Below the pieces are notes generated by a model. That model was not told the origin of the DNA and made no database searches. It saw only the letters and a program-made list of their open reading frames with translations. The position numbers and the translations under genes are program-made. This document shows positions 1 through 64,000 of a DNA stretch of 64,000 nucleotides, piece by piece. Source of the stretch: Clostridia bacterium (GTDB lineage: Bacteria > Bacillota > Clostridia > Oscillospirales > CAG-272). The stretch spans positions 25,231-89,230 of the forward strand of contig JAGBCA010000014.1 of the NCBI GenBank assembly GCA_017938205.1. The letters run 5' to 3'. Position 1 is the first letter of the stretch. Each line of letters opens with the position of its first letter.

Positions 1-721
1 GCAGGCCTACATTCTCTTCGGTGAGGACGAAAAGGGCAAGTATATTGCCGTTTCCGGCGATTACGAGCACAAGCGCTGCTATGAATACAACTACGTATTT
101 ACCCCCGAGTGCCGTCTCTACGAGGGCACGGGCGTGATGGAGATCACGGCGCATTTTGAGAACCGCAAGGATCTGCCGCTCGAATACTTCTATCTTTGCC
201 ATATCAACTACCGCCCTGTGGATGGCGGAAGACTTTTCTACACCGCGAAGCACAAGGACATCAAGGCGCACCACGAGGTTCCCGCCGGGTATCCGAAGGA
301 AAAGGAAACGAATGCATATCTTGCGCGCCTGGATGCGGATGCCTCCGTGATGGATGTGATCGACAGCAAGACACAGTCCTATGCGCCCGAGATCGTTTTT
401 ACCTGCAAGTATTTTGCGGACGATGAGGGAAATGCACACACGATGCAGCTTTTACCCGACGGATATGCAAGCTACGCATCCCACCGCCCTGAGGAGCTGC
501 CGCTCGGCATTCGCTGGATCTCGCGCACCGAGGACGAGGATGCACTCGGCATGATCCTTCCCTCCACCGCAGAGCATCTCGGCTACAAGTATTGTAAAAA
601 AATGGGCTACGAGAGAACCCTTGCAAAGGGTGAGAGCATCACCTATCATATGACGACGGGCATTCTCCCCCCCGATGCCGCCGAGGCGATGAAGAAGAAG
701 ATCAATGATTTAAATAAATAA
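1..721 (+). CDS. Aldose 1-epimerase-like / DUF4432-type protein, 5'-truncated by the window edge
   Basis: Frame 2 is open from the window start (QAYILFGEDEKGKYIAVSG...). It contains the YLCHINY motif and the GMILPSTAE segment typical of DUF4432/galactose mutarotase-like proteins. Confidence 0.65.
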   Translation, partial: QAYILFGEDEKGKYIAVSGDYEHKRCYEYNYVFTPECRLYEGTGVMEITAHFENRKDLPLEYFYLCHINYRPVDGGRLFYTAKHKDIKAHHEVPAGYPKEKETNAYLARLDADASVMDVIDSKTQSYAPEIVFTCKYFADDEGNAHTMQLLPDGYASYASHRPEELPLGIRWISRTEDEDALGMILPSTAEHLGYKYCKKMGYERTLAKGESITYHMTTGILPPDAAEAMKKKINDLNK

Positions 722-746
722 TTTCACATAAAGGAGAATTTTAAGC

Positions 747-1922
747 ATGGAAAACAGAATTTGCATTCCCCACGAGGAGTATCACGAGAGAATTGCGAAG
801 GCAGCCGCACTTGTGCGCGCAAGAGGCCTTGATGCAATGCTCGTTGTTTCCACCGAGTCCGACTACGCAAACGCAAGATATTTCTCTGGATTTTGGCCCC
901 TTTTTGAGAGAGCCGGCGTTGTGATCGGCGCAAACGGCGACGCTGCGCTTCTCGCAGGACCTGAGTCCGCGATCTTTGCAAAGGATCGCTCTCACATTGA
1001 CAAGGTATTCGTTCTTAAGGAATTCCGCGAGAGCGCAGACCCCTCCTATCCCGAGCTTCACGCTGACACCTTTGCCGACGTTTTCAAGGGTATCGGTATC
1101 ACCGGAAAGAAGCTGAAGATCGGTCTCGGCTCTTACGTTGAGTGCACCCTCCCCATCTACGAGGGACTGAAGGAGAGCTTCCCCGAGGCTGAGATCGTGA
1201 AGTGCTCCGACATCATGGTTACCCTCAGAAAGATCAAGAGCGTAAACGAGCTTGCCTGCATCAAGGAGGGCTTCCGCATCATCGATCTTGCTACCGACGA
1301 GGTCATCCGCAGATTGAAGCCCGGCGTGACCGAGCTTGAGATGGTTGGCGTTGCACAGCAGGTGATCTACGAGAACGGCGCAGAGTACGAGGGTCTTCCC
1401 ATGTACGTATTCAGCGAGGAATCCACCCGCCACGCCATCAGCCGCTCCTGCTACAGAAAGATCGGCAAGGGCGATATCGTTCAGCTCAACCTTTCCGCAA
1501 AGATCGACGGTTACTCCCCTGCAACCGGTATTCCCGTTGTTATGGGCAAGCTGGAGGGCGAGAGAAGAAAGCTGGTTGAATTCTGTAAGCGGGCACACGA
1601 CTGGACGACCGACAGAATCAAGGCCGGCGTGATGGCAAGCGACATCGCAAAGGACTTCTACAAGCTCTATGAGGAGAACGGCATGAAGGACAACTTCGTT
1701 TACGGCCCCTGCCACGGCACGGGTATGATCGAGGTTGAGGCTCCCTGGATGGAGACCATCAGCGATTATCCTCTTGAGGAGAACATGACCTTCCAGGTTG
1801 ACACCTTTATCTCCGGCCCGACCTTCGGCTGCCGTTGGGAAAAGGGTATCGCCGTTACCAAGGATGGCTGCACCTCTATGACCGATTATCTGAAGAAGGG
1901 CATCATCGAGCTTGATTTCTGA
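747..1922 (+). CDS. M24 (Xaa-Pro peptidase/creatinase fold) family protein
   Basis: Creatinase_N-like N-terminus (EYHERIAK...NARYFSGF), LRKIKSVNE linker, HGTG and RWE motifs, AAGGAG RBS. Confidence 0.85.
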   Translation: MENRICIPHEEYHERIAKAAALVRARGLDAMLVVSTESDYANARYFSGFWPLFERAGVVIGANGDAALLAGPESAIFAKDRSHIDKVFVLKEFRESADPSYPELHADTFADVFKGIGITGKKLKIGLGSYVECTLPIYEGLKESFPEAEIVKCSDIMVTLRKIKSVNELACIKEGFRIIDLATDEVIRRLKPGVTELEMVGVAQQVIYENGAEYEGLPMYVFSEESTRHAISRSCYRKIGKGDIVQLNLSAKIDGYSPATGIPVVMGKLEGERRKLVEFCKRAHDWTTDRIKAGVMASDIAKDFYKLYEENGMKDNFVYGPCHGTGMIEVEAPWMETISDYPLEENMTFQVDTFISGPTFGCRWEKGIAVTKDGCTSMTDYLKKGIIELDF

Positions 1923-1944
1923 TTCCGAAAGGATAACGTTTATT

Positions 1945-3063
1945 ATGAAAACGGTAGAAAAATACGGCGTTTCATTCAACTGCGGCGGAACGGCGCATAT
2001 TCAGGGGCTGATCGACGAAGCCGTGAAAAACGACACGCGCACTGCCACGGTCACAGGCAATTGGGACGTGGAGAGCCATATCTCGATTCCCTCGGATTTT
2101 ACGCTGATCCTTGACGGATGCTACTTAAAGATGGCGGATAACACCTTTGATAATATGTTCGTTAACCTCCATCACGGTACAGATATTGGCAAGACGGTTG
2201 CAGGGACGGACAGAAACATCCGCATCCTCGGCAAAAACGGTGCGATCATCGACGGAGGCACCTACAACGGACTTTCCGAGCAGAACAGCCGCAAGGACGG
2301 TATGCCGCCCGTTTATATGAACAATCTGATCTTTTTCACAAACGTGGATGGGATCGAGATGGCGAATTTTGCGCTTCACAACTTCCGCTGGTGGGCCGTG
2401 AACTTTATCTACTGCTCCAACGGATATATTCATGACATTACCCTCAAGGGCGATGATACCTGCACCGACAAGGACGGAAATGAATATCACGGTCTTTCGC
2501 TTGAGAATTACTTTGATATGCACATCCGCCAGGCCGATGGCATTGACATTCGCAAGGGCTGCCACCATTTTCTGATCGAAAACATTTACGGCTTTACAGG
2601 TGACGATACCGTTGCGCTGACCTGCCTGCCCGGGAAAATGGAAGCAGAATTTGCAGTGGAGGCGCTTGCGCCCGACCTCTCTCACATAATGGTGCGACAC
2701 GTGCATTCCGCTTCTCTTGACGCGGGTGTGCGCATTCTCTGCCAGGGCGGCACGACGCTTCACGACGTGATCGTGGACGACGTTGTGGATATTTCCGATA
2801 AGATTCCCGGCATTCTCGGAAGAGCGCTGCAGACCGTTCGCATCGGTGACAGTGACAAGATGTACGGCTCACGCCACAGCGAAGGACACGAGGTTTACAA
2901 CGTAACGGTGAAAAATATCCGCTCACGTGCAAAATACGCGCTGTATATCGCAGGCAACCCTATCAAAAATTTCGTATGCGAAAACGTTGTTGCCTTTGAT
3001 GGCGGCGAGATCGTAGACAACCGCTGGAAAGGCTACGAATTTACGGCAGGAAGAAAGGAATGA
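1945..3063 (+). CDS. Pectin-lyase-fold (right-handed beta-helix), GH28-like protein
   Basis: QADGIDI and TGDDTVAL match the GH28-like NTDG/GDD motifs; also IIDGG and repeating beta-helix strands. ATG at 1945 follows AAAGGA. Confidence 0.7.
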   Translation: MKTVEKYGVSFNCGGTAHIQGLIDEAVKNDTRTATVTGNWDVESHISIPSDFTLILDGCYLKMADNTFDNMFVNLHHGTDIGKTVAGTDRNIRILGKNGAIIDGGTYNGLSEQNSRKDGMPPVYMNNLIFFTNVDGIEMANFALHNFRWWAVNFIYCSNGYIHDITLKGDDTCTDKDGNEYHGLSLENYFDMHIRQADGIDIRKGCHHFLIENIYGFTGDDTVALTCLPGKMEAEFAVEALAPDLSHIMVRHVHSASLDAGVRILCQGGTTLHDVIVDDVVDISDKIPGILGRALQTVRIGDSDKMYGSRHSEGHEVYNVTVKNIRSRAKYALYIAGNPIKNFVCENVVAFDGGEIVDNRWKGYEFTAGRKE

Positions 3064-3069
3064 AATTTT

Positions 3070-3804
3070 ATGTATCTTGATAAATGCTTCCCTCGCGAGA
3101 TCGAGGCGGCAAAGAAGAACAAGACACCCGTGGTGCTGGTTGGCGGCACGGTGGAATACCACGGACCGCACTGCTCCTACGGCTGTGACACGCTCGTAGC
3201 GCAGGGACTGCTTGAAAAGCTCGCAGAAAAGAAGGATATCATCATTGCGCCCTCGATCAGCTATTCCCCTGCAAGCTGGGCCGTTGGCGGTGACACGAGC
3301 GGCACGGTTCATGTGGACGAGGTGGTTTTCGAGGAGTACGTATTCAACGTATTTATGTCGATGCTCTCTGCGGGACTGCGCAATATTTACGTGCTGATCC
3401 ACCATCAGTTTGAGCAGGAAAGCCTGATGCCGATGACGCTTTCCTATATGAAGGCGGCCAAGAGAGCTACCATGCGCTACCTTGAAAAGACCAAGGGCCA
3501 GGGCTGGTGGGGCTCCGAGAGCTATGCGGATTACTACGAGAACCTTGAGACCGACGATAACCCCTTTGCCTGGATCAAGGTGATCCCCACGATGAGCACA
3601 GAGGTGCAGAATGCGACCGGATACGATCACGCGGGCAAGTTTGAGTGCTCGATCCTGATGTCGCTCTACCCCGAGGCGGTTACGCTTGAAAGACTTCCCG
3701 AGATCAAGCATTGGTTTACCGAGAGCGCAAAGGAAGCGAACAAGGAGCTTGGCGACGAGATGGTGCGCCGCTCGCTCGAATATCTTGAAAAAGCCATCGT
3801 TTAA
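3070..3804 (+). CDS. Creatininase family amidohydrolase
   Basis: GTVEYHGPHCSYGCD (ExHGxH...D metal motif) and DHAGKFECS (HAGxxET/S). Confidence 0.85.
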   Translation: MYLDKCFPREIEAAKKNKTPVVLVGGTVEYHGPHCSYGCDTLVAQGLLEKLAEKKDIIIAPSISYSPASWAVGGDTSGTVHVDEVVFEEYVFNVFMSMLSAGLRNIYVLIHHQFEQESLMPMTLSYMKAAKRATMRYLEKTKGQGWWGSESYADYYENLETDDNPFAWIKVIPTMSTEVQNATGYDHAGKFECSILMSLYPEAVTLERLPEIKHWFTESAKEANKELGDEMVRRSLEYLEKAIV

Positions 3805-3813
3805 TTGGTTTTT

Positions 3814-3831
3814 TGCAAAGAATTGTTTGCA
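3814..3831. repeat. 18-bp near-palindrome TGCAAAGAATTGTTTGCA (copy 1 of 4)
   Basis: Read directly, 10 bp after the creatininase stop codon. Related copies at 26576, 36680 and 61160. Confidence 0.7.
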
Positions 3832-3837
3832 TATAAC

Positions 3838-3868
3838 AAAAAATCCCGACAAAATGTCGGGATTTTTT
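3838..3868. terminator. Bidirectional intrinsic terminator
   Basis: AAAAAATCCCGACA-aaa-TGTCGGGATTTTTT between convergent genes. Confidence 0.85.
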
Positions 3869-3870
3869 TG

Positions 3871-4677
3871 TTATTTTTCTTCAAAAAGCAAAATGTTTCT
3901 TTCAACGGTTTTTCGGCCGCGCCAGGCAAAGGCACGCTCTGAGAACGCCTCATCCGAAAGGGATGCAAGGATCTCGCCCGTGAGATACGGGATGCGTTGC
4001 TCTCGGAAAAAGGATATCGGGGTAAGCATCGGTGCACGATTATACGGGCAAGCGGTCTGACACAGATCACAGCCCCATACGGTGTTGTATTTTCGCATCA
4101 GGGCAATTTCGTTTTCCGAGAGTGTTCCCTTCTTTTGTGTAATGGCAGAAAGGCAATCCATGCTCTCGCCGCGCAAGACTCCTGTGGGGCAGGCGGCGCG
4201 GCATCTGCCGCAATGCTCGCAGGTACGGATCGGCTGCGGCGGCCTTGCACCAAGTGCCTCGGGAGGCAGATCGGTGATCACGTCTCCGATAAATACGTAG
4301 GTACCGTATTTTTCATGGATGATCAGTCCGTTATCCCCGAGGATACCGAGACCTGCGTGCAGGGCGGCGGTGCGCTCGGCAATGGGAGAATGATCTCCGT
4401 ATCCCTTGGCATGCGCTTCGGGATATTTTTCCTTGATACCAAAGATCAGCCGCTCCGTGATCTCCCTGATTGCAATATGATAGTCCTTTGCGGCCGCATA
4501 TCGGGAGAGATTTTCGGTTTCACCGGCGTAATAGGGCACCAAAAAAACGAGGATGCTTTTTGGCTTAAAATCCTCGCGCAAAAGCAGCTTTTCGTTGATA
4601 ATATCCACGTCTGCAATCGAAAGCGCACCGTAGGTATCGATAGAAAGTGATGTAAACAGTCGGTCCAACCACTGCAT
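3871..4677 (-). CDS. queG: Epoxyqueuosine reductase QueG-like protein (DUF1730 + 4Fe-4S)
   Basis: SRYA..DYH, AGLGILGDNGL, YGTYVFIG, CEHCGRCRAACP and WGCDLCQTACPYN. Confidence 0.75.
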   Translation of the reverse strand: MQWLDRLFTSLSIDTYGALSIADVDIINEKLLLREDFKPKSILVFLVPYYAGETENLSRYAAAKDYHIAIREITERLIFGIKEKYPEAHAKGYGDHSPIAERTAALHAGLGILGDNGLIIHEKYGTYVFIGDVITDLPPEALGARPPQPIRTCEHCGRCRAACPTGVLRGESMDCLSAITQKKGTLSENEIALMRKYNTVWGCDLCQTACPYNRAPMLTPISFFREQRIPYLTGEILASLSDEAFSERAFAWRGRKTVERNILLFEEK

Positions 4678-4710
4678 TCGTTGCTCTCCCTTCTTTTTCT
4701 CATTGCTTAT

Positions 4711-4776
4711 ATTATATAAAATTTCGCGCGCAAATGCAAGATATTTCTTGACTTTATTTGAAAAATGCGGTATACT
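4711..4776. promoter_or_regulatory. Divergent sigma-A promoter pair
   Basis: Plus strand TTGACT(4748)-17 bp-TATACT(4771); minus strand TTGCAT-17 bp-TATAAT (4739 to 4711). Confidence 0.6.
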
Positions 4777-4808
4777 GTATACGGATTTCTATCATTTTGC
4801 GAGGTGCT

Positions 4809-5066
4809 ATGAAAAAAACGGTACGCTATTCGGTTGACAGACGGGAGGGCGCGCTTCTCGTTCTGATCCCCGACGAAGGTCAAAAGGAGCTTTTGCTTGA
4901 TGCAAGCAAATACGACTTCTCTGTGAATGACGTTCTTGACGTGACGCTCGATGGGGAGACCGTTCTTGCGGTTATGCCCTGCAAAAAGGAGACGGACGAT
5001 CGCAAAGAGTCCATGAAAAATCGGCTTTCCGCACTTTTTGCCAAGGGAAAAAAGCCAAACGGCTGA
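4809..5066 (+). CDS. DUF3006 family protein
   Basis: YSVDRREGALLVL...NDVL...RLSALF pattern; GAGGTG RBS. Confidence 0.7.
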   Translation: MKKTVRYSVDRREGALLVLIPDEGQKELLLDASKYDFSVNDVLDVTLDGETVLAVMPCKKETDDRKESMKNRLSALFAKGKKPNG

Positions 5067-5114
5067 TCTTATTTCATTTTTCTTGCGCCGCATATGCGGC
5101 AGAACAGGAGGATT

Positions 5115-5891
5115 ATGTTCCATCTCAATCAAGGCGGTCTTTTTGCCGCCATTTGCGGCAACGGTGCAGACGTTGTGATCGAAAACGTGTTCATATTTTT
5201 CATGTTTATTCTGATCTCCATTATGGCGGGCTATCTGCTCGGCAGCGTGAACACGGCAATCGTGATCTCGAAGATCTTTTACAGAGACGATATTCGCAAA
5301 TACGGCAGCGGAAACGCCGGCATGACGAATATGCTCCGCACCTTCGGCGGCAAGGCGGCACTCGGCGTGCTTTTCGGTGATATTTTGAAAACTGCGCTTG
5401 CCATCTTTATCGGCGGCGTTCTCTTCGGCTTCGGCTACGTTGGCGGCTTCAGCATGGGCTACAGCAGCCAGCATATGATGTTCATGGGCGTTGGCACATA
5501 TACGGCAGGTCTTGCCGCCGTGCTCGGCCATATCTTCCCTATTTATTACGGATTCCGCGGAGGAAAGGGCGTTCTCGTTTCCGCAACGATGGCCCTCATC
5601 CTTTCTCCGATCCTTTTTGCGATCATGTTCGCTATATTCGTTCTGATCGTTGCTTCAAGCAAATACGTATCGCTCGGCTCTGTAACCTCCGCGATCCTCT
5701 ACCCCATTCTCGTGCACGGCTTCTTCGGAATGATCGGACTGACCACGCCGCCGACCATTTTGCTGATCGCCATCATGATCGCGGTCATCATCACGTTTGC
5801 GCACAAGGAAAATCTGAAGCGTATCGGCAATCGCACGGAGCGCAAGCTCTCCTTTAAGAAGAAAGAGAAAGAGCCCTCCGATGAAAAATGA
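5115..5891 (+). CDS. plsY: Glycerol-3-phosphate 1-O-acyltransferase PlsY
   Basis: YLLGSVN, DIRKYGSGNAGMTN, GHIFPIYYGFRGGKGV, HKENLKRI; AGGAGG RBS before ATG 5115. Confidence 0.95.
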   Translation: MFHLNQGGLFAAICGNGADVVIENVFIFFMFILISIMAGYLLGSVNTAIVISKIFYRDDIRKYGSGNAGMTNMLRTFGGKAALGVLFGDILKTALAIFIGGVLFGFGYVGGFSMGYSSQHMMFMGVGTYTAGLAAVLGHIFPIYYGFRGGKGVLVSATMALILSPILFAIMFAIFVLIVASSKYVSLGSVTSAILYPILVHGFFGMIGLTTPPTILLIAIMIAVIITFAHKENLKRIGNRTERKLSFKKKEKEPSDEK

Positions 5892-7056
5892 TTTTTTATG
5901 GCTTGCAATCGAAGCCTTTGATAAGGGCATTTTGAAAAAGCTCGTGTTCTCACGCCCGACCGCCGCAGAATTTCCCAAGATCAGCGGGCGCATGGTCAAG
6001 GGCGCAAAGGGCACGCTTCTTGCGCTGGAATATTCGCACGCGACGGGTACGGTTTCGCAAAAAAACATTGCCTTTGATGATCTTGAAAAAACGCTCTGCC
6101 CCCTTTTCGGCGGCTATGCGCAGATCAATCTTCTCACCACCCTCGGTGATGCCGAATATAAAAGAAAAAGCGACGGTGGGGAGATCCTTCTCGGCGCTGA
6201 CAAGTTAAAAAGAAAGCTTGCAGGCGGCACGGAAAATGCGCCGCAGGCCGCGATCGAGGCACTTGACCGCAAAAAAAATTATCTGATCGACGGAACGGAG
6301 CCTTATCTGTTTGCGCTCGGGATCAGCGACAAAAACGGCCGTGTGCACGATAAGATGCAGGGGAAATTCAGGCAGATCCACCGTTTTCTTGAAAACCTTT
6401 TGGCGATCTACGATGCGCTTCCCTCGGAAGGAACTTTGACCGTTTACGATCTTTGCTGCGGAAAGAGCTATCTCAGCTTTGCGGTGTACGATTATCTTAC
6501 GCGCGTGCTCTCGCGCAAGGTGGATATGCTTTGCGTTGACCTCAAGGCAGATGTGATCGATACCTGCAAGAAAACAGCGGAGACACTCGGCTATGACGGT
6601 ATGCGGTTTCTCTGCGAGGATATAAGAAAGCTACGCCCTACGGGCGAGGTACATCTCGTGATCTCTCTGCACGCCTGCGATATTGCAACCGACATCGTTC
6701 TGAAAACCGCCGTATCGATTTCTGCCAAGGCCGTGCTCTCCACCCCCTGCTGCCAGAAATATCTCAGCGCACGCATCCAAAGCAAGGCACTCGCCTTTGC
6801 CACCGAATACGGGCATCTGAACCGCAAGCTATGCGATGCGCTGACCGATGCGCTCCGCGCGCTTTATCTGAAAAAAGAAGGCTATCGCGTACAGGTCTGC
6901 GAGCTGACCGATCCGCAGGATACGCCGAAGAATACCCTGCTTCGTGCCGTGAAGGTGCGTACCTCTTGCGAACGATCGCAAAAGGAATACGATGCGGCGC
7001 TTGCCTTTTTGCTTGGCGAGCACGCAGACGAATATCTCAAGGAATTTGATCTTTAA
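5881..7056 (+). CDS. Class I SAM-dependent methyltransferase (Methyltransf_32-like)
   Basis: KFRQIHRF, DLCCGKSYLSF, SLHACDIATD, PCC, TPKN. Confidence 0.85.
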   Translation: MKNDFLWLAIEAFDKGILKKLVFSRPTAAEFPKISGRMVKGAKGTLLALEYSHATGTVSQKNIAFDDLEKTLCPLFGGYAQINLLTTLGDAEYKRKSDGGEILLGADKLKRKLAGGTENAPQAAIEALDRKKNYLIDGTEPYLFALGISDKNGRVHDKMQGKFRQIHRFLENLLAIYDALPSEGTLTVYDLCCGKSYLSFAVYDYLTRVLSRKVDMLCVDLKADVIDTCKKTAETLGYDGMRFLCEDIRKLRPTGEVHLVISLHACDIATDIVLKTAVSISAKAVLSTPCCQKYLSARIQSKALAFATEYGHLNRKLCDALTDALRALYLKKEGYRVQVCELTDPQDTPKNTLLRAVKVRTSCERSQKEYDAALAFLLGEHADEYLKEFDL

Positions 7057-7070
7057 CGAAAAGGCCTGCT

Positions 7071-7517
7071 ATGAAGGAAATATATCTGACGAATACGCCC
7101 GAGGAAACCGAGGCGGTTGGCGCACAGCTTGCAGAGGAGCTACTCTTTCGCGCACCGCACGGTGCGCTGATCGCGCTTGAGGGCGAAATGGGAGTTGGAA
7201 AAACCGCGCTTGTGCGCGGCTTTTGCGAGGCACTCGGCTTTCGCGGCGCAAAAAGCCCGACCTACACCATCGTGAACGAATACCCGGGGCGCGTGCCCGT
7301 ATTTCATTTTGATATGTACCGCATCGAGGACGAGGAGGATCTTTACGCCATCGGCTTTGAGGATTATCTTGCAAGGGATGGCTATCTCTTTCTCGAATGG
7401 AGCGAAAACGTGAAGGAAGCGCTTCCCTCACCGCACATCACGCTTCGCATCGAACGGACCGATATGGCAAGCGGCCGCCGCATCTGCCTTTCGGGAATGG
7501 AAGAAACTCTGAGGTGA
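7071..7517 (+). CDS. tsaE: tRNA t6A biosynthesis ATPase TsaE
   Basis: GEMGVGKT Walker A, SPTYTIVNEY, HFDMYRI, EW. Confidence 0.95.
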   Translation: MKEIYLTNTPEETEAVGAQLAEELLFRAPHGALIALEGEMGVGKTALVRGFCEALGFRGAKSPTYTIVNEYPGRVPVFHFDMYRIEDEEDLYAIGFEDYLARDGYLFLEWSENVKEALPSPHITLRIERTDMASGRRICLSGMEETLR

Positions 7518-7520
7518 ATT

Positions 7521-8228
7521 ATGATCTTAGCATTTGAAAGCACGGCCAAGGTCGCTTCCGTTGCTCTTTTACAGGGGGAGCGCGTGCTGGCCGAATATTC
7601 CGTTGACTGCGGACTCACGCAAAGCGAGCTTCTGCTCCCCATGGCAGAGCATTGCCTTGCCTCCGTGCACGCGGAATTTTCCGACGTTTCGGCGCTTGCC
7701 TGCACAGTCGGCCCCGGCTCATTCACCGGTGTGCGCATCGGCGTTGCCACCGTAAAGGGGCTTGCTTTTGGAAAAGATATTCCCTGCGTGGCGGTTTCCA
7801 CATTGGAGGCGTTGGCTGAAAACCTTCGCGGCCTTTGCGGTCTGATCGTTCCATGCATGGATGCAAGACGCAGCCAGGTATACAACGCACTCTTCCTTTC
7901 GGACGGAGAAAAAATCGAACGTCTGACGCCCGACCGTGCGCTCTCTCTGGATGCGCTTTGCGAGGAGCTGAAGGCTTACAGTGATAAGCCGATCTACCTC
8001 GTGGGGGATGGATACGGTGTGGCAGAAAGGCATCTTCGCCCGTGCGGCATTGCACTTTGCAATACACCCGTTGGCTTGCGAAACCAGAGTGCCGCAGCCT
8101 GCGCACGTGTTGCAAGGCAGAAGCTTGAGAGAGGCGAGGTTCTTACCGACCGCACGATCGCTCCCTCCTATTTAAGGCTTCCGCAGGCCGAAAGAGAACG
8201 CCTTGAAAAAGAAAAGGCAAGCCAATGA
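7521..8228 (+). CDS. tsaB: tRNA t6A biosynthesis protein TsaB
   Basis: MILAFESTA, GPGSFTGVRIG, DARRSQVY, PSYLRLPQAERER. Confidence 0.95.
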   Translation: MILAFESTAKVASVALLQGERVLAEYSVDCGLTQSELLLPMAEHCLASVHAEFSDVSALACTVGPGSFTGVRIGVATVKGLAFGKDIPCVAVSTLEALAENLRGLCGLIVPCMDARRSQVYNALFLSDGEKIERLTPDRALSLDALCEELKAYSDKPIYLVGDGYGVAERHLRPCGIALCNTPVGLRNQSAAACARVARQKLERGEVLTDRTIAPSYLRLPQAERERLEKEKASQ

Positions 8229-8281
8229 TTTTTAACATAAATACAAAAAACTATACATTTTTGCAAAGAAAGGCTTACATT

Positions 8282-8746
8282 ATGCTTAGAAAAAACATTT
8301 TCATCGGCGCAGACAGCGCGGGATTTAATCTCAAGGAAGAGGTAAAGGCGCACCTCGTTGATCTTGGCTACGTTGTCAATGACTGCGGCACGGATTCCAC
8401 CGCCTCCTGCCATTATCCCGATTATGCGCGCCACGTTTGTCTGAATCTGCAGCGCCAGCCGAAGGACTCCTGCTTTGGCATTCTGATCTGCGGCACGGGC
8501 ATCGGTATGTCCATGTGCGCAAATAAATTCAACGGCATTCGCGCCGCGCTTTGCTCGGATACCTATTCCGCAAAGATGACCCGCCGCCACAACGATGCCA
8601 ACGTGCTTTGCATGGGTGCGCGTGTGATCGGCTCTTGCCTTGCCATGGATATTGTGGATGCTTTCCTTGAGAATGAATTTGAGGGTGACAGACACGCGGT
8701 TCGTCTTGATCTGATGGCAAGAATCGAGGCTTCGCAGAAGGACTGA
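8282..8746 (+). CDS. rpiB: Ribose-5-phosphate isomerase B
   Basis: GILICGTGIGMS, RRHNDANVL, FEGDRHAVR. Confidence 0.92.
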   Translation: MLRKNIFIGADSAGFNLKEEVKAHLVDLGYVVNDCGTDSTASCHYPDYARHVCLNLQRQPKDSCFGILICGTGIGMSMCANKFNGIRAALCSDTYSAKMTRRHNDANVLCMGARVIGSCLAMDIVDAFLENEFEGDRHAVRLDLMARIEASQKD

Positions 8747-8755
8747 TTTTCCCCT

Positions 8756-8795
8756 ATAAAAAAACGGACAGATCGATGATCTGTCCGTTTTTTTA
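8756..8795. terminator. Bidirectional intrinsic terminator
   Basis: AAAAAAACGGACAGATC-gat-GATCTGTCCGTTTTTT between convergent genes. Confidence 0.85.
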
Positions 8796-8798
8796 TTC

Positions 8799-11700
8799 CT
8801 ATTTTTGTAGAAATAGCGATGCTGTTTGGAGCCCCGATGGGGAGCTTTTATAAATAAAGTTCGAGAGCGTGGAGGTGACACGCAAGGTAAGCGAATTCTC
8901 GCCTTTTTTTGCATATTCCGTAATATCGAGGGTATACGGTGCGGCATAGCGCAGTCCTGCTTTTTTGCCGTTTACATACACCTCGACGGTATCGCGCGTA
9001 TCCATGGAGAGAATGAGTCTGCCTTCTGTGCCGTAGGTGAAGGCGGTTTCGTACACACCGGTGCCACCAAAGCAAGCGTAGCCCTTATCGTTCCAAAGGC
9101 CAAAGCCCTGCTCTCCCGCCCTTGCCGTCAGCACGTGATCCGAGAAAAGGCGGAAATCACCCTTTAAGACGGGGGCAGGCAAAGGAAATGCGCGGTTATA
9201 GGAAGGAAGCGTGCAAACCGCGACGAGGCGGTTGCTTCCCTGCCCTGCAAGATCTGCTATATCAAACACACGATTCGCATAATGCCACACACGCTCGGAT
9301 GCAGTCTGTGCAAGGCACCGACCATTCAAGTAATAGGTGGTGTCCCAATCGGGATCGCAGACGACTTGCAAGCGAGAGAGCGGCGCATCCAATACAAAAT
9401 TATAGACGCATACCACCGTTTCGCCGGGCTTTGCTCCCTTGCCGTCCACAGGTGTCCAGCCAAAGTAATCTCTTTTGCCCTTTTGCGGAAGATAGATACT
9501 GTCACCGCCGCGGCAGAGAACGCTGTTATTCTCATTTGCCTCTACGGCAAGCGCACAAACATGGGCAGGATCTGCAAGGCGATGCGCCTTGACGATCGAT
9601 TCGGCAAGTGTGCCGCGCACGTTTCGCATATGCGGATGGGCAAAATTATCCCCCTCTATGGAAAATTTCGGGGCAGTGAGAGGAATTTCAACCGAGGTAG
9701 CGGGTACGGGCATTTCGATGCCCTGCTCGCCGAGAACGAGAATGTCGCTCTCGTAAGGAGCGAGGATAAAGGAAAATGCTTTTCCATTTCGCGCCATAGG
9801 ACGCTTTTCACCGCTTTCGGTATCGAAAAGGGCGGCGCTCTCTACGGAAAGGAGCGTGCCGCACACCTCTGTTTTTTCGGCATTGTCGTTAACGATCAAG
9901 GCATAATACCCCTTTTCGTCCTTACGGAAGGCGGAAAGAATGCCGTCCTTCGGCGCGAGAGAAAGCGGATAGCCGGATGCATCTCCAAGCGCACTTTTCA
10001 GAGCATTTGTAAATATGCCCATCGGGGCAATCTGACAGCCGTCAAAGGGCTGGCCGTGCTCCCATGCGGGATAATTTTCTCCCATAGCTTCATAGGCACG
10101 GCAGTTGACCTCTGTCATGGGCAGTGCAACCGCATATACGCTCTCACCGATCACCTTCAAGGGGTGGCCGTTCAAAGCGATCAGCTTTCCGCCGCCTTCT
10201 GCAAAGGCGCGGAGATTTTCATAGGTTGCTTTCTTCAGATATTCGGTTTCGGGAAGGATAACGGTATCGTAATACCGTCCGTCAATATACATTTTACCGT
10301 TTTTCACCTCGGCGGAATCGATCACCTGCTCAAAGCCGATCTCAAAGGGGATCTGCAGAGAAAGCAAGGAATTGACCGCACCGCAGATCGTCATATTGAT
10401 CGGGTGATCCCACTCGCCCTCGAGGGTACGGCCGCTGATCAGCGTGCGCGCCGTAGTGATCGGATAAAAAAGAAGCGTATGGGCATCGTATTCGGTCTTT
10501 GTTACGAAGGCTTGCAGGGCCGAGGCATATTTCGAGAGTGCGCCGTAATGCTTAAAGAGCGGGTTCTGGAAATTGTTCGTCATTGCCTGCGCGTTGGCCG
10601 CCAGCGCAAAATCGTATCTTGCACCCATATACTGAATAAAGTTGATGCCGAGAACGCAGAGCTTGTTGATCGCACGCTTCATATCCGCAAGGCCGATCTC
10701 CCATCCGCTGACCGTGAAGGTCTCCGAGAGGATGCGCTCCTTATGTAAAAAATGCGCGGCGGAGGATGCAAGCTTCGGCGTTACCGCAAAGGTATAATCC
10801 CCAAGGCGGAAATAGGTCAGGATCGAATCGATGCCCGGCATATCAAAACGCTTATAAAATTCGTAGTTATCTCCGGATCGGTATACCTGGGAAAGAATAC
10901 TCTCTTCCCCATCGATATGCCCCGTGGCGATAAGGTTGTTCTTCTTACACCAATCGTAGGTTCGGCCGGCAAAGCCCTCCATCATAAAGTCCCTGACGGA
11001 CTCCCAATAATCAAGAAGCAGGCGCTTGTCCTCTCCCCCAAAGAGACGCGCAAGATGCGGGATCAGATCGTAGCCACAGCGCTTCTCAAAACACTCTGCA
11101 AAGCGGCGCGACCAAGGAAGGGTTTTCAGATCCTCGCCGCCCCATTCGTGAAAATCAAAATAGGTTATAACCTCGTCGCAGAATACGCCCTTGACGCATC
11201 CGCCGAAGTCCTCTCCGATCTCTGCCTTATATTTTTCATGGGTTGATGCAATAAACGCATCCACAGCCTCGGGATCGAGAGTATCAAGATACCCCTCCTC
11301 GTCCTCCACGACCTCGGAGTTTTTCAAGGCGGCGATCTTGCCAAGATCCCATTTGCTGACAAAGATCTCAACGAGGATCTCTCTGTCCGTTTCGTTTTTA
11401 TAGATCAGCACGTCCTCTTTGACCGTGGGAGAAAAGGCTTCGCCGTTGGCTGTGGCAAGCAGAAGCTCGGTATGATAGCGCGCCTCTTCGGGCATCGGGA
11501 TCTCTGCACATTCACCGGGTGCAACCGTTTTTTCAATGCGGAGAAGGCATCGTCCGTGCGCCCACGGCGCTTGCTTCAAGACCTGCCCTGCCGCAATTCC
11601 CGATGACCAGTTATATTCATCGTAGATCCAATAATTCATGCCGAGGCGTTTCGCCTCATCGCGCGCGTGCTTAACCATACGGAAAAAGTACGGGCCAAGA

Positions 11701-11873
11701 TAATCCCCCACCGTTCCGAGCACGGGATGGATAAAGAAATCGCGCAAACCTTGCTTGAGAAAGCCCTCAAGCTGATAGGTCATCTCCGCCGTATCGATTT
11801 TACCGGAGGTAAACCACATCACGGCAGGGGCAAAATTTGCGTCCCCTTCTGAAAACAACTTTCGGACGTCCAT
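8799..11873 (-). CDS. GH106-like glycoside hydrolase (alpha-L-rhamnosidase-like)
   Basis: WIYDEYNWSSG, FCDE, PGID, KLASSAAH, SETF and a C-terminal beta-sandwich (VYVNGK...APYTLDIT...GEN); no signal peptide. Confidence 0.75.
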   Translation of the reverse strand: MDVRKLFSEGDANFAPAVMWFTSGKIDTAEMTYQLEGFLKQGLRDFFIHPVLGTVGDYLGPYFFRMVKHARDEAKRLGMNYWIYDEYNWSSGIAAGQVLKQAPWAHGRCLLRIEKTVAPGECAEIPMPEEARYHTELLLATANGEAFSPTVKEDVLIYKNETDREILVEIFVSKWDLGKIAALKNSEVVEDEEGYLDTLDPEAVDAFIASTHEKYKAEIGEDFGGCVKGVFCDEVITYFDFHEWGGEDLKTLPWSRRFAECFEKRCGYDLIPHLARLFGGEDKRLLLDYWESVRDFMMEGFAGRTYDWCKKNNLIATGHIDGEESILSQVYRSGDNYEFYKRFDMPGIDSILTYFRLGDYTFAVTPKLASSAAHFLHKERILSETFTVSGWEIGLADMKRAINKLCVLGINFIQYMGARYDFALAANAQAMTNNFQNPLFKHYGALSKYASALQAFVTKTEYDAHTLLFYPITTARTLISGRTLEGEWDHPINMTICGAVNSLLSLQIPFEIGFEQVIDSAEVKNGKMYIDGRYYDTVILPETEYLKKATYENLRAFAEGGGKLIALNGHPLKVIGESVYAVALPMTEVNCRAYEAMGENYPAWEHGQPFDGCQIAPMGIFTNALKSALGDASGYPLSLAPKDGILSAFRKDEKGYYALIVNDNAEKTEVCGTLLSVESAALFDTESGEKRPMARNGKAFSFILAPYESDILVLGEQGIEMPVPATSVEIPLTAPKFSIEGDNFAHPHMRNVRGTLAESIVKAHRLADPAHVCALAVEANENNSVLCRGGDSIYLPQKGKRDYFGWTPVDGKGAKPGETVVCVYNFVLDAPLSRLQVVCDPDWDTTYYLNGRCLAQTASERVWHYANRVFDIADLAGQGSNRLVAVCTLPSYNRAFPLPAPVLKGDFRLFSDHVLTARAGEQGFGLWNDKGYACFGGTGVYETAFTYGTEGRLILSMDTRDTVEVYVNGKKAGLRYAAPYTLDITEYAKKGENSLTLRVTSTLSNFIYKSSPSGLQTASLFLQK

Positions 11874-11902
11874 GCTTTCTCCTTCCCACGAGGTTCAATT
11901 GA

Positions 11903-12748
11903 TCATTTTACAAGAGTGCCGAGGCGCGTAACGAGCATCGGCATAGCCTCCTCGAAGTTGACACCGTAGAAGCGGCGGTTTTCATCCTGCATGGTTTTGC
12001 GGATGCACTCCAGCGTATAATCCACCGCGAGGGCGAGAGAATCCTCCAAGGATGCACCGCGCATATACGCGCCAAAGGCGCAGGAGGAATAGATGTCACC
12101 CGTGCCGTGGTATGCCACGGGAAGCTTTTCATTGTAATAGGAGAAGAATTTCTTCGTTTCGGAATTATAGGCGTATACGCCGATCTTTCCGGGCTCAAGG
12201 CTGATGCCCGTGAGGGCGGCGCATTTTGCGCCCTTCTCGGTCAGGCGGACGAGAATATCGCGGATATAGGCCTCGTCATAGGTCTCAACGTAGGGGATGC
12301 CGAGCATAAAGGCTGCCTCCGTAAGATTGGGAACGATGACGTCCGCCTTGCCGCAGAGGTCTCCCATCTTCAACGCGAAGGCCTCCGTGAAGCCATGATA
12401 CAGCTTACCGTGGTCAGCCATGGCAGGATCGATCCAGGTGACAAAGCCCTTCTTATCACCGAAATCACCGATGAACTCCTCTACGAGAGAGATCTGGCGC
12501 TCTGAGCCGAGATAGCCCGTATAGACCGCATCAAAATCAAGGGAGAGCTCCTTCCATGTATCGGTGATGGAAGGGATCTCCTCCGTGAGATCACAGAAGG
12601 TGAACTTCGGGAAGGCGGTATGCGTTGAGAGAACGGCCGTGGGGATCACGCCGCACTCCACGCCCATCGCGGAAATGATGGGGAGCGCTACGGTGAGTGA
12701 GCATTTACCAACACACGAAATGTCCTGGATGGTTACGATTCTTTTCAT
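11903..12748 (-). CDS. pdxK: Pyridoxal/pyridoxamine kinase
   Basis: QDISCVGKCSL, LSTHT, YTGYLGS, DPAMADHGKLY, PNLTEA, HGTGD. Confidence 0.92.
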   Translation of the reverse strand: MKRIVTIQDISCVGKCSLTVALPIISAMGVECGVIPTAVLSTHTAFPKFTFCDLTEEIPSITDTWKELSLDFDAVYTGYLGSERQISLVEEFIGDFGDKKGFVTWIDPAMADHGKLYHGFTEAFALKMGDLCGKADVIVPNLTEAAFMLGIPYVETYDEAYIRDILVRLTEKGAKCAALTGISLEPGKIGVYAYNSETKKFFSYYNEKLPVAYHGTGDIYSSCAFGAYMRGASLEDSLALAVDYTLECIRKTMQDENRRFYGVNFEEAMPMLVTRLGTLVK

Positions 12749-12755
12749 TTTCTTT

Positions 12756-14003
12756 TCAACTTCCTTTTTCGTTTTCTTTTATCAATTTTATGTCAGCTCC
12801 AAGGGTGGAAAATTTTTCTACGATATCCTCATATCCGCGCAGGATATAGGAGGCTCCCTCGATCACGCTCTCCCCTTTCGCAGAAAGTGCCGCCAAAAGG
12901 AGTGCCGCGCCGCCGCGCAGATCCGTTGCCGTAACGGTGGCAGGAATAAGACGTGAGGGAAAAATATAGGCCGTGCTTCCGTTTTTAACGAAAGAGAGGC
13001 CCATCGTTTCAAGAGCGGAGAGATAACCGAATCTATGTGGGAATACCCCTTCCGTGACGATACCGCCCATATGCGCGGCGAGGACAGCCGCGGTCTGCGG
13101 CTGAAGATCCGTTGGAAACGCGGGATACGGCGCGGTTTTTATCAATATCGGCGAGGATAATGCACCCGAAAGCGCGATTCGCCCATCCCTTATCAAGACA
13201 CGGGCGCCTCCCCCCGAAAGAAGGGATAAAAACGCCGAAAGATGCTCTCCTTCACACCCCGTGACGGTGACACACCCACCCGTGGCAAGCCCCGCCAAAA
13301 GATACGTTCCCCCCTCTATCATATCACCAACGACCGAGCAACGGCCGCCGTGCAGAGGTCTGCCCTCGACCACGAGCGAGGAACCGATGCGAAGGATCTG
13401 CGCACCCATGGAGCGCAGAAATACGATCAGATTTTCCACGTGCGGCTCGCATGCCGCATTCTCGATGACCGTGGTGCCCTTCGCGGCAGATGCCATTAAA
13501 AGCGCGTTTACCGTTGCTCCGACGGACACCTTATCAAAGGCAAGGATCGCCCCCGTCAGCCCCTGCGAGGCAAAAAGCGTATCCCCCTGCCGCCATGCGC
13601 CAAGCGCCTCGGCGGCGTATAAATGCATATCGATCGGGCGCGGCGAAAAATTGCACCCGCCGAAATCCTGCACGTACGCACGGCCGAAGCGGCCGAGCAT
13701 CGCGCCCATCAAATAAGTAGAAGCCCGCAGAGCCGCAACGAGATGCGGCGGCGGTAGGATCGGCTTCAGCGCTCTCGTCCCGATCTCGACCGTTGTACGA
13801 TCAAGATAGCGGATGCTTGCCCCCATTGCCGCGAGGATCTCAAGGCTTATCTCCACGTCTCGAATGGCAGGAAGGTTTTCTATCGTACAAGCATTTTCGG
13901 TTAAAATGGTGGCAAAAATCAAAGGCAGAGCGGCATTTTTTGATCCGCCTACGCGTACGGTACCCTCAAGCGGCTTTCCGCCCGAAACTATCAATCTTTC
14001 CAT
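12756..14003 (-). CDS. murA: UDP-N-acetylglucosamine 1-carboxyvinyltransferase (divergent paralog)
   Basis: GSKNAALP, LRAS, GGCNFSPRPIDMH (active-site Cys), SVGATVN, PAFPTDLQP, ATDLRGGAAL, RGYE. Confidence 0.92.
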   Translation of the reverse strand: MERLIVSGGKPLEGTVRVGGSKNAALPLIFATILTENACTIENLPAIRDVEISLEILAAMGASIRYLDRTTVEIGTRALKPILPPPHLVAALRASTYLMGAMLGRFGRAYVQDFGGCNFSPRPIDMHLYAAEALGAWRQGDTLFASQGLTGAILAFDKVSVGATVNALLMASAAKGTTVIENAACEPHVENLIVFLRSMGAQILRIGSSLVVEGRPLHGGRCSVVGDMIEGGTYLLAGLATGGCVTVTGCEGEHLSAFLSLLSGGGARVLIRDGRIALSGALSSPILIKTAPYPAFPTDLQPQTAAVLAAHMGGIVTEGVFPHRFGYLSALETMGLSFVKNGSTAYIFPSRLIPATVTATDLRGGAALLLAALSAKGESVIEGASYILRGYEDIVEKFSTLGADIKLIKENEKGS

Positions 14004-14124
14004 AGCGTTCTCCGATAACAGTCGAAGTTTTTCTGCTATTATCTTATTCCGCAACGGGAAAGAGAGTGAAATCGTTGGATATGCACACTGCGTGTGCGTG
14101 ATATATGCTTTAGCGCGTGAGCGA

Positions 14125-14373
14125 GTTGAGGAGGAGAAATTTCGCAAGACAAGGCGTAAGGACGGGAGCGAGGTGAAGCCGTAGTTACCTACGGCGATCT
14201 AAGCGACTCGGCCGACAACGCGGTATTGCGGGATTTATATCATTAACGAAGTTGAGGAGGAGAAATTGCGTGAGACGAGGCAAACCGAGCGAACAACGCG
14301 ACGGCATAGTTACCTATGTCGAGCGTTGTGAGTCGATGGTTTAACAAAGTATCACACAATTTATCCCCTCAAC
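14125..14373. repeat. Two tandem 123-bp long-hairpin (REP-like/structured) elements
   Basis: Units 14125-14247 and 14251-14373 both begin GTTGAGGAGGAGAAATT and end AAC, and both have a central TAG-TTAC-CTA hairpin with compensatory changes. Confidence 0.8.
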
Positions 14374-15451
14374 GGGCGTAGTAGGCGACGGCGAGATCAA
14401 CCACCAGCCCGTAGCTCGCTACTCCAACCGTGCCGTTCATTTCAAGATAGGCATTGTTGACGGTGGAGGAGACCTCTCCCAAGACGTGATCTCTGTAGGG
14501 CTCTAAAAACTGATTATACGCAACCATTTCGCCGAGGATGCGAGGATCTACGGTTTTAATAAATGCCTTATAGCCCTCGCGATCGGCACGGGCGTAGGCC
14601 GATATCACGTATTCAAACAGATTGAAAAGACCGCTATAGCGCACGTACTCATTTTCTGCATAGGTGCACACGAGAGAGGCAATGAAATTGGCTTCATTTT
14701 CTCTTGCGATGCCGCGCTGATGCGCGAACTCATGCGCCACGGTAAAGGGATGGTTGTAATCGGGATAGGTGGTATTGACGTTTGCCTCTCCCGTGAAGAA
14801 GGTATACATGCCGAGGAGCTCCGCATAGGTCATCCATTTACGGAGAACGATGGTTTTGGGACGGGAGGAAAAGTTTTTCGCAATCGGATGCTCGGAAAGA
14901 AAAGCATCGTACGCTTTGACGATCTCCGCCCCCGTTTCCTTTAAGGTAAGGGGATTCTCCGATGCACCGCTTTCCTTATAGGTGATAGTATCAAGAATCG
15001 CTTCCAGCTCCGAGAGAAGGATCTGCGAGGTTTCGGCAAGCTCCTCTGCCGAAACGGGATCAGCGGAAAGCCCCATCTTCTTATCCAGTGTTTTTGTGTG
15101 ATAGCCGGGGGCAAGGGTGAGCATATAAAGCGGATATAGCGGCAGCAGGATCGAAAGAATGATACAAAGCATACGCACGCGGCGCTTGCCCGTTTTGGCA
15201 TAGCGGAAGGAAATGATCACCGCCAGGATCGCAAGCAGAGGGATCGAAAAGATCAGCATTTCCGCAAAGGAAAAGGGGGCGATGGAGGTAATGCTTCCGA
15301 GAAGAAAGCGAAGCACGTGCGCAACACTACCGTTCACCGCATCGGCAACGGCCGAAAAACGGCGATACAGAACGGACAAAAGAACGCCGATCAAAAAAAG
15401 GCCAAGGCTGACATAAAAGACGATCGGTATGCATCTTTCGTTTTTTTTCAT
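14369..15451 (-). CDS. DUF3810 family membrane-anchored zincin-like protein
   Basis: N-terminal TM helices, PFSFAE, GMYTFFTGEANVN, HEFAHQRGIARENEANF (HExxH). Confidence 0.85.
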   Translation of the reverse strand: MKKNERCIPIVFYVSLGLFLIGVLLSVLYRRFSAVADAVNGSVAHVLRFLLGSITSIAPFSFAEMLIFSIPLLAILAVIISFRYAKTGKRRVRMLCIILSILLPLYPLYMLTLAPGYHTKTLDKKMGLSADPVSAEELAETSQILLSELEAILDTITYKESGASENPLTLKETGAEIVKAYDAFLSEHPIAKNFSSRPKTIVLRKWMTYAELLGMYTFFTGEANVNTTYPDYNHPFTVAHEFAHQRGIARENEANFIASLVCTYAENEYVRYSGLFNLFEYVISAYARADREGYKAFIKTVDPRILGEMVAYNQFLEPYRDHVLGEVSSTVNNAYLEMNGTVGVASYGLVVDLAVAYYAR

Positions 15452-15531
15452 AACGCTTGTTCCTCCCTTTCGTTCTCGGTTATTTTTTGCGCGCATCGCG
15501 CACGATATGCGCGCAGATCAAGGATGAAAAT

Positions 15532-15560
15532 ATTATACATCACTTTTTTTGCCGTGTCAA
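15532..15560 (-). promoter_or_regulatory. Perfect sigma-A promoter for the DUF3810 gene
   Basis: Minus strand TTGACA-17 bp-TATAAT. Confidence 0.75.
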
Positions 15561-15605
15561 GTTATTTTAAACACGATCTCCTTGTATTCGGGCGAGTTTT
15601 TGCAT

Positions 15606-15638
15606 AAAAAAGACCGACACCATTGGGCGTCGGTCTTT
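15606..15638. terminator. Intrinsic terminator
   Basis: AAAAAAGACCGAC...GTCGGTCTTT immediately downstream of the minus-strand gene ending at 15645. Confidence 0.7.
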
Positions 15639-15644
15639 AACAGA

Positions 15645-16406
15645 TCAGTGTATCTTTTTATTCGCCAATGCAGGCTCTTTCATTTCCGGAAGATCCTCGG
15701 GGAGAGTATAGTTTTCACCGAGGGAGCGAGAGATCTCACCCATGCGGTTGCAGCGCCCGCAAAGATAGGCCGCCTGCGATTCTCTATCGGGATACATCGC
15801 GCAAAGCTCACTGTAGAGGATCGGCTTATCCACCACGTGGGCTTGATTTTCTTTATTATAGTAGGTTACATAGACGGGAATGTCCATGCCGCGCTTTTTA
15901 CAAAATTCAAGAAGCAACGCAAAGCCGCCGTGGAAGCCCTCAAGAACATCTAAGTATCCTTTATCGGAAACCTCAGGGAAGATAACGATGCTCGTTCCCT
16001 CCGAGATCGCCTCCCAGGATTCGCGCAGGGTGTGCGCCAGGCGCATATCCTTATAGGTGGAGATCAGATTGAGCCCCTTATAAAAGATCCATGTGAGCGG
16101 AGAGGCCAACAGACAGAACATACGCGCGCCAAAAAGGTTCCAGCCGCGTTTTTCGTGATAGAACACCTCGCTCTGATATTTATACATGCTACCGAGGGTG
16201 CTGTTCATTTCATACGCGCCCCAAAAGCGCGTGGGACGATCAAGAAAGAGCTCGAAGGAAAGAGGCCCTGCCGTTCCCACGTGGTTGGATAGGATCACGC
16301 TTCCATCTGTAAATTCCTTATCAAGATAGACAAAATGGCTTTTCTTCTTCGTGGCCTTCAGCATACCTGCATAGGCCTTGAACCAGGCTTTACGCTTCGG
16401 ATTCAT
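15645..16406 (-). CDS. PlsC-like acyltransferase (atypical motif I)
   Basis: VILSNHVGTAGP (motif I), SIVIFPE (motif III), IPVYVTY (motif IV). Confidence 0.6.
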   Translation of the reverse strand: MNPKRKAWFKAYAGMLKATKKKSHFVYLDKEFTDGSVILSNHVGTAGPLSFELFLDRPTRFWGAYEMNSTLGSMYKYQSEVFYHEKRGWNLFGARMFCLLASPLTWIFYKGLNLISTYKDMRLAHTLRESWEAISEGTSIVIFPEVSDKGYLDVLEGFHGGFALLLEFCKKRGMDIPVYVTYYNKENQAHVVDKPILYSELCAMYPDRESQAAYLCGRCNRMGEISRSLGENYTLPEDLPEMKEPALANKKIH

Positions 16407-16522
16407 ACGTTCCCTCCTCAAATCGGATCTGAGGGCGGCAAAAAAATGCGCCCATACCCTGTTTTTTCGGGGTATGGGCATATTATAGCATGCAAAAATA
16501 AACTGAAACGAAACTTTGGGGC

Positions 16523-17713
16523 TTAGTTTTCCTTCAGCATCGGGATGCACATTGCGAGCATACGCATGACGTGGAAGGGGCCCTTATAGGTGTGTCCCTT
16601 GCAGGGTGGCTCAGTGGGCTTACCATCACGGCGCAGATAGCCGAACCACTCGCCGTATTCGCGATCCGAGAAGTGCGTGAAGGCGTAATCCACGGTCTTT
16701 TCAAAGATCTCGGCGAAGATCTCCTTACCCGTTGCACGGTAGAACATAAGCGCACCGATGATCGCCTCGTTATGCGGCCACCAGAGCTTCATATCGTGCT
16801 CGTAGGCCTCGACGGGCTTACCGAGAACGTCCTTAAAGTAGAGGATACCGCCGTATTCCTTATCCCAGCCGCGCTCAAAGGCCTCGAGGAAGATCTTCTC
16901 TGCAAAGGCGATGATCTCTTTATCGTTTCTCTTCAGTCCCTCCATGAGGATGAACCAGCTGCACTCCATATCGTGACCGGGGTTGATCACGCGAGTGGTG
17001 GCGGAATCGAGCATAAAGCTGCCGTCCGTGCCGATCGCCTCAAACATTGCACCGAACTCCTCGTTATGGAAGGACTTGATATCCTCGATCAGGGTGGTGA
17101 TAATATCGGTGTAGTACGCTTCCCTCTCCTTATCCGCATCGCGCATGATGGCGGTGACGTTCAGGATGATCATGGGGCAAGCGAGGGATTTCGTATCTCT
17201 CGTTTCAGCATAGGACTTGGGAGTGATCTTGAAGGGATCGGTGGAGCCGTCACGGTACATACCGAGAACGAAGTCGTAATACTTCACAGCCTCGGCAAGA
17301 TACTTTTCGTCCTTCGTTGCCATATAATATTCCGCATTTGCGATGATATAGAAGGTCTCGCTGAACCAATATCTTCTCTTACGCAGACGGCGGCCGTCCT
17401 TCGTGACGGTAAAGTACATTCTTCCGTCCTCGGGATCGATGCAGTTCTTCTTTGCAAAATCGATACAGCTTTTTGCAAAGGTCAGATATTCGGGGTTCTT
17501 CTCAATATTATTGTAGAGATAGGAGAACATCCAGCCGCAGCGCCCCTGCATCCAGACGCTCTTATCCTCGGAATATACCTCGCCGAAGCGATCAAGGCAG
17601 GTGGTGACGCCTCCTTTTTCCTTATCCTGACCGTATTTGAGCCAGAAGGGGATACAGGAATCCTTGAGCTCCGAGGTAAAAAGATCATAATACTTTTTCA
17701 TATCCATAGTCAT
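16523..17713 (-). CDS. N-acylglucosamine 2-epimerase (AGE family)
   Basis: DKSVWMQGR, NPGHDMECSWF, KLWWPHNE, YKGPFH. Confidence 0.9.
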   Translation of the reverse strand: MTMDMKKYYDLFTSELKDSCIPFWLKYGQDKEKGGVTTCLDRFGEVYSEDKSVWMQGRCGWMFSYLYNNIEKNPEYLTFAKSCIDFAKKNCIDPEDGRMYFTVTKDGRRLRKRRYWFSETFYIIANAEYYMATKDEKYLAEAVKYYDFVLGMYRDGSTDPFKITPKSYAETRDTKSLACPMIILNVTAIMRDADKEREAYYTDIITTLIEDIKSFHNEEFGAMFEAIGTDGSFMLDSATTRVINPGHDMECSWFILMEGLKRNDKEIIAFAEKIFLEAFERGWDKEYGGILYFKDVLGKPVEAYEHDMKLWWPHNEAIIGALMFYRATGKEIFAEIFEKTVDYAFTHFSDREYGEWFGYLRRDGKPTEPPCKGHTYKGPFHVMRMLAMCIPMLKEN

Positions 17714-17796
17714 GTTCCTCTTTGAAATTATTTTTCTCCATTGTAGCACATTTGCCGAAGGATTGCAAGAGATTTAAGGCGAAAAAGATCATTTTA

Positions 17797-18858
17797 CTAC
17801 TCTATAACGGGAAGCGTGACCTCAAAGACGGTGAAATCGTTTTCACGGAGGCATTTTACAGTGCCGCCATGCAGGAAAACGATCCTCTGCACGACCGAAA
17901 GGCCGATGCCGTTTCCCTTCTTTTCTCCCACACGATCCGACTGATAAAATTTCGTGAAGATCTTCTCCCTCTCCTCCTCGGGGATCTCGGGGCCCTCGTT
18001 CATAATGCGAACGGTTATGCCCTTTTCCACGTGTGCAAGGTTGACTCCAAGTATGCCTCCCTTGGGAGAATGCTTGATCGCATTTTCCAAAAGATTGAGC
18101 CAAACGTGCTTCATCAGATCCTCCCCGGCGGTAAGCATGATCTCCTCGTCCGTTATATCAAGAGAGAGCGACTTGTCCGACCAGCTTTTTTCCAGCATCA
18201 GAAGGCAAGTACGCAGCTGCTCCGAAAGATTATAGGGTGCAACGTCCGTCAGGATACTCTGCGAATCCAGCTTGGTCATATGCAAAACGTTCGTTGTCAG
18301 CATCGAAAGACGGCCAAGCTCCTCCTCGATGATCGAAAGATATTCCTTTTGCTTCTCCTCGGGCAGCTGCTTGTTCTTCATCAGTCCCACGAGTCCCTGC
18401 ATCGATACGATGGGCGTTTTAAATTCATGAGAAAAATTATTGATGAAGTCCGAGCGCAGGATCTGCACGTGCTCAAGCTCCTCTGCCAACGTATTGAACT
18501 GCCGATACGCACGCTGATAGATGCCCTTGTGCTCCACAAGGCGCGTTTCATACCGCCCGACCGAGAGATCGGACATTCCTTTTAAGAGCGCATCAAAGGG
18601 ACGGACAACGTATCGCCCCGCGAACCACGAAAGCAGCGTTCCCATAATTACGCTCACGCCGCCGACCAGGAGCGCAGACTCGATAAAGGTGAAGCTTGCA
18701 TCCTGCACGACGCCGAAGCGCAGCAGAAGATATTCCAGCACCGTAGAAAGCGCCTGTGAAAAAACGATCATGCCAAAGGCAAAGAGAATGATCACGCTGC
18801 GCATCTGACGGCGCGTTTTCAGATTGTCTTGTGTTCTTTTGCTCTTTCTCATACGCAT
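17797..18858 (-). CDS. HAMP-domain sensor histidine kinase
   Basis: Two TM helices, SHEFKTP H-box, NLLENAIKH, IFTKFYQ, GNGIGLS. Confidence 0.93.
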   Translation of the reverse strand: MRMRKSKRTQDNLKTRRQMRSVIILFAFGMIVFSQALSTVLEYLLLRFGVVQDASFTFIESALLVGGVSVIMGTLLSWFAGRYVVRPFDALLKGMSDLSVGRYETRLVEHKGIYQRAYRQFNTLAEELEHVQILRSDFINNFSHEFKTPIVSMQGLVGLMKNKQLPEEKQKEYLSIIEEELGRLSMLTTNVLHMTKLDSQSILTDVAPYNLSEQLRTCLLMLEKSWSDKSLSLDITDEEIMLTAGEDLMKHVWLNLLENAIKHSPKGGILGVNLAHVEKGITVRIMNEGPEIPEEEREKIFTKFYQSDRVGEKKGNGIGLSVVQRIVFLHGGTVKCLRENDFTVFEVTLPVIE

Positions 18859-19523
18859 CTCACCGCCTTATAGCCAAGGCCGCGCACGTTTTCGATGCGG
18901 AACTCCTCCCAGCCCTCAAAGCGCTTGCGCAATCGGCCGATATGCACCGTTACCGTTTCCCAGCCCGTTTCACATTCCAAGCCCCAGATCTCATCCATCA
19001 GCTGGATCTTCGTGAAGATCTTATCCGGATGCGAGAGAAGCTTGTAAAGAAGCATAAATTCCTTCTGAGGAAGCTCCACGCTCTGCCCATGTCCCGTGAC
19101 GGTCAATCCATCGTAATCCAGGGTCACCTCACCAACCGTGATGCGGTGACTTTGTGCAAGCCTTGCACGGTGCAGAAGGGAGCGGATGCGCAGCACGAGC
19201 TCCTCGGGATCGATGGGCTTGGACATATAATCGTCGATCCCTGCAATGAAGCCCTTTTTACGATCCTCAGGCAGCTGCTTTGCGGAGATCATCAAAACGA
19301 GCAGCTCCTTATTGCTTTCACGAAGGGTGCGCGTAAAAGCATAGCCGTCCATCCTCGGCATCATAATATCCACGATCACCAGATCAATATATTCCTTATC
19401 GTACACTGCGAGCGCGGCCTCACCGTTTTCGGCACAAAACACCTCAAAGCCCTCAAGCTCCAAAGCCTCCTTGATGAAAAAGCGCGTATTTTTATCGTCG
19501 TCCACAACGAGAATACGAAACAT
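18849..19523 (-). CDS. OmpR-family response regulator (HssR-like)
   Basis: ILVVDDD, DIMMPRMDG, GIDDYMSKP, TVTVHIGRLR, VRGLGYK. Confidence 0.93.
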   Translation of the reverse strand: MFRILVVDDDKNTRFFIKEALELEGFEVFCAENGEAALAVYDKEYIDLVIVDIMMPRMDGYAFTRTLRESNKELLVLMISAKQLPEDRKKGFIAGIDDYMSKPIDPEELVLRIRSLLHRARLAQSHRITVGEVTLDYDGLTVTGHGQSVELPQKEFMLLYKLLSHPDKIFTKIQLMDEIWGLECETGWETVTVHIGRLRKRFEGWEEFRIENVRGLGYKAVRCV

Positions 19524-19615
19524 AGAACGATCCTTTCCGGCGGCGCTGTGCCGCACAAAGAAATTCCTTTACGCTAATATTTTAGCACACATCTCTAAAA
19601 AAAGCAATTCCCCGC

Positions 19616-21139
19616 CTACATTAAAGGCGAAAAGATACGCAGAAGATCTCCGAGAAGGCGGCGAAGGATCCCTCCTCTGCACTCCTGTGCGCCGATCTCG
19701 CGGCTGATCGAAAGAATGCGTGCAAAATCCTCCTCCAAGGCAGCGGCGGTCTTTGCATCATAAACCACCGCACCGCATTCAAAATGGTAATAGAGGCTTC
19801 TGTAATCAAAATTGGTCGTTCCGACGATAGAGAGGCTCGTGTCCGCTACGAGAGTTTTGGAATGGATGAAGCCCTCCGAGTATTCATATATACGAACACC
19901 GCCCGCCGTCAGCTCTCTGTAATACGAGCGCGTTGCCATATGAACGAGCCGCTTGTCCGCGATATGCGGCGTTACGATGCGCACGTCCACGCCGCTTTTG
20001 GCGGCATTCACGAGAGCGTTTACCATTGCATCGTCCACGATAAAATACGGCGTTGTGATATATAGACTTTTCCTTGCAGCAGAGATGGCAGCGAGGTATA
20101 CCCCTTCCCCAACGGCAGACTCATCCAAGGGACTGTCTGCATAGGGCTGAACGAAGGCTCCTTGTGCCGTGGGAGTCACTGTGCTATGAGAAAAATAAGG
20201 CGTTGCATCCTCCGCCTTGCCGCGGCAGAGACAAAAATTCTCCATGAAGATCGCCGCAAAGGCTTGCGCACCCTTTCCGACGAGGCGAACAGCAGCATCC
20301 TTCCAATGTCCAAAGCGATCCACGGCGTTGATATATTCATCCGCAAGATTTGCGCCGCCCGTGAAGGCGATCTCCCCGTCGATCACGGCGATCTTGCGGT
20401 GGTCACGGTGATTATGCAAAGAGGTGAGAAGCGGACGGAAGGGATTAAAAACCTCGCATTCGATTTCCTCCTGCTCCATTTGCTTTGCAAAATCCGCAGG
20501 CAAGCGCAAAAAGCAGCCCACATCATCGTAGATCATACGCACCTTTACACCCGCGGCGGCTTTTTCTCTGAGGATCTCGTGCACCTGCTCCCACATGACA
20601 CCGTCCTCAACGATAAAATACTCAAGGAAGATATAGCGGCGCGCAGAGGAAAGCGCCTCGGTGAGCGCCTCCAGCATCGCCTCTCCGGACGGAAGATAGG
20701 TAACCTCGGTGCGGTCATACACCGGATATTTCTCCGCACAGGCAAGATAACGCAAAAGGCGCGTATGCTCGGGGTGGGTACGCTCGGCGTTGGCAAGCGT
20801 ATCGGGCGAGGGCGGCAGCTCGATATGCCCCGTCAGCCCCTTGACACCGCGGCGGATAAAGCGCGGGGATGCGCCGAGATGAAAGGTGAAATAGAAAAGT
20901 CCGCCGAATACGGGAAAGGCAAGGCACAAAACGATCCAAGGAAGGATCGCGATGCGCTTGTCCCGCTTCAAAACGATATGCACGATCACAGCGGCGGAAA
21001 GCACCCACATGGCAAATCCGATCCAGGGCGTTTTTGCCCACTGCGTCACGAGCAAGGCAAGAAACGCGATCTGCAAGAGGATCATGAACGCTACGATGAC
21101 TCGCCGATGAAAAAGGCGAAAAAGCCAACGTTTCTTCAT
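19616..21139 (-). CDS. cls: Cardiolipin synthase
   Basis: Two HKD motifs (HRKIAVID, HSKTLVAD), N-terminal TM helices, GTTNFDYRS. Confidence 0.92.
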   Translation of the reverse strand: MKKRWLFRLFHRRVIVAFMILLQIAFLALLVTQWAKTPWIGFAMWVLSAAVIVHIVLKRDKRIAILPWIVLCLAFPVFGGLFYFTFHLGASPRFIRRGVKGLTGHIELPPSPDTLANAERTHPEHTRLLRYLACAEKYPVYDRTEVTYLPSGEAMLEALTEALSSARRYIFLEYFIVEDGVMWEQVHEILREKAAAGVKVRMIYDDVGCFLRLPADFAKQMEQEEIECEVFNPFRPLLTSLHNHRDHRKIAVIDGEIAFTGGANLADEYINAVDRFGHWKDAAVRLVGKGAQAFAAIFMENFCLCRGKAEDATPYFSHSTVTPTAQGAFVQPYADSPLDESAVGEGVYLAAISAARKSLYITTPYFIVDDAMVNALVNAAKSGVDVRIVTPHIADKRLVHMATRSYYRELTAGGVRIYEYSEGFIHSKTLVADTSLSIVGTTNFDYRSLYYHFECGAVVYDAKTAAALEEDFARILSISREIGAQECRGGILRRLLGDLLRIFSPLM

Positions 21140-21269
21140 TTTTCCGATTTCTCCTTTTGGTTTTTTCTTTATTTTATCAGTTAAGTGTAAACTGTATATA
21201 AACGAAGAGAAAAAAATTACGTGCACACGCATCAAAATATGCGAAAAACGAGGCTTTTTCGATTTTTGA

Positions 21270-21298
21270 TTGACTTTTTCGTATTTTTTTAGTAAAAT
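21270..21298 (+). promoter_or_regulatory. sigma-A promoter upstream of the nagB operon
   Basis: TTGACT-17 bp-TAAAAT. Confidence 0.55.
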
Positions 21299-21428
21299 CT
21301 AAGGTGTGGCAATATCCACTCTACAAAAAGTTATTTTTGTTAATCGATTGGTTAGGATTGGATATTTCTTTCTGCAAAAATACCCTTTATAATAATATCA
21401 AAGGAGTCCCGAAAAGGAGATACATACC

Positions 21429-22187
21429 ATGAAATGCTTTACAAAGGACAAATTATCCGTTAAGATCTTTGAAAACCGCGATCTGATGGGCGCTGACGCC
21501 GCAAGGGACGTTGCCGCCTGCATCCGCGCGCTCCTCAAGGAAAAGGACGAGATCAATATGATCTTCGCCGCCGCGCCCTCGCAAAACGATCTGCTTGCAC
21601 ATCTTTGCGAGGAGGAGGGCATCGATTGGGGGCGCATCAACGCGTTCCACATGGACGAATATATTGGGCTTGATCCCAACGCTCCCCAGTGCTTCTCCAA
21701 TTTCCTTAAGAGAGGCATTTTCGACAAGAAGCCCTTCGGCTCCGTGAACCTCATCAATGCAGGTGCACAGAAGGATGCGGAGATCGAGCGTTATGCCGCC
21801 CTCCTCAAGGCACATCCGATCGACATCGTTTGCATGGGTATCGGCGAGAACGGACACATTGCATTCAACGATCCGCACGTGGCAGACTTTAACGATCCCG
21901 CGCTTGTGAAGGCGGTCTCGCTGGACGAGAAATGCAGACAGCAGCAGGTCAACGACGGATGCTTTGCGAAGATCGACGACGTGCCGAGATACGCTATGAC
22001 CTTGACCGTGCCGATGCTGATGAGCGCAACCTATAAGTTCTGCGTTGTTCCCGCACCCACGAAGGCTTGGGCCGTGAACGAGACCGTGAACGGCGAGATC
22101 GGCGAGGCCTGCCCCGCTACCGTTATGCGCGTGAGCGACAACTGCACGCTTTACTGCGATGCGGACAGCAGTGCACTTCTGAAATAA
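21429..22187 (+). CDS. nagB: Glucosamine-6-phosphate deaminase family protein
   Basis: FAAAPSQ, FHMDEYIGL, GIGENGHIAFNDP, CPAT. Confidence 0.85.
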   Translation: MKCFTKDKLSVKIFENRDLMGADAARDVAACIRALLKEKDEINMIFAAAPSQNDLLAHLCEEEGIDWGRINAFHMDEYIGLDPNAPQCFSNFLKRGIFDKKPFGSVNLINAGAQKDAEIERYAALLKAHPIDIVCMGIGENGHIAFNDPHVADFNDPALVKAVSLDEKCRQQQVNDGCFAKIDDVPRYAMTLTVPMLMSATYKFCVVPAPTKAWAVNETVNGEIGEACPATVMRVSDNCTLYCDADSSALLK

Positions 22188-22199
22188 AAGGAGAAATTT

Positions 22200-23045
22200 A
22201 TGCGTTTAGGCGTTATCACAGACGAGGTTTCTCAAGATTTTGAGGTTGCCCTCGATTTTGCAAAGACCTATGGGCTTGACTGCGTGGAGCTGCGCTCCGC
22301 TTATGAAAAAGGGCCTTTTGATTACACGGAGAAGGATATTTTACATATCAAAGCACTCTCCGATCGCTACGGCATTCCCGTAACGGCGATCTCCTCCCCT
22401 ATGTTCAAGTGCGAATATTCCGAGGAAAATATAAGGCTTCACACCGAGAAATTCAGGGCGCTTCTTTCCTTTGCAAAAATTCTCGGCGCAAAGAAGATCC
22501 GCTGCTTTGACTTTCTGAAAAACGAGAGCGTGACACGCGAGATGATCCGCGATGCTTATGCCGAGGCTTATGCTGCGGCGGAGGCGGCCGGTGTGACGAT
22601 CCTGATCGAATCCGAGCCGACGACCAACAGCACCTGCTGCGCTGACATTGCAGAGCTCGTGCGCTGTGTGGATCGCCCGTATTTCAAGGCGCTTTACGAT
22701 CCCGGCAACAACATCTACGCGACCGACGAGATCCCCTACCCCAATGGCTATCTTGCCATCCTTGATATGCTTGCACACGTGCATATCAAGGATGCAAGAC
22801 GCGAGGGCGGCGAAACGGTTGCCACCGCGGTCGGCGAGGGGGCGGTGGATTATCCTGCACTTTTTGCGGAGCTTACGCGCATCGGCTACGATGGAGATAT
22901 TATGCTCGAAACACATTACCGCATGGAGGGCGGCATTGACGATGCAACCCTCAAAAACCCCAAGGGTTCTGCCATTTCGGACGGCGGATATGCCCCCAGC
23001 TGTCTTTGCATGGAAAATCTTTTAAAGCTTCTTGGAAGAGAATAA
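22200..23045 (+). CDS. Sugar phosphate isomerase/epimerase (xylose-isomerase-like TIM barrel)
   Basis: GVITDEVSQD, IESE, YDPGN, HVHIKD, VGEGAVDY, MLETH. Confidence 0.85.
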   Translation: MRLGVITDEVSQDFEVALDFAKTYGLDCVELRSAYEKGPFDYTEKDILHIKALSDRYGIPVTAISSPMFKCEYSEENIRLHTEKFRALLSFAKILGAKKIRCFDFLKNESVTREMIRDAYAEAYAAAEAAGVTILIESEPTTNSTCCADIAELVRCVDRPYFKALYDPGNNIYATDEIPYPNGYLAILDMLAHVHIKDARREGGETVATAVGEGAVDYPALFAELTRIGYDGDIMLETHYRMEGGIDDATLKNPKGSAISDGGYAPSCLCMENLLKLLGRE

Positions 23046-23058
23046 AGGAGATATTACG

Positions 23059-23952
23059 ATGATCAAGATTGCAATTTTAGGAATTGAAAACAGCCACGCA
23101 TGGAGCTTTGCCTCCGCACTCGCCCCCAAGGAGGGAGAGAAACAGTTCCCTGATTTTGAGCTGATCGGCTTCTACGGCGAAAACGGCCGTGAGGACGTGG
23201 AGCGCGGAAAGATGAAGCTTGCAGAGGTTTGCACCTGCACGCGCTATGCCGATCATTACAATGATTTTCTTGGTGAAGCCGATGCCGTTATGGTAACTGC
23301 TCGCCACGGTGCGAACCATCTTAAGTACGCAAAAAAATATCTTGAGGCCGGCATTCCCGTTTGGCTTGACAAGCCCATCACGGCATCCGTTGAGGATTTT
23401 GTCGAGGTGGCAAGACTTGTCAAGAAGTATGGCAGTACCGTGACGGGCGGCTCGACGCTTTATTACACAAGCGGCATTACCGAAGCAAAGAAATTCATGC
23501 AAGAGAATCCCGATTTTGCCATTGGAGGTGCGGTGAGCGCACCCGTGAATATGGTGAATGATTACGGCAATTTCTGGTTTTATTCCCAGCACCTTGCGGA
23601 AATGATGCTTTCCGTTTTCGGAACAGATGTGAAATCTGTGATTGCGGTGAAGAACGCTGACAGCGTTTGTGCAATCTATAAGTATGAAAAATTCACTGTC
23701 AACGCATTTTACGGCGGCGACTACGCCATAACCATCTACGGCAAAGATCAGAAGAGCTTTGCACCCGGGGTGGATCTTAGCGACATAAACATAAAATATA
23801 ACGCCGAGCTCGTTCCCTTCCTGGATGCGATCAAGACCGGCAAGGTGGACAGAACTCTGGATTATCTCAAATATCCCGTGGCACTCATTGACGCTACTAT
23901 TCGCGCCTTCACCGAGGGTGGGGAGATCGACATCGTTGTTCCCGAAATTTAA
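23059..23952 (+). CDS. Gfo/Idh/MocA family NAD(P)-dependent oxidoreductase
   Basis: IAILGIENSHA, DAVMVTARHG, VWLDKP, FYSQH. Confidence 0.85.
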   Translation: MIKIAILGIENSHAWSFASALAPKEGEKQFPDFELIGFYGENGREDVERGKMKLAEVCTCTRYADHYNDFLGEADAVMVTARHGANHLKYAKKYLEAGIPVWLDKPITASVEDFVEVARLVKKYGSTVTGGSTLYYTSGITEAKKFMQENPDFAIGGAVSAPVNMVNDYGNFWFYSQHLAEMMLSVFGTDVKSVIAVKNADSVCAIYKYEKFTVNAFYGGDYAITIYGKDQKSFAPGVDLSDINIKYNAELVPFLDAIKTGKVDRTLDYLKYPVALIDATIRAFTEGGEIDIVVPEI

Positions 23953-23972
23953 CTTCCTAAAGAGGTAAGATC

Positions 23973-25151
23973 ATGGTCTACGCAATTCAAAACGGAAAAA
24001 TCATTGCAAAAGATAAGATCCTTGAGGGCTACACGCTCTATTTCGAGGGTGAGAAGATCCTTGCGATCACGAAGGATGCCTTGAAGGCTGACGAGGTGAT
24101 CGATGCAAAGGGACTCTTCGTTTCTCCCGGCTTTGTTGACACGCATACGCACGGTGCGGCGGGCTTTGACTTCCTTGACGGAACGGAGGAGGCCTTCCTG
24201 ACTGCGACCGCCTTTCAGGCAAAGCACGGCGCAACCACCGTGCTCCCTACGATTACATCCGCAAACCTTGACGATATGAGCCGCGCGCTGAAGGCTTACG
24301 AGCGCGTGAAGGACTCCAAAACACACGGCGCGCATATGCCCGGCGTGCATTTAGAGGGTCCCTACTTCGCGGCTGCGCAGGCGGGCGCACAGGATCCCAA
24401 ATATCTGCGTGATTTCACGCCCGAGGAATACAACGCCGTTTTTGCGCTTTCAAAGAATATTCTGCGCTGGTCTGCCGCACCCGAGCTTGCGGGGGCAGAG
24501 GAATTTGCGCGTGTAGCGATCCAGAACGGCTGTTTGCCCTGCATCGGACACAGCGATGCAGAGGACAAGGAGGTGCGCGATGCCTTCGAATGGGGCTTTA
24601 CGCATATCACGCATTTTTACAGCGGTTGCAGCATGGTACACAGAAAAAATGCGTATCGCTATACGGGCGTTGTGGAGGAGGGCTATCTCAACGACGGCAT
24701 GACCGTTGAGATCATTGCGGACGGATGCCATCTGCCCGCTTCCCTGCTAAAGCTGATCTGCAAGGTCAAGGGCACGGATAACGTTTGCCTTGTGACCGAC
24801 TCGATGCGTGCAGCAGGTATGCCCGAAGGTCCTTCCATCATCGGCAGCGCCGAGAATGGCATGGCCATTGTAATCGAGGATGGCGTTGCAAAGCTTCCCG
24901 ACCGCTCGGCCTTTGCAGGCAGCGTTGCCACGTCGGACAGACTCGTGCGCAATATGGTACAGCTTGCCGAGCTTCCCCTGACCGAGGCGGTGAAGATGGC
25001 GGCAACCACACCTGCACGCATTTTCGGTCTTACGGGCATCGGCGAGCTGAAGCCCGGCTACGATGCGGATATTCTGCTATTTAACGAAAATATCGATATT
25101 GAGATGACCTTTGTAAAAGGTAACTGCGTTTTTTCGCGGAACGAAAAATGA
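23973..25151 (+). CDS. nagA: N-acetylglucosamine-6-phosphate deacetylase
   Basis: PGFVDTHTHG, HLEGPY, APE, GHS, THFY, IADGCH, VTDSM, FAGS. Confidence 0.92.
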   Translation: MVYAIQNGKIIAKDKILEGYTLYFEGEKILAITKDALKADEVIDAKGLFVSPGFVDTHTHGAAGFDFLDGTEEAFLTATAFQAKHGATTVLPTITSANLDDMSRALKAYERVKDSKTHGAHMPGVHLEGPYFAAAQAGAQDPKYLRDFTPEEYNAVFALSKNILRWSAAPELAGAEEFARVAIQNGCLPCIGHSDAEDKEVRDAFEWGFTHITHFYSGCSMVHRKNAYRYTGVVEEGYLNDGMTVEIIADGCHLPASLLKLICKVKGTDNVCLVTDSMRAAGMPEGPSIIGSAENGMAIVIEDGVAKLPDRSAFAGSVATSDRLVRNMVQLAELPLTEAVKMAATTPARIFGLTGIGELKPGYDADILLFNENIDIEMTFVKGNCVFSRNEK

Positions 25152-25963
25152 CAAAGACACAGCCCTCGGATGCGCGCGGCATCGTTGTTTTTCATAACAA
25201 AAACACGCTTCCCTATATTGCCGTGCCGCATCTGCACAGCGAATATGAGATCTGCTATAATATTGAAGGCGGAAAGGGCTTTCTCGTTGGCGGAGAATTT
25301 TATAAGCTCGGACGGCGCGATCTGATCCTGATCCCCAAGGTGGTGGCACACAAGGTGCTCGTTTCTCCCCATGCGGAATACGAGCGGATCATCATCAACA
25401 TAGGCGATGATTCGCTCACCCGCCTGCGCGAACTGAAAAAAGACGGAAATATATCCGATTTTCTCACCGGGTGCGAGCATCCGAGAATGGTAACGCTTAA
25501 CAAAGAGCAGCACGAGCGATTGCTTGCGCTGATCGAAGACTACGGGATCGAAAACGGTGCAGAAGCGGTGCTATGCAAGCTGCTTGCCTTTCTGCGGGAT
25601 ACGCTTTCGCATTCAAAGCCTGCGGGACGGATGGAAAATGACGATCTTTCCTATGCTGACCGCGTTTTCTCGGTTATCGAAAGAAGCTTTGCGACCGTGA
25701 CCGTTTCGCAGATCGCGGAGCAGCTTTACCTCAACGAGGATCATATCTGCCGTGTTTTCAAGAAGGAGACCGGCGTTACGATCAAGCATTATCTGACGAG
25801 GCGTAAGCTTGCGGAGGCCAAGAAATATCTGTATCTCGGACACAATGTACGGGAGGCGGGTACACTTTCGGGCTTTCACGATTATGCGAATTTTATTCGC
25901 ACCTTTAAAAAATACGAGGGCTACAGCCCCGGAAATATGGAGGGGCTGGAAAAGCCGATCTAA
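25148..25963 (+). CDS. AraC family transcriptional regulator
   Basis: Cupin N-terminus (PHLHSEYE) and C-terminal HTH (FKKETG...GFHDYANFIRTFKKYEGYSP). Confidence 0.9.
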   Translation: MTKTQPSDARGIVVFHNKNTLPYIAVPHLHSEYEICYNIEGGKGFLVGGEFYKLGRRDLILIPKVVAHKVLVSPHAEYERIIINIGDDSLTRLRELKKDGNISDFLTGCEHPRMVTLNKEQHERLLALIEDYGIENGAEAVLCKLLAFLRDTLSHSKPAGRMENDDLSYADRVFSVIERSFATVTVSQIAEQLYLNEDHICRVFKKETGVTIKHYLTRRKLAEAKKYLYLGHNVREAGTLSGFHDYANFIRTFKKYEGYSPGNMEGLEKPI

Positions 25964-26002
25964 TTCGGCTTTTTCACCTTTTTTTGCTTTTTAAGGAATA
26001 CT

Positions 26003-26998
26003 ATGATATACAGGACACCGAAATATACGAAATCCTTCCAATGCACGGCAGACAAATGCCGCGACAGCTGCTGCATCGGTTGGGAGATCACCGTGGATGC
26101 AAGAACGCTTGCAAAATACAAGAGAATGCGCGGCGCACTCGGAGAGGATATAAGGAAAAGCCTTTCGCCCGACGGGTGCTTTTTGCTCGGAGAGAATATG
26201 CGATGCCCGCACCTGCTTAAAAACGGGCTTTGCCGCATCATCTGCGAAAAGGGAGATGCGGCACTTTGCGACATTTGCCGCGAGCATCCGAGATTTTATA
26301 ATTATTATGGCGATCTTTGCGAATGGGGCGTTGGGCTTGCCTGTGAGAGCGCGGCGCAGCTGATCCTCTCGGCAAAGGCGCCGCTTGCCTTCGAAGAGGA
26401 GGAAAAAGAGGGGGAGGTCGAGGACTGCGACGAGGCGCTCCTTTCCCTGCTTTTCTCGGAGAGAGAGAAAATGCTTGCGTTTGCTTTGGATGAAAAACGC
26501 GGCCTTTCGGAAAAGCTCTTTATTCTTGAATCATGGGCGGAAGATCTGCAGGAATTTATTGATAATGCGGATATATGCAAAGAATTGTTTGTATTTTGTG
26601 CAGAAAATCAAGATATTCAGTCATTTTTCACCGAAGATAGATTTGCAAAATATAGAAAAATCATTTTATCGCTTGAGCCGCTTTCAGAGCTTTGGACGGC
26701 ACGGTGCGAGAACGTTTCTTTGCCGATCCATACAGACGAAAACGGCGCGATCTTTTCACGCCTTTTGGCATATTTTATTTTCCGATATTTCCTATCCTCC
26801 GCGATGGAGGGAGATTGCACGGCGGGCATGGGGCTTGCTCTCTTCTCTGCCGCGTGGATCTTGGCGATTTGCGAAAGCGAGGGACGGACAACTCTCGAAG
26901 GGATCGCGGAGGCGGCGAAGGATTTTTCCAAGGAAGCAGAATACAGCGAAGACAACCGCGATGCGGTATTAGAGGCCTTTTCTGCGTTCAACGGATAG
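26003..26998 (+). CDS. fliB: FliB-like (flagellin lysine-N-methylase family) protein
   Basis: FQCTADKCRDSCCIGWEITVD, CPHL..GLC, CDICREHPR, LACE, SKEAEYS. Confidence 0.8.
   Translation: MIYRTPKYTKSFQCTADKCRDSCCIGWEITVDARTLAKYKRMRGALGEDIRKSLSPDGCFLLGENMRCPHLLKNGLCRIICEKGDAALCDICREHPRFYNYYGDLCEWGVGLACESAAQLILSAKAPLAFEEEEKEGEVEDCDEALLSLLFSEREKMLAFALDEKRGLSEKLFILESWAEDLQEFIDNADICKELFVFCAENQDIQSFFTEDRFAKYRKIILSLEPLSELWTARCENVSLPIHTDENGAIFSRLLAYFIFRYFLSSAMEGDCTAGMGLALFSAAWILAICESEGRTTLEGIAEAAKDFSKEAEYSEDNRDAVLEAFSAFNG
26576..26593. repeat. 18-bp near-palindrome TGCAAAGAATTGTTTGTA (copy 2 of 4), intragenic
   Basis: 17/18 identical to the copy at 3814; lies in an AT-rich patch of the FliB-like gene. 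Confidence 0.55.
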
Positions 26999-27030
26999 AA
27001 TTTTTGGGTAAGAAAAACGCCGTTTTTCCC

Positions 27031-27059
27031 TTTACATTTTGATAGCTTTATGGTATACT
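27031..27059 (+). promoter_or_regulatory. sigma-A promoter (extended -10)
   Basis: TTTACA-17 bp-TATACT with TG upstream of the -10. Confidence 0.55.
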
Positions 27060-27090
27060 GTGGTATAAAAACGATCGGTGAGGTATCTTT

Positions 27091-28170
27091 ATGTGTAATA
27101 TTGCGGGATATATTGGGAAAAAGCAAGCCGCGCCCATTCTGCTGGATATGATCCGCCGCCAGGAGCATTACGACGGAAGCGCCGGCACGGGCATTGCAAC
27201 CGTGCATAACGGCATTCTTTACTCTGCGAAAGTTGTTGGTGACGTGGAAACGCTGATCCGCGAGACCGATGCTCTTAACTTTCCCGGCACGATTGGTATT
27301 GCGCACTCCCGTCCCGGCGGAAATATTCAGTGCCAGATGCATCCTTTTTTGGATTTTTCAAAGTCGCTTGCCCTAGTGGCAAACGGCACGTTTGCCACCA
27401 CGAATACGGACGAATATAAGGCGATCACGCAAAAAATCATGCATGGGCATTATTATGAAGGAAGGATCCCTGACAGTGCCGTTCCCGGCAATGATCCAAA
27501 TGCGCTATTTTCCCTTCCCGACGGCTCGGGCTATCACGGCACGCATTCCTATGCGATCCGCGTTGGCGATTTTATGAGAGAGGGTGCCTCGATCTGCGAA
27601 GCAATGGCTAAGGCCTTTACCGAGCGGCCGAACGGCATTGTTTCCATTGCGCTTTCCAAAAACGAGCCCGACACCATTGCGATCGCAAAGATGGACCGTC
27701 CGATGAGCGTTGGCCTCATTGGCGATGAGACCTACATTGCGACTACGCAATTCGGTTTTCCCGAGGATATGCGCTTCGACACCGTGTTCCGCACACCCGA
27801 ATGCACCGTTTGTGCCGTGAAGGCAGGCGAGCTGACGATCACGCGCCATCGCATCGGAAATATGCACATGGAGCTGATTACCGCCGACATCTACAAGAAG
27901 GCTTACGATCTGACGGAAAGCTACCTCAAGGGGCAAAAGGACGATCCAAAGAACCTTTGGGATCTCGAAAAAATGTACGAGACCGAATGGCGGCACATCT
28001 GGCGCGAGATCAACTCCGATTGCGTTTTCTACAAAGAGGACAGACTCTTTAAGCCCTACGCGGAGCTTTCCTATATGGTGCTCTTCGGTATGCATCAAGA
28101 GGGCAAGCTCAAAAAGGTGATGAAAAAACGCGCAGACAAGTATGATATGTGGTATTTTTATCTGGATTGA
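27091..28170 (+). CDS. Stand-alone class II glutamine amidotransferase (Ntn hydrolase) domain protein
   Basis: MCNIAGY (Cys2 nucleophile), GIAHSRP, HPF, VANG; no SIS or PRTase domain follows. Confidence 0.75.
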   Translation: MCNIAGYIGKKQAAPILLDMIRRQEHYDGSAGTGIATVHNGILYSAKVVGDVETLIRETDALNFPGTIGIAHSRPGGNIQCQMHPFLDFSKSLALVANGTFATTNTDEYKAITQKIMHGHYYEGRIPDSAVPGNDPNALFSLPDGSGYHGTHSYAIRVGDFMREGASICEAMAKAFTERPNGIVSIALSKNEPDTIAIAKMDRPMSVGLIGDETYIATTQFGFPEDMRFDTVFRTPECTVCAVKAGELTITRHRIGNMHMELITADIYKKAYDLTESYLKGQKDDPKNLWDLEKMYETEWRHIWREINSDCVFYKEDRLFKPYAELSYMVLFGMHQEGKLKKVMKKRADKYDMWYFYLD

Positions 28171-28186
28171 CTTTTATATTTAGACG

Positions 28187-28225
28187 AAAACAAGGCAATG
28201 CGCCACGGCGCATTGCCTTGTTTTT
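28187..28225. terminator. Bidirectional intrinsic terminator
   Basis: AAAACAAGGCAATGCGCC-ac-GGCGCATTGCCTTGTTTTT. Confidence 0.85.
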
Positions 28226-28235
28226 ACTTATGGTC

Positions 28236-28261
28236 GGACAGTCGAGGACGCCTGTCCCTAC
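28236..28261 (-). repeat. GTAG-type REP-like palindrome
   Basis: Minus strand reads GTAG-GGACAGGCG-TCCT-CGACTGTCC, a GTAG tetranucleotide directly 5' of an imperfect hairpin. Confidence 0.6.
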
Positions 28262-28728
28262 AAGGTTTTTTCGGCAAGGTTAACAATTTGTTTTCCAAGC
28301 ATCCTTGCATATTTCAAAGCATTGTATGCGCCCCCTTTTTCTCGTTCCACATAACAGACAAAGAGATCGGTTTGCTCCACCATCCATCGATTGCGTTTTG
28401 TAATCGCACCTTTCGGATGACTTTTTGAAATACATTCAGGGATTATTACACTGTCATAATATTTTTCATAGTATTCAGTATATTTTCCACGATACGGCAG
28501 TACACATATCAATTCACTGTTTTCCTTTCCAATTTCCTGTTGAATTCGCTTAACAATCGATGCAGCATAAACATCAAACTCTCCGTTACGACCAATATAT
28601 ATCTCCACAAACGATTTTTCTCTTATCAAATCCTTCAATAGCGGATATAGATATTCTTCAAGCAGCTTGTGTTGACCGAAATCACGATGTCCAAAAAGTA
28701 CAACTCGATATATCTTTTCTTGCCACAT
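28258..28728 (-). CDS. SLOG superfamily (YpsA/DUF1273-like) protein
   Basis: LFGHR, GRNGEFD, VLPY, AITKRNRWMVE, GGAYNALKYA...GK; visibly AT-rich. Confidence 0.7.
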   Translation of the reverse strand: MWQEKIYRVVLFGHRDFGQHKLLEEYLYPLLKDLIREKSFVEIYIGRNGEFDVYAASIVKRIQQEIGKENSELICVLPYRGKYTEYYEKYYDSVIIPECISKSHPKGAITKRNRWMVEQTDLFVCYVEREKGGAYNALKYARMLGKQIVNLAEKTL

Positions 28729-28892
28729 TTTACAATCCCGCCCGTCTATAAACATTCAAATATAAGTATACCACAAAATTATAGAAATATCAACTATTAG
28801 TTATGGTGTTATCCTTTTATATTCTGTATTAATCAAAAAATATAATCTATACTATTGGTTGATAAGAGTAACTAATATTTAAGAGGTATTTT

Positions 28893-29222
28893 ATGAACAC
28901 TTCGTCCATAGGAAAGCGGATACGGAAAGTTCGTGAGCAAAAGGGTTGGCGGCAAGAGGATTTTGCAGAGAAAATCGGTTTGAGCGTCACTTATACGGGA
29001 ATGATCGAGCGCGGAGAAAAGGTACCGAAGCTGGAAACCTTTATCACGATCGCCAACGCGCTTGGCGTATCAGCAGATCAGCTTCTTGCAGACGTGCTCG
29101 ATACGGGATACAATATTAAATCATCTGCAATGACAGAGAATATCGAAAAACTGCCCCAAGCGGAGCGCGAGCGCATTTACTGTGTCGTGAATGCAATGAT
29201 TGATTATAGCAAAAAGCATTAA
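28893..29222 (+). CDS. XRE-family HTH transcriptional regulator
   Basis: IGKRIRKVREQKGWRQEDFAEKIGLS...IERG...PKLETFITIANALGVSADQLL. Confidence 0.92.
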   Translation: MNTSSIGKRIRKVREQKGWRQEDFAEKIGLSVTYTGMIERGEKVPKLETFITIANALGVSADQLLADVLDTGYNIKSSAMTENIEKLPQAERERIYCVVNAMIDYSKKH

Positions 29223-29261
29223 ACAAAATCGGCAAGGATCAAAAATCCTTGCCGATTTTGT
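29223..29261. terminator. Bidirectional intrinsic terminator
   Basis: ACAAAATCGGCAAGGAT-caaaa-ATCCTTGCCGATTTTGT. Confidence 0.85.
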
Positions 29262-29268
29262 TATTCTC

Positions 29269-30150
29269 TCACTTTTCCAGCTTTGAGAGGACGGTTTCGA
29301 TGTATTTTTTTGGGGAGAGGCCGGTTTCAGCCTTGAAGGCGCGTGAAAAATAATGCAGCGAGCTATAGCCAACGCGCTCGGCAACCTCAGTGGCTGAATA
29401 TTTTTGCAGGCGCAAGAGGCGCTTGGCTTCCTTGATCTTCAAGGCGGATACGTATTCAAGGACGGATTTACCGTGTTCGCGCTTGAACTCGCGGCAGACC
29501 GTGGTTTTATTCGTTGCAAAGAGGAAGCAGAGGCTATCGAGGGTGATGCGCTCCGTAAAATGCTCGTTGATATATTGGGTGATATGCGCAACGGCGGTGT
29601 TGCCGCTATCACTCACATCGAGAAACGAGCCCTCCTCCTTTTTGCGGCGGATCAGAGAGATCAAAAGCTCCTCCAGATGGTTTTTCAAAAGCTGATCCGC
29701 ACCAAAGGGATAAGAATCGCGCTTTTTCATATCGGCGGTGTTCGGCATATCGTAGGGCGGCATATAGACGCTCATTCCGTCCTTCAAGATCTCGGAGAGG
29801 AGGCGCTTTTCCTTGGCGGAGAGTGCTGTAGGCAATCGGCTGAAGGAGGAAAGCTCCATGCAATCGCAGGAAAAGCCGATGATGATCACGCCCGGGGCAA
29901 GCCCATCCGTGCAGGAGAGACTGTGCATTTCGCCTGCGCGGTGGATGAGCATATGACCGTCCGAAAGCTCGCCTGAAAAGCCTTCGCTTTCGATGCGCAA
30001 TGCGCCCTTATCGATATAGATCAGCTCGCAGAAATCGTGCGCGTCCGAATGGGTCTTATACTGATCGGTGAACTCAAAATAATGGATGTTCGCGATCTTT
30101 TTGACCGATACGGCAGTTTCAAAATCTTTCAGAACGTACTGCACCGTCAT
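29269..30150 (-). CDS. AraC family transcriptional regulator
   Basis: HDFCELIYIDKG cupin; GYSSLHYFSRAFKAETGLSPKKY. Confidence 0.92.
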   Translation of the reverse strand: MTVQYVLKDFETAVSVKKIANIHYFEFTDQYKTHSDAHDFCELIYIDKGALRIESEGFSGELSDGHMLIHRAGEMHSLSCTDGLAPGVIIIGFSCDCMELSSFSRLPTALSAKEKRLLSEILKDGMSVYMPPYDMPNTADMKKRDSYPFGADQLLKNHLEELLISLIRRKKEEGSFLDVSDSGNTAVAHITQYINEHFTERITLDSLCFLFATNKTTVCREFKREHGKSVLEYVSALKIKEAKRLLRLQKYSATEVAERVGYSSLHYFSRAFKAETGLSPKKYIETVLSKLEK

Positions 30151-30198
30151 GATCCCTTTCTTTGATTTATACCATTTTATCGTTGATTATTTTTTTGA

Positions 30199-30442
30199 GG
30201 TTGCGCCGAAAGGCACCGCTCCCCTCTTTTTAAGAGCGAGGGGATTTTGTGCGAAAATCCGTGTTCTTCCGACCGTGAGCGGTATTCACATACCGCGAGG
30301 GAGGAAAACGCGGATAGAAAATGACCTTTTTCTTTTTTGGAGAAATTCGGAGAATTTCAACCATAATATATATGGCGTTTTTTCAAATTTATTTTCTCCG
30401 TTTTATTTCGGTCATTTTCGGTTGCGCCGAAAGGCACCGCTC
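30199..30442. repeat. Multi-hairpin intergenic element bounded by 23-bp direct repeats
   Basis: GGTTGCGCCGAAAGGCACCGCTC at 30199-30221 and 30420-30442; internal inverted repeats at 30257-30315 and 30317-30419. Confidence 0.7.
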
Positions 30443-32131
30443 TTAAAACTCGTGGTATACTTTTTTCACAGCATCGTAGGCCTGCTTCGGCTTTCTGTAT
30501 TCATTCAAAATTCCCTTATTGTTATAGCCGCGGGCGCGGTTGAGATTTTTGAAGGAGGTTCTCGCATCGGCAAAGTGCCAGATGTAGCAGCCGCCGAATT
30601 TTTCGTCCGTCAAGAAGAGGCGGATACAATAGTCAAGCAGCTCGGCTTGATAATTTTCCGACCAGATCTCGGTATCAAAATCGCGCTTGCCGTAGATCGC
30701 GGCGGCGCCAAACTCGCTCATGATCATCGGGCGTGCGGGCAGGCCCTGCGCTTCGATATGCGCGTGCAGCTCCTTAACGTAATCGGCGGTGCCGGGCAGG
30801 TCGTACCGATACCAGCCGTGATAATCGTTGATGCAATAAAGATCCGTATAGGCAAGGCAGATATCCTCAAGGGGATAGCAGGTTGCGTAGGTCACAAGGC
30901 GGTTGCCTCCCTTTTCCTTCAAAAACGCATAGAGCTTTTTCGTCAGATCCAAGGTGGATTCAGCGCTGACGGGCATTTCGTTGTGCATACCGAAGATCAG
31001 GATGGAGGGATGGTTATAGTAATAATGCACCATATCGCGCATCATTTCCTCGCCGCGTGCGACGACGATCGGATCTGCCACGGTCTCTGCTGAGAAGCCG
31101 ATGCCCCAGAAGGGGATCTCTGACCAAAAGGTGAGGCCGCTCTCATCCAGAAGATCGAGGAAGGGGCGCGCGTTCGGATAGTGCGAGCCGCGGATAGAAT
31201 TGATGCCCATATCCTTGATGATCTCGATGTCTCTGCCCATCATGGCCTCTGGAAAGGCGAATCCGAGATCGGGGTGCTCCTCGTGGCGGTTAACGCCCTT
31301 GATCATAAAGGGCTTGCCGTTGAGAAGGATCTTGTAGCCCTTGGCTTCGATCTTGCGGAAGCCAACACGGTCAAAGAGATCGTCCGTTTCGGTTTCGGCC
31401 TTCAGGGCATACAGCTCAGGTGCACCAATGTCCCAAAGGCGAATATTTTCTACCTTCACCGTGTCGGTTACGACCGTTTTATGCTCACCTGCGCAAACAG
31501 ATACGGGCATAGAGCAAAGCACTTCGTTTTCAAGCGTGATCCGCAGGGTGCTTTCACCCGCGTCTGCGCCGAAGATCTCTACCTCAAAGGATACCTCTGC
31601 CGTGGAAAGATCCTCGGAGAGCGTGTAATGCATATGATTTTTCAGAATGGAAACGCCCGAAAGGTATTCCAGCGTGACCGAACGGGTGATGCCGCCGTGA
31701 TGATACCAGTCTACCACCTCCTGCGGGATGGAATGCGCATCAAAGCGGTTATCCACGCGTACAGTGAGGCGGTGATCGCCTGCCACCTTGTTTTCAAGAA
31801 GGAACTCGAACTCGCAGAATCCGCCGTAGTGCTTACCGATCTCCTCACCGTCAAGATACACGGTGCAATCGGTCATGACCGCACCGAAGTGCAGGCGGAC
31901 GCTTCCCTTCTCGATATAAACGCTTCTTTCGTACCAGCAAACGCCCTCGTAGCCGAGGAGCGTGGGGGTGGAGGCGAAAACGGAGGGAACGTAGGTGCTC
32001 GTTGTCTCTGCGGGGAGGCCGTTTTGATAGCCGAGGGCTACGCCCTGATCCTCCTTATCGGTAAGAAAGCGCCAAAGTCCGTCAAGAGAGACTGAGCGGC
32101 GCTTGTTATGCTCTGTAATAAATCTTTTCAT
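30443..32131 (-). CDS. GH2 beta-hexuronidase (beta-glucuronidase-like)
   Basis: KGVNRHEEHP, RGSHYP, NHPS..HNE (acid/base), MSEFG (nucleophile), WHFAD, NNKG (N-K motif). Confidence 0.85.
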   Translation of the reverse strand: MKRFITEHNKRRSVSLDGLWRFLTDKEDQGVALGYQNGLPAETTSTYVPSVFASTPTLLGYEGVCWYERSVYIEKGSVRLHFGAVMTDCTVYLDGEEIGKHYGGFCEFEFLLENKVAGDHRLTVRVDNRFDAHSIPQEVVDWYHHGGITRSVTLEYLSGVSILKNHMHYTLSEDLSTAEVSFEVEIFGADAGESTLRITLENEVLCSMPVSVCAGEHKTVVTDTVKVENIRLWDIGAPELYALKAETETDDLFDRVGFRKIEAKGYKILLNGKPFMIKGVNRHEEHPDLGFAFPEAMMGRDIEIIKDMGINSIRGSHYPNARPFLDLLDESGLTFWSEIPFWGIGFSAETVADPIVVARGEEMMRDMVHYYYNHPSILIFGMHNEMPVSAESTLDLTKKLYAFLKEKGGNRLVTYATCYPLEDICLAYTDLYCINDYHGWYRYDLPGTADYVKELHAHIEAQGLPARPMIMSEFGAAAIYGKRDFDTEIWSENYQAELLDYCIRLFLTDEKFGGCYIWHFADARTSFKNLNRARGYNNKGILNEYRKPKQAYDAVKKVYHEF

Positions 32132-32229
32132 TTGCTGTCCTTTTGCCTTTCTTTTTGGTCATATCTATAATAATACAGTTGTCCTATAAAAGCAAGACTG
32201 CTTTTTAAATTTATAATGTTTTTGCTTTT

Positions 32230-32445
32230 TTATTCTCCGATATACGTGAATCTCAAAGCCTCACGGTCGCCAACACGCACGGTTTCGCTCCACATCGAAA
32301 GCGGACGCACCCACAATTCACCCGCGCCGTACAACGCACGGTAAACGACCATTTTTTCGAGCGTTTCGGAATGGTTGGCAATATCGATCAGCTCATACTC
32401 GTTTCCCTTATAGTGACGGTATCTTCCTTTTTTCGGTTCTTCCAT
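32230..32445 (-). CDS. DUF1653 family protein
   Basis: GRYRHYKGNEY, HSETLEKMVVYRALYG, WVRPLSMW, RF. Confidence 0.9.
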   Translation of the reverse strand: MEEPKKGRYRHYKGNEYELIDIANHSETLEKMVVYRALYGAGELWVRPLSMWSETVRVGDREALRFTYIGE

Positions 32446-32567
32446 TTCCGTTCTCCCTTTCGATGATTTTGTCATACAAGAAAAATACGCCCTCGGTGCA
32501 ATCATCGATCTACCTCAGGCGAATTTCTTTTTCTTTAAAGCCCTCTCGCTCTCTGCTCAAGCGAAGA

Positions 32568-32681
32568 TCACAGGGCTTGCACAATGTAGCTGACTGCGAC
32601 GGCAATGGCTCCGATCGCCAAAGCGCCTACCATCACCAGAGCCAGGATTCTGGCTGCCATGGATTGCTTGTTTGAATTCAT
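32568..32681 (-). CDS. Small single-TM protein, 37 aa (not in ORF track)
   Basis: MNSNKQSMAARILALVMVGALAIGAIAVAVSYIVQAL*; GGAAGGA upstream; starts 27 bp after the MreB-like stop. Confidence 0.65.
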   Translation of the reverse strand: MNSNKQSMAARILALVMVGALAIGAIAVAVSYIVQAL

Positions 32682-32707
32682 ATGCTCATTCCTTCCGTTT
32701 TTAATCT

Positions 32708-33736
32708 TTATGTATTCTTCTCAGCCTTACGGTTCTCATACAGCTTTGCAAGCTGAGAGGTTATGTCCTTATTTGCGCTGCGCATACGCGCAGGAAGAAA
32801 ATTATTGATACGGGAAAGGCCCTTTGCCACGCTATCCATCGGATCGTTCGGCATGGTCACACGAACCTCAAGCACGCGCTCGATCATACGGTCAAGCCCG
32901 AAGATCAGCGCACCGCCGCCCGAAAGGACGATTCCGTTCTCAAAAATATCCTCAACAAAATCCAAGGGGATCTTTTTCACAACGTCTGCGATCTCAAGAA
33001 GCAAGCGCGAGAGCGGCTTATCAAAAACGCCGACCACGTCCTCGGTCGTGAGATTCATAGTCACACGGTTGCCCGTGAGAGAAAGCGTTCCTTCTATATC
33101 AATGCTTTCCGAGGGCTTGCCCTGCCAGACCGCGCCAAGGCGCTCCTTTATGGCTCTTGCGACCGACAAGGAAACCGTTACATCTCCCTGCTCGCTGATA
33201 TAATCCTTCACCGCACGGTCAAAATCCTCGCCACCGATCGCAGCGGTGCTCTCATGCAGGATATTGCCCTTATGCAGAACAAGGATCTCGGTTGCGCCCG
33301 CGCCGACATTGACGGAAATAACGGAAAGAGAGGGCGAATACCCCGCGCCGATCAGCGCCGCCATCGCACGGCGAACGCCGTAGCACTGCGCGACACCGCT
33401 TTCGACCATCATATCGTAGAGCTCCTTTTCCTGCTTCGGCAGGATGGAGGAGGGCAGGCCGATCACCGCGCGGATCTTCTCCGCGGGCAGAACGGCAGAG
33501 ACCGCATTTCCGATCACCGCGCCCGTCATATCCTTGGAATACAAAAGACCGTTTTTAAAGGGACGGACGAGAACGCCGCCCTCCGAGGCCTTCTCCGTTG
33601 CCTCCGTTCCGAGAGAGAGAATGCGGCTGGTATTCTTATCCATCAATGCAACGGAGGGCTCACGGTATATCCCTGCGGCCACGTCCGAAAGCGTGATATT
33701 TGCATAACCAAGGTCAAGACCGATCTTCGTTATCAT
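32708..33736 (-). CDS. Divergent MreB/Mbl-family actin-like protein
   Basis: IGLDLGYAN, REPSVA, VRPFKNG, GGEDFD, GIVLSGGGAL, PMDSVAKG; AAAGGAG RBS. Confidence 0.85.
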   Translation of the reverse strand: MITKIGLDLGYANITLSDVAAGIYREPSVALMDKNTSRILSLGTEATEKASEGGVLVRPFKNGLLYSKDMTGAVIGNAVSAVLPAEKIRAVIGLPSSILPKQEKELYDMMVESGVAQCYGVRRAMAALIGAGYSPSLSVISVNVGAGATEILVLHKGNILHESTAAIGGEDFDRAVKDYISEQGDVTVSLSVARAIKERLGAVWQGKPSESIDIEGTLSLTGNRVTMNLTTEDVVGVFDKPLSRLLLEIADVVKKIPLDFVEDIFENGIVLSGGGALIFGLDRMIERVLEVRVTMPNDPMDSVAKGLSRINNFLPARMRSANKDITSQLAKLYENRKAEKNT

Positions 33737-33835
33737 GCCGTTCTCCTTTCTCGAAAATTTGTCGTTTCTTATATTATACACGATATAAAGAGCAAATGCA
33801 AGTGCTTTTTTAATTTTTGCAGAAAGCACCACTCC

Positions 33836-36064
33836 CTAAAAGGTCTCGTTGCTCTCCGATCGCACGCGCTCACAGAGCGTGGTATACCTTAGCACCCGAC
33901 GATCGTTACGTACCATCTGCTCCACAACCGAGACACATCCGACGAGGATCACCATGCTTCTTGCACGCGTGATCGCGGTATAGAGAAGATTTCTCGTCAT
34001 CAGCATGGGTGCACAGGGAAACACGGGAATGATCACCACGGGATATTCGCTCCCCTGGCTTTTATGCACCGTGATCGCATACGCGAGATCCAGCTGCTCC
34101 AATATTTCGAAGGGATAATCCGCCAGGCGATCGTCAAAGCGGATCAACATCCGCTCCTCGTGCGGCAGGATCTGCTCGATCACGCCGATATCGCCGTTGA
34201 AGATTCCCATGCCGGTAAGGCCGTTTTTCTCCCATTCGATCTCGTAATTGTTGACCGTTTGCATCACGCGGTCGCCCTCACGGAAAAGCACGCCGTGGTG
34301 CAGGCGTTCTTTTTTTACGCTCGTTTTTGGGTTCATGGATTCTCTGAGCGTTTTATTGAGTATCTCAACGCCGCCACTCCCCTTGCGTGAGGGGGTGATG
34401 ACCTGGATGCGGTCGCGGATCGATGCGCCGTAGGTTTTCGGCAGGCGGCGGAAGATCAGCTCGCTGACCGTTGTGGCAATGCTCGACTCGTCCTCACGGC
34501 GCACGAAAAAGAAATCTCCGCTCGTGGCGCTGAGAATGGGCATCTGCCCCTCGTTGATCTTATGCGCATTCGTAACGATGAGGCTCTTTTCGGATTGGCG
34601 AAAGATCTCCGTGAGGCAAACCGTTGGGATCTCTTCGCTGCGGATCAGATCCGCCAGCACGTTTCCCGCGCCAACCGAGGGAAGCTGGTTTGCATCACCG
34701 ATGAGGATCAGACGGCTGCCGCGGCGCATAGCGCGCAACAGAGCCTCAAAAAGATACAGATCGATCATGGATGCCTCATCCACGATCACGACCGTTTCGT
34801 CAAGCGTTGCGTGCTCATTACGATTGAAGCGAGGCTCCTTGCCCTCGGTGCGCTCCATTTCCAGCATACGGTGCACGGTTTTTGCCTCCGCGCCCGTTGC
34901 GCTGCTCATGCGCTTAGCGGCACGCCCTGTGGGCGCGGCAAGGACGGTTTTCTGCCCGAGACTCTCAAAGATCGAGAGCATGGCCTTAACGACTGTGGTT
35001 TTTCCCGTTCCCGGGCCGCCCGTGAGGATCATCATTCCTCCGTCCAACGCAGAAAAAATCGCTTTTCTTTGAAGCGTTTCGTATTCAACGCCCATTTGCG
35101 CCTCGACCTTTGCGATCAGGGCGGAAATATCCGCGCCCGAAAAGCACGGGGCTTCTCGCAGCAGACGGCCGATGCGCCGCGCCGCATAAGACTCCGCAGC
35201 GGCAACGCGGTTCAGCATAATGTAGGCCGTGCCCTCGTCATGAAAAACGTACAGCTTTCGCGAGGCGATCGCCTGATCGAGTGCGCCCACAACCACCGCC
35301 TCGGAAACCGAGATCTCTGCCGCCGTGGCGGCGATCAGCTTCTCTCTTGGCAGGCAGGTGTGGCCGTTGGTATCGGCGTTGTATCTGAGAACGTGCGAGA
35401 GCGCGGTAATAATACGCGCCTCGCCCTCGGCGGGATAGCCGAGAGAGGCCGCCATGGCATCTACCTTGCAAAAGGGGATGCCGCAGCCCTCGTCACAAAG
35501 AATGTATGGATTCTTTTCGATCATTCCTACGGCGCCTGCGCCAAAGCTTTTATACACGCGCGCAGATTCGCCCGTGCCAAGGTAATCGCGGCAAAACATC
35601 ACGACCCGACGCAGATCCGTTTGCTCACGGAAGGAGGCGCTGATCTTTGCGGCCTTCTTCATCGTTATGCCGGGAATATCCGCCAGCCATTCGGGATGAT
35701 TTTCCATCACCTCAAAGGTATCGGGGCCAAAGCGGTTGACGAGCTTCAACGCCGTGACAGGGCCGACGCCCTCCACCGTGCGTGAGGAGAGATATTTCAG
35801 AATATCGTCCACCGCCTTCGGCAGACTTTTTTCATAAGAGGTAAAGGAAAACTGACGGCCGTATTCGGGGTGGCGCGTATAGCTGCCGCGCAAAACAAGG
35901 CATTCCCCCTCGCCTGACGGAGGAAGAGTACCAACGGCGGTGATAAGCTCCGCCTCTCCCTCCGACCCCGTCACGGAAAGCTCAAGCACCGTGTAATCCG
36001 TTTGGTCACTATGAAAAACGATGCTTTCGATCACACCGCTGATCTCGATCTCCTTCGTTTGCAT
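33836..36064 (-). CDS. recD2: RecD2-type SF1B DNA helicase
   Basis: N-terminal OB/HhH region, TGGPGTGKTT, APTGRAAKR, VDEASM, GDANQLPSVGAG, AITVHKSQGSEY, YTAITRA. Confidence 0.93.
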   Translation of the reverse strand: MQTKEIEISGVIESIVFHSDQTDYTVLELSVTGSEGEAELITAVGTLPPSGEGECLVLRGSYTRHPEYGRQFSFTSYEKSLPKAVDDILKYLSSRTVEGVGPVTALKLVNRFGPDTFEVMENHPEWLADIPGITMKKAAKISASFREQTDLRRVVMFCRDYLGTGESARVYKSFGAGAVGMIEKNPYILCDEGCGIPFCKVDAMAASLGYPAEGEARIITALSHVLRYNADTNGHTCLPREKLIAATAAEISVSEAVVVGALDQAIASRKLYVFHDEGTAYIMLNRVAAAESYAARRIGRLLREAPCFSGADISALIAKVEAQMGVEYETLQRKAIFSALDGGMMILTGGPGTGKTTVVKAMLSIFESLGQKTVLAAPTGRAAKRMSSATGAEAKTVHRMLEMERTEGKEPRFNRNEHATLDETVVIVDEASMIDLYLFEALLRAMRRGSRLILIGDANQLPSVGAGNVLADLIRSEEIPTVCLTEIFRQSEKSLIVTNAHKINEGQMPILSATSGDFFFVRREDESSIATTVSELIFRRLPKTYGASIRDRIQVITPSRKGSGGVEILNKTLRESMNPKTSVKKERLHHGVLFREGDRVMQTVNNYEIEWEKNGLTGMGIFNGDIGVIEQILPHEERMLIRFDDRLADYPFEILEQLDLAYAITVHKSQGSEYPVVIIPVFPCAPMLMTRNLLYTAITRARSMVILVGCVSVVEQMVRNDRRVLRYTTLCERVRSESNETF

Positions 36065-36097
36065 GGAGCTCTCCTTTCTTGGGTCGTTAAATTATAA

Positions 36098-36667
36098 TTA
36101 CACCTCCGCCTCCTCCTCGTGGCGAGGAAGCGTAACGAAGCGATAGGTATGCTTCGTATCCGGCAGAATTTTTTCCAGAAGATCCGCCATGGAAATGCGG
36201 AGACTGGAGGTATTGATGCAGGGATGCATACCGATGCTCTCGGCATCCTTCAGCTCATCGTCGATCAAAACGCTGACTGCGCATTCGTGATCGTTATAAA
36301 GTCCAAGCGGTGAGAGTGAGCCCGGCGTAATGTCCAAAAGCTTTTCCATAAAGCGTCCGTCTGCAAACGAAAGCCTGGAAACACCGAGAAATGCGGAGAG
36401 ATCCTTGGTTTTGAATCTCTTGTCTCCCGGCATCAGGAGAAGATAAAACGCCGTGCTTTGCCGATTGGTCAGAAAAAGATTCTTACAAATGGATGCACCA
36501 AGAACCGCATCGATCTGCCCACACAGCTCCATCGTTTCTGCGGCCGCATGATCCACCCGATCGTATGTGATGTGGAGCGCATCAAGGCGCTGATACGTTT
36601 TTATCTCCTTTGGGATCCTTGCCGAAAGATCCGTCGGCGCTCCTTGTTCAAGTTTTAAATACGACAT
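36098..36667 (-). CDS. YbaK/ProX-like prolyl-tRNA editing protein
   Basis: CKNLFL, SRLSFA, PGSLSPLGL, HPCINTSSL. Confidence 0.88.
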   Translation of the reverse strand: MSYLKLEQGAPTDLSARIPKEIKTYQRLDALHITYDRVDHAAAETMELCGQIDAVLGASICKNLFLTNRQSTAFYLLLMPGDKRFKTKDLSAFLGVSRLSFADGRFMEKLLDITPGSLSPLGLYNDHECAVSVLIDDELKDAESIGMHPCINTSSLRISMADLLEKILPDTKHTYRFVTLPRHEEEAEV

Positions 36668-36679
36668 TATCAATCAATA

Positions 36680-36697
36680 TGCAAATAATTGTTTGCT
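36680..36697. repeat. 18-bp near-palindrome TGCAAATAATTGTTTGCT (copy 3 of 4)
   Basis: Directly abuts the stop codon of the NfnB/GltA gene, in the 30-bp gap before the ProX-like gene. Confidence 0.65.
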
Positions 36698-38119
36698 TTA
36701 TTTACTTTTCAGATAGTCATCAATGGCCTTTGCGGCTACCTTGCCTGCCCCCATTGCGGAGATAACGGTTGCCGCTCCGGTAACGGCATCGCCGCCCGCG
36801 TACACGCCATCCTTGGTGGTCTTCCCCGTTGCTTCCTCAACGATGATACCACCGTGACGGTTCACCTCGAGACCTGCGGTGGTTGCCTTGATCAAGGGGT
36901 TCGGGGAGGTACCGATGGACATGATCACGGTATCCACGTCCAGCACGAACTCACTGCCCTCCACGGCAATGGGACGGCGGCGACCGCGCTCATCCGGCTC
37001 GCCGAGCTCCATGCGGATGCACTTCATGCCGCTGACAAAGCCGTTTTTGGGATCTCTCTTATCCTCGGGATTCTCATAGCCGAGGATCTCTACGGGATTG
37101 CAGAGCAGACGGAACTCAATTCCCTCCTCCTCTGCGTGCTCAACCTCCTCGCGGCGCGCGGGAAGCTCATCCATTGAGCGGCGGTATACGATATACACCT
37201 TCTCCGCGCCGAGACGTAAAGCGGTTCTCGCGGCATCCATTGCCACGTTTCCGCCGCCCACAACGGCAACACGGCCGCCCTTCATAATGGGGGTGTTGGG
37301 ATCGTCGCGGTAAGCCTTCATAAGATTGCTTCTTGTAAGAAACTCGTTGGCAGAATACACACCCTTCAAGCTCTCGCCGGGGATGCCCATAAAGTTCGGC
37401 AGACCTGCGCCCGAGCCGATAAACACAGCCTCAAAGCCCATGCCGAAGAGCTCGTCCACGGTGAGGGTCTTGCCGATGATCATATTGGTCATGATCTCAA
37501 CACCCATGGCCTTAAGGTTATCGACCTCCTTCTGCACGATAGCCTTTGGCAGGCGAAACTCCGGAATGCCGTATACGAGAACGCCGCCTGCGGTATGCAA
37601 TGCCTCAAACACGGTGACCTCGTAGCCGAGAAGCGCAAGATCGGATGCACAGGTCAGACCCGAGGGGCCGGAGCCTACGATGGCAACCTTATGGCCGTTT
37701 TTCGGTGCGGTCTTCGGCACGTTGTCGGAATGGGCATTATGATAATCCGCTACGAATCGCTCAAGACGGCCGATGCCAACGGGCTCACCCTTGATACCGC
37801 GCACGCACTTCGCCTCGCACTGCGTTTCCTGCGGGCAAACACGGCCGCATACGGCGGGAAGCCCCGAGGTTTTATGTATGATCTCATACGCACCCTCAAA
37901 ATCCCCTTCCTTGATCCTCTCGATGAAGGCAGGGATATGAATGTTTACGGGACAGCCCGCAACGCAGGGCATATTCTTGCAGTTCAGGCAACGGAGTGCC
38001 TCGTCGATCGCCATTTCCTCGGTATAACCCAAGGCGACCTCGTCAAAATTTCTTGCACGCACCAAAGGCTCCTGGGTTGGCATGGGATTCTTTTTCAGAC
38101 TCATATTCGGCTTTGCCAT
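36698..38119 (-). CDS. nfnB: NfnB/GltA-type flavoprotein subunit of electron-bifurcating transhydrogenase (often annotated NADPH-dependent glutamate synthase)
   Basis: RCLNCKNMPCVAGCP, CGRVCPQETQCE, GSGPSG, YGIPEFRLPK, GGGNVAMD, GGDAVTG; adjacent to nfnA. Confidence 0.85.
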   Translation of the reverse strand: MAKPNMSLKKNPMPTQEPLVRARNFDEVALGYTEEMAIDEALRCLNCKNMPCVAGCPVNIHIPAFIERIKEGDFEGAYEIIHKTSGLPAVCGRVCPQETQCEAKCVRGIKGEPVGIGRLERFVADYHNAHSDNVPKTAPKNGHKVAIVGSGPSGLTCASDLALLGYEVTVFEALHTAGGVLVYGIPEFRLPKAIVQKEVDNLKAMGVEIMTNMIIGKTLTVDELFGMGFEAVFIGSGAGLPNFMGIPGESLKGVYSANEFLTRSNLMKAYRDDPNTPIMKGGRVAVVGGGNVAMDAARTALRLGAEKVYIVYRRSMDELPARREEVEHAEEEGIEFRLLCNPVEILGYENPEDKRDPKNGFVSGMKCIRMELGEPDERGRRRPIAVEGSEFVLDVDTVIMSIGTSPNPLIKATTAGLEVNRHGGIIVEEATGKTTKDGVYAGGDAVTGAATVISAMGAGKVAAKAIDDYLKSK

Positions 38120-38120
38120 T

Positions 38121-38981
38121 TCATTTTACCTCCTTTTTAAAGAGGTTGCAGGCCTCCTCATATTTATGGTGCTCAAAATCGCGGTACATTGCGCCGCGTG
38201 ACATTGCTTCGTCAAAATCCACCTCGTAGCCGTTGAAATCCGGGCCGTCTACGCAGGCAAATTTGGTAACTCTCTTTCCGTCCTGCACGAGCGTGAGGCG
38301 GCAGCCGCCGCACATCCCCGTTCCGTCAATCATGATCGGGTTCATGGAAACGGTGCAGGGAATGCCGTAGGGCTTGGTTGCAAGAGTCACGAACTTCATC
38401 ATGATCAGGGGGCCGATCGTGATCACACGGTCAAAGGTCTGCCCTGCGCTGAGCATTTCATTGATCGGAACACATACGTTGCCCTGCCTGCCATACGATC
38501 CGTCATCCGTCATAACAAAGAGCTCCTTGGATGCGGCACGGAACTCATCCTCAAGGATCAAAAGATCCTTATTTCTGAAGCCGATCACAGAGGTCACCTC
38601 TGCGCCCTGCGCCGCCAAAGCCTCGGCAATGGGAAGTGCGATCGCGCAACCGACACCGCCGCCCACGATCAGAACCTTGGAGAGCCCCTCAAGCTCGGTG
38701 GGAACACCGAGAGGGCCTGCAAAATCTGTAATGAACTCCCCCTGCTCCTTCGCGTTCAGCGCCATTGTGGTTGCACCAACGATCTGAAAAATGATCTTCA
38801 CGGTGCCGCGCTCTCTATCGTAGCCTGCCACGGTCAAGGGAATTCTCTCCCCTTCCTCATCCACGCGCAGAATGATAAACTGCCCCGGCTGTGCCTTAGC
38901 GGCAACGAAGGGCGCTTCTATTTCCATCAGAGTGACGGTTGGATTCAAAACTTTTTTGGTTACAATGCGATACATAGCCAT
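38121..38981 (-). CDS. nfnA: NfnA-type FAD/NAD-binding 2Fe-2S subunit
   Basis: PGQFIILR, ERIPLT, GGGVG, TDDGSYG, DGTGMCGGCR, CVDGPDF. Confidence 0.88.
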   Translation of the reverse strand: MAMYRIVTKKVLNPTVTLMEIEAPFVAAKAQPGQFIILRVDEEGERIPLTVAGYDRERGTVKIIFQIVGATTMALNAKEQGEFITDFAGPLGVPTELEGLSKVLIVGGGVGCAIALPIAEALAAQGAEVTSVIGFRNKDLLILEDEFRAASKELFVMTDDGSYGRQGNVCVPINEMLSAGQTFDRVITIGPLIMMKFVTLATKPYGIPCTVSMNPIMIDGTGMCGGCRLTLVQDGKRVTKFACVDGPDFNGYEVDFDEAMSRGAMYRDFEHHKYEEACNLFKKEVK

Positions 38982-39197
38982 TGTCCTCTTTTTAAATATT
39001 TTATCATCTTTATATTATATATGGATTTATCAAAAAAAGCAAGTCCTTGCTTAAAATATTTATAGCAAAAAAATACTTGCATCCGAAAAAAAGGCAGAAA
39101 ACAAGGGATGTAGCCCCTGATCTTCTGCCCTTTATCGATCAAAAAGCGAAGCCGTTCCAAGCGGCTCTTCAGCACGCTTGCGGAGGCTTTGCGCTAT

Positions 39198-39704
39198 TTA
39201 TTCTATGATCAATGTCTCGCCGTTCTGCACGTAATTTGCCTCGGCGTGGGTTCCCCAGCGTGCGGTCAGCTTTACGGTCTTCGACGTGTTTATCTTGACG
39301 GAAAAGGTCATTTCCTGATCGCTCGTTTCGCTTCTTTGCAGGCAGTCCGAGTAATAATCTTGCTCCCCTACCCCGATCACGAGATAGCCGGATGCACTTT
39401 GCTTCGGAAGCGCAAGATGAACGGAATATTCTCCCTCTGCCAAAGAAAGCGTTACGGCCTCGGTGGCATCCACCGTTGCGATCGCATCTGCCTCTCCGCT
39501 CTTATACACAGAAACAGAGAGCATCGATGCATTTTCCGAGCCCTTTACGCTGTTATCCGTATGCATTCCGTCATAAAACCACGCATACGTATCCGTACCG
39601 AGAAGAACGGCACAAACGCAAATGCAAACGATCCCGATCACAAGAAAATGCATAAGCGCTTTAAACGATATTCTGTTTTGACCCTTATAGCTCATTGCAT
39701 TCAC
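39198..39704 (-). CDS. Secreted protein with SipW-class signal peptide
   Basis: Basic N-region and hydrophobic stretch followed by TYAWFYD (TxAwFxD); lies downstream of the sipW-like gene. Confidence 0.65.
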   Translation of the reverse strand: MNAMSYKGQNRISFKALMHFLVIGIVCICVCAVLLGTDTYAWFYDGMHTDNSVKGSENASMLSVSVYKSGEADAIATVDATEAVTLSLAEGEYSVHLALPKQSASGYLVIGVGEQDYYSDCLQRSETSDQEMTFSVKINTSKTVKLTARWGTHAEANYVQNGETLIIE

Positions 39705-39775
39705 GTCTCCTTTTTTAATTTCTATATTTTCGCTTTTCTGCGTGTTTCATTCTTCCGCCGCAAGGGATGAAAATA

Positions 39776-40405
39776 TCAAAGCCCCTCATCCTCAAGCTTT
39801 TTATATCTGTAATAATACCAAACAATGCACAAAGCATAATAAAAGACCATGATCAAAAACGGAATGAGAATACACTTTACGTAACCGTCCGGCGATTTCA
39901 AAAACGCAAAGAAGTTTCCTGCCTCGGGAACCTTGCCCACATATTCTCCTATAACGCGGTCGGATGTGACCTCTGCCTTATCGTTCTTTCCCGTATTCGT
40001 ACCGAAGGTAACATAGCCGGTCACGTTGCCGTCCGCATCCTTTTTCACCTCACGGATCATATGCGTGACGTTTTTCATATAGCTTTCGCTATTCGTGGAA
40101 ACAAAGGCGATGATATCCCCCTCCGAAAAGCTCTCTTTTTCTGCCGCCTTACGGATAATGACGATATCGCCCGCGTTGAAATGAACGTCCATGTCCTTAT
40201 TATTTTCGGACTCGCTCATCGAATCGCTCTGCACGATGAAAAATTTAAGGCCGAATACGCTACGATCGTTTCTATCCAGGGAGGTGACCGTAACGATGGT
40301 GAAGATCGTTATACAAACGGGCAAAAGAAACAGAATAAATTTCAAAAGTGAGATCAGCGGTCTGAAGGTTTTTCTTATTTCTTCCAGGATGTCTTCGAAA
40401 TACAT
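39776..40405 (-). CDS. sipW: Signal peptidase I, SipW/archaeal-ER type
   Basis: IVQSDSM (Ser), GDIVII, VTH (His), VIGEYVGKVP, N- and C-terminal TM helices. Confidence 0.7.
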   Translation of the reverse strand: MYFEDILEEIRKTFRPLISLLKFILFLLPVCITIFTIVTVTSLDRNDRSVFGLKFFIVQSDSMSESENNKDMDVHFNAGDIVIIRKAAEKESFSEGDIIAFVSTNSESYMKNVTHMIREVKKDADGNVTGYVTFGTNTGKNDKAEVTSDRVIGEYVGKVPEAGNFFAFLKSPDGYVKCILIPFLIMVFYYALCIVWYYYRYKKLEDEGL

Positions 40406-40556
40406 ACTCGCTCCTTTCTGATTTTTTCGTTTCATGAGCGTGCCGCCTGACGATCGCGGCAAAGCAAGGCAAAAAAATGCTTAACAGATATATTATAGCA
40501 TAAATTTATAGTCTTTGCAATAGATTTTTTTAAAAAAATCGTCGAACGCGGAAGGA

Positions 40557-42619
<2,063 letters not shown>

Positions 42620-42621
42620 TT

Positions 42622-42658
42622 AAAAACCGAGAGATCCCTAAAAATCTCTCGGCTTTTT
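42622..42658 (-). terminator. Intrinsic terminator of the cotJ operon
   Basis: AAAAACCGAGAGAT...ATCTCTCGGCTTTT. Confidence 0.65.
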
Positions 42659-42674
42659 CTGCTATTTTCCGATC

Positions 42675-43289
42675 TTATTTACGTGCGCCCTTGTTCACAC
42701 GGTATTCGGGGTTAAAGGCGTAGTAGTTTTTCTGGTTGAGGCTTTCCTGCGTGCGGCGAAGGGCTTCGCCAAAGCGCTGAAAATGCACCACCTCGCGCTG
42801 ACGGAGGAAGCGGATGACGTCGTTGACGTCGGGATCATCCGAAAGGCGAAGAATGTTGTCGTAGGTCACGCGGGCCTTCTGCTCTGCGGCAAGATCCTCC
42901 ATAAGATCCGCAACGGCATCGCCCTTACTCTGCATAGAGGCGGCGGTATAGGGCATACCGGCGGCGGCGGTGGGATAGATGCCGAGGGTGTGATCCACAA
43001 AATATTTGTCAAAGCCGCCCGCCTTGATCTCGGCAGGGGTGAGCCCCTTTGTGAGCTGATAGAGAATGGCGGCAACCATTTCCTGGTGGCCAAGCTCCTC
43101 GCTTCCGATGTCCGTCAGCACACCGATGGCCTCGGCCGAGGGCATCGTGTAGCGCTGATTGAGGTAGCGGAGGGCGGCACCGGTTTCCCCATCCGGCCCG
43201 CCGAGCTGGGAAATTATGACACCCGCAAGCTTCGGATTGGGGTTTTTGATTTTTACGGGGTACTGCAGCTTCTTTTCATATATCCACAT
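42675..43289 (-). CDS. cotJC: Spore coat Mn-catalase family protein CotJC
   Basis: MWIYEKKLQYPV, GGPDGE, EELGH, EDLAAEQKAR, REVVHFQRFGE. Confidence 0.93.
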   Translation of the reverse strand: MWIYEKKLQYPVKIKNPNPKLAGVIISQLGGPDGETGAALRYLNQRYTMPSAEAIGVLTDIGSEELGHQEMVAAILYQLTKGLTPAEIKAGGFDKYFVDHTLGIYPTAAAGMPYTAASMQSKGDAVADLMEDLAAEQKARVTYDNILRLSDDPDVNDVIRFLRQREVVHFQRFGEALRRTQESLNQKNYYAFNPEYRVNKGARK

Positions 43290-43302
43290 ATCGTTTTCCT
43301 CC

Positions 43303-43605
43303 CTACTCACGCGTGCCGCGGCAGTTCAGAGGTGCATCGGCATCGGGCACATCCCCTTCTCTTTGCCAGGGCCAAGGACCGTCGATCCAGTTCCAGCGGT
43401 TGCGGCTGACACCTGCCGTTGTGATCGGGCCGTAGTTTGCCTCGTATTCTTCCCTTGCGGCGATCAGGGCATCGAGCGTTTTGTGAAAATAGTCCAGCGC
43501 CTGCTTATTGTCCGGCGCGGCATCCAAAAAGAGCTCCAGCTCCGTTTTTACGAAGGAAAGCTCCTGAATTCTGTGCAAAAGTGCATCCTTATTCATCTTA
43601 TCCAT
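43303..43605 (-). CDS. cotJB: Spore coat protein CotJB
   Basis: ELELFLD, YEANYGPI, WNWIDGPWPWQ. Confidence 0.9.
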   Translation of the reverse strand: MDKMNKDALLHRIQELSFVKTELELFLDAAPDNKQALDYFHKTLDALIAAREEYEANYGPITTAGVSRNRWNWIDGPWPWQREGDVPDADAPLNCRGTRE

Positions 43606-43802
43606 CACACTTCCTCCAAGGGCTTATAAAGCTCTTCAAAAAGCGTGCCGTGCTTCAATGCATCGGCATCGGAATACAGCATACGAAAGGCCTGCTTCGG
43701 CGCATAGACCATAGCAAGCTGAACGCCCTCTGCAGGCATCCAATGCCCGGGGCAGCCGTCCTGCTCGGGATAGACGGGCATTCCGTTTGGTGTTTTATCC
43801 AT
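43605..43802 (-). CDS. cotJA: Spore coat associated protein CotJA
   Basis: LAMVYAPKQAF, ALKHGTLFEELYKP. Confidence 0.88.
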   Translation of the reverse strand: MDKTPNGMPVYPEQDGCPGHWMPAEGVQLAMVYAPKQAFRMLYSDADALKHGTLFEELYKPLEEV

Positions 43803-43850
43803 TTTTTCACTCTTCCTTTTTTCGTTCTGGCGGCGAAGGCCGCCATTAGC

Positions 43851-43858
43851 ATTGTATG
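43851..43858 (-). promoter_or_regulatory. Possible mother-cell sigma-E/sigma-K -10 element of cotJ
   Basis: Minus strand CATACAAT about 50 bp upstream of cotJA; cotJ is sigma-E dependent in Bacillus subtilis; the -35 is not clear. Confidence 0.4.
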
Positions 43859-43882
43859 CAAAAAAAGAAATAATGGCAAAAA

Positions 43883-44231
43883 AACAAAGGGCCGCAAATG
43901 GGTGATGTCCTTATCGGAGAAATAAGATAGGGGTATGGGCGCAGCCCGATGCATTTGTAAAACAAATGCGAAACTTGCAATAAAAACAGAAGAGAGAGTG
44001 CTTCGGAAGCAAAATTCCGTAAGACTCTCTCTTTTTCTGCTTTTCAGTTTAGAGTTATGAGTTATGAATTTGCTATCGCAAACGTTATGATATGATTGCC
44101 CTTGCAATCTTCCACTTGGCGAAGCCAACCATAACGATGCGGAGCATCCCATAACTCATAACTTGCCCGCATGGGCAATCATAGTTTAGCGTGATTGTCC
44201 ATTAAGGACATCACGCTAAGCAGCCCTTGTT
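43883..44231. repeat. MITE-like element with imperfect terminal inverted repeats and internal hairpins
   Basis: GTGATGTCCTTA (43902-43913) is inverted at 44203-44214 within about 40-bp degenerate IRs; internal 14-bp IR AGTTATGAGTTATG (44053)/CATAACTCATAACT (44150). Confidence 0.55.
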
Positions 44232-44236
44232 CTTAA

Positions 44237-44740
44237 TTATTTAGGGAAAACCCGCATCCGCTCAAAAAGCCTCGCGGCGATGATACCGACGATAAGGCCC
44301 GCCACGGCCTGTGCAAGATTGGCGGGAAGATTTATGGCGGCTGCGGCAACGCCGTACAGGATCCACTCAAACGCAAAATAACCGAGCATCATAACGGTTT
44401 CTGCAAGTACACCTCCGATCAGCTGTGACAGAATCGATTTTCCATCATTTTTCGGTATTTTTGTAAAAACAGCGGCGATCAAGGCCATCCCCCCTTTAAT
44501 CAAGAAGGTGGCAGGTGCGTAAATTACATAGCCGGCAAAAACGTCGGCAAGCGCCGATCCGAGCGCGGCGGCTAAAAAACCGTATCCGGGAGAAAGCAAC
44601 CAGCCCGAGGCGAGAACCATACCGTCTCCGAGATTTACGTACCCCTTCATCGGAGAAGGAATGCGTATCACCACCGTTGCAACGCAAACGAGTGCAGTCA
44701 TCAGTGCAGAGCTCACGAGCCTTTGAATTTTTGAATGCAT
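44237..44740 (-). CDS. ECF transporter S component (probably vitamin B6-related)
   Basis: GYVNLGD, GSALAD, YAPATFLIKG and several TM helices; divergent from a MocR/PdxR-like regulator. Confidence 0.8.
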   Translation of the reverse strand: MHSKIQRLVSSALMTALVCVATVVIRIPSPMKGYVNLGDGMVLASGWLLSPGYGFLAAALGSALADVFAGYVIYAPATFLIKGGMALIAAVFTKIPKNDGKSILSQLIGGVLAETVMMLGYFAFEWILYGVAAAAINLPANLAQAVAGLIVGIIAARLFERMRVFPK

Positions 44741-44834
44741 TTTTCCATTTCCCCCTTTACAAATTTACGGAAATAGTATATACTATATCTGAACATATAA
44801 CAATTACCAATTCGGGAGTTTTTTATATAACCAG

Positions 44835-45923
44835 ATGAAACACATGATCGAAAAGAAAAAGCGCCCCGCATATCTTTCGCTATACGACAAGATACGCGAG
44901 GACATCGTGAACGGAACGTATCTCTATAACGAAAAGCTTCCCTCCAAGAGAAGTCTGGCGGCAAATGCCGGTGTGAGCACCGTGACGGTGGAGCATGCGT
45001 ATGCGCTTCTTTGCGACGAGGGCTACGCCGAGGCAAGGGAACGAAGCGGATATATCGTGATCTTCCGAAAAAAAGACGGCTTTGCCGCTTCCGAAAGGAT
45101 CGAGCCGACGTATCACGCGGGCAGGGGGAGCGTACACACACAAGCGGATTTCCCTTTGACGGTTCTGAATAAGACGATGCGACGGGTTTTATGCGAGCAC
45201 GGAGATCTTTTGCTTGAAAAACCGGAAGCCAAGGGATGCATAGAGCTTCGCGAAGCGATCAAGCGGTATCTTGCGCGCAACCGAGGGATCACGGTGGAAA
45301 CCGATCAGATCGTGGTTGGTGCAGGTGCGGAATACCTTTACGGGCTTATCATTGCAATGCTCGGAAGAAGCCACACCTATGCAATTGAATCCCCGTCATA
45401 CAACAAGATCGAACAGGTGTATCGGGCATCCGAGGTTCGGCATGAAGCACTCCCTTTGACAAAGGAAGGAATTGACAGCCACGCGCTCTTCGAAAGCGCC
45501 TCTGACGTTCTCCACACAACACCCTATCGAAGCTATCCCAGCGGTGTGACCGCAACGGCATCCAAGCGACACGAATACGTGCGGTGGGCAAGTGAGGGCG
45601 ACCGCTATATCATTGAGGATGATTACGAATCCGAATTTTCCGTTTCCTCAAAGCCTGCGGAAACCCTTTTTGCGCTTTCGGATAAGGATAACGTGATCTA
45701 TCTGAACACCTTCACAAAAACGATCTCCCCCTCTCTGCGCATCGGCTATATGGTTCTCCCGCGTTGCTTGCTTGACACCTACGAGAAAAAGCTTGGCTTT
45801 TATTCCTGCACCGTTTCCACCTTTATGCAGCTCGTGCTCACGGAGCTGATCAACGGCGGAGATTTTGAGCGCCATATCAACCGCATCCGAAGAAAGATCC
45901 GAAAGAATTCTCCTTCAAAATAG
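44835..45923 (+). CDS. MocR/GabR-family PLP-dependent regulator (PdxR-like, short form)
   Basis: GntR HTH (KLPSKRSLA...TVEHAY..L..EGY), IIEDDYESEF, TFTKTISPSLRIGY. Confidence 0.88.
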   Translation: MKHMIEKKKRPAYLSLYDKIREDIVNGTYLYNEKLPSKRSLAANAGVSTVTVEHAYALLCDEGYAEARERSGYIVIFRKKDGFAASERIEPTYHAGRGSVHTQADFPLTVLNKTMRRVLCEHGDLLLEKPEAKGCIELREAIKRYLARNRGITVETDQIVVGAGAEYLYGLIIAMLGRSHTYAIESPSYNKIEQVYRASEVRHEALPLTKEGIDSHALFESASDVLHTTPYRSYPSGVTATASKRHEYVRWASEGDRYIIEDDYESEFSVSSKPAETLFALSDKDNVIYLNTFTKTISPSLRIGYMVLPRCLLDTYEKKLGFYSCTVSTFMQLVLTELINGGDFERHINRIRRKIRKNSPSK

Positions 45924-45940
45924 AATTACAAAAAACAACG

Positions 45941-45976
45941 AAAAAACGCATCCCGACGCGTGCAGGATGCGTTTTT
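45941..45976. terminator. Bidirectional intrinsic terminator
   Basis: AAAAAACGCATCC...GGATGCGTTTTT. Confidence 0.8.
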
Positions 45977-45992
45977 GTATATAATTATTTGC

Positions 45993-47858
45993 TTATTCGA
46001 ATTTCAAAGTCACGCTTTCACCGTTTTTCACAAATACCTTTTTGAAATCCTTTAAGGCGCGGCTTTCATACTGCAGCACCGAATAATAGGTATCAAAGGG
46101 ACCGTGATTTTCCACGGTAACGGTACGATCGTTTTCCCAATGCTCGCGGATATCCGAATAGGTGAGACCGTGGCCGAAGGGATAGACGGGCTTTCCTTCA
46201 AAGAAGCGATAGGTGCGGTTTTTCATACCGTAATCACGGAAGTCCGGAAGATCGCTATCCGAGGCGTAGAAGGTGACGGGCAAGCGCGCAGAGGGCGAGC
46301 ATTCGCCAAAGAGAATATCCGCAAGCGCACGGCCGCCGAGCGCGCCGGGATAGAAGCATTGCAAAACGGCGTTGCAGGCTTTATCCTGCTCCCCGAGGGC
46401 AAGACAGCTGCCCGAGACGTTGACGAAGATCATGGGCTTTCCAAGTGCGGCGAGCTTTTTGAAGAGACGGCGCTGAACGGCAGGGATCTCGATGGAGCGT
46501 TTATCGCCGCCCTCGGTGCCGTAATCACCGTCCACCTCCTCGCCCTCCATCGCGGGAGAGATGCCCATACAAAGCACGAGCACATCTGCGCGCTCTGCGA
46601 CCGTCAGCGCTTCGCTTTCGGTGCGCTCCTCATAGGGGCGCGGCTCTGCCACGTATTCCGAGCCCTTGGCATAGAGTACGCTTTTACATTTTTCCTTGAT
46701 GCCGCGCAGAAGCGTTACCGTTTCGGAGGCACGGCCGCAGTAATTGCCGTAGAGCGGCGCTTCATCGGCGGCCGACGGGCCGATCACGGCGATCTTTTTA
46801 TCCGCAGAGAGCGGCAGAATGCCGTCGTTTTTCAAAAGCACGATGCTTTCTCTTGCCATTTGCAGGTTGAGATCTCTGTGCTTATCGCAGTCTACGACCT
46901 CATAGGGGATCTTATCGTATTCGCAATCATCCGCGAACATACCGAGGCGGAAGCGTGCGGTGAAGAGGCGGATCACGGCCGCATCGATCTCCGCTTCGCT
47001 GATCAGGCCTGCGGCATAGGCCTTCGGAAGCTCGCGGTAAGCGTCACCGATACAGAGATCACAGCCGGACTTTGCGGCAAGCGCGGCACTCTCCTCGGCG
47101 GTTTTGGTTACCTTATGATATTTATTTAAATATTCCACACCGTTGGCATCCGACTCCACGTATCCCGTAAAGCCGAAGCGATCGCGCAGAATGTCCGAAA
47201 GAAGCTCCTTGCTTGCAACGCAGGGGCTTCCGTTTACGGCGTTATAGGCGCACATGACGGCAGAAGGGTCTGCGTTTTTAATACAGTATTCAAAGGCGTA
47301 AAGATACGTGCCGAACAGCTCCTCCCCCTCCGCATTCACATTGAAGCCGCGGCGATCTGCTTCGGGACCGGAATGAACGGCAAAATGCTTCAGGGTTGCA
47401 TCGGTTTTACGGTATTTCCCATCTCCCTGCAGACCCTTGACGTATTCGGCGGCCATCATACCCGTCAGAACGGGATCCTCACCGTAGGTCTCCTGCCCTC
47501 TTCCCCATCTCGGATCGCGGAAGAGATTGATGTTCGGGCTGCACATCGTGATGCCCTGATAGATCTCGGTGTAGCCCTGCTTTTTGTTTTCGTTGTATTT
47601 TGCTCGGATCTCGTCCGAGATCGCGGTGGCGACCTCGCGCATTCTTTCCTTATGGAAGCTTGCGGCAAGCCCGATCGACTGCGGAAAGACCGTTGCCGTT
47701 CCGTTACGCGCCGCGCCGTGCAGGCACTCGCTCCACCAATTGTATGCCGGAATACCGAGCCGCTCGATCGCGGGGGCATCGTAATTCATCTGCGAGAGCT
47801 TTTCTTCCACCGTCATTTTGGTGACGAGAGCCTCAGCCATTTTTTTGAAATCCTTCAT
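45993..47858 (-). CDS. GH3 glycoside hydrolase (beta-xylosidase-like)
   Basis: WWSECLHG, RDPRWGRGQETYGEDP, KHFAVH, ESD nucleophile, SIVLLKN, YPFGHGLTY. Confidence 0.92.
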   Translation of the reverse strand: MKDFKKMAEALVTKMTVEEKLSQMNYDAPAIERLGIPAYNWWSECLHGAARNGTATVFPQSIGLAASFHKERMREVATAISDEIRAKYNENKKQGYTEIYQGITMCSPNINLFRDPRWGRGQETYGEDPVLTGMMAAEYVKGLQGDGKYRKTDATLKHFAVHSGPEADRRGFNVNAEGEELFGTYLYAFEYCIKNADPSAVMCAYNAVNGSPCVASKELLSDILRDRFGFTGYVESDANGVEYLNKYHKVTKTAEESAALAAKSGCDLCIGDAYRELPKAYAAGLISEAEIDAAVIRLFTARFRLGMFADDCEYDKIPYEVVDCDKHRDLNLQMARESIVLLKNDGILPLSADKKIAVIGPSAADEAPLYGNYCGRASETVTLLRGIKEKCKSVLYAKGSEYVAEPRPYEERTESEALTVAERADVLVLCMGISPAMEGEEVDGDYGTEGGDKRSIEIPAVQRRLFKKLAALGKPMIFVNVSGSCLALGEQDKACNAVLQCFYPGALGGRALADILFGECSPSARLPVTFYASDSDLPDFRDYGMKNRTYRFFEGKPVYPFGHGLTYSDIREHWENDRTVTVENHGPFDTYYSVLQYESRALKDFKKVFVKNGESVTLKFE

Positions 47859-47952
47859 TTATGCACCTCCGTTTTTTATTATTCTAACGCATATCGCAAA
47901 AAAGCAACAGTGCATTCCTTGATGCATATAGGACAATTATTGACATTTTGTA

Positions 47953-47981
47953 TTGACAGGTAGAAAATCCCGTGCTACAAT
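47953..47981 (+). promoter_or_regulatory. sigma-A promoter for the AraC gene
   Basis: TTGACA-17 bp-TACAAT with extended TG. Confidence 0.7.
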
Positions 47982-48046
47982 AAAAACGTAAATTCCTTTT
48001 CTTTTTTCGCGAAGGCATTTTCAAATATCGAATCGGGGAGGGACAC

Positions 48047-48877
48047 ATGAAGGCTATCAACGAATCCGTTAATAAGGCTGATTACAGTTATCCTTATATC
48101 GGGATCGGAACCGATTTTGAAAACAATCCTTTGCATTTTCATAAAGAACTTGAAATTTTATACGTTTTAAGCGGCGCGATCGATGCCACGGTGGATGGTG
48201 AGCACCGCGAATTAAAATCGGGAGATATCTGTGTGGTTTTGCCGGGACAGGTGCATGCCCTCTTACAAATAGGACAAATTCAGCTCTTGGTATTAAAGCT
48301 TTTGCCCGCAACTCCGATCCACGGCGTGCATCTTGATTCTTTTGTTTATTCCGAGGATTCGCCCCATTACGGCGCGCTTTTCGCACCGCTTGAGACAATA
48401 CGCCGCGAGGATGCGGAGCGGACACTTGGCTACGCTTTAGCCGTGCAGAACGCTTGCGGCGAATTAACGCTTTACATTCTTCGCACGCTTGCTTCGCAGA
48501 CAGCCGCCTCGAAAAATCAGATGCGTTCCTTTGATCTTTATTTTTTCAAAAAAGCCTGCGCTTTTATCGAAGAAAACTATGAAAACGATATTTCCCTTGA
48601 TCGCGTTTCTTCCTATTTCGGCTATTCGCGCGCGTACTTTTCCCGTCTTTTCAAGGCGGTTTGCGGCATGAATTTCTTTGATTATCTTGCGCTATTCCGC
48701 CTCAAGAAAAGCATCGTGCTATTGAGAGAAGCCGATCGCTCCATCGAGAGCATTGCCTTTTGCTGCGGATACAACTGTCTGCGCTCCTATAACCGCGCGT
48801 TTCTCCGCCATTTCGGGCAGAGCCCTGGGAGCTACCGCCGCCGTTTTTTACAAATCACACAGAATACAAGCATATAA
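48047..48877 (+). CDS. AraC family transcriptional regulator
   Basis: LHFHKELEI cupin; YFSRLFK...CGYNCLRSYNRAF...SPGSYR. Confidence 0.92.
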   Translation: MKAINESVNKADYSYPYIGIGTDFENNPLHFHKELEILYVLSGAIDATVDGEHRELKSGDICVVLPGQVHALLQIGQIQLLVLKLLPATPIHGVHLDSFVYSEDSPHYGALFAPLETIRREDAERTLGYALAVQNACGELTLYILRTLASQTAASKNQMRSFDLYFFKKACAFIEENYENDISLDRVSSYFGYSRAYFSRLFKAVCGMNFFDYLALFRLKKSIVLLREADRSIESIAFCCGYNCLRSYNRAFLRHFGQSPGSYRRRFLQITQNTSI

Positions 48878-48913
48878 ATACTACAAATATTGAAGCAGAA
48901 AGAGAGATAAAAA

Positions 48914-50833
48914 ATGGAGCTTATCACACTGCAGCTGGATCTGGCACGCCAGAAGGAAACGACTGAATACGTAAAATCCTATATCGATTTTGCAAAGGCA
49001 AGCGGCTACAATTCCATTCTCTTTTATTTGGAGAATGCCGTGCGCACAGTTGACACGGCGTTTCTTGACGAAAGCACGACCTATTCTCTTTCAGAGATGG
49101 CCGAGCTCGTTCGCTACACGGAGGCGCAGGGACTGATCGCTATTCCCGGCTTTGAAAACGTTGGGCATATGGATAAATTCCTTGCACACCCCTCGCTTTC
49201 ACATCTTTCGGAATGCCTTGCAAGTGACGATAACCGTTATTATACGCAAGGCCCCGGCACCTGCGGCTGCACCTCGCATGAGGACTTTTATCCCTTTATC
49301 GACAAATACGTGGAGGACGTGCTTTCGATCTTCCCGGGAAAATACGTGCACATGGGGATGGATGAGATCATCGATTTTGCCATCTGCAAGCGCTGCGCGG
49401 CGCGTATGAAGAGAGAAAACAAAACAAAGGCGGATCTTTTCTGCGAGCACGTGATCCACACGTACAATCACATCACCTCTCTCGGAAAAACGATGATGAT
49501 GTGGGACGATATTTTTGAGCAGATGGACGTGGCGCACCGCCTGCCCCGCGATATTATATTCACCAACTGGAACTACCATTTCGTTCCCGAGGAGCCCAAG
49601 GGACACTGGCTGGGACGTGCCAAGCGCGATTGGTTTTCCTACTACGATGCGCTCGGCTTCCGCTATATGTTCTGCACGATGGCACATCCCGCCTCCTCCC
49701 CCTTCAACTCCGACAGCTTTACCGATTATGCCATGAAATATCATCCGATGGGCGCGATGATGACCTCCTGGTGCCATGCAGACGATTTCTATCTTGCAAC
49801 CTATCCCCACGTTGTGCTTGCAGGCGCACAGTGGAACGGACGCATTCAAAACGAGGCCGATCGCGTGCGCGCTTACGCGAGTCAGGTTGGAAGCGAGGAA
49901 TGCGCAAAGCTTCTGCTTTCCTTGCAGCTGCCGCTCTTCTTCGGCGGTGAATGGAGATGCGACGTGGCAAGCAGATGCGAGGAGGACGGCTTTGCCGCCA
50001 ATATTCTGCGCTCACAGCTTGCTTACGCAATGGAAAAGCTGGAGGGATTTTACGCTGAGGCAGAGGGGCTTTCGAAGGATATTCTTGCCGATATTTATGC
50101 CTACGTGTTCCGTTGCTATTGCTCGCTGAAGCTCTGCGAGATCGGAACGGCGATCTTCCGTGGGTATTTCACGGAAGATCGGGATTTTTCGCGCCCCTTC
50201 GCCGCGCTGGATGCGCTTCTTGAAAAGCAAGATTGGCTCAAGGCGGAGCTGGATCAGGTTTGGCAAAGGTACCGTCCCGGCATTCTCAGCCGCGACAATG
50301 CCTTTGAGAACAGATATGCACTTCTCCCACGCCTCGTTTCGCAGATCAAGGAAAGCGCTTTGAAAAATGCGGGCGGCGGCGTTCTCACGGCAGATATTTT
50401 ACTGCACGACGGCTTTGGCGGGCCTCGCTGCGAGGTTGCCGTGAAATACGAGGGCGAGGACGAGCCGATCGTTCTGTATAACGGCGTATTGAAGCACGGA
50501 ATGCACACCATTGACGTTGCCGCCTGCTTCACCCTGCATTACGCAATTCAAAGCAAGCCCGTGGAATATATGCTCTTCTCCGTTTTCGGTGAGGGCGCTC
50601 TCTATCCGATGCACTTCCGCCTGATGCAAAACGGCAAAAGGCTGATGGCGGCTACGGTGGAGACGGTTTGCGGCTCCGTTCGCAATCCCGAGCATATTCT
50701 GATCGACGACACGCGCTTTGCGGCCATGGGCATCGAGGACGGCGTTGCACACTACAACGATCTCTCCCTTTCTCGCAAGCGTCACACCGTGAAGGTGACC
50801 TTTATGCCCGAAACGGAATATCGCATTCGGTAA
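48914..50833 (+). CDS. GH20-like glycoside hydrolase
   Basis: QLDLAR, IP..ENVGH, VHMGMDE (catalytic DE pair), MMWDD, WNY. Confidence 0.7.
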   Translation: MELITLQLDLARQKETTEYVKSYIDFAKASGYNSILFYLENAVRTVDTAFLDESTTYSLSEMAELVRYTEAQGLIAIPGFENVGHMDKFLAHPSLSHLSECLASDDNRYYTQGPGTCGCTSHEDFYPFIDKYVEDVLSIFPGKYVHMGMDEIIDFAICKRCAARMKRENKTKADLFCEHVIHTYNHITSLGKTMMMWDDIFEQMDVAHRLPRDIIFTNWNYHFVPEEPKGHWLGRAKRDWFSYYDALGFRYMFCTMAHPASSPFNSDSFTDYAMKYHPMGAMMTSWCHADDFYLATYPHVVLAGAQWNGRIQNEADRVRAYASQVGSEECAKLLLSLQLPLFFGGEWRCDVASRCEEDGFAANILRSQLAYAMEKLEGFYAEAEGLSKDILADIYAYVFRCYCSLKLCEIGTAIFRGYFTEDRDFSRPFAALDALLEKQDWLKAELDQVWQRYRPGILSRDNAFENRYALLPRLVSQIKESALKNAGGGVLTADILLHDGFGGPRCEVAVKYEGEDEPIVLYNGVLKHGMHTIDVAACFTLHYAIQSKPVEYMLFSVFGEGALYPMHFRLMQNGKRLMAATVETVCGSVRNPEHILIDDTRFAAMGIEDGVAHYNDLSLSRKRHTVKVTFMPETEYRIR

Positions 50834-50896
50834 TACATTGGATAAATACAGAGCGAAGCGGCCTGAAACGACCACTTCGCTCTTTTCGTTGTATCT

Positions 50897-52273
50897 TTAA
50901 TTTTTAATAAGCAGAACCGTGCCCGCTTTGAGAGTGAATTTCTTGGGATTCACAAGCGCGAGCTCGAGATTTTTCTCCGCATCAATGGCAAAGGCGCTCA
51001 TCGAGGGCGCGAGATCGGTTTCGACGGTGATATCCGCATCACCCTCGTTTGCGAAAAGAACGGCACGCTTTTTACCGTCCGTTGCCGCGAGGGCGTATAC
51101 GCCGCGCGTGCGCTCGTATACGGCCTCAACCTGACTGCCGAGGCGGTACAGCTCGCCAAAGGCGGCGAAGGAATAATAGAGCGGCGTAGGTTCAAGGGTG
51201 ATCGGATGGAACATTCCGCCGTAAACGGATGCGCCGACACGGGCATCATAATAACAAAGGATATTGGTTTTGGAATCACACTGCATTGCGCACATCATGG
51301 CGGCGGCGCGGGCGGCCGCTTCAGGCGTACCGAAGAGGCGGCGTCCCTCATCTATAGCGGCAGAATAGGGCTCGCGATCGATCACGCAGTTATTCCACTC
51401 GTTCATCTGGGTTTCGAGATGAGCGTAGCCGTGCTTTTCAAGCACCTTTTCGCAATACTGCGCGGCAACCACGGTATCCTCCGTGCCGAGGTAGGAATGC
51501 CAGGAGAAGAAGTCGATCGGAGCGTTCGTTTTCTTGATATGCGCAAAGAAGCCGTCGATCCATACGAGGAAGTTGGCACTTCTGCCGCTGCTAAAGCACG
51601 CATCATTATTTTTCGGATGATCAATACCGAATTTTTCGGGATCGGAAAGAATATGTCTGAAGCCGCAGGTGGCAAAGCCGCCGACCTTAATGCTATCGCC
51701 AAAGCACTTTTTCAGATGCTTTGCGGTGACCTCGTACATTGCATAAAACTCTTCCCTCGTGCCGTGCCACATCTGATTTTCGGTATCATCGCGGCCGTTG
51801 TCGGGCTCGTTCCAGATCTCCCAATAGGTGATGCCGTAGGTAAAGCCGTTTGCCCACCCCTCGTTATAATGGCGGATGATGTGCTCGCAGATACGCGCCC
51901 ATTTCGCATTGTCCTTCGGCGGGAAGATGCGATAGGCCTTAATGTCGTGATTATTCTCGATCGTTTCACCGAGGCGGAAGATGGGCGGGCAGTTTGCCTT
52001 CATAAGGCAGGTGATCAGAATATCCGTGAAGGTGAAGTCATAGGACTCCTCCTTCGTTTCATCCGCCGAGAAATCGCGGAAAATGTTATGAATATCCACG
52101 AAGCGATTCCCACCGTAGACACCGCCAACGTCGTGAAGTCTGGAATACGGAATGGAGGCATCCGTCAGATAATGGAACAAGGAATCGCTCACGCCGAGCA
52201 TCGGAGGCTGACCGACGGCATGCATCTCGCGGATCCTGCCGACGGTTTTATCAAAATCGAAATTAAACTGCAT
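50897..52273 (-). CDS. GH39-like glycoside hydrolase
   Basis: RLHD, YWEIWNEPD (acid/base), DFFSWHSY, MNEWN (nucleophile). Confidence 0.8.
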   Translation of the reverse strand: MQFNFDFDKTVGRIREMHAVGQPPMLGVSDSLFHYLTDASIPYSRLHDVGGVYGGNRFVDIHNIFRDFSADETKEESYDFTFTDILITCLMKANCPPIFRLGETIENNHDIKAYRIFPPKDNAKWARICEHIIRHYNEGWANGFTYGITYWEIWNEPDNGRDDTENQMWHGTREEFYAMYEVTAKHLKKCFGDSIKVGGFATCGFRHILSDPEKFGIDHPKNNDACFSSGRSANFLVWIDGFFAHIKKTNAPIDFFSWHSYLGTEDTVVAAQYCEKVLEKHGYAHLETQMNEWNNCVIDREPYSAAIDEGRRLFGTPEAAARAAAMMCAMQCDSKTNILCYYDARVGASVYGGMFHPITLEPTPLYYSFAAFGELYRLGSQVEAVYERTRGVYALAATDGKKRAVLFANEGDADITVETDLAPSMSAFAIDAEKNLELALVNPKKFTLKAGTVLLIKN

Positions 52274-52282
52274 AATTCTCTC

Positions 52283-53650
52283 CTATGATTTTACGGGATA
52301 ATTATAAAAACAAAGCATCGGAATGCCCGAAAGGTAATCGGCTATAATATAGCGCGGATCGGTGCCGCTCTGAGCGCTGACACAGACCTCTCCGACGGCA
52401 TCGCGGGCGAGCGAAAGGATGATCTTATCCGCATCGATGCGGTACGCGGCAAGCGGAACCTCTCCCTCTTTGTCCGAAACGGAGATCGGCAGATTTCTAA
52501 GGCCGCAATGATAATCGTTCAGATACGAAGAAACGCCCTTAAAGCATAGCGTCAGCTTTCTTTGCGAAAGCGTGGCGGAGGAAATGCTCGGCACCGAAGT
52601 TCCCTCTCCGATGCCATATTCCTTATGAAGCACCGTACGCGCAAGGCGCTCACCGAAGGCGAGATTGGATGTTTTGCTTCCGTGGATAAAGTCCGACATG
52701 GCAAAGCCGTCGATCGCGGGAAGAACGCATACGCCGGGAATCTGTTCTGCCGCGCGTCTTTGCGCCTCGCGGATCCGATCGTAGCTTTGATCAAGCCCCT
52801 CGTTTTCTCTTGAAATGATCTGGCGGTTCAGCTGGAAGGTATAGATCGGAAGATCGGGATCGCAGAGATCCTTCCTTATGTTTTTTACAAACGCAGAAAA
52901 TCTTTCTATATACGCGTCTATTCCGCATCCCTCGCCCGCATCGCTGCAGCCCTGATACCAAAGCACCGCCTTGGGGGTGATGGAATGCGCGGAAAGTGCT
53001 GACATCATTTTATGATACAGATCTCCGTTTTCCTCCGTGAGAAAGCGCGAGAGCGGCGCACCGCCCATCGCGGCGGGAACGAGGCCGATCGGGCGGCCGG
53101 TTTCGCTTTTGAGGATCTTTGCAAAATGCAAAAACATGCTCTGCTTGGAATAATCAAAATCCGAATAGGGCGCGGAAGCAATGTCCCAACAAGAAAGATC
53201 GCGCAGCAGCTGAATGCCAAGCTCCATCGGCTCAAAAAGTGCCCCCTGCCCCATGCCTGCGGCATTGGACTGTCCGGCGATCAGATACACATCCCCCACA
53301 AAGAAGTGGCGGCGGCGTTCACCGCGCAGGGGATAGAAGAGAGCGCGCGACGGATTGAAATAATAAAGATCCAGCATATACGGACCGCCAACGGGAACAA
53401 AGAGCTTTGCCTCAAAGGCATCCCCCGAAAACGAGAGTCTTACAGGCGGAGCGGCAAGCGCGCCGCTCTGCTCGCAAAGAACACGCAGATAAAGGCAGTC
53501 ATACGAAAAATCATAGACGATCTCGGTATCATCCGTGGTATCCTCCTTAAAGATACCGCGCACGCAAATCGCAGCACGGTCATCGATTGCCGAAAGCACC
53601 GAATAATTTTCCGGGGCTTCGATCAGTTCAAAAAAACGCTTATCGCTCAT
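52283..53650 (-). CDS. Sialate O-acetylesterase (SASA/SGNH) family protein
   Basis: VGDVYLIAGQSNA, LWYQGCSD, IREAQ, DFIH. Confidence 0.85.
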   Translation of the reverse strand: MSDKRFFELIEAPENYSVLSAIDDRAAICVRGIFKEDTTDDTEIVYDFSYDCLYLRVLCEQSGALAAPPVRLSFSGDAFEAKLFVPVGGPYMLDLYYFNPSRALFYPLRGERRRHFFVGDVYLIAGQSNAAGMGQGALFEPMELGIQLLRDLSCWDIASAPYSDFDYSKQSMFLHFAKILKSETGRPIGLVPAAMGGAPLSRFLTEENGDLYHKMMSALSAHSITPKAVLWYQGCSDAGEGCGIDAYIERFSAFVKNIRKDLCDPDLPIYTFQLNRQIISRENEGLDQSYDRIREAQRRAAEQIPGVCVLPAIDGFAMSDFIHGSKTSNLAFGERLARTVLHKEYGIGEGTSVPSISSATLSQRKLTLCFKGVSSYLNDYHCGLRNLPISVSDKEGEVPLAAYRIDADKIILSLARDAVGEVCVSAQSGTDPRYIIADYLSGIPMLCFYNYPVKS

Positions 53651-53778
53651 TTGGGCTCCTAACGGCGCGCGCTATGCGCTCACGCCTTTTTCGATTTTTA
53701 TATACTGTTATTACGATACCACACGAAAAAGAGAAAGTCAAGATACTTTCCTTCGTTTTGGATGATAAAGCGAGTTTT

Positions 53779-55560
53779 TTATTCTTTAGAGGCAAGAAGG
53801 GTAACGAGATCGGCACGTCGGCCGCGAAGCTGGGAGAGAAACTCCATTTTTCCCTCCGCGTAATTTTCAGCATCCCAAAGGCGAATGAAAGCCGCATCGA
53901 TGGCATCGGCCTCATCGATCAGGGCTTGAATGCCGCTTGCATCGGGGATCTCGCCGAGGCGGATCTTGTTGAAGGATGCGGCAAAGACGACCATACGCGC
54001 GTTGAGAATGATCTGCTCCTTATAGAAGGGATCAATCTGAACCTTTTCGATCTCGGAAACGAGCCCCTTGACGTAGTTTATAACATTTTCAAAATAATGG
54101 GTATGCGGACGGGTTCTGAAATCGAAAATGCCACGGAAATTCATTTCACCGAGGGGCATCTGCAGGCTCTGGCCACACATCGTTCCGCAATGCACGCGAT
54201 CCGGCTCAAGTAGATAATAGTTGGCAATGCGGCGAAGGATCTCGCTGACGCCCTCGGTTTTAAATACGACCTCGTCCACGTACTGCTCGGCGGCTACGTT
54301 GTAATCCGGCTTGAAGTCCTCAGGATTGAATGTTCCGGGATTCCAAGCATACTGTCCTGCAAGCGCCACGGGGAATGCGCTCCAAAGAAGGAAGGTGGGC
54401 TGACCGCAGTCACAGCCCCAGTCGGTCAAAAGAAGGCCCTTCGCGCCGTACTTCTCGGCAATCGTTGCCGATGTTCGGATATTAAAGACGGTCACCTCGT
54501 TTCTTCCCGTGAAGGCAAGGTGGGTGTTCGTTGAGGGGCAAAGATAAAAATCAATGCCTGCACGCTTATAATCCACGCAATTTTCAGCCATTCTCTGTGC
54601 CGCGCCAAGCTCATATCCCCATTCAAGTGCGATCGCGCCCTTGGGGATTCTATCATAGGTTTCGGGGTAGGCATGGATCATATCCGACCAGAATTGCACC
54701 TTTTTTCCATACTTATCTTTACAAAGATCGGCAACCTTGTTCAGCCAATCCATGAAAACCGTGGCTCTTCCATACTTTTTACAGGGCTCTTCCAGCTGAT
54801 ACCTTCCAAGACCGTATGCTTCGTCAAAACCAACATTTACGTACTCGCTCTCGTGATACGGAAGAAGATCGGAATAAAGCTTATCGATGAATGCAAGGCT
54901 CTCGGGAAGGAGAGGATTGATCGTTCCGCCCTTGCCTCCCTCGGGTGCAACAGCAAGATGCGAAAGCTCGGGATTCTTGAGCCACTGATACATATGGCCG
55001 AAGGAGTTCTGGTTGGGCACGAGGTCGATAAAGCGCGCGTGGCAATAGGCCTGTAGCTCCTTGATATCCTTTGCATTCAGGCAGTCGAAATCAGCGGTGT
55101 ACTGCGGGAAGGAAGCAAACTTGAATACGTGGCCCTCCATATAGATTTGCAGCTCGTTATACTTCACGGATGCGAGAAAATCGATGATCTTTTTGAAGGT
55201 TTCCACCTTGGGCATACGGCCGCGGCTGATGTCCAGCATATATCCGCGACGCGCAAGCGTGGGCGCATCCTCGATCTCGGCATACGGCAGATCGGCGCCG
55301 TTTTTGCGCAGCAGCTGCCAAAGTGAGGTCACGGCACGGAAAAGGCCCTCCTCGGTCGCGTATGCGATCTTCACACCGTTTTCATCGATCGAAATCTTGT
55401 GTGCTTCCCCGGAAAGCGCGGTATCGGTGCAAACGGCAACCTCCGTTTTTCCTTCCTTCACAGCGGCAAAGATATCAACAAGAGAGAGATCTGCAAGCGC
55501 GGCAGATACGGCATAGCGCCCATCGGAATAGGTTTCTTTTTTTGGAATCGGAAAGATCAT
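53779..55560 (-). CDS. GH20 family hexosaminidase-like protein
   Basis: MIFPIPK, IEDAP...RGYMLDISR, PNQNSFGH, NVGFDE, WGY, LTDWG. Confidence 0.85.
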   Translation of the reverse strand: MIFPIPKKETYSDGRYAVSAALADLSLVDIFAAVKEGKTEVAVCTDTALSGEAHKISIDENGVKIAYATEEGLFRAVTSLWQLLRKNGADLPYAEIEDAPTLARRGYMLDISRGRMPKVETFKKIIDFLASVKYNELQIYMEGHVFKFASFPQYTADFDCLNAKDIKELQAYCHARFIDLVPNQNSFGHMYQWLKNPELSHLAVAPEGGKGGTINPLLPESLAFIDKLYSDLLPYHESEYVNVGFDEAYGLGRYQLEEPCKKYGRATVFMDWLNKVADLCKDKYGKKVQFWSDMIHAYPETYDRIPKGAIALEWGYELGAAQRMAENCVDYKRAGIDFYLCPSTNTHLAFTGRNEVTVFNIRTSATIAEKYGAKGLLLTDWGCDCGQPTFLLWSAFPVALAGQYAWNPGTFNPEDFKPDYNVAAEQYVDEVVFKTEGVSEILRRIANYYLLEPDRVHCGTMCGQSLQMPLGEMNFRGIFDFRTRPHTHYFENVINYVKGLVSEIEKVQIDPFYKEQIILNARMVVFAASFNKIRLGEIPDASGIQALIDEADAIDAAFIRLWDAENYAEGKMEFLSQLRGRRADLVTLLASKE

Positions 55561-55667
55561 TGCTTTTTCTCCTTTTTGTTTTTTCTTTATTGTATCATTT
55601 TTCCGCTTCTCCTTGCTACCTCTCCATCAAACAAAAGCTTCGTTTTTTCAAACAGTTTTATTGCATA

Positions 55668-55696
55668 TTGACTTTTTTCTTCGTTTGTAATATAAT
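55668..55696 (+). promoter_or_regulatory. sigma-A promoter for the AraC gene
   Basis: TTGACT-17 bp-TATAAT. Confidence 0.7.
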
Positions 55697-55731
55697 TATA
55701 TCAAACAAACGAACGAAAGGAACGAGAGGTT

Positions 55732-56622
55732 ATGATGGATGCCGCGAGCGCGGAGCGCTTTTATACGGTCGATACAAAAATTTCCTCCTGCACGCGTTTT
55801 TGCTATTCCTACGACAAGGATGCGGCGTTACCGATCGCCTTCGCGCATTACGCGCATAAGAGATCCTCCATGGGGCTTCGGCGCTTTCATAGAAAAAATT
55901 CTTTCACTACGCTTTTTATTTTTCTGCGCGAGGGGTTTGGCTTTATTTTCGGGGATACGCTTTACACTCCCAAAAGAGGCGAGATGATCCTTGCAGGCGA
56001 AAACATCCCCTTTACCGTTACCTTTGACGAGAAAAAGCCGCTCGGCTATTACGAGATCGATTATTTTGAGATCAATTTGCCGAGCGGCCTTGAGGGGCTT
56101 TTGCATCCCGAAAATCCGTTTTGTTCTCTATTAAAAAACGAGCGTTCCCCCTTGATCTCGCTCCCTACCGAGCAAAAAAGAACGCTCATTTCACTTTTAT
56201 ATGAGATGGAAAAAACGGAATGCGATCCCGTTTTTTATGCGAGGCTCGTCCTGCTTGCGGATCTTTTGGGAAAAGAAAGCTCCACCGAAAGCGGCACGAA
56301 AAAGATCCCGCAGGTTCTGGCGCGCGCGATGCAATATATCAGCGAGCATTATACCGAGATCGGCGGTGCCGAGGAGGTTGCTTCGTATCTTTGTGTCAGC
56401 ACCACGTATCTTGCAAGGCTTTTTGGACGCGTGCTCGGATGCACGACGACAGAATACATTTGCCGCCTGCGTATCTCACACGCCAAGGAGCTTTTGCTTT
56501 CGGGAAAAAGCGTGATCGAGACCTGCTACGCCTGCGGCTTTAACAGTTATACCTACTTTATTGCAAAGTTCAAAAAGGAGATCGGGTGCTCACCTGCAAA
56601 ATTCCGTGCGAACGCAGTTTGA
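55732..56622 (+). CDS. AraC family transcriptional regulator
   Basis: C-terminal HTH: YLARLF...RISHAKELL...CGFNSYTYFIAKFKKEIGCSP. Confidence 0.9.
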   Translation: MMDAASAERFYTVDTKISSCTRFCYSYDKDAALPIAFAHYAHKRSSMGLRRFHRKNSFTTLFIFLREGFGFIFGDTLYTPKRGEMILAGENIPFTVTFDEKKPLGYYEIDYFEINLPSGLEGLLHPENPFCSLLKNERSPLISLPTEQKRTLISLLYEMEKTECDPVFYARLVLLADLLGKESSTESGTKKIPQVLARAMQYISEHYTEIGGAEEVASYLCVSTTYLARLFGRVLGCTTTEYICRLRISHAKELLLSGKSVIETCYACGFNSYTYFIAKFKKEIGCSPAKFRANAV

Positions 56623-56630
56623 CCTTTTGA

Positions 56631-56671
56631 CATAAAAAATTCCTCGGAAAATTTCCGAGGAATTTTTTATG
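56631..56671. terminator. Bidirectional intrinsic terminator
   Basis: CATAAAAAATTCCTCGGAAA-a-TTTCCGAGGAATTTTTTATG. Confidence 0.88.
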
Positions 56672-56673
56672 CT

Positions 56674-58308
56674 TTATGCTTTCTTTCTGTTTACGAACCA
56701 ACGAATGCCAAGCACCGTGCCGATCGTGAGAAGGATCGCAACGGGGAGAGCGATCCAGGCGTTCGGAACGAAGCCTGCAAACAAGAAGGATACGAAGGAA
56801 ACGAGCGCCACGGTGATCGCGTAGGGCAGCTGCGTGGAAACGTGCTCCACGTGGTTGCAGCGAGCGCCTGCGGATGCCATGATCGTGGTATCCGAGATGG
56901 GCGAGCAATGGTCACCGCAAACGGCACCTGCAAGGCAGGCGGAGATACCTACGTAGAAGAGAGGATCGCCAACGCCGAAGATCGTTACAACGATCGGGAT
57001 CAGGATACCGAAGGTACCCCACGATGTACCGGTTGCGAATGCAAGAACGCAAGCAATAATAAAGATCATCGCCGGGAAGATACCGTACAGAGCCGCGGGA
57101 ACGTTTGCCATAACCGCATCGATGAAGGCATCCGAGCCAAGAAGGCCGGTCGTGTTCTTCAGAGCCGTTGCAAGCGTAAGGATCGTAATGGCAGGAACCA
57201 TAGCGATGAAGCCCTGGGGAATGCACTCGGTTGCAACCTTGAAGGAGAAGCACTTGCGGCACAGATAGTAAACAAACGCGAATACAAGCGCGATCAGGCC
57301 GCCCCAAGGAAGAGCCGCATAGGCATCGGTATTACCGAACGCACCGATGAAATCCCACTGATATTCACCGGCGGTGAAGAAGCCACCAACGTACATCAGC
57401 GCTGCGATGCAAGCTACAATCAGAACCACGATAGGAAGCACGAGGTCAAGCACGATACCATGAGAATCCTCGGAAACCTCTTCGTCCTTACCGATCGCAC
57501 TGAGGTCACCCTCCTGTGCCTTGATCTCAAAGCCGGACATCTTACCGTAATCAAAGCCGAGAACGGCGAGCGTGATCACGAAAACGATGGTGAGAAGCGA
57601 ATAGAAGTTAAAGGGGATGGCGTTAACAAACAGCTGGAACGAGGAAAGACCGGTCTCCACACCGCAATCATTCAGCGTGCCCGATACGGCAGCCGCCCAA
57701 GAGGAGACCGGAGCGATCATACAGATAGGTGCTGCGGTGGCATCGATGATGTACGCAAGCTTTACACGGGAGATCTTATGCGAATCGGTTACGGGCGTCA
57801 TAACCGCACCGACCGTGAGACAGTTGAAATAGTCGTCAACGAAGATTAGAACGCCGAGCGCGAAGGTGGCAAGCATAGCGCCGACCTTGGTTTTTACGTG
57901 CGTTTTTGCCCAGCGGCCGAACGCAGCCGTTCCGCCCGACTTATTGATCATCGAAACGAGGATGCCGAGGATCACGAGGAATACAAAGATACCTGCGCTA
58001 TCCGCAACGGCGGCAGAAAGACCGTCCACCACGATGATGTCCAGCGTGCCCGCAAAGGAATAGTTGGATGCAAAGAGCGCACCAACGAGAACGCCGGCAA
58101 ACAGCGAGGAGAATACCTCCTTGGTGATCAGTGCAAGGCCGATGGCAATGATGGGGGGAACGAGCGACATAAACGTGCCGTAGTACATACTTCCCTCTGC
58201 AACGTCCTTCGGAAGGACAATCGCCAGAACAATAACGGCAATCACAGCAATGGCTGCGATAATCGCGGTTATCATGCTCTTTTTCGTCTTAAAAAGACCG
58301 AGATTCAT
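56674..58308 (-). CDS. lysW: NhaC-family transporter, probable lysine transporter (LysW-type)
   Basis: FVDDYFNCL, IDATAAP, ATGTSWGTFGIL, GDHCSPISDTT, HVSTQLPYA; lysine riboswitch upstream. Confidence 0.85.
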   Translation of the reverse strand: MNLGLFKTKKSMITAIIAAIAVIAVIVLAIVLPKDVAEGSMYYGTFMSLVPPIIAIGLALITKEVFSSLFAGVLVGALFASNYSFAGTLDIIVVDGLSAAVADSAGIFVFLVILGILVSMINKSGGTAAFGRWAKTHVKTKVGAMLATFALGVLIFVDDYFNCLTVGAVMTPVTDSHKISRVKLAYIIDATAAPICMIAPVSSWAAAVSGTLNDCGVETGLSSFQLFVNAIPFNFYSLLTIVFVITLAVLGFDYGKMSGFEIKAQEGDLSAIGKDEEVSEDSHGIVLDLVLPIVVLIVACIAALMYVGGFFTAGEYQWDFIGAFGNTDAYAALPWGGLIALVFAFVYYLCRKCFSFKVATECIPQGFIAMVPAITILTLATALKNTTGLLGSDAFIDAVMANVPAALYGIFPAMIFIIACVLAFATGTSWGTFGILIPIVVTIFGVGDPLFYVGISACLAGAVCGDHCSPISDTTIMASAGARCNHVEHVSTQLPYAITVALVSFVSFLFAGFVPNAWIALPVAILLTIGTVLGIRWFVNRKKA

Positions 58309-58340
58309 TTTTCTGAATCCTCCTTATGTATTTTTGCAAT

Positions 58341-58365
58341 AAAAAAACCACGGTATCCACCGTGG
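58341..58365 (-). terminator. Riboswitch expression-platform terminator
   Basis: Minus strand CCACGGT-ggat-ACCGTGG-TTTTTTT between the aptamer and the CDS. Confidence 0.75.
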
Positions 58366-58401
58366 CAAAAGCGCACCTAACGCATAGGCGCATTCAAGAC
58401 A

Positions 58402-58560
58402 CGATAGCTCTCCACTTGCGTGACAGTGCGCAGCATATTTTGCTGCACCCCAGCAAGACTGCCGCGGAAACGGCCGCCTCACTTCGGCAATGCTCCCTTT
58501 CCTCCCCGACTCTTTTCCGCGACTCCGGAGACTACTGATGAGCAATGCGCCTCTACCTGA
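58402..58560 (-). ncRNA. Lysine riboswitch (L-box)
   Basis: Minus strand GGTAGAGGCGC...AGTA...GAAAGG...GCCGAA...CTGGG...AATA...ACTGTC...GGAGAGCTATC, with kissing-loop complement CGCGGAAA/TTTCCGCG. Confidence 0.93.
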
Positions 58561-58576
58561 TTTCTTTATTACACCC

Positions 58577-58605
58577 ATTATACTATATTATTTTGAAATT
58601 GTCAA
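58577..58605 (-). promoter_or_regulatory. Perfect sigma-A promoter for the riboswitch leader
   Basis: Minus strand TTGACA-17 bp-TATAAT. Confidence 0.8.
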
Positions 58606-58764
58606 CAATTTCTTTGTATTTTGTTTGATTTCTCTTTATTTCTTTCTATTTTTCCTTAGGTGTTGATTTTTTCGCCCATTTGCACTATAATAATCTTATA
58701 AAACCATGAAGGCACGGTTTCTTTCAAAGACATCTTGCCTTTTATTCACGAAAGGGATCAACCG

Positions 58765-61158
58765 ATGAAACTGTTGTGCAATTCGAAGGGACACCTTTTT
58801 TCTAAGGAAGTTTTTAAGAACCCGCCAAACGAATATGCGCCAACCTTTGCCTGGAGCTGGAACGAGCCGATCACCCGCGAGGGGATCGACAAGCAGCTGG
58901 GCGAATTTTTCGAGGTTGGCATACGCTCGCTTTATATTCTCCCCCTGCCTAAGGAATTTCGTCCCGCACTGATGGCCACAACGCTTTCACCCGAATACCT
59001 TTCTAAGGAGTTTTTCGATCTTGTTTCCTACGCGATCCGAAAAGCGAAAGACATGGGCATGATGCTATGGCTCTACGACGAGGGAGGCTGGCCTTCGGGC
59101 GGTGCGTGCGGCAATACGTATAAGCAGAACAAGGATGCGGCAACCGAGATCCTTCACAAGAGAGACATCGCGCTTTCGGCGGGCGAATGCTACCTTGCAA
59201 GCGAGGGTACGATTGCGACCTTTCTTGGCAAAACGCGTGTTTTTGACGGATACAAAGCGGAAAAATGCGTTTCTTTGACCGAATTTTATACCGTTACCAC
59301 CGTTTCGGGCCCCAACCTCATTGATAATTTAACCCCCTCCGTCATCGAGACCTTTATTGAAAATACATACGAGGCATACGCCAAGGCAGTGGGCGATCTG
59401 TTCGGAGATAGCGTGAAGCTGATCTTTACGGACGAGCCGATGCAGCTTGCGCACTCGATCCCCAAAAGCTTTTTTGAGACATTCAAAAAGGAATACGGAT
59501 ACGATCTGTGCGATCATCTTTATGCGGTGCTTGATGAATATTCGGACGATCCCGAGATCCACCGCGTACGTATCGACTATGTACGGCTGCTCGGCAAGAC
59601 GTTCCGTGAGATCTGCTTTGGTCGGCTCGCGAACTTTTGCGAGGAGCACGGCGTTTGCTTCGGCGGACATCTGAACCTTGAGCACGTGCCGGACGGCGGC
59701 GCAAGAATGAGTTATTTCTCGGCGCTGGATTGCCTACGAAAATTCCACGTTCCCGGCATTGACGCGATCTGGGATCAGATCTGGTATCCCTACGATGAGA
59801 CAACACCCGTGCCCGAGGGATCGCTCTTCTTCCCTCGCATCGCACCTTCGGCGGCAAGGCAGATGGGGCGCGATCTTGCACTCACAGAAACGGGATCGGT
59901 CTCAAGCGAGAGCTTTTATCCCGACGTCATGCGCTACGTTCTCAATTATCAGGCGGTGCGCGGCATCAACGTTTTCAACCTGATGGCACTTCCCTACGGA
60001 AGAAAAAATCTCTCCGCGCTCGTATTCCGCCCGATGTACTGTCCCGAAAAGCCCGGCTTTTATCACCTCACGGCGGTGAACGAATATCTGTCGCGACTTG
60101 CATATCTTACACGGCTCGGTGAAGCCGTTGGAGACACGGCACTATACCATCCGTCAGCCGACTTCTGCGCTTCGGCCATGCATTCCACGCTTGCAACGCG
60201 TGCTTATAACCACGAAGGCGCGATATTGGAGGATAAACACGTTTGGTTTGATCTGATCGACGATGAGGGCATCCGCGCGGCGAAGGAAACCGCGGACGGG
60301 CTTGCGCTCGGCGATGCCGTTTACAGGCACATCGTTGTTCCGAAATGCGAATATATGCCAAAGGATGTAGCAGAAAAGATTAAAAAATACATCGGCGAGG
60401 GCGATCCGCTTCTGCCGCTTCACGATCCTGCGATCCGCGTGATGATCCGCCGTCTTGGAGAGGATGCACTTTGGTTTTTCTTCAACGGGAAAGCAGAGAT
60501 CGCAACCGACAGCGTTCCTATCCCCCATGGAAAGCACGCCTACCGCTTGGATGCATATCACGGGCAGATCCTTTCCTGCAAGGGGGAGACACTTTCGCTC
60601 TCGATCGAATGCGGGGACATGGCGATCTATCTTGTTACGGACAAGGCACTCCCTACCGACGATCTTTCTCCTGTATGGCGCAAAGCGGTGAAGGATCTTA
60701 CATCCGTTTCGATGCGAAAATTCAGCGTTGTCGAGGGTGGGATGAAAAGCGAAATTTTGCCTGTGCCCGAAGCGCTTGCGCACGATATTTCCGCAGATAT
60801 TACGTATAAGGCGGAGGTTTCGCTCCCCGCAGAGCCAAGGGCAGGCGAAGTATACCGCTTGACTCTGACGGACACACAATATTATGCAAAAGTGTGCACA
60901 GAGGAAGAAACGCTTGGCGTTTTCGCATTCACGCCAATGGTTGCCTTCGTGGATGGCGGAAAGTTAAAGAAGGATATGGTTTTGACTGTGACGGTTTCAA
61001 ACTCCGCCTCGGGTGAGATCGCGAAAAAGCGTTCCATGATCGAGGATCACTATCCCGACCATCTGAAGGGGCCTTATGCAAAAAGAAAAATGTATGCATT
61101 GGAAACGCGGTTTTCACCGCCCCATCTCGGAACACTTGTTATTGAAAAAATGGGTTAA
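58765..61158 (+). CDS. GH106-like glycoside hydrolase
   Basis: FAWSWN, EYLSKEFF, WLYDEGGWPSGGACG, IFTDEP, PGIDAIW, PSAARQMG, LTE. Confidence 0.75.
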   Translation: MKLLCNSKGHLFSKEVFKNPPNEYAPTFAWSWNEPITREGIDKQLGEFFEVGIRSLYILPLPKEFRPALMATTLSPEYLSKEFFDLVSYAIRKAKDMGMMLWLYDEGGWPSGGACGNTYKQNKDAATEILHKRDIALSAGECYLASEGTIATFLGKTRVFDGYKAEKCVSLTEFYTVTTVSGPNLIDNLTPSVIETFIENTYEAYAKAVGDLFGDSVKLIFTDEPMQLAHSIPKSFFETFKKEYGYDLCDHLYAVLDEYSDDPEIHRVRIDYVRLLGKTFREICFGRLANFCEEHGVCFGGHLNLEHVPDGGARMSYFSALDCLRKFHVPGIDAIWDQIWYPYDETTPVPEGSLFFPRIAPSAARQMGRDLALTETGSVSSESFYPDVMRYVLNYQAVRGINVFNLMALPYGRKNLSALVFRPMYCPEKPGFYHLTAVNEYLSRLAYLTRLGEAVGDTALYHPSADFCASAMHSTLATRAYNHEGAILEDKHVWFDLIDDEGIRAAKETADGLALGDAVYRHIVVPKCEYMPKDVAEKIKKYIGEGDPLLPLHDPAIRVMIRRLGEDALWFFFNGKAEIATDSVPIPHGKHAYRLDAYHGQILSCKGETLSLSIECGDMAIYLVTDKALPTDDLSPVWRKAVKDLTSVSMRKFSVVEGGMKSEILPVPEALAHDISADITYKAEVSLPAEPRAGEVYRLTLTDTQYYAKVCTEEETLGVFAFTPMVAFVDGGKLKKDMVLTVTVSNSASGEIAKKRSMIEDHYPDHLKGPYAKRKMYALETRFSPPHLGTLVIEKMG

Positions 61159-61159
61159 A

Positions 61160-61177
61160 TGCAAATAATTGTTTGCA
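61160..61177. repeat. 18-bp near-palindrome TGCAAATAATTGTTTGCA (copy 4 of 4)
   Basis: Starts 2 bp after the GH106-like stop codon, just before the terminator hairpin. Confidence 0.7.
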
Positions 61178-61185
61178 AAGAAAGC

Positions 61186-61214
61186 AAAAAGGCGGATCTT
61201 GTCCGCCTTTTTTT
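61186..61214. terminator. Bidirectional intrinsic terminator
   Basis: AAAAAGGCGGA-tcttg-TCCGCCTTTTTTT. Confidence 0.85.
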
Positions 61215-61227
61215 ATTGTTGCTTTAA

Positions 61228-62421
61228 TTACCAATAAAGCTCCCAATCGGGATTTAAGAAACGCATCAGCGCTTCCATATAGAAGTAGTCGCCCCATGTG
61301 TTCAGCTCGTGAATACCAAGGTTTCCTGCCTTATAATAGGTTGCGCATTTAAGCAGTCCGTCCGATTCGGGAATATCCTTGGTCAGATAATTATCGATCA
61401 GAGAATTCATGATTCTCTTCGCGGCGTTGTAGAATATCTGCTTATAGGGATCGGAATCATCCATATACTTATAAGCCTCCAGCATACCGCAGATCGCGCA
61501 GGATGCGGCAGAGGAGTCACGGGGCTCAACGTCTCCCTCCGTGAACCAGAGATCCCAATAAGCAACGTAGTCCTCGGGAAGCTGGTTAAGGAAATATGCC
61601 GTCGTAGCCTTGAAGGTATCGATGGACTTCTGATCGTGCTTATACTTATAGGTAAGCATCGGGCCGTAGATGCCCCACGCCTGACCGCGCGACCAAGCAC
61701 TGTCGTCACTGAGGCCCTGCTTGGTAACACCGCGAAGCGGCTCGTGTGTATTCACGTCAAAGTAATAGGTCTGGTATGTGCTTCCGTCCGCACGGCAACA
61801 AACCTCAACAGCGGTCTGGAAGTGATTGTACGCAGCCTCGGCATACTTCGGATCCCCCGTCTGCTCGGTTGCCCAATACAGAAGCGGAATGTTGAGGAGG
61901 CAGTCGATGATCAGGCGGTAGGATGCAGGATCGCCTACATCGCCCCAAGCCTGGATAAACTTACCCTTCTCGCTATAGCGCGTCATGAGATGATCGGCAG
62001 CCATCAAAGCAGCCTCTTTCGCCTTCTCGTTTCCGCAAAGCTTATAGGCGGCAACGCAGGAGGGCGTATAGATGAAGCCCATATCGTGATGGTTGACAGC
62101 GATTTTCTCCACGATTCTCGTGTGCATGGAATCGATAAAGGAAAGGGCATGCTCCTTATATTTCTCTTCCCCGGTCAACTCGTATGCAAGCCAGACCATG
62201 CCCGGCCAAAAGCCCGAGCCCCAACCCGTATTGCCGTGACGCTCGTATACGTAATTTTTGCTCGTGGAAGCAGGATAGCTTTCGGGGGTGAAGCTTGCAA
62301 GACCGATGTCGATCTTCTTCAGAGCCTCCTTCAGAGCGTATTCCAGCTTTTCTCTGGGAAGGTCAAAATCTGCATATTTTGCAGGATCCTTAATTTTTTG
62401 CGGCTTTGGAATCATTTTCAT
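61228..62421 (-). CDS. GH88 unsaturated glucuronyl hydrolase
   Basis: WGSGFWPG, HHDMGF, IIDCLLN, WSRGQAWGIYG, RDSSAA, WGDYFYMEAL. Confidence 0.92.
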   Translation of the reverse strand: MKMIPKPQKIKDPAKYADFDLPREKLEYALKEALKKIDIGLASFTPESYPASTSKNYVYERHGNTGWGSGFWPGMVWLAYELTGEEKYKEHALSFIDSMHTRIVEKIAVNHHDMGFIYTPSCVAAYKLCGNEKAKEAALMAADHLMTRYSEKGKFIQAWGDVGDPASYRLIIDCLLNIPLLYWATEQTGDPKYAEAAYNHFQTAVEVCCRADGSTYQTYYFDVNTHEPLRGVTKQGLSDDSAWSRGQAWGIYGPMLTYKYKHDQKSIDTFKATTAYFLNQLPEDYVAYWDLWFTEGDVEPRDSSAASCAICGMLEAYKYMDDSDPYKQIFYNAAKRIMNSLIDNYLTKDIPESDGLLKCATYYKAGNLGIHELNTWGDYFYMEALMRFLNPDWELYW

Positions 62422-62534
62422 TCTCCTTATTAAATGCAAATGCATAATACGCTTTCATTTTAGCATATCAGACGAAAAAAGTCAAGAAAAGCGAGGATTT
62501 TCAAGAAAAAACCTTTTTTGCATCTTCTCCTTTT

Positions 62535-63200
62535 TTACCAGATTAAAGGTAAAAGTCTGTATTTCACACGCTTTTTATATTCCGAATATCCCAAGAGCCC
62601 CTTTTCGAGAACCTTTTCCTCGTTTCGTATCCGAATCACGATCACGGCAATATACGGCAAAAAGCATAAGATCGACCAAAGCGAGCCGAGCACAACGGGA
62701 ATTGAGAGAAAAAGCCAGATCGTTACGGCATACATCGGGTGACGGACAATTCCGTAAAGTCCGGTATCAATTACCTTTTGATCTTCTTCTACCGCGATGG
62801 TTCTTGAAAGGTAGACGTTTTCACGCATCACCTCGGCATAGAGTGCGTATGAAACGAGAAGAACAACAGAGCCACCGATCACGCCCCACAGCGGAATATG
62901 CGACCAACCAAAGCGAAAATCGAGCCCCGCGACGATAAATCCGGAAAGAAATAAAAGCGCGGAAAGCGCAACAACACCCTTTTGTGTTTTTTCCTTTTCC
63001 TTGGCGTTCAGGCGTTTTTCAAGAAGAGTGGGAGCTTTGATAAATAGCACAACACCGAGCACTAGCATCGGAATGAACAAAAGACCGATAAACAACCATG
63101 CGTTTTGATAGCAAAAGCTCCCTGCGGGCAAGAAAAGCAAGGCGCCCACAAGAACAAGTCCGAGGATAAATTTTGCAAGGGCGTTGAATAAAAGCTTCAT
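62535..63200 (-). CDS. Isoprenylcysteine carboxyl methyltransferase family membrane protein
   Basis: QKVIDTGLYGIVRHPMY, RIRNEEKVL...YSEY...YRLLP. Confidence 0.88.
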   Translation of the reverse strand: MKLLFNALAKFILGLVLVGALLFLPAGSFCYQNAWLFIGLLFIPMLVLGVVLFIKAPTLLEKRLNAKEKEKTQKGVVALSALLFLSGFIVAGLDFRFGWSHIPLWGVIGGSVVLLVSYALYAEVMRENVYLSRTIAVEEDQKVIDTGLYGIVRHPMYAVTIWLFLSIPVVLGSLWSILCFLPYIAVIVIRIRNEEKVLEKGLLGYSEYKKRVKYRLLPLIW

Positions 63201-63280
63201 TTTTATCACCTCGTGATTCAATTTTCAATTCTTCCTATTCAGTATAGCATAAATAAGTGCATTGTTCAAGAAAAAAATGA

Positions 63281-63308
63281 AAAGGTCTGCATTTTCGTAC
63301 AGACCTTT
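63281..63308 (-). terminator. Probable intrinsic terminator
   Basis: AAAGGTCTG...CAGACCTTT downstream of the ArsB-like gene. Confidence 0.5.
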
Positions 63309-63314
63309 ATTCGA

Positions 63315-64000
63315 TTATATGACCCAGGCAAGGGTTAATAACGCGCTACAAAGCGTTGGAATCAGAACAACGACACCAAATTTAACAAAATCAATGTATC
63401 GCATACACACGCCTTGTGCTTTCAGCATTGCTCCCCACATAATGCCTGCGAGAGCGCCGATCGGCGTGAGAAGCGCACCGAGGTTAGATCCGATCACGGT
63501 TGCATACAAGGCGCCAAGGCCTCCCTGCTCCGAAACCACCGAGCCCATCAGAACGCTCATGGGAATATTATTCATAATATTGCAAAGGACCGTAGAAAGC
63601 ACTCCGTAGGAAATAACCGGCGGAAGCCCCGAAAGGAGCGTTGCAAGCGAGGCGGTCACCCCTTGCTCCGAGAGAGCAAGCACGATCACGAACATACCAA
63701 GCATAAAAGGAATAAGCGTCCAGGGCGCACGGTGCAAGCAGGTCATTAGTGCGGCGGGCTCTTTTCCTTGGATGCGGCTGATGATCAAAGCGCAGATAAC
63801 AAGCGAGATCACTGAAATCAAGGAGATCAACCACATATCAAAGCCAATATAGCCGCCAACGGCAAGCGCAACCGTGCAAATTCCAAGGTGTAAAAGTCCA
63901 ACGGTAACTAAGGGACGGTTCATGAAAATATGCGAGCGCGCAAGCTCCGTTTGCATCGGCGCGGACAGCACTTTGGCAAACATCAGATACAGCACGAAAA
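63315..64000 (-). CDS. ArsB/NhaD (ion transporter superfamily) permease, N-terminus outside the window
   Basis: PWTLIPFMLGMFVIV, NIMNNIPM, GSNLGALLTPIGALAGIMW. Confidence 0.75.
   Translation of the reverse strand, partial: FVLYLMFAKVLSAPMQTELARSHIFMNRPLVTVGLLHLGICTVALAVGGYIGFDMWLISLISVISLVICALIISRIQGKEPAALMTCLHRAPWTLIPFMLGMFVIVLALSEQGVTASLATLLSGLPPVISYGVLSTVLCNIMNNIPMSVLMGSVVSEQGGLGALYATVIGSNLGALLTPIGALAGIMWGAMLKAQGVCMRYIDFVKFGVVVLIPTLCSALLTLAWVI

Follow-up and report, generated by a model that had tools for sequence, protein, structure and literature searches.

An 18-bp palindrome with A/T-rich flanks, TGCAAAYAATTRTTTGCA, recurs across the genome of an uncultured member of the Clostridia, and we give a probability of roughly 0.5 to the reading that it is a genome-wide, selected site on duplex DNA for a putative symmetric dimer, whose binding we infer from sequence patterns. 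The palindrome is symmetric (a true palindrome in the consensus of 44 sites oriented by their upstream gene) and has a fixed spacing, it is enriched over background and placed mostly in non-coding DNA at gene 3' ends, it is conserved between related genomes, and its abundance differs from lineage to lineage.

The window, i.e., the whole stretch of 64,000 nt that was analysed, is C3:25231-89230 of assembly G000 (2.356 Mb in 73 contigs, 51% G+C, 84% complete), and its closest named records are MAGs obtained from animal guts and labelled as uncultured Clostridia, Eubacteriales or Oscillospiraceae. The gene set of G000 (1,864 genes) comes from a crude ORF-based call with starts refined by ribosome-binding site, so single assignments of a site to a gene can be wrong. 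Two motif patterns were used, the pattern with N positions of the first-pass annotation (N-pattern) and a refined version with Y and R positions, TGCAAAYAATTRTTTGCA (Y/R pattern). The genus was surveyed in 201 sampled genomes, including G000, at a threshold of at most two mismatches.

The first-pass annotation had reported four copies in the window, three of them within 10 bp after a stop codon and one inside a gene, with two of the former lying between convergent genes beside a separate terminator. A scan of the window recovered all four, and each was found in the context described (Table 1; the two between convergent genes are copies 1 and 4). Flanking genes include sigG and spoIIE. The hairpin beside copy 1 looks like an intrinsic terminator and is common to two convergent genes, creatininase-like and queG-like; at the place orthologous to copy 1, the related genomes G045 and G061 have a degenerate copy of the motif. 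The gene that follows copy 3 on the minus strand (36098-36532) starts 147 nt farther on, and copy 4 precedes a terminator hairpin with a T-run (-15.5 kcal/mol, beginning 26 nt after the motif start). The doubtful match at 48118 has two mismatches to the N-pattern and three to the Y/R pattern. We also note that G061 and G045 encode the creatininase-like protein with 98% identity, as compared to about 77-81% identity to G000 for the flanking DNA of these two genomes, which suggests recent exchange or strong constraint. The lysine riboswitch, which closely precedes the region of the 807-aa gene, is on the minus strand and hence regulates a gene to its left.

Table 1. Motif copies and other features of the window, with features of other contigs of G000 (positions without a contig name are those of the window).
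Feature	Position or length	Strand	Context
Motif copy 1, TGCAAAGAATTGTTTGCA	3814..3831		9 nt after the stop codon of a creatininase-like gene, 3070-3804 (+)
Terminator-like hairpin with T-run, by copy 1	3838..3868	+	14 pairs, 5 of them G-C; -21.1 kcal/mol
Motif copy 2, TGCAAAGAATTGTTTGTA, 1 mismatch	26576..26593		Intragenic, ORF 26003-26998 (+), frame 0, C-K-E-L-F-V
Motif copy 3, TGCAAATAATTGTTTGCT, 1 mismatch	36680..36697		0 nt after the stop codon of a gltD-like gene, 36698-38119 (-)
Weak match, doubtful, TGAAAACAATCCTTTGCA	48118..48135		About 71 nt inside an ORF
Lysine riboswitch (RF00168)	58397..58563	-	95.5 bits
Motif copy 4, TGCAAATAATTGTTTGCA, exact	61160..61177		1 nt after the stop codon of an 807-aa gene, 58735-61158 (+)
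Gene convergent to the 807-aa gene	61228..62445	-
Four perfect canonical parS	C38:79811-80481		Within 700 bp, beside the ParB_N gene
ParB_N gene	C38:81975-82250		The only one in G000
Site-free contig C21	145 kb		49.6% G+C
Site-free contig C44	118 kb		47.1% G+C
Site-free contig C12	65 kb		45.0% G+C
Contig-end sequences (two families together)	C7:5739, C10:22941, C41:14880, C42:32019, C51:25065, C68:15271; also C19:28, C49:33968, C50:7163, C55:32116		At or near contig ends

The first-pass annotation had taken the palindrome for a dispersed site, to be recognised by an excess over background in a genome-wide scan, and such an excess is found. In the window, five matches to the N-pattern with at most two mismatches compare with 0.06 expected (the largest count in 100 dinucleotide shuffles was 1). 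Over the whole of G000 the N-pattern has 13 exact, 20 one-mismatch, 64 two-mismatch and 82 three-mismatch sites, and the Y/R pattern has 6, 20, 45 and 65, respectively, which gives a total of 71 sites within two mismatches of TGCAAAYAATTRTTTGCA against 0 for the reversed-pattern control. The spacing between the half-sites is fixed: TGCAAA-N6-TTTGCA occurs 36 times, as compared to 7 times with N5 and at most 4 times with other spacings, and the relaxed TGNAAA-N6-TTTNCA occurs 109 times, as compared to 9-25 times with spacers of 2, 4, 5, 7 or 8. When hexamer inverted repeats of all kinds with spacers of 0-12 are counted in G000, no other specific family reaches the count of the motif family. Other over-represented inverted repeats in this genome are GGTGTAC-N4-GTACACC (12-14 copies), GAAATTC-N3-GAATTTC (17), AAAACC-N3-GGTTTT (19) and GAAAAC-N5-GTTTTC (20). 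No extra half-sites in helical phase were found near the motif in G000, and apparent 'everted' or 'direct' repeats near it turned out to be its TT/AA flanks or unrelated repeats of contig ends. At or near contig ends, G000 has two families of near-identical sequences (Table 1), probably insertion sequences or other multi-copy elements at which the assembly broke.

Sites are found predominantly at gene ends, and the pattern described for the window copies thus extends to the genome: 51 of the 71 sites lie in 3' non-coding DNA, 33 of them in tandem spacers (7.0% of genome bases) and 18 in convergent spacers (2.0% of genome bases); 2 more are in divergent spacers (3.9% of genome bases), and 18 are genic or other (the rest of the genome). 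Divergent spacers hold 2 of the 53 intergenic sites against a 30% share of the bases (P=1.6e-6 for depletion), which agrees with the earlier statement that the motif is mostly not in promoter position. Sites per gene 3' end are alike for convergent (18/544) and tandem (33/1049) ends. The distance between the motif and the facing stop codon is mostly 0-19 nt; the stop is no more than 14 nt away for 76% of sites, where uniform placement would give 43%, and for 64% of those in long spacers, where it would give 11%, and none of 5,000 simulations came up to what was observed. The adjoining stop codon is TAA in 31 of 46 cases against 62% genome-wide, which is not significant; stop-codon use is ordinary, and TAA as an insertion target was rejected. 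Among the 46 oriented sites, 16 have the order stop-motif-RBS-start and 11 the order stop-motif-terminator, in 5 the motif makes up the tip of a longer terminator hairpin, and a crude terminator scan left 14 unclassified; a motif following a terminator was seen by eye in one case only (C7:4356). An 'inert niche' does not fully account for this preference for places before or inside terminators over places after them, which counts against our main reading in its present form and hints at a need to be transcribed. The 104 genes that flank sites are unrelated in function (sites lie at junctions such as gyrB|gyrA, greA|lysS, proA|proC and nifU|mnmA, and the motif is also found downstream of polA, alaS, rny and glycosidase genes), so the set does not look like a metabolic regulon; a regulon of the flanking genes was rejected for lack of functional coherence.

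Copies inside genes are enriched as well. In 1.89 Mb of coding DNA (30 nt at gene ends excluded) there are 15 sites with at most two mismatches and 41 with at most three, as compared to means of 0.6 and 3.5 (maxima 4 and 6) in 40 synonymous-codon shuffles, i.e., intragenic sites are about 24 times commoner than in the shuffled genes. The 15 sites occupy all three frames, in genes encoding up to 1,489 aa, and this excess indicates that the word is favoured at the nucleotide level even where the DNA codes for protein. In frame 0 the motif encodes C-K-E-L-F-A/V, as in window copy 2 and in an endonuclease-III-like (nth-like) gene at C53:102466; in the latter, the motif stretch is identical between G000 and G212 over about 38 nt.

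According to the survey of the genus, 173 of 201 genomes contain at least one site with at most two mismatches (counts 0-71; controls 0-1), with the highest counts in G000 (71), G179 (63), G212 (60), G061 (59) and G153 (53); in 16 genomes of other families of the order there are 0-1 sites at no more than one mismatch. Three relatives (G045, G061 and G212) are about 75-82% identical to G000 in the flanking, mostly coding DNA, and many sites are kept at orthologous places, so the conservation in related genomes by which the first-pass annotation proposed to check the motif is borne out: 6 of 8 syntenic sites of G045 have a copy with at most two mismatches in G000, and so have 5 of the 10 G212 sites compared (6 of 10 at up to three mismatches). 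In seven intergenic G000/G045 pairs, 101 of 126 motif columns are identical as compared to 475 of 989 other spacer columns; the motif itself had led to four of these pairs, and the three unbiased pairs have 36 of 54 columns identical. The motif is intact at C56:13922 and C7:4356, where the terminators next to it have changed in sequence. Some sites decay fast, e.g. window copy 1 has four mismatches in G045 and the gyrB|gyrA site has four in a MAG with 99% GyrA identity, and this counts against the reading as a selected duplex-DNA site.

Two junctions illustrate gains. At greA|lysS, a locus for which the records listed comprise DNA contigs from gut metagenomes and no RNA, the order stop-motif-RBS is found in G000, G212, G179 and G045; the motif is missing from the junctions of G186, G016, G019 and G021, which are 4-15 nt long, and from that of the motif-rich G153, which is 70 nt long. 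The gyrB|gyrA junction is a tight TAA-GGAGG-ATG in most of 80 MAGs, and the motif is present in the two closest only. In both cases the motif lies within about 25-30 extra nt that are absent from the outgroups; a copying mechanism would be the simpler explanation there, which counts against the reading as a selected duplex-DNA site. A second clade (L139, L140, L144, L175, L187, L195) has a gyrB|gyrA insert of its own with a TGGAAAGAAAnGTTTACA-like word, TGNAAA-N6-TTTACA-like and of the same 6-6-6 architecture as the motif, which may represent a dialect of the motif or have been gained independently. Ten G212/G000 comparisons gave no clean indel and no target duplication, and one intragenic site of G212 aligns without gaps to a motif-free G000 stretch of equal length, which implies gain by substitution and not insertion. 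We found no different palindrome in the same role in 388 kb of a motif-free relative (G075).

The palindrome might instead work as RNA. A short A/U-rich hairpin in 3' UTRs and intercistronic spacers, if recognised by an RNA-binding protein or RNase and used to tune how mRNA is degraded, processed or translated close to the stop codon, would account for the tight closeness of the copies to stop codons, for their rarity in untranscribed divergent spacers and for the finding that nearly all non-coding copies lie in transcribed DNA (16 + 11 + 5 of the 46 oriented sites); REP hairpins within about 15 nt of the stop codon in E. coli are a comparable case. We nevertheless consider such an RNA element unlikely. 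The half-site types C, T and A at pair 3/16 combine as under independence, and these positions show 11 non-complementary double changes against 5 complementary ones; when 46 sites are oriented by upstream gene, their sense strands show no preference for G.U (8) over A.C (15), with other mismatches in 34 of 322 pairs; and mismatches are alike in the stop-proximal (32) and distal (36) halves, so that no asymmetry relative to the direction of transcription is seen, though the statistical power of these covariation and strand tests is modest. Predicted RNA hairpins are weak (-4.2 to -7.4 kcal/mol, z-scores -0.9 to -2.1), no Rfam 15 family matches at the motif sites (the lysine riboswitch is the sole match in the window), and the enrichment inside genes in all frames also speaks against an RNA element. 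The weak folding also upholds the earlier judgement that the motif is not a terminator stem: the G+C-rich stem and the T-run of an intrinsic terminator are both missing. Independent half-sites, lack of pairing covariation, lack of strand asymmetry, weak hairpins and the lack of an Rfam family together favour a symmetric dimer on duplex DNA. Hardly credible to us is an internal promoter, in which one strand of the palindrome would serve as an extended -10-like TGC-AAAYAAT element driving the downstream cistron. It would fit the 16 of 33 tandem sites that end 11-30 nt before the next start codon, but both halves are equally conserved in either direction, 18 sites face no downstream gene (convergent neighbours), the oriented matrix has no -35 signal and no promoter-like site was called around copy 1.

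REP-like repeats come close to the motif in placement. REP/BIME (REPIN) elements are, like the motif, short extragenic palindromes in tens to hundreds of copies, found in transcribed spacers within operons and at operon ends, near stops and rarely in promoters, with a lineage-dependent copy number and with copies kept at orthologous places. The motif might accordingly be a selfish or relic repeat, i.e., a miniature palindrome copied to gene ends by a mobilising enzyme and tolerated with little function, and its REP-like placement, its variable copy number (0-71), the extra nucleotides around it at greA|lysS and gyrB|gyrA (where outgroup junctions have 4-15 nt) and the similar gyrB|gyrA insert of the second clade speak for this origin. 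We regard it as rather unlikely all the same. The motif is an A/T-rich, near-perfect palindrome of 18 bp, whereas REPs of Proteobacteria are G+C-rich, imperfect and 20-40 bp long; its copies are singletons and not pairs, it lacks hairpin covariation (REP-like stem pairing is not maintained), it is enriched inside genes and more conserved than its flanks, one intragenic copy arose by substitution, and the G212/G000 comparisons gave no clean indel. No cognate enzyme is seen either: PF01797 (Y1/RAYT) has no match in G000 (84% complete), Y1_Tnp is absent also from G212, G153, G132, G186 and G045, and its occurrence in 66 of 201 genomes, among them the motif-free G019, G022, G076, G143, G156, G184, G195 and G206, is unrelated to motif count. 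A link to RAYT or IS200 was therefore rejected, and so was a phage origin, since 2.9 million viral contigs contain only 14 single exact matches, a count that also speaks against a mobile repeat. A very improbable reading, already largely refuted, is that the motif is the operator of a CcpA/LacI-type global regulator, a fixed-spacer relative of cre-var acting as a transcriptional roadblock. The reported cre-var is the CcpA site of solventogenic clostridia, TGTAAA-Yx-TTTACA with a flexible spacer, with about 100 sites per genome and a core that CcpA binds in Clostridium acetobutylicum (PMC5263246). In the literature searched, its core TGTAAA/TTTACA is the nearest motif: both motifs have inverted 6-bp half-sites around an A/T-rich spacer, the TG(C/T/A)AAA half-sites of our motif resemble the cre-var core, and T, which cre-var has at position 3, is our second or third choice there. 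The likeness ends with the spacer, which in our motif is fixed at 6 with conserved content, and with the location, after stops and beside housekeeping genes and not in promoters. The canonical cre consensus has 13 matches in G000, 12 of them genic, which is the background level; this is in line with the earlier remark that the motif does not match cre, and at the same time makes a non-canonical CcpA site conceivable. A reader of this type does not accompany the sites, and the genus has hardly any LacI-family proteins: G000 has a single LacI-family HTH gene, adjoining a glycosidase gene, and of the 200 other genomes 6 have an orthologue of it (at least 60% identity), G127 with its 1 motif among them; none was found in the motif-rich G212, G153, G132, G158 and G186. 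A LacI/CcpA reader was rejected.

Other candidate readers fared no better. As the first-pass annotation had said, the motif is neither parS nor the Noc NBS: G000 has one ParB-like gene, four canonical parS (perfect matches to the 16-bp consensus) lie elsewhere, on C38 (Table 1), and the 14-bp NBS consensus has no match in G000 at up to one mismatch. With no sequence match and no ParB paralogue, a reader of the ParB or Noc kind was rejected. Noc NBS, SlmA SBS and ParB parS have dyad symmetry, are 14-18 bp long and are read by dimeric HTH proteins; like the motif, they occur in tens to about 100 dispersed copies in coding and non-coding DNA and function independently of their neighbours. Their sequences are unrelated to the motif, and they are not known to prefer gene ends. 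DUS and USS of Neisseriaceae and Pasteurellaceae mark the own genome, are frequent at gene ends and in terminators and are enriched within genes. They resemble the motif in being over-represented, kept across the genus and located at gene ends or terminators as well as in genes, and they differ in being 9-12 bp long, not palindromic and about 10-20 times denser; Firmicutes are not known to take up DNA in a sequence-specific way. With TT/AA flanks, the 8 outer bases of the motif give TTTGCAAA, which PrpR/RamB boxes of Actinobacteria reportedly contain; those regulators (XRE-HTH with an M78-like domain) act at few promoters, unlike the motif, and a reader of their kind was rejected as Peptidase_M78 (PF06114) has no match in the incomplete G000. 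An XRE gene beside site C14:2776 was also rejected, being sporadic (36 of 201 genomes only; G212, G179, G061 and G045 are not among the matches listed). No reader protein thus emerged among the LacI-family, site-adjoining XRE, ParB-paralogue and PrpR/RamB-like candidates. No report of the motif was found in the literature on its 8-mer, on cre-var or on REP in Clostridia.

The sites are spread unevenly over the contigs. Three large contigs (C21, C44 and C12, together 327 kb of lower-G+C DNA, 45-49.6%) have zero sites in 138 eligible 3'-end slots (post hoc P ~5e-4). These contigs are native, as judged by their housekeeping genes (era, recO, pnp, gltX, cmk, rpsA-like, ftsH, tilS) and synteny, with counterparts in relatives at 74-84% identity, and the matching contigs of G153 (its C5 and C9) have one site and none, among the 50 listed of its 53 sites. 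Slots in the lowest fifth of local G+C carry sites in 1.5% of cases as compared to 3-8% elsewhere (overall rank test P=0.12). In this assembly, fragmented into 73 contigs, the site-free DNA may represent a chromosome domain. On C38, the G+C skew switches near 100 kb, as does the orientation of the genes, and gyrB-gyrA is at 88-93 kb; together with parS, this looks like the replication origin region. A search for dif with an 11-mer arm gave 20 matches at one mismatch, none of them convincing.

The first-pass annotation had proposed a site for a dimeric protein, and this part gains support from the dyad symmetry, the fixed spacing, the independent decay of half-sites and the absence of strand asymmetry; a nucleoid-organising, segregation or roadblock role can still only be inferred. 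If the motif is a duplex-DNA site of this kind, each subunit of the putative homodimer would read one TG(C>T,A)AAA half-site, and the conserved A/T core (YAATTR), probably with a narrow, bendable minor groove, would hold the half-sites at a fixed distance. Selection would keep roughly 70-140 sites spread over the chromosome, and these would collect where an 18-bp protein-bound palindrome harms least, i.e., in the transcribed stretch from stop to RBS or from stop to terminator; they would be excluded from promoter regions and be rarer, though still enriched, inside genes. The most likely role would be chromosome-wide (nucleoid organisation or occlusion, or marking of the own DNA), and a possible alternative is a local roadblock or insulator at gene ends that limits read-through or the spread of supercoils.

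Where a DNA word is dispersed and under selection, machinery that reads the whole chromosome is usually behind it (e.g. parS, NBS, SBS, matS, Chi, KOPS, DUS and REP). The word described here is abundant, tied to gene ends and conserved across a wide clade of uncultured Clostridia of animal guts, and it is a practical marker for the 3' ends of genes and for operon junctions of these MAGs. Since it matches no reader tested, its binder would define a new nucleoid or insulator protein, or a RAYT-free REP-like system of Firmicutes. Its uneven spread over contigs may inform on chromosome domains. A more specific version, to which we give a low probability, is that the motif is the address of a new nucleoid-organising or occlusion-type protein in an Oscillospirales lineage with one ParB and no Noc, with about 100 sites in transcribed gene ends and with site-poor domains of several hundred kb that are shared between species. 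If this is true, the motif could be a handle on chromosome organisation or cell division in non-Bacillus Firmicutes.

What the first reader, a model, noticed from the sequence alone, without database searches (positions are those of the whole stretch)
14125..14373. Tandem pair of 123-bp long hairpins with compensatory base changes
Seen: two equal-length units 3 bp apart, each GTTGAGGAGGAGAAATT...ATTTAT...AAC. The internal sequence has diverged but pairing is kept: CGCAAGAC/GTATTGCG versus CGTGAGAC/GTATCACA (same G-A mismatch), and central GCCGTAG-TTAC-CTACGGC versus GGCATAG-TTAC-CTATGTC, each followed by GA. Unit 2 overlaps the DUF3810 stop codon. Covariation with conserved purine-rich internal loops implies selection on an ssDNA or RNA structure. 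Candidates are a REP-like mobile repeat whose mobiliser is elsewhere, or a structured RNA array between DUF3810 and murA.
Basis: partly seen in the sequence, partly recalled or inferred. Interest (0 to 1): 0.7.

Follow-up and report, generated by a model that had tools for sequence, protein, structure and literature searches.

The report
Stop-codon-hugging long-hairpin repeat family
The two 123-base hairpins belong to a dispersed, apparently mobile family of long-hairpin repeats in uncultured gut Clostridia that nearly always sit, in one orientation, right on the stop codon of a gene: a REP-like element of a new sort, not an RNA specific to murA.

Summary
Window 14125-14247 and 14251-14373 are two 123-nt units that each fold into one long hairpin (z -4.2 and -8.2). 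They are not a local oddity. The genome holds 14 full copies at 8 loci. The model finds the family in 24 of 36 other genomes of the genus and in 13 further genera of the family. No Rfam family, plasmid or phage matches. Pairing is strongly supported: 94% of cells are paired against 72% when shuffled, and 34 of 35 pairs show double changes.

The new point is context. Next to 38 of 42 different gene families the unit lies antisense to a gene that ends at it. In 34 of those 38 the stop codon is within -15 to +5 nt of the hairpin foot. Four of four loci tested are empty in the closest relatives, so copies are insertions. Cores can be 94-99% identical across species whose flanks are about 73% identical.

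No Y1 (RAYT/IS200), IS110 or reverse-transcriptase gene tracks the element. Best reading: a REP/REPIN/ERIC-like mobile hairpin repeat whose mRNA form places a hairpin under the terminating ribosome. The acting strand is unresolved: G-U pairs favour the finding's strand, GNRA loops favour the gene's strand. No RNA data were available.

The parts
14125..14247 (+). Unit 1 of the hairpin repeat (123 nt). The strand given is the one that folds better; it is antisense to the flanking genes.
   Evidence: z -4.22; 129.6 bits to model R1. The core is 88% identical to the copies on contig C40.
14248..14250 (.). 3-nt spacer between the units.
   Evidence: The same 3-nt spacing occurs in the arrays on C40, C42 and C29.
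14251..14373 (+). Unit 2 of the hairpin repeat (123 nt). Its last 5 nt overlap the end of the DUF3810 ORF.
   Evidence: z -8.22; 118.4 bits. The core is 94% identical to the queA-locus copy of another species, while the foot stem is only 65% identical.
14369..14371 (-). Stop codon (TGA) of DUF3810, inside the foot stem of unit 2.
   Evidence: register -5.
14369..15496 (-). DUF3810 gene, which ends in unit 2.
   Evidence: PF12725, 2.2e-78.
12756..14003 (-). murA, the next gene in the same direction. Its start lies 121 nt beyond unit 1.
14080..14105 (.). Separate 26-nt small hairpin repeat at the far end of the array. An identical copy lies at the far end of the C40 array, and a second tandem copy occurs in related strains.
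   Evidence: 27-nt insertion behind 14079. There is a weak, non-significant Gut-1 match over 14074-14145 (19.7 bits against a gathering score of 50, E 1.2).
14036..14049 (.). A/T-rich block kept in four related species between the array and murA. It is promoter-like on either strand and its function was not tested.
   Evidence: alignment; one promoter-like site at 14015-14042 on +, no more than chance gives.

Best explanation
The pair is an old insertion of a dispersed, mobile or recently mobile family of about 123-nt long-hairpin repeats. The family is found in an uncultured gut Clostridia family and works like REP/REPIN/ERIC elements. A unit has three parts: a locus-specific foot stem of 7-8 bp, a sequence-conserved body with purine-rich internal loops, and a 7-bp apical stem with a tetraloop. 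Copies arise as insertions, often as short head-to-tail arrays. They survive almost only in one orientation, with the foot on or touching the stop codon of the gene upstream. The hairpin therefore forms in that gene's mRNA within reach of the terminating ribosome.

Shown: the family, the pairing, the insertions, and the orientation and stop-codon rule.

Inferred: by analogy with E. coli REPs that lie less than 16 nt from a stop codon, the mRNA hairpin modulates termination and translation of the upstream gene, and may protect its 3' end. The hairpin of the opposite strand (the finding's strand), as single-stranded DNA, is what the unknown copying process needs.
For: Family size: 14 full copies plus a half copy at 8 loci in the own genome.

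Distribution: 24 of 36 other genomes of the genus, with 1-23 matches each, and many at contig ends. 17 of 150 other genomes of the family, in 13 other genera.

Pairing: 94.3% of cells paired against 72.1% when shuffled, and 34 of 35 pairs changed on both sides.

Context: of 92 arrays, 87 have a called gene at the unit's 3' side. In 83 of these the gene is on the other strand and ends there. Collapsed to 42 gene families, the rule holds in 38, and in 34 of those 38 the stop is within -15 to +5 nt.

Insertions: the ADH, serine dehydratase, nucleotidyl-transferase and L19-HIT loci carry 2-3 units in this genome. All four are empty in relatives whose orthologues are 90-99% identical. About 18 nt of target is duplicated at the ADH site.

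Turnover: units are 98% identical between species whose adjacent 300 nt of queA are 73% identical. Cores are 94-96% identical at different loci of different genomes while the foot stems differ.

Flanking genes have no common function.

[quoted passage not shown] PMC3116915 describes REPINs as about 100-nt hairpins with compensatory changes and tandem clusters.
Against: No mobiliser was found. Y1_Tnp, RVT_1 and IS110 are not detected in this genome, which is 84% complete. In the genus they occur in 6, 3 and 2 of the 24 element-bearing genomes, against 5, 2 and 0 of the 12 without. Y1 genes are not flanked by the element.

There are no terminal inverted repeats of fixed sequence. Target duplication is irregular: about 18 nt, about 8 nt, and none.

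The strand evidence conflicts. G-U cells outnumber A-C cells 147 to 35, or 63 to 16 after clustering. The finding's strand folds better in 41 of 45 copies, which argues against the mRNA strand. The apical loop fits GNRA on the mRNA strand in 53 of 81 copies and in 0 of 81 on the other strand.

Occupancy of the queA and murA sites across many species could also mean a host function rather than mobility. No transcript data exist. My gene calls come from a home-made codon-usage caller.
Confidence: 0.6

Rival explanations
1. A structured non-coding RNA, possibly a multi-unit protein-binding RNA, read from the finding's strand. That is antisense to the 3' ends of the genes. Its function would be independent of mobility.
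For: On this strand the unpaired positions are purine-rich. G-U pairs exceed A-C mismatches 147 to 35. It folds better in 41 of 45 copies, and in 14 of 14 own copies. Sequence is conserved in internal loops along the whole stem. At one own locus (C42) the array lies, in this orientation, between the stop of a HIT gene and a two-way terminator.
Against: The repeat carries no promoter, and units are 3 nt apart. The next gene downstream starts as little as 27-80 nt from the array, which leaves little room for a divergent promoter. The apical loop is GNRA on the other strand only. Copy number ranges from 0 to 23 among species of one genus, and four sites are empty in the closest relatives. No Rfam match.
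Confidence: 0.15
2. Single-stranded-DNA recombination sites of the integron attC kind. A folded bottom strand lies directly behind an ORF and would be used by a site-specific recombinase to move cassettes.
For: The site lies immediately behind stop codons and has a fixed orientation. The better-folding strand is antisense to the ORF, and the foot stem conserves structure more than sequence. In the own queA locus a small DUF2442-HTH gene lies between two copies.
Against: Neighbours are housekeeping genes in conserved order, not cassettes. Units stand head to tail with 3-nt spacers and no ORF between them. The fixed end motifs of attC (recalled from memory) are seen by chance at the window copy only and not in the family. 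No recombinase is linked to copies in the loci read.
Confidence: 0.06
3. A cis-regulatory RNA specific to murA or DUF3810, such as a leader, attenuator or riboswitch.
For: The array sits between DUF3810 and murA, and it is kept there in four related species.
Against: The same element flanks 42 unrelated gene families. It lies at the 3' end of the upstream gene, not at a fixed distance from the downstream start (5'-side distances 10-864 nt).
Confidence: 0.02
4. Genomic DNA copies of a small rod-shaped rolling-circle replicon (viroid-like RNA or small circular DNA). This would explain head-to-tail arrays that start at a unit boundary and end inside a unit.
For: By my reading of the flanks, arrays in 4 of 8 own loci end with a partial unit, always on the same side. 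The unit is a rod with a tetraloop at one end and a 3-nt linker at the other.
Against: No ribozyme or other Rfam match. No match in phage or plasmid collections. Spacing of 36-38 nt in some arrays. Reverse transcriptase was not found in this genome and occurs in only 3 of 24 element-bearing genomes.
Confidence: 0.03

Closest known systems
E. coli REP elements within 15 nt of a stop codon (Liang, Rudd and Deutscher 2015, known to me only through passages of PMC12306157)
   Same: An extragenic palindromic repeat lies directly behind the stop codon of the upstream gene. The hairpin is within reach of the terminating ribosome, and the reported effect is ribosome stalling and lower translation.
   Different: REPs are about 35 nt long, and only a minority are that close: 260 of 496 or 446 of 4,072 according to the passages. 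Here the unit is 123 nt and 34 of 38 gene families are in the window. The stop codon is often inside the element. The phylum is different. The effect on translation was not tested here.
REPINs (REP doublets forming hairpins; PMC3116915, passages read)
   Same: A long hairpin of about 100 nt, compensatory changes on both arms, extragenic position, tandem clusters, insertion next to existing copies, and long persistence in a lineage.
   Different: REPINs have two conserved REP ends and a variable spacer, and depend on a RAYT gene. Here the body is conserved, the foot is variable, and no Y1/RAYT gene tracks the element. Copy number is low, 0-23.
ERIC sequences of enterobacteria (features recalled from memory; named as MITE-like in PMC3116915)
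   Same: An imperfect palindrome of about 125 bp in transcribed intergenic regions, with copies highly conserved between species.
   Different: No sequence relation was tested or expected. By recall, ERICs occur in both orientations and are not tied to stop codons. They belong to a different phylum.
Integron attC sites (features recalled from memory)
   Same: Imperfect palindromes of 57-141 bp directly behind an ORF. The folded strand is antisense to the ORF, and structure is more conserved than sequence at the foot.
   Different: No cassette arrays, no integrase and no fixed core motifs. The body sequence is conserved right up to the loop.
Gut-1 RNA motif (RF01706; PMC2864571, passages read)
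   Same: Found in human-gut metagenome bacteria. It consists of short hairpins followed by a conserved linker, like the small 26-nt hairpin beside the array.
   Different: The match is weak: 19.7 bits against a gathering score of 50, E 1.2. It covers the small neighbouring hairpin and only the first bases of unit 1. No match in 18 relatives' loci.

Membership tests
REP / REPIN | A RAYT (Y1 transposase, PF01797) gene in the genome, usually flanked by the repeats. | tested here: not met
   No PF01797 match in the own genome (84% complete). It is present in 6 of 24 element-bearing and 5 of 12 element-free genomes of the genus. Ten Y1 loci carry no element, best score 20.7 bits.
REP / REPIN | Two conserved short REP palindromes in inverted orientation around a less conserved spacer. 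| tested here: not met
   Conservation runs along the whole body up to the apical loop, and the ends (foot stem) are the variable part.
REP / REPIN | A long hairpin kept by compensatory changes, extragenic and multi-copy, with tandem clusters. | tested here: met
MITE (non-autonomous DDE transposon) | Terminal inverted repeats of fixed sequence shared with an autonomous IS, and a target-site duplication of fixed length. | tested here: not met
   Terminal stems differ from locus to locus. Duplications are about 18 nt, about 8 nt and none at the three sites examined. No longer element with the same ends was seen among nhmmer or model matches in the own genome.
ERIC | Sequence similarity to the ERIC consensus, in Enterobacteriaceae or Vibrionaceae. 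| not tested
   No ERIC sequence was at hand from a tool. The comparison is by size and shape only, from recall.
Integron attC | Conserved core sites at both ends, an integron integrase, and an array of ORF-attC cassettes. | tested here: not met
   Ends are not conserved. Neighbours are housekeeping genes in conserved synteny. The integrase family was not searched as such.
Any Rfam 15 family (including Gut-1, RF01706) | A score at or above the family's gathering threshold. | tested here: not met
   Window at gathering threshold: only a lysine riboswitch elsewhere. Region at E up to 10: only Gut-1 at 19.7 bits against 50. 18 relatives' loci at E up to 0.1: nothing.
Intrinsic terminator | A G+C-rich hairpin directly followed by a run of T on the transcribed strand. 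| tested here: not met
   No terminator-like site at the units on either strand. In three own loci a separate canonical terminator lies beyond or before the array.

The most novel reading that the evidence does not exclude
The family is a mobile element of a new kind that needs none of the known small-element mobilisers (Y1/RAYT, IS110, reverse transcriptase). It is directed to stop codons by a process coupled to the end of translation. It would live under two-level selection. The hairpin of the strand antisense to the gene serves its copying as single-stranded DNA, which would explain why G-T pairs are tolerated there. The GNRA-capped hairpin of the mRNA strand sits under the terminating ribosome and tunes the upstream gene.
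Probability: 0.15. Interest if true: 0.8.

Novelty: new variant of a known kind. Interest (0 to 1): 0.5.

Why it matters
Hairpin repeats of the REP/REPIN/ERIC type are known almost only from Proteobacteria, and their spread is tied to RAYT transposases. This is a comparable family in uncultured gut Clostridia with three differences. No RAYT tracks it. Its orientation rule is near-absolute. It is registered on stop codons in 34 of 38 gene families, far tighter than what the passages read report for E. coli REPs. If the placement reflects function, dozens of housekeeping genes in these gut bacteria have their termination or mRNA ends shaped by one repeat family. If it reflects targeting, it points to an unknown insertion mechanism. 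For annotation it is practical in three ways. The units break MAG assemblies. They supply the stop codon and the last codons of many ORFs. They could be mistaken for regulatory RNAs.

Tried and rejected
- RNA evidence: no RNA holder listed for window 12700-15600. The three DNA runs are contigs that break inside the repeat. They showed only a second copy of the small neighbouring hairpin and joints to other copies, so nothing can be said on expression.
- Rfam: no family. The Gut-1 match is below any useful threshold.
- Plasmid and phage collections: no match with blastn.
- Mobiliser candidates Y1_Tnp, RVT_1 and IS110: no link. Other classes, such as tyrosine or serine recombinases, TnpB and IS91, were not searched.
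- Promoter and terminator scan: no more than chance gives.
- GC skew: the finding's strand is the C-rich strand at 7 of 8 own loci. Gene direction and replication direction coincide, so the two cannot be told apart.
- A scan of public collections with degenerate DNA patterns was given up. The one genome-contig scan went to MurA. It named only 'Eubacteriales/Clostridia bacterium' MAGs from gut samples.
- Literature: word searches turned up REP/REPIN/RepRanger papers but no description of this family. Word searches cannot find an unnamed sequence family, so this is weak evidence that it is not in print.
- Considered and dropped: a K-turn at the apical internal loop (the layout does not fit, by inspection only), a small ORF behind the Shine-Dalgarno-like purine run (no start codon, and the following stem covaries), and a CsrA-type sponge (not tested).

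Full report
**What is there.** Window 14125-14247 and 14251-14373 are two 123-nt units separated by 3 nt. On the + strand each folds into one long, nearly continuous hairpin: -43.8 and -55.9 kcal/mol, z -4.22 and -8.22, with none of 200 shuffles as good. Both neighbours are on the minus strand.
- ORF 14369-15496 is DUF3810. Its stop codon, 14369-14371, lies inside the foot of unit 2.
- ORF 12756-14003 is MurA.

On the gene strand the order is therefore DUF3810, unit 2, unit 1, a small 26-nt hairpin (14080-14105), an A/T-rich block, then murA.

**A family, not a local feature.** BLAST, nhmmer and a covariance model (R1, built from alignment A1) find 14 full copies and one half copy at 8 loci of the same genome. 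The arrangement is three tandem copies once, two copies four times, and singles. R1 matches in these groups:
- 24 of 36 other genomes of the genus, with 1 to 23 matches each, many at contig ends as expected for repeats that break assemblies.
- 1 of 24 genomes from other families of the order, weakly.
- 17 of 150 other genomes of the same family, from 13 other genera.

The only named relatives are gut MAGs labelled Eubacteriales or Clostridia bacterium. No Rfam family reaches threshold in the window or in 18 relatives' loci. Nothing similar is in the plasmid or phage collections.

**Structure.**
- On the 14 own copies RNAalifold gives 35 pairs, 20 of them with double changes.
- On 53 copies from more than 25 genomes, 94.3% of cells form a standard pair, against 72.1% after shuffling (0 of 500 shuffles reach it) and 31-39% with partners slid by 1-3 columns. 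34 of 35 pairs show changes on both sides.
- That alignment was fitted to the model, which leans towards the structure. The slid controls and the independent single-sequence folds point the same way.
- A unit has a foot stem of 7-8 bp that differs from locus to locus, a body whose sequence is conserved including purine-rich internal loops, and a 7-bp apical stem with a tetraloop.

**The context rule.** I called genes with a codon-usage score trained on this genome's long ORFs. This is a home-made caller and a weakness of the analysis.
- 92 arrays were examined and 87 have a called gene at the unit's 3' side, taken in the orientation of the finding. In 83 of these the gene is on the opposite strand and ends there.
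- Many arrays are the same orthologous site, so I clustered the neighbouring proteins. This gives 42 gene families, with the rule holding in 38 and an exception in 4.
- In 34 of the 38 the ORF end lies between 15 nt inside and 5 nt outside the unit.
- There are three registers:
  - 12-15 nt inside (12 families), where the stop is a TAA inside a conserved A/T hexamer of the element.
  - 5 nt inside (4 families, the window among them), where the stop is a TGA in the foot stem.
  - 3 nt inside to 5 nt outside (17 families).
  - One further family lies at -9 and four lie at 61-364 nt.
- The gene on the other side mostly runs in the same direction as the upstream gene (63 of 81 arrays with a call there) and starts 10-864 nt away.
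- The flanking genes share no function: QueA, MurA/DUF3810, ribosomal protein L19/HIT, an alcohol dehydrogenase, serine dehydratase, a nucleotidyl transferase and KduI/IolB.

**Copies are insertions.** In the two closest relatives, whose orthologues are 90-99% identical, four of four loci tested lack the element.
- Serine dehydratase: the relatives have 13-20 nt between the stop and the next start codon. This genome has two units starting 1 nt after the stop. About 8 nt including the stop is present on both sides.
- Nucleotidyl transferase: the relatives have about 20-35 nt between the stop and a terminator. This genome has three units, a partial unit and the small hairpin, with no duplication.
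- Alcohol dehydrogenase: the insertion lies about 10 nt before the native stop and gives a new C-terminus. About 18-19 nt of target is present on both sides. The far end is a partial unit joined at a short microhomology.
- L19-HIT: empty in a relative whose L19 is 99% identical.

By my reading of the flanks, arrays in four of eight own loci end in a partial unit, always on the side away from the stop codon.

**Old sites and fast turnover.** The window's site is older. Four related species with 70-72% MurA identity all carry one or two units in the same place and orientation.

Behind queA, 23 of 30 loci of the genus (own included) have a match. In 19 of them the first unit starts inside the last four codons. 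Those four codons do not vary at synonymous sites in most element-bearing genomes, while the codons before them do. When the last codons differ, the far arm of the foot differs to match.

The bodies at one site belong to different subfamilies in different species. Some species pairs share units 98% identical although the adjacent 300 nt of queA are 73% identical. Bodies are 94-96% identical between different loci of different genomes while the foot stems are 65-71% identical. That pattern fits recent spread or exchange of bodies better than slow vertical divergence. Very strong constraint is not excluded.

One queA site is truly empty and one holds a remnant. Others carry different small hairpin repeats, including a short hairpin that contains the stop codon.

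**Which strand acts?** The evidence conflicts, and I report both sides.

For the finding's strand, antisense to the genes:
- It folds better in 14 of 14 own copies (sum -632.6 against -543.9 kcal/mol).
- It folds better in 41 of 45 full copies with RNA parameters and in 43 of 45 with DNA parameters.
- G-U cells outnumber A-C cells 147 to 35. After clustering copies at 80% identity the count is 63 to 16, or 42 to 16 without one nearly invariant G-U column.
- The unpaired bases are purines on this strand.

For the gene strand:
- It is the strand certain to be transcribed.
- The stop-codon registration is a reading-frame matter.
- The apical loop fits GNRA in 53 of 81 full copies, with five different variants, against 0 of 81 on the other strand.

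Local GC skew makes the finding's strand the C-rich one at 7 of 8 loci. This cannot separate replication from transcription. No RNA run is listed.

**Mobiliser.** None was found.
- Y1_Tnp (RAYT/IS200): none in this genome (84% complete). Present in 6 of 24 element-bearing and 5 of 12 element-free genomes of the genus. Ten Y1 loci carry no element.
- Reverse transcriptase: none here, and 3 of 24 against 2 of 12.
- IS110: none here, and 2 of 24 against 0 of 12.

The irregular junctions (variable duplication, microhomology, partial units) would also fit copying by host replication or repair. That alone would not explain the orientation and the stop-codon placement.

**How it most likely works.**

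Shown: a hairpin-forming repeat family that inserts and persists almost only with its foot at a stop codon and in one orientation.

Inferred: in the mRNA the foot, and often the stop codon itself, is paired, so each terminating ribosome must open it. In E. coli, REP hairpins fewer than 16 nt from a stop codon are reported to stall ribosomes and lower translation (PMC12306157, passages citing Liang et al. 2015; I did not see the original). The same geometry holds here for nearly all copies. I take that, with or without 3'-end protection, as the likeliest effect on the host. I take the better fold of the opposite strand as a trace of the copying process, as proposed for REPINs, whose hairpins also show compensatory changes and tandem clusters (PMC3116915, passages).

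A caveat applies to any palindrome. Template switching or mismatch correction within a hairpin can make double changes without selection. Covariation therefore proves pairing at some stage, not an RNA function.

**Verdict.** It is a new variant of a known kind. Its stop-codon rule is worth an experiment.

Noticed in passing
window 14080-14105; also own contig C40 2702-2727 (L013): A 26-nt small hairpin plus linker, identical at the far ends of two arrays. Related strains carry a second tandem copy (27 nt inserted behind 14079). The Gut-1 match here is weak and not significant.
   Followed up: partly
L014 (own C42, between the 2.5 units and the HIT gene); L170 and L194 (behind queA); L244 (L19-HIT spacer of G034); L178 (behind the element): Other arrays of short hairpins whose stems vary while a 7-9-nt linker is kept. 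At least three linker types and one heptamer repeat occupy the same 3'-end niches as the 123-nt element. They look like candidates for a family, or families, of their own.
   Followed up: no
L168, L181, L191, L169 (behind queA in four genomes): A short perfect hairpin that contains the queA stop codon, followed by a different long purine-rich/pyrimidine-rich inverted repeat capped by a terminator-like hairpin. It may be a minimal relative or a remnant of the element.
   Followed up: no
L010 1969-3246 (own contig C34 28468-29745): In this genome a DUF2442 plus HTH gene (146 aa) lies between two element copies behind queA. In relatives queA is followed by the element and then directly by the SASA esterase gene.
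   Followed up: partly
own genome: C45 14132-14177, C73 52488-52573, C38 6879-6988 and 105789-105895, C49 11425-11532, C10 6701-6808, C1 1387-1491: Weak matches to model R1 (E 3e-4 to 0.02, 24-31 bits). They may be distant or decayed relatives, or unrelated long hairpins.
   Followed up: no
window 58397-58563 (-): Lysine riboswitch aptamer, 95.5 bits. An ordinary feature.
   Followed up: no
L029 1414-1499 / L169 1145-1230; L041 958-1059: Short variants of the unit that keep the foot and lower stem but lack the whole upper body.
   Followed up: no
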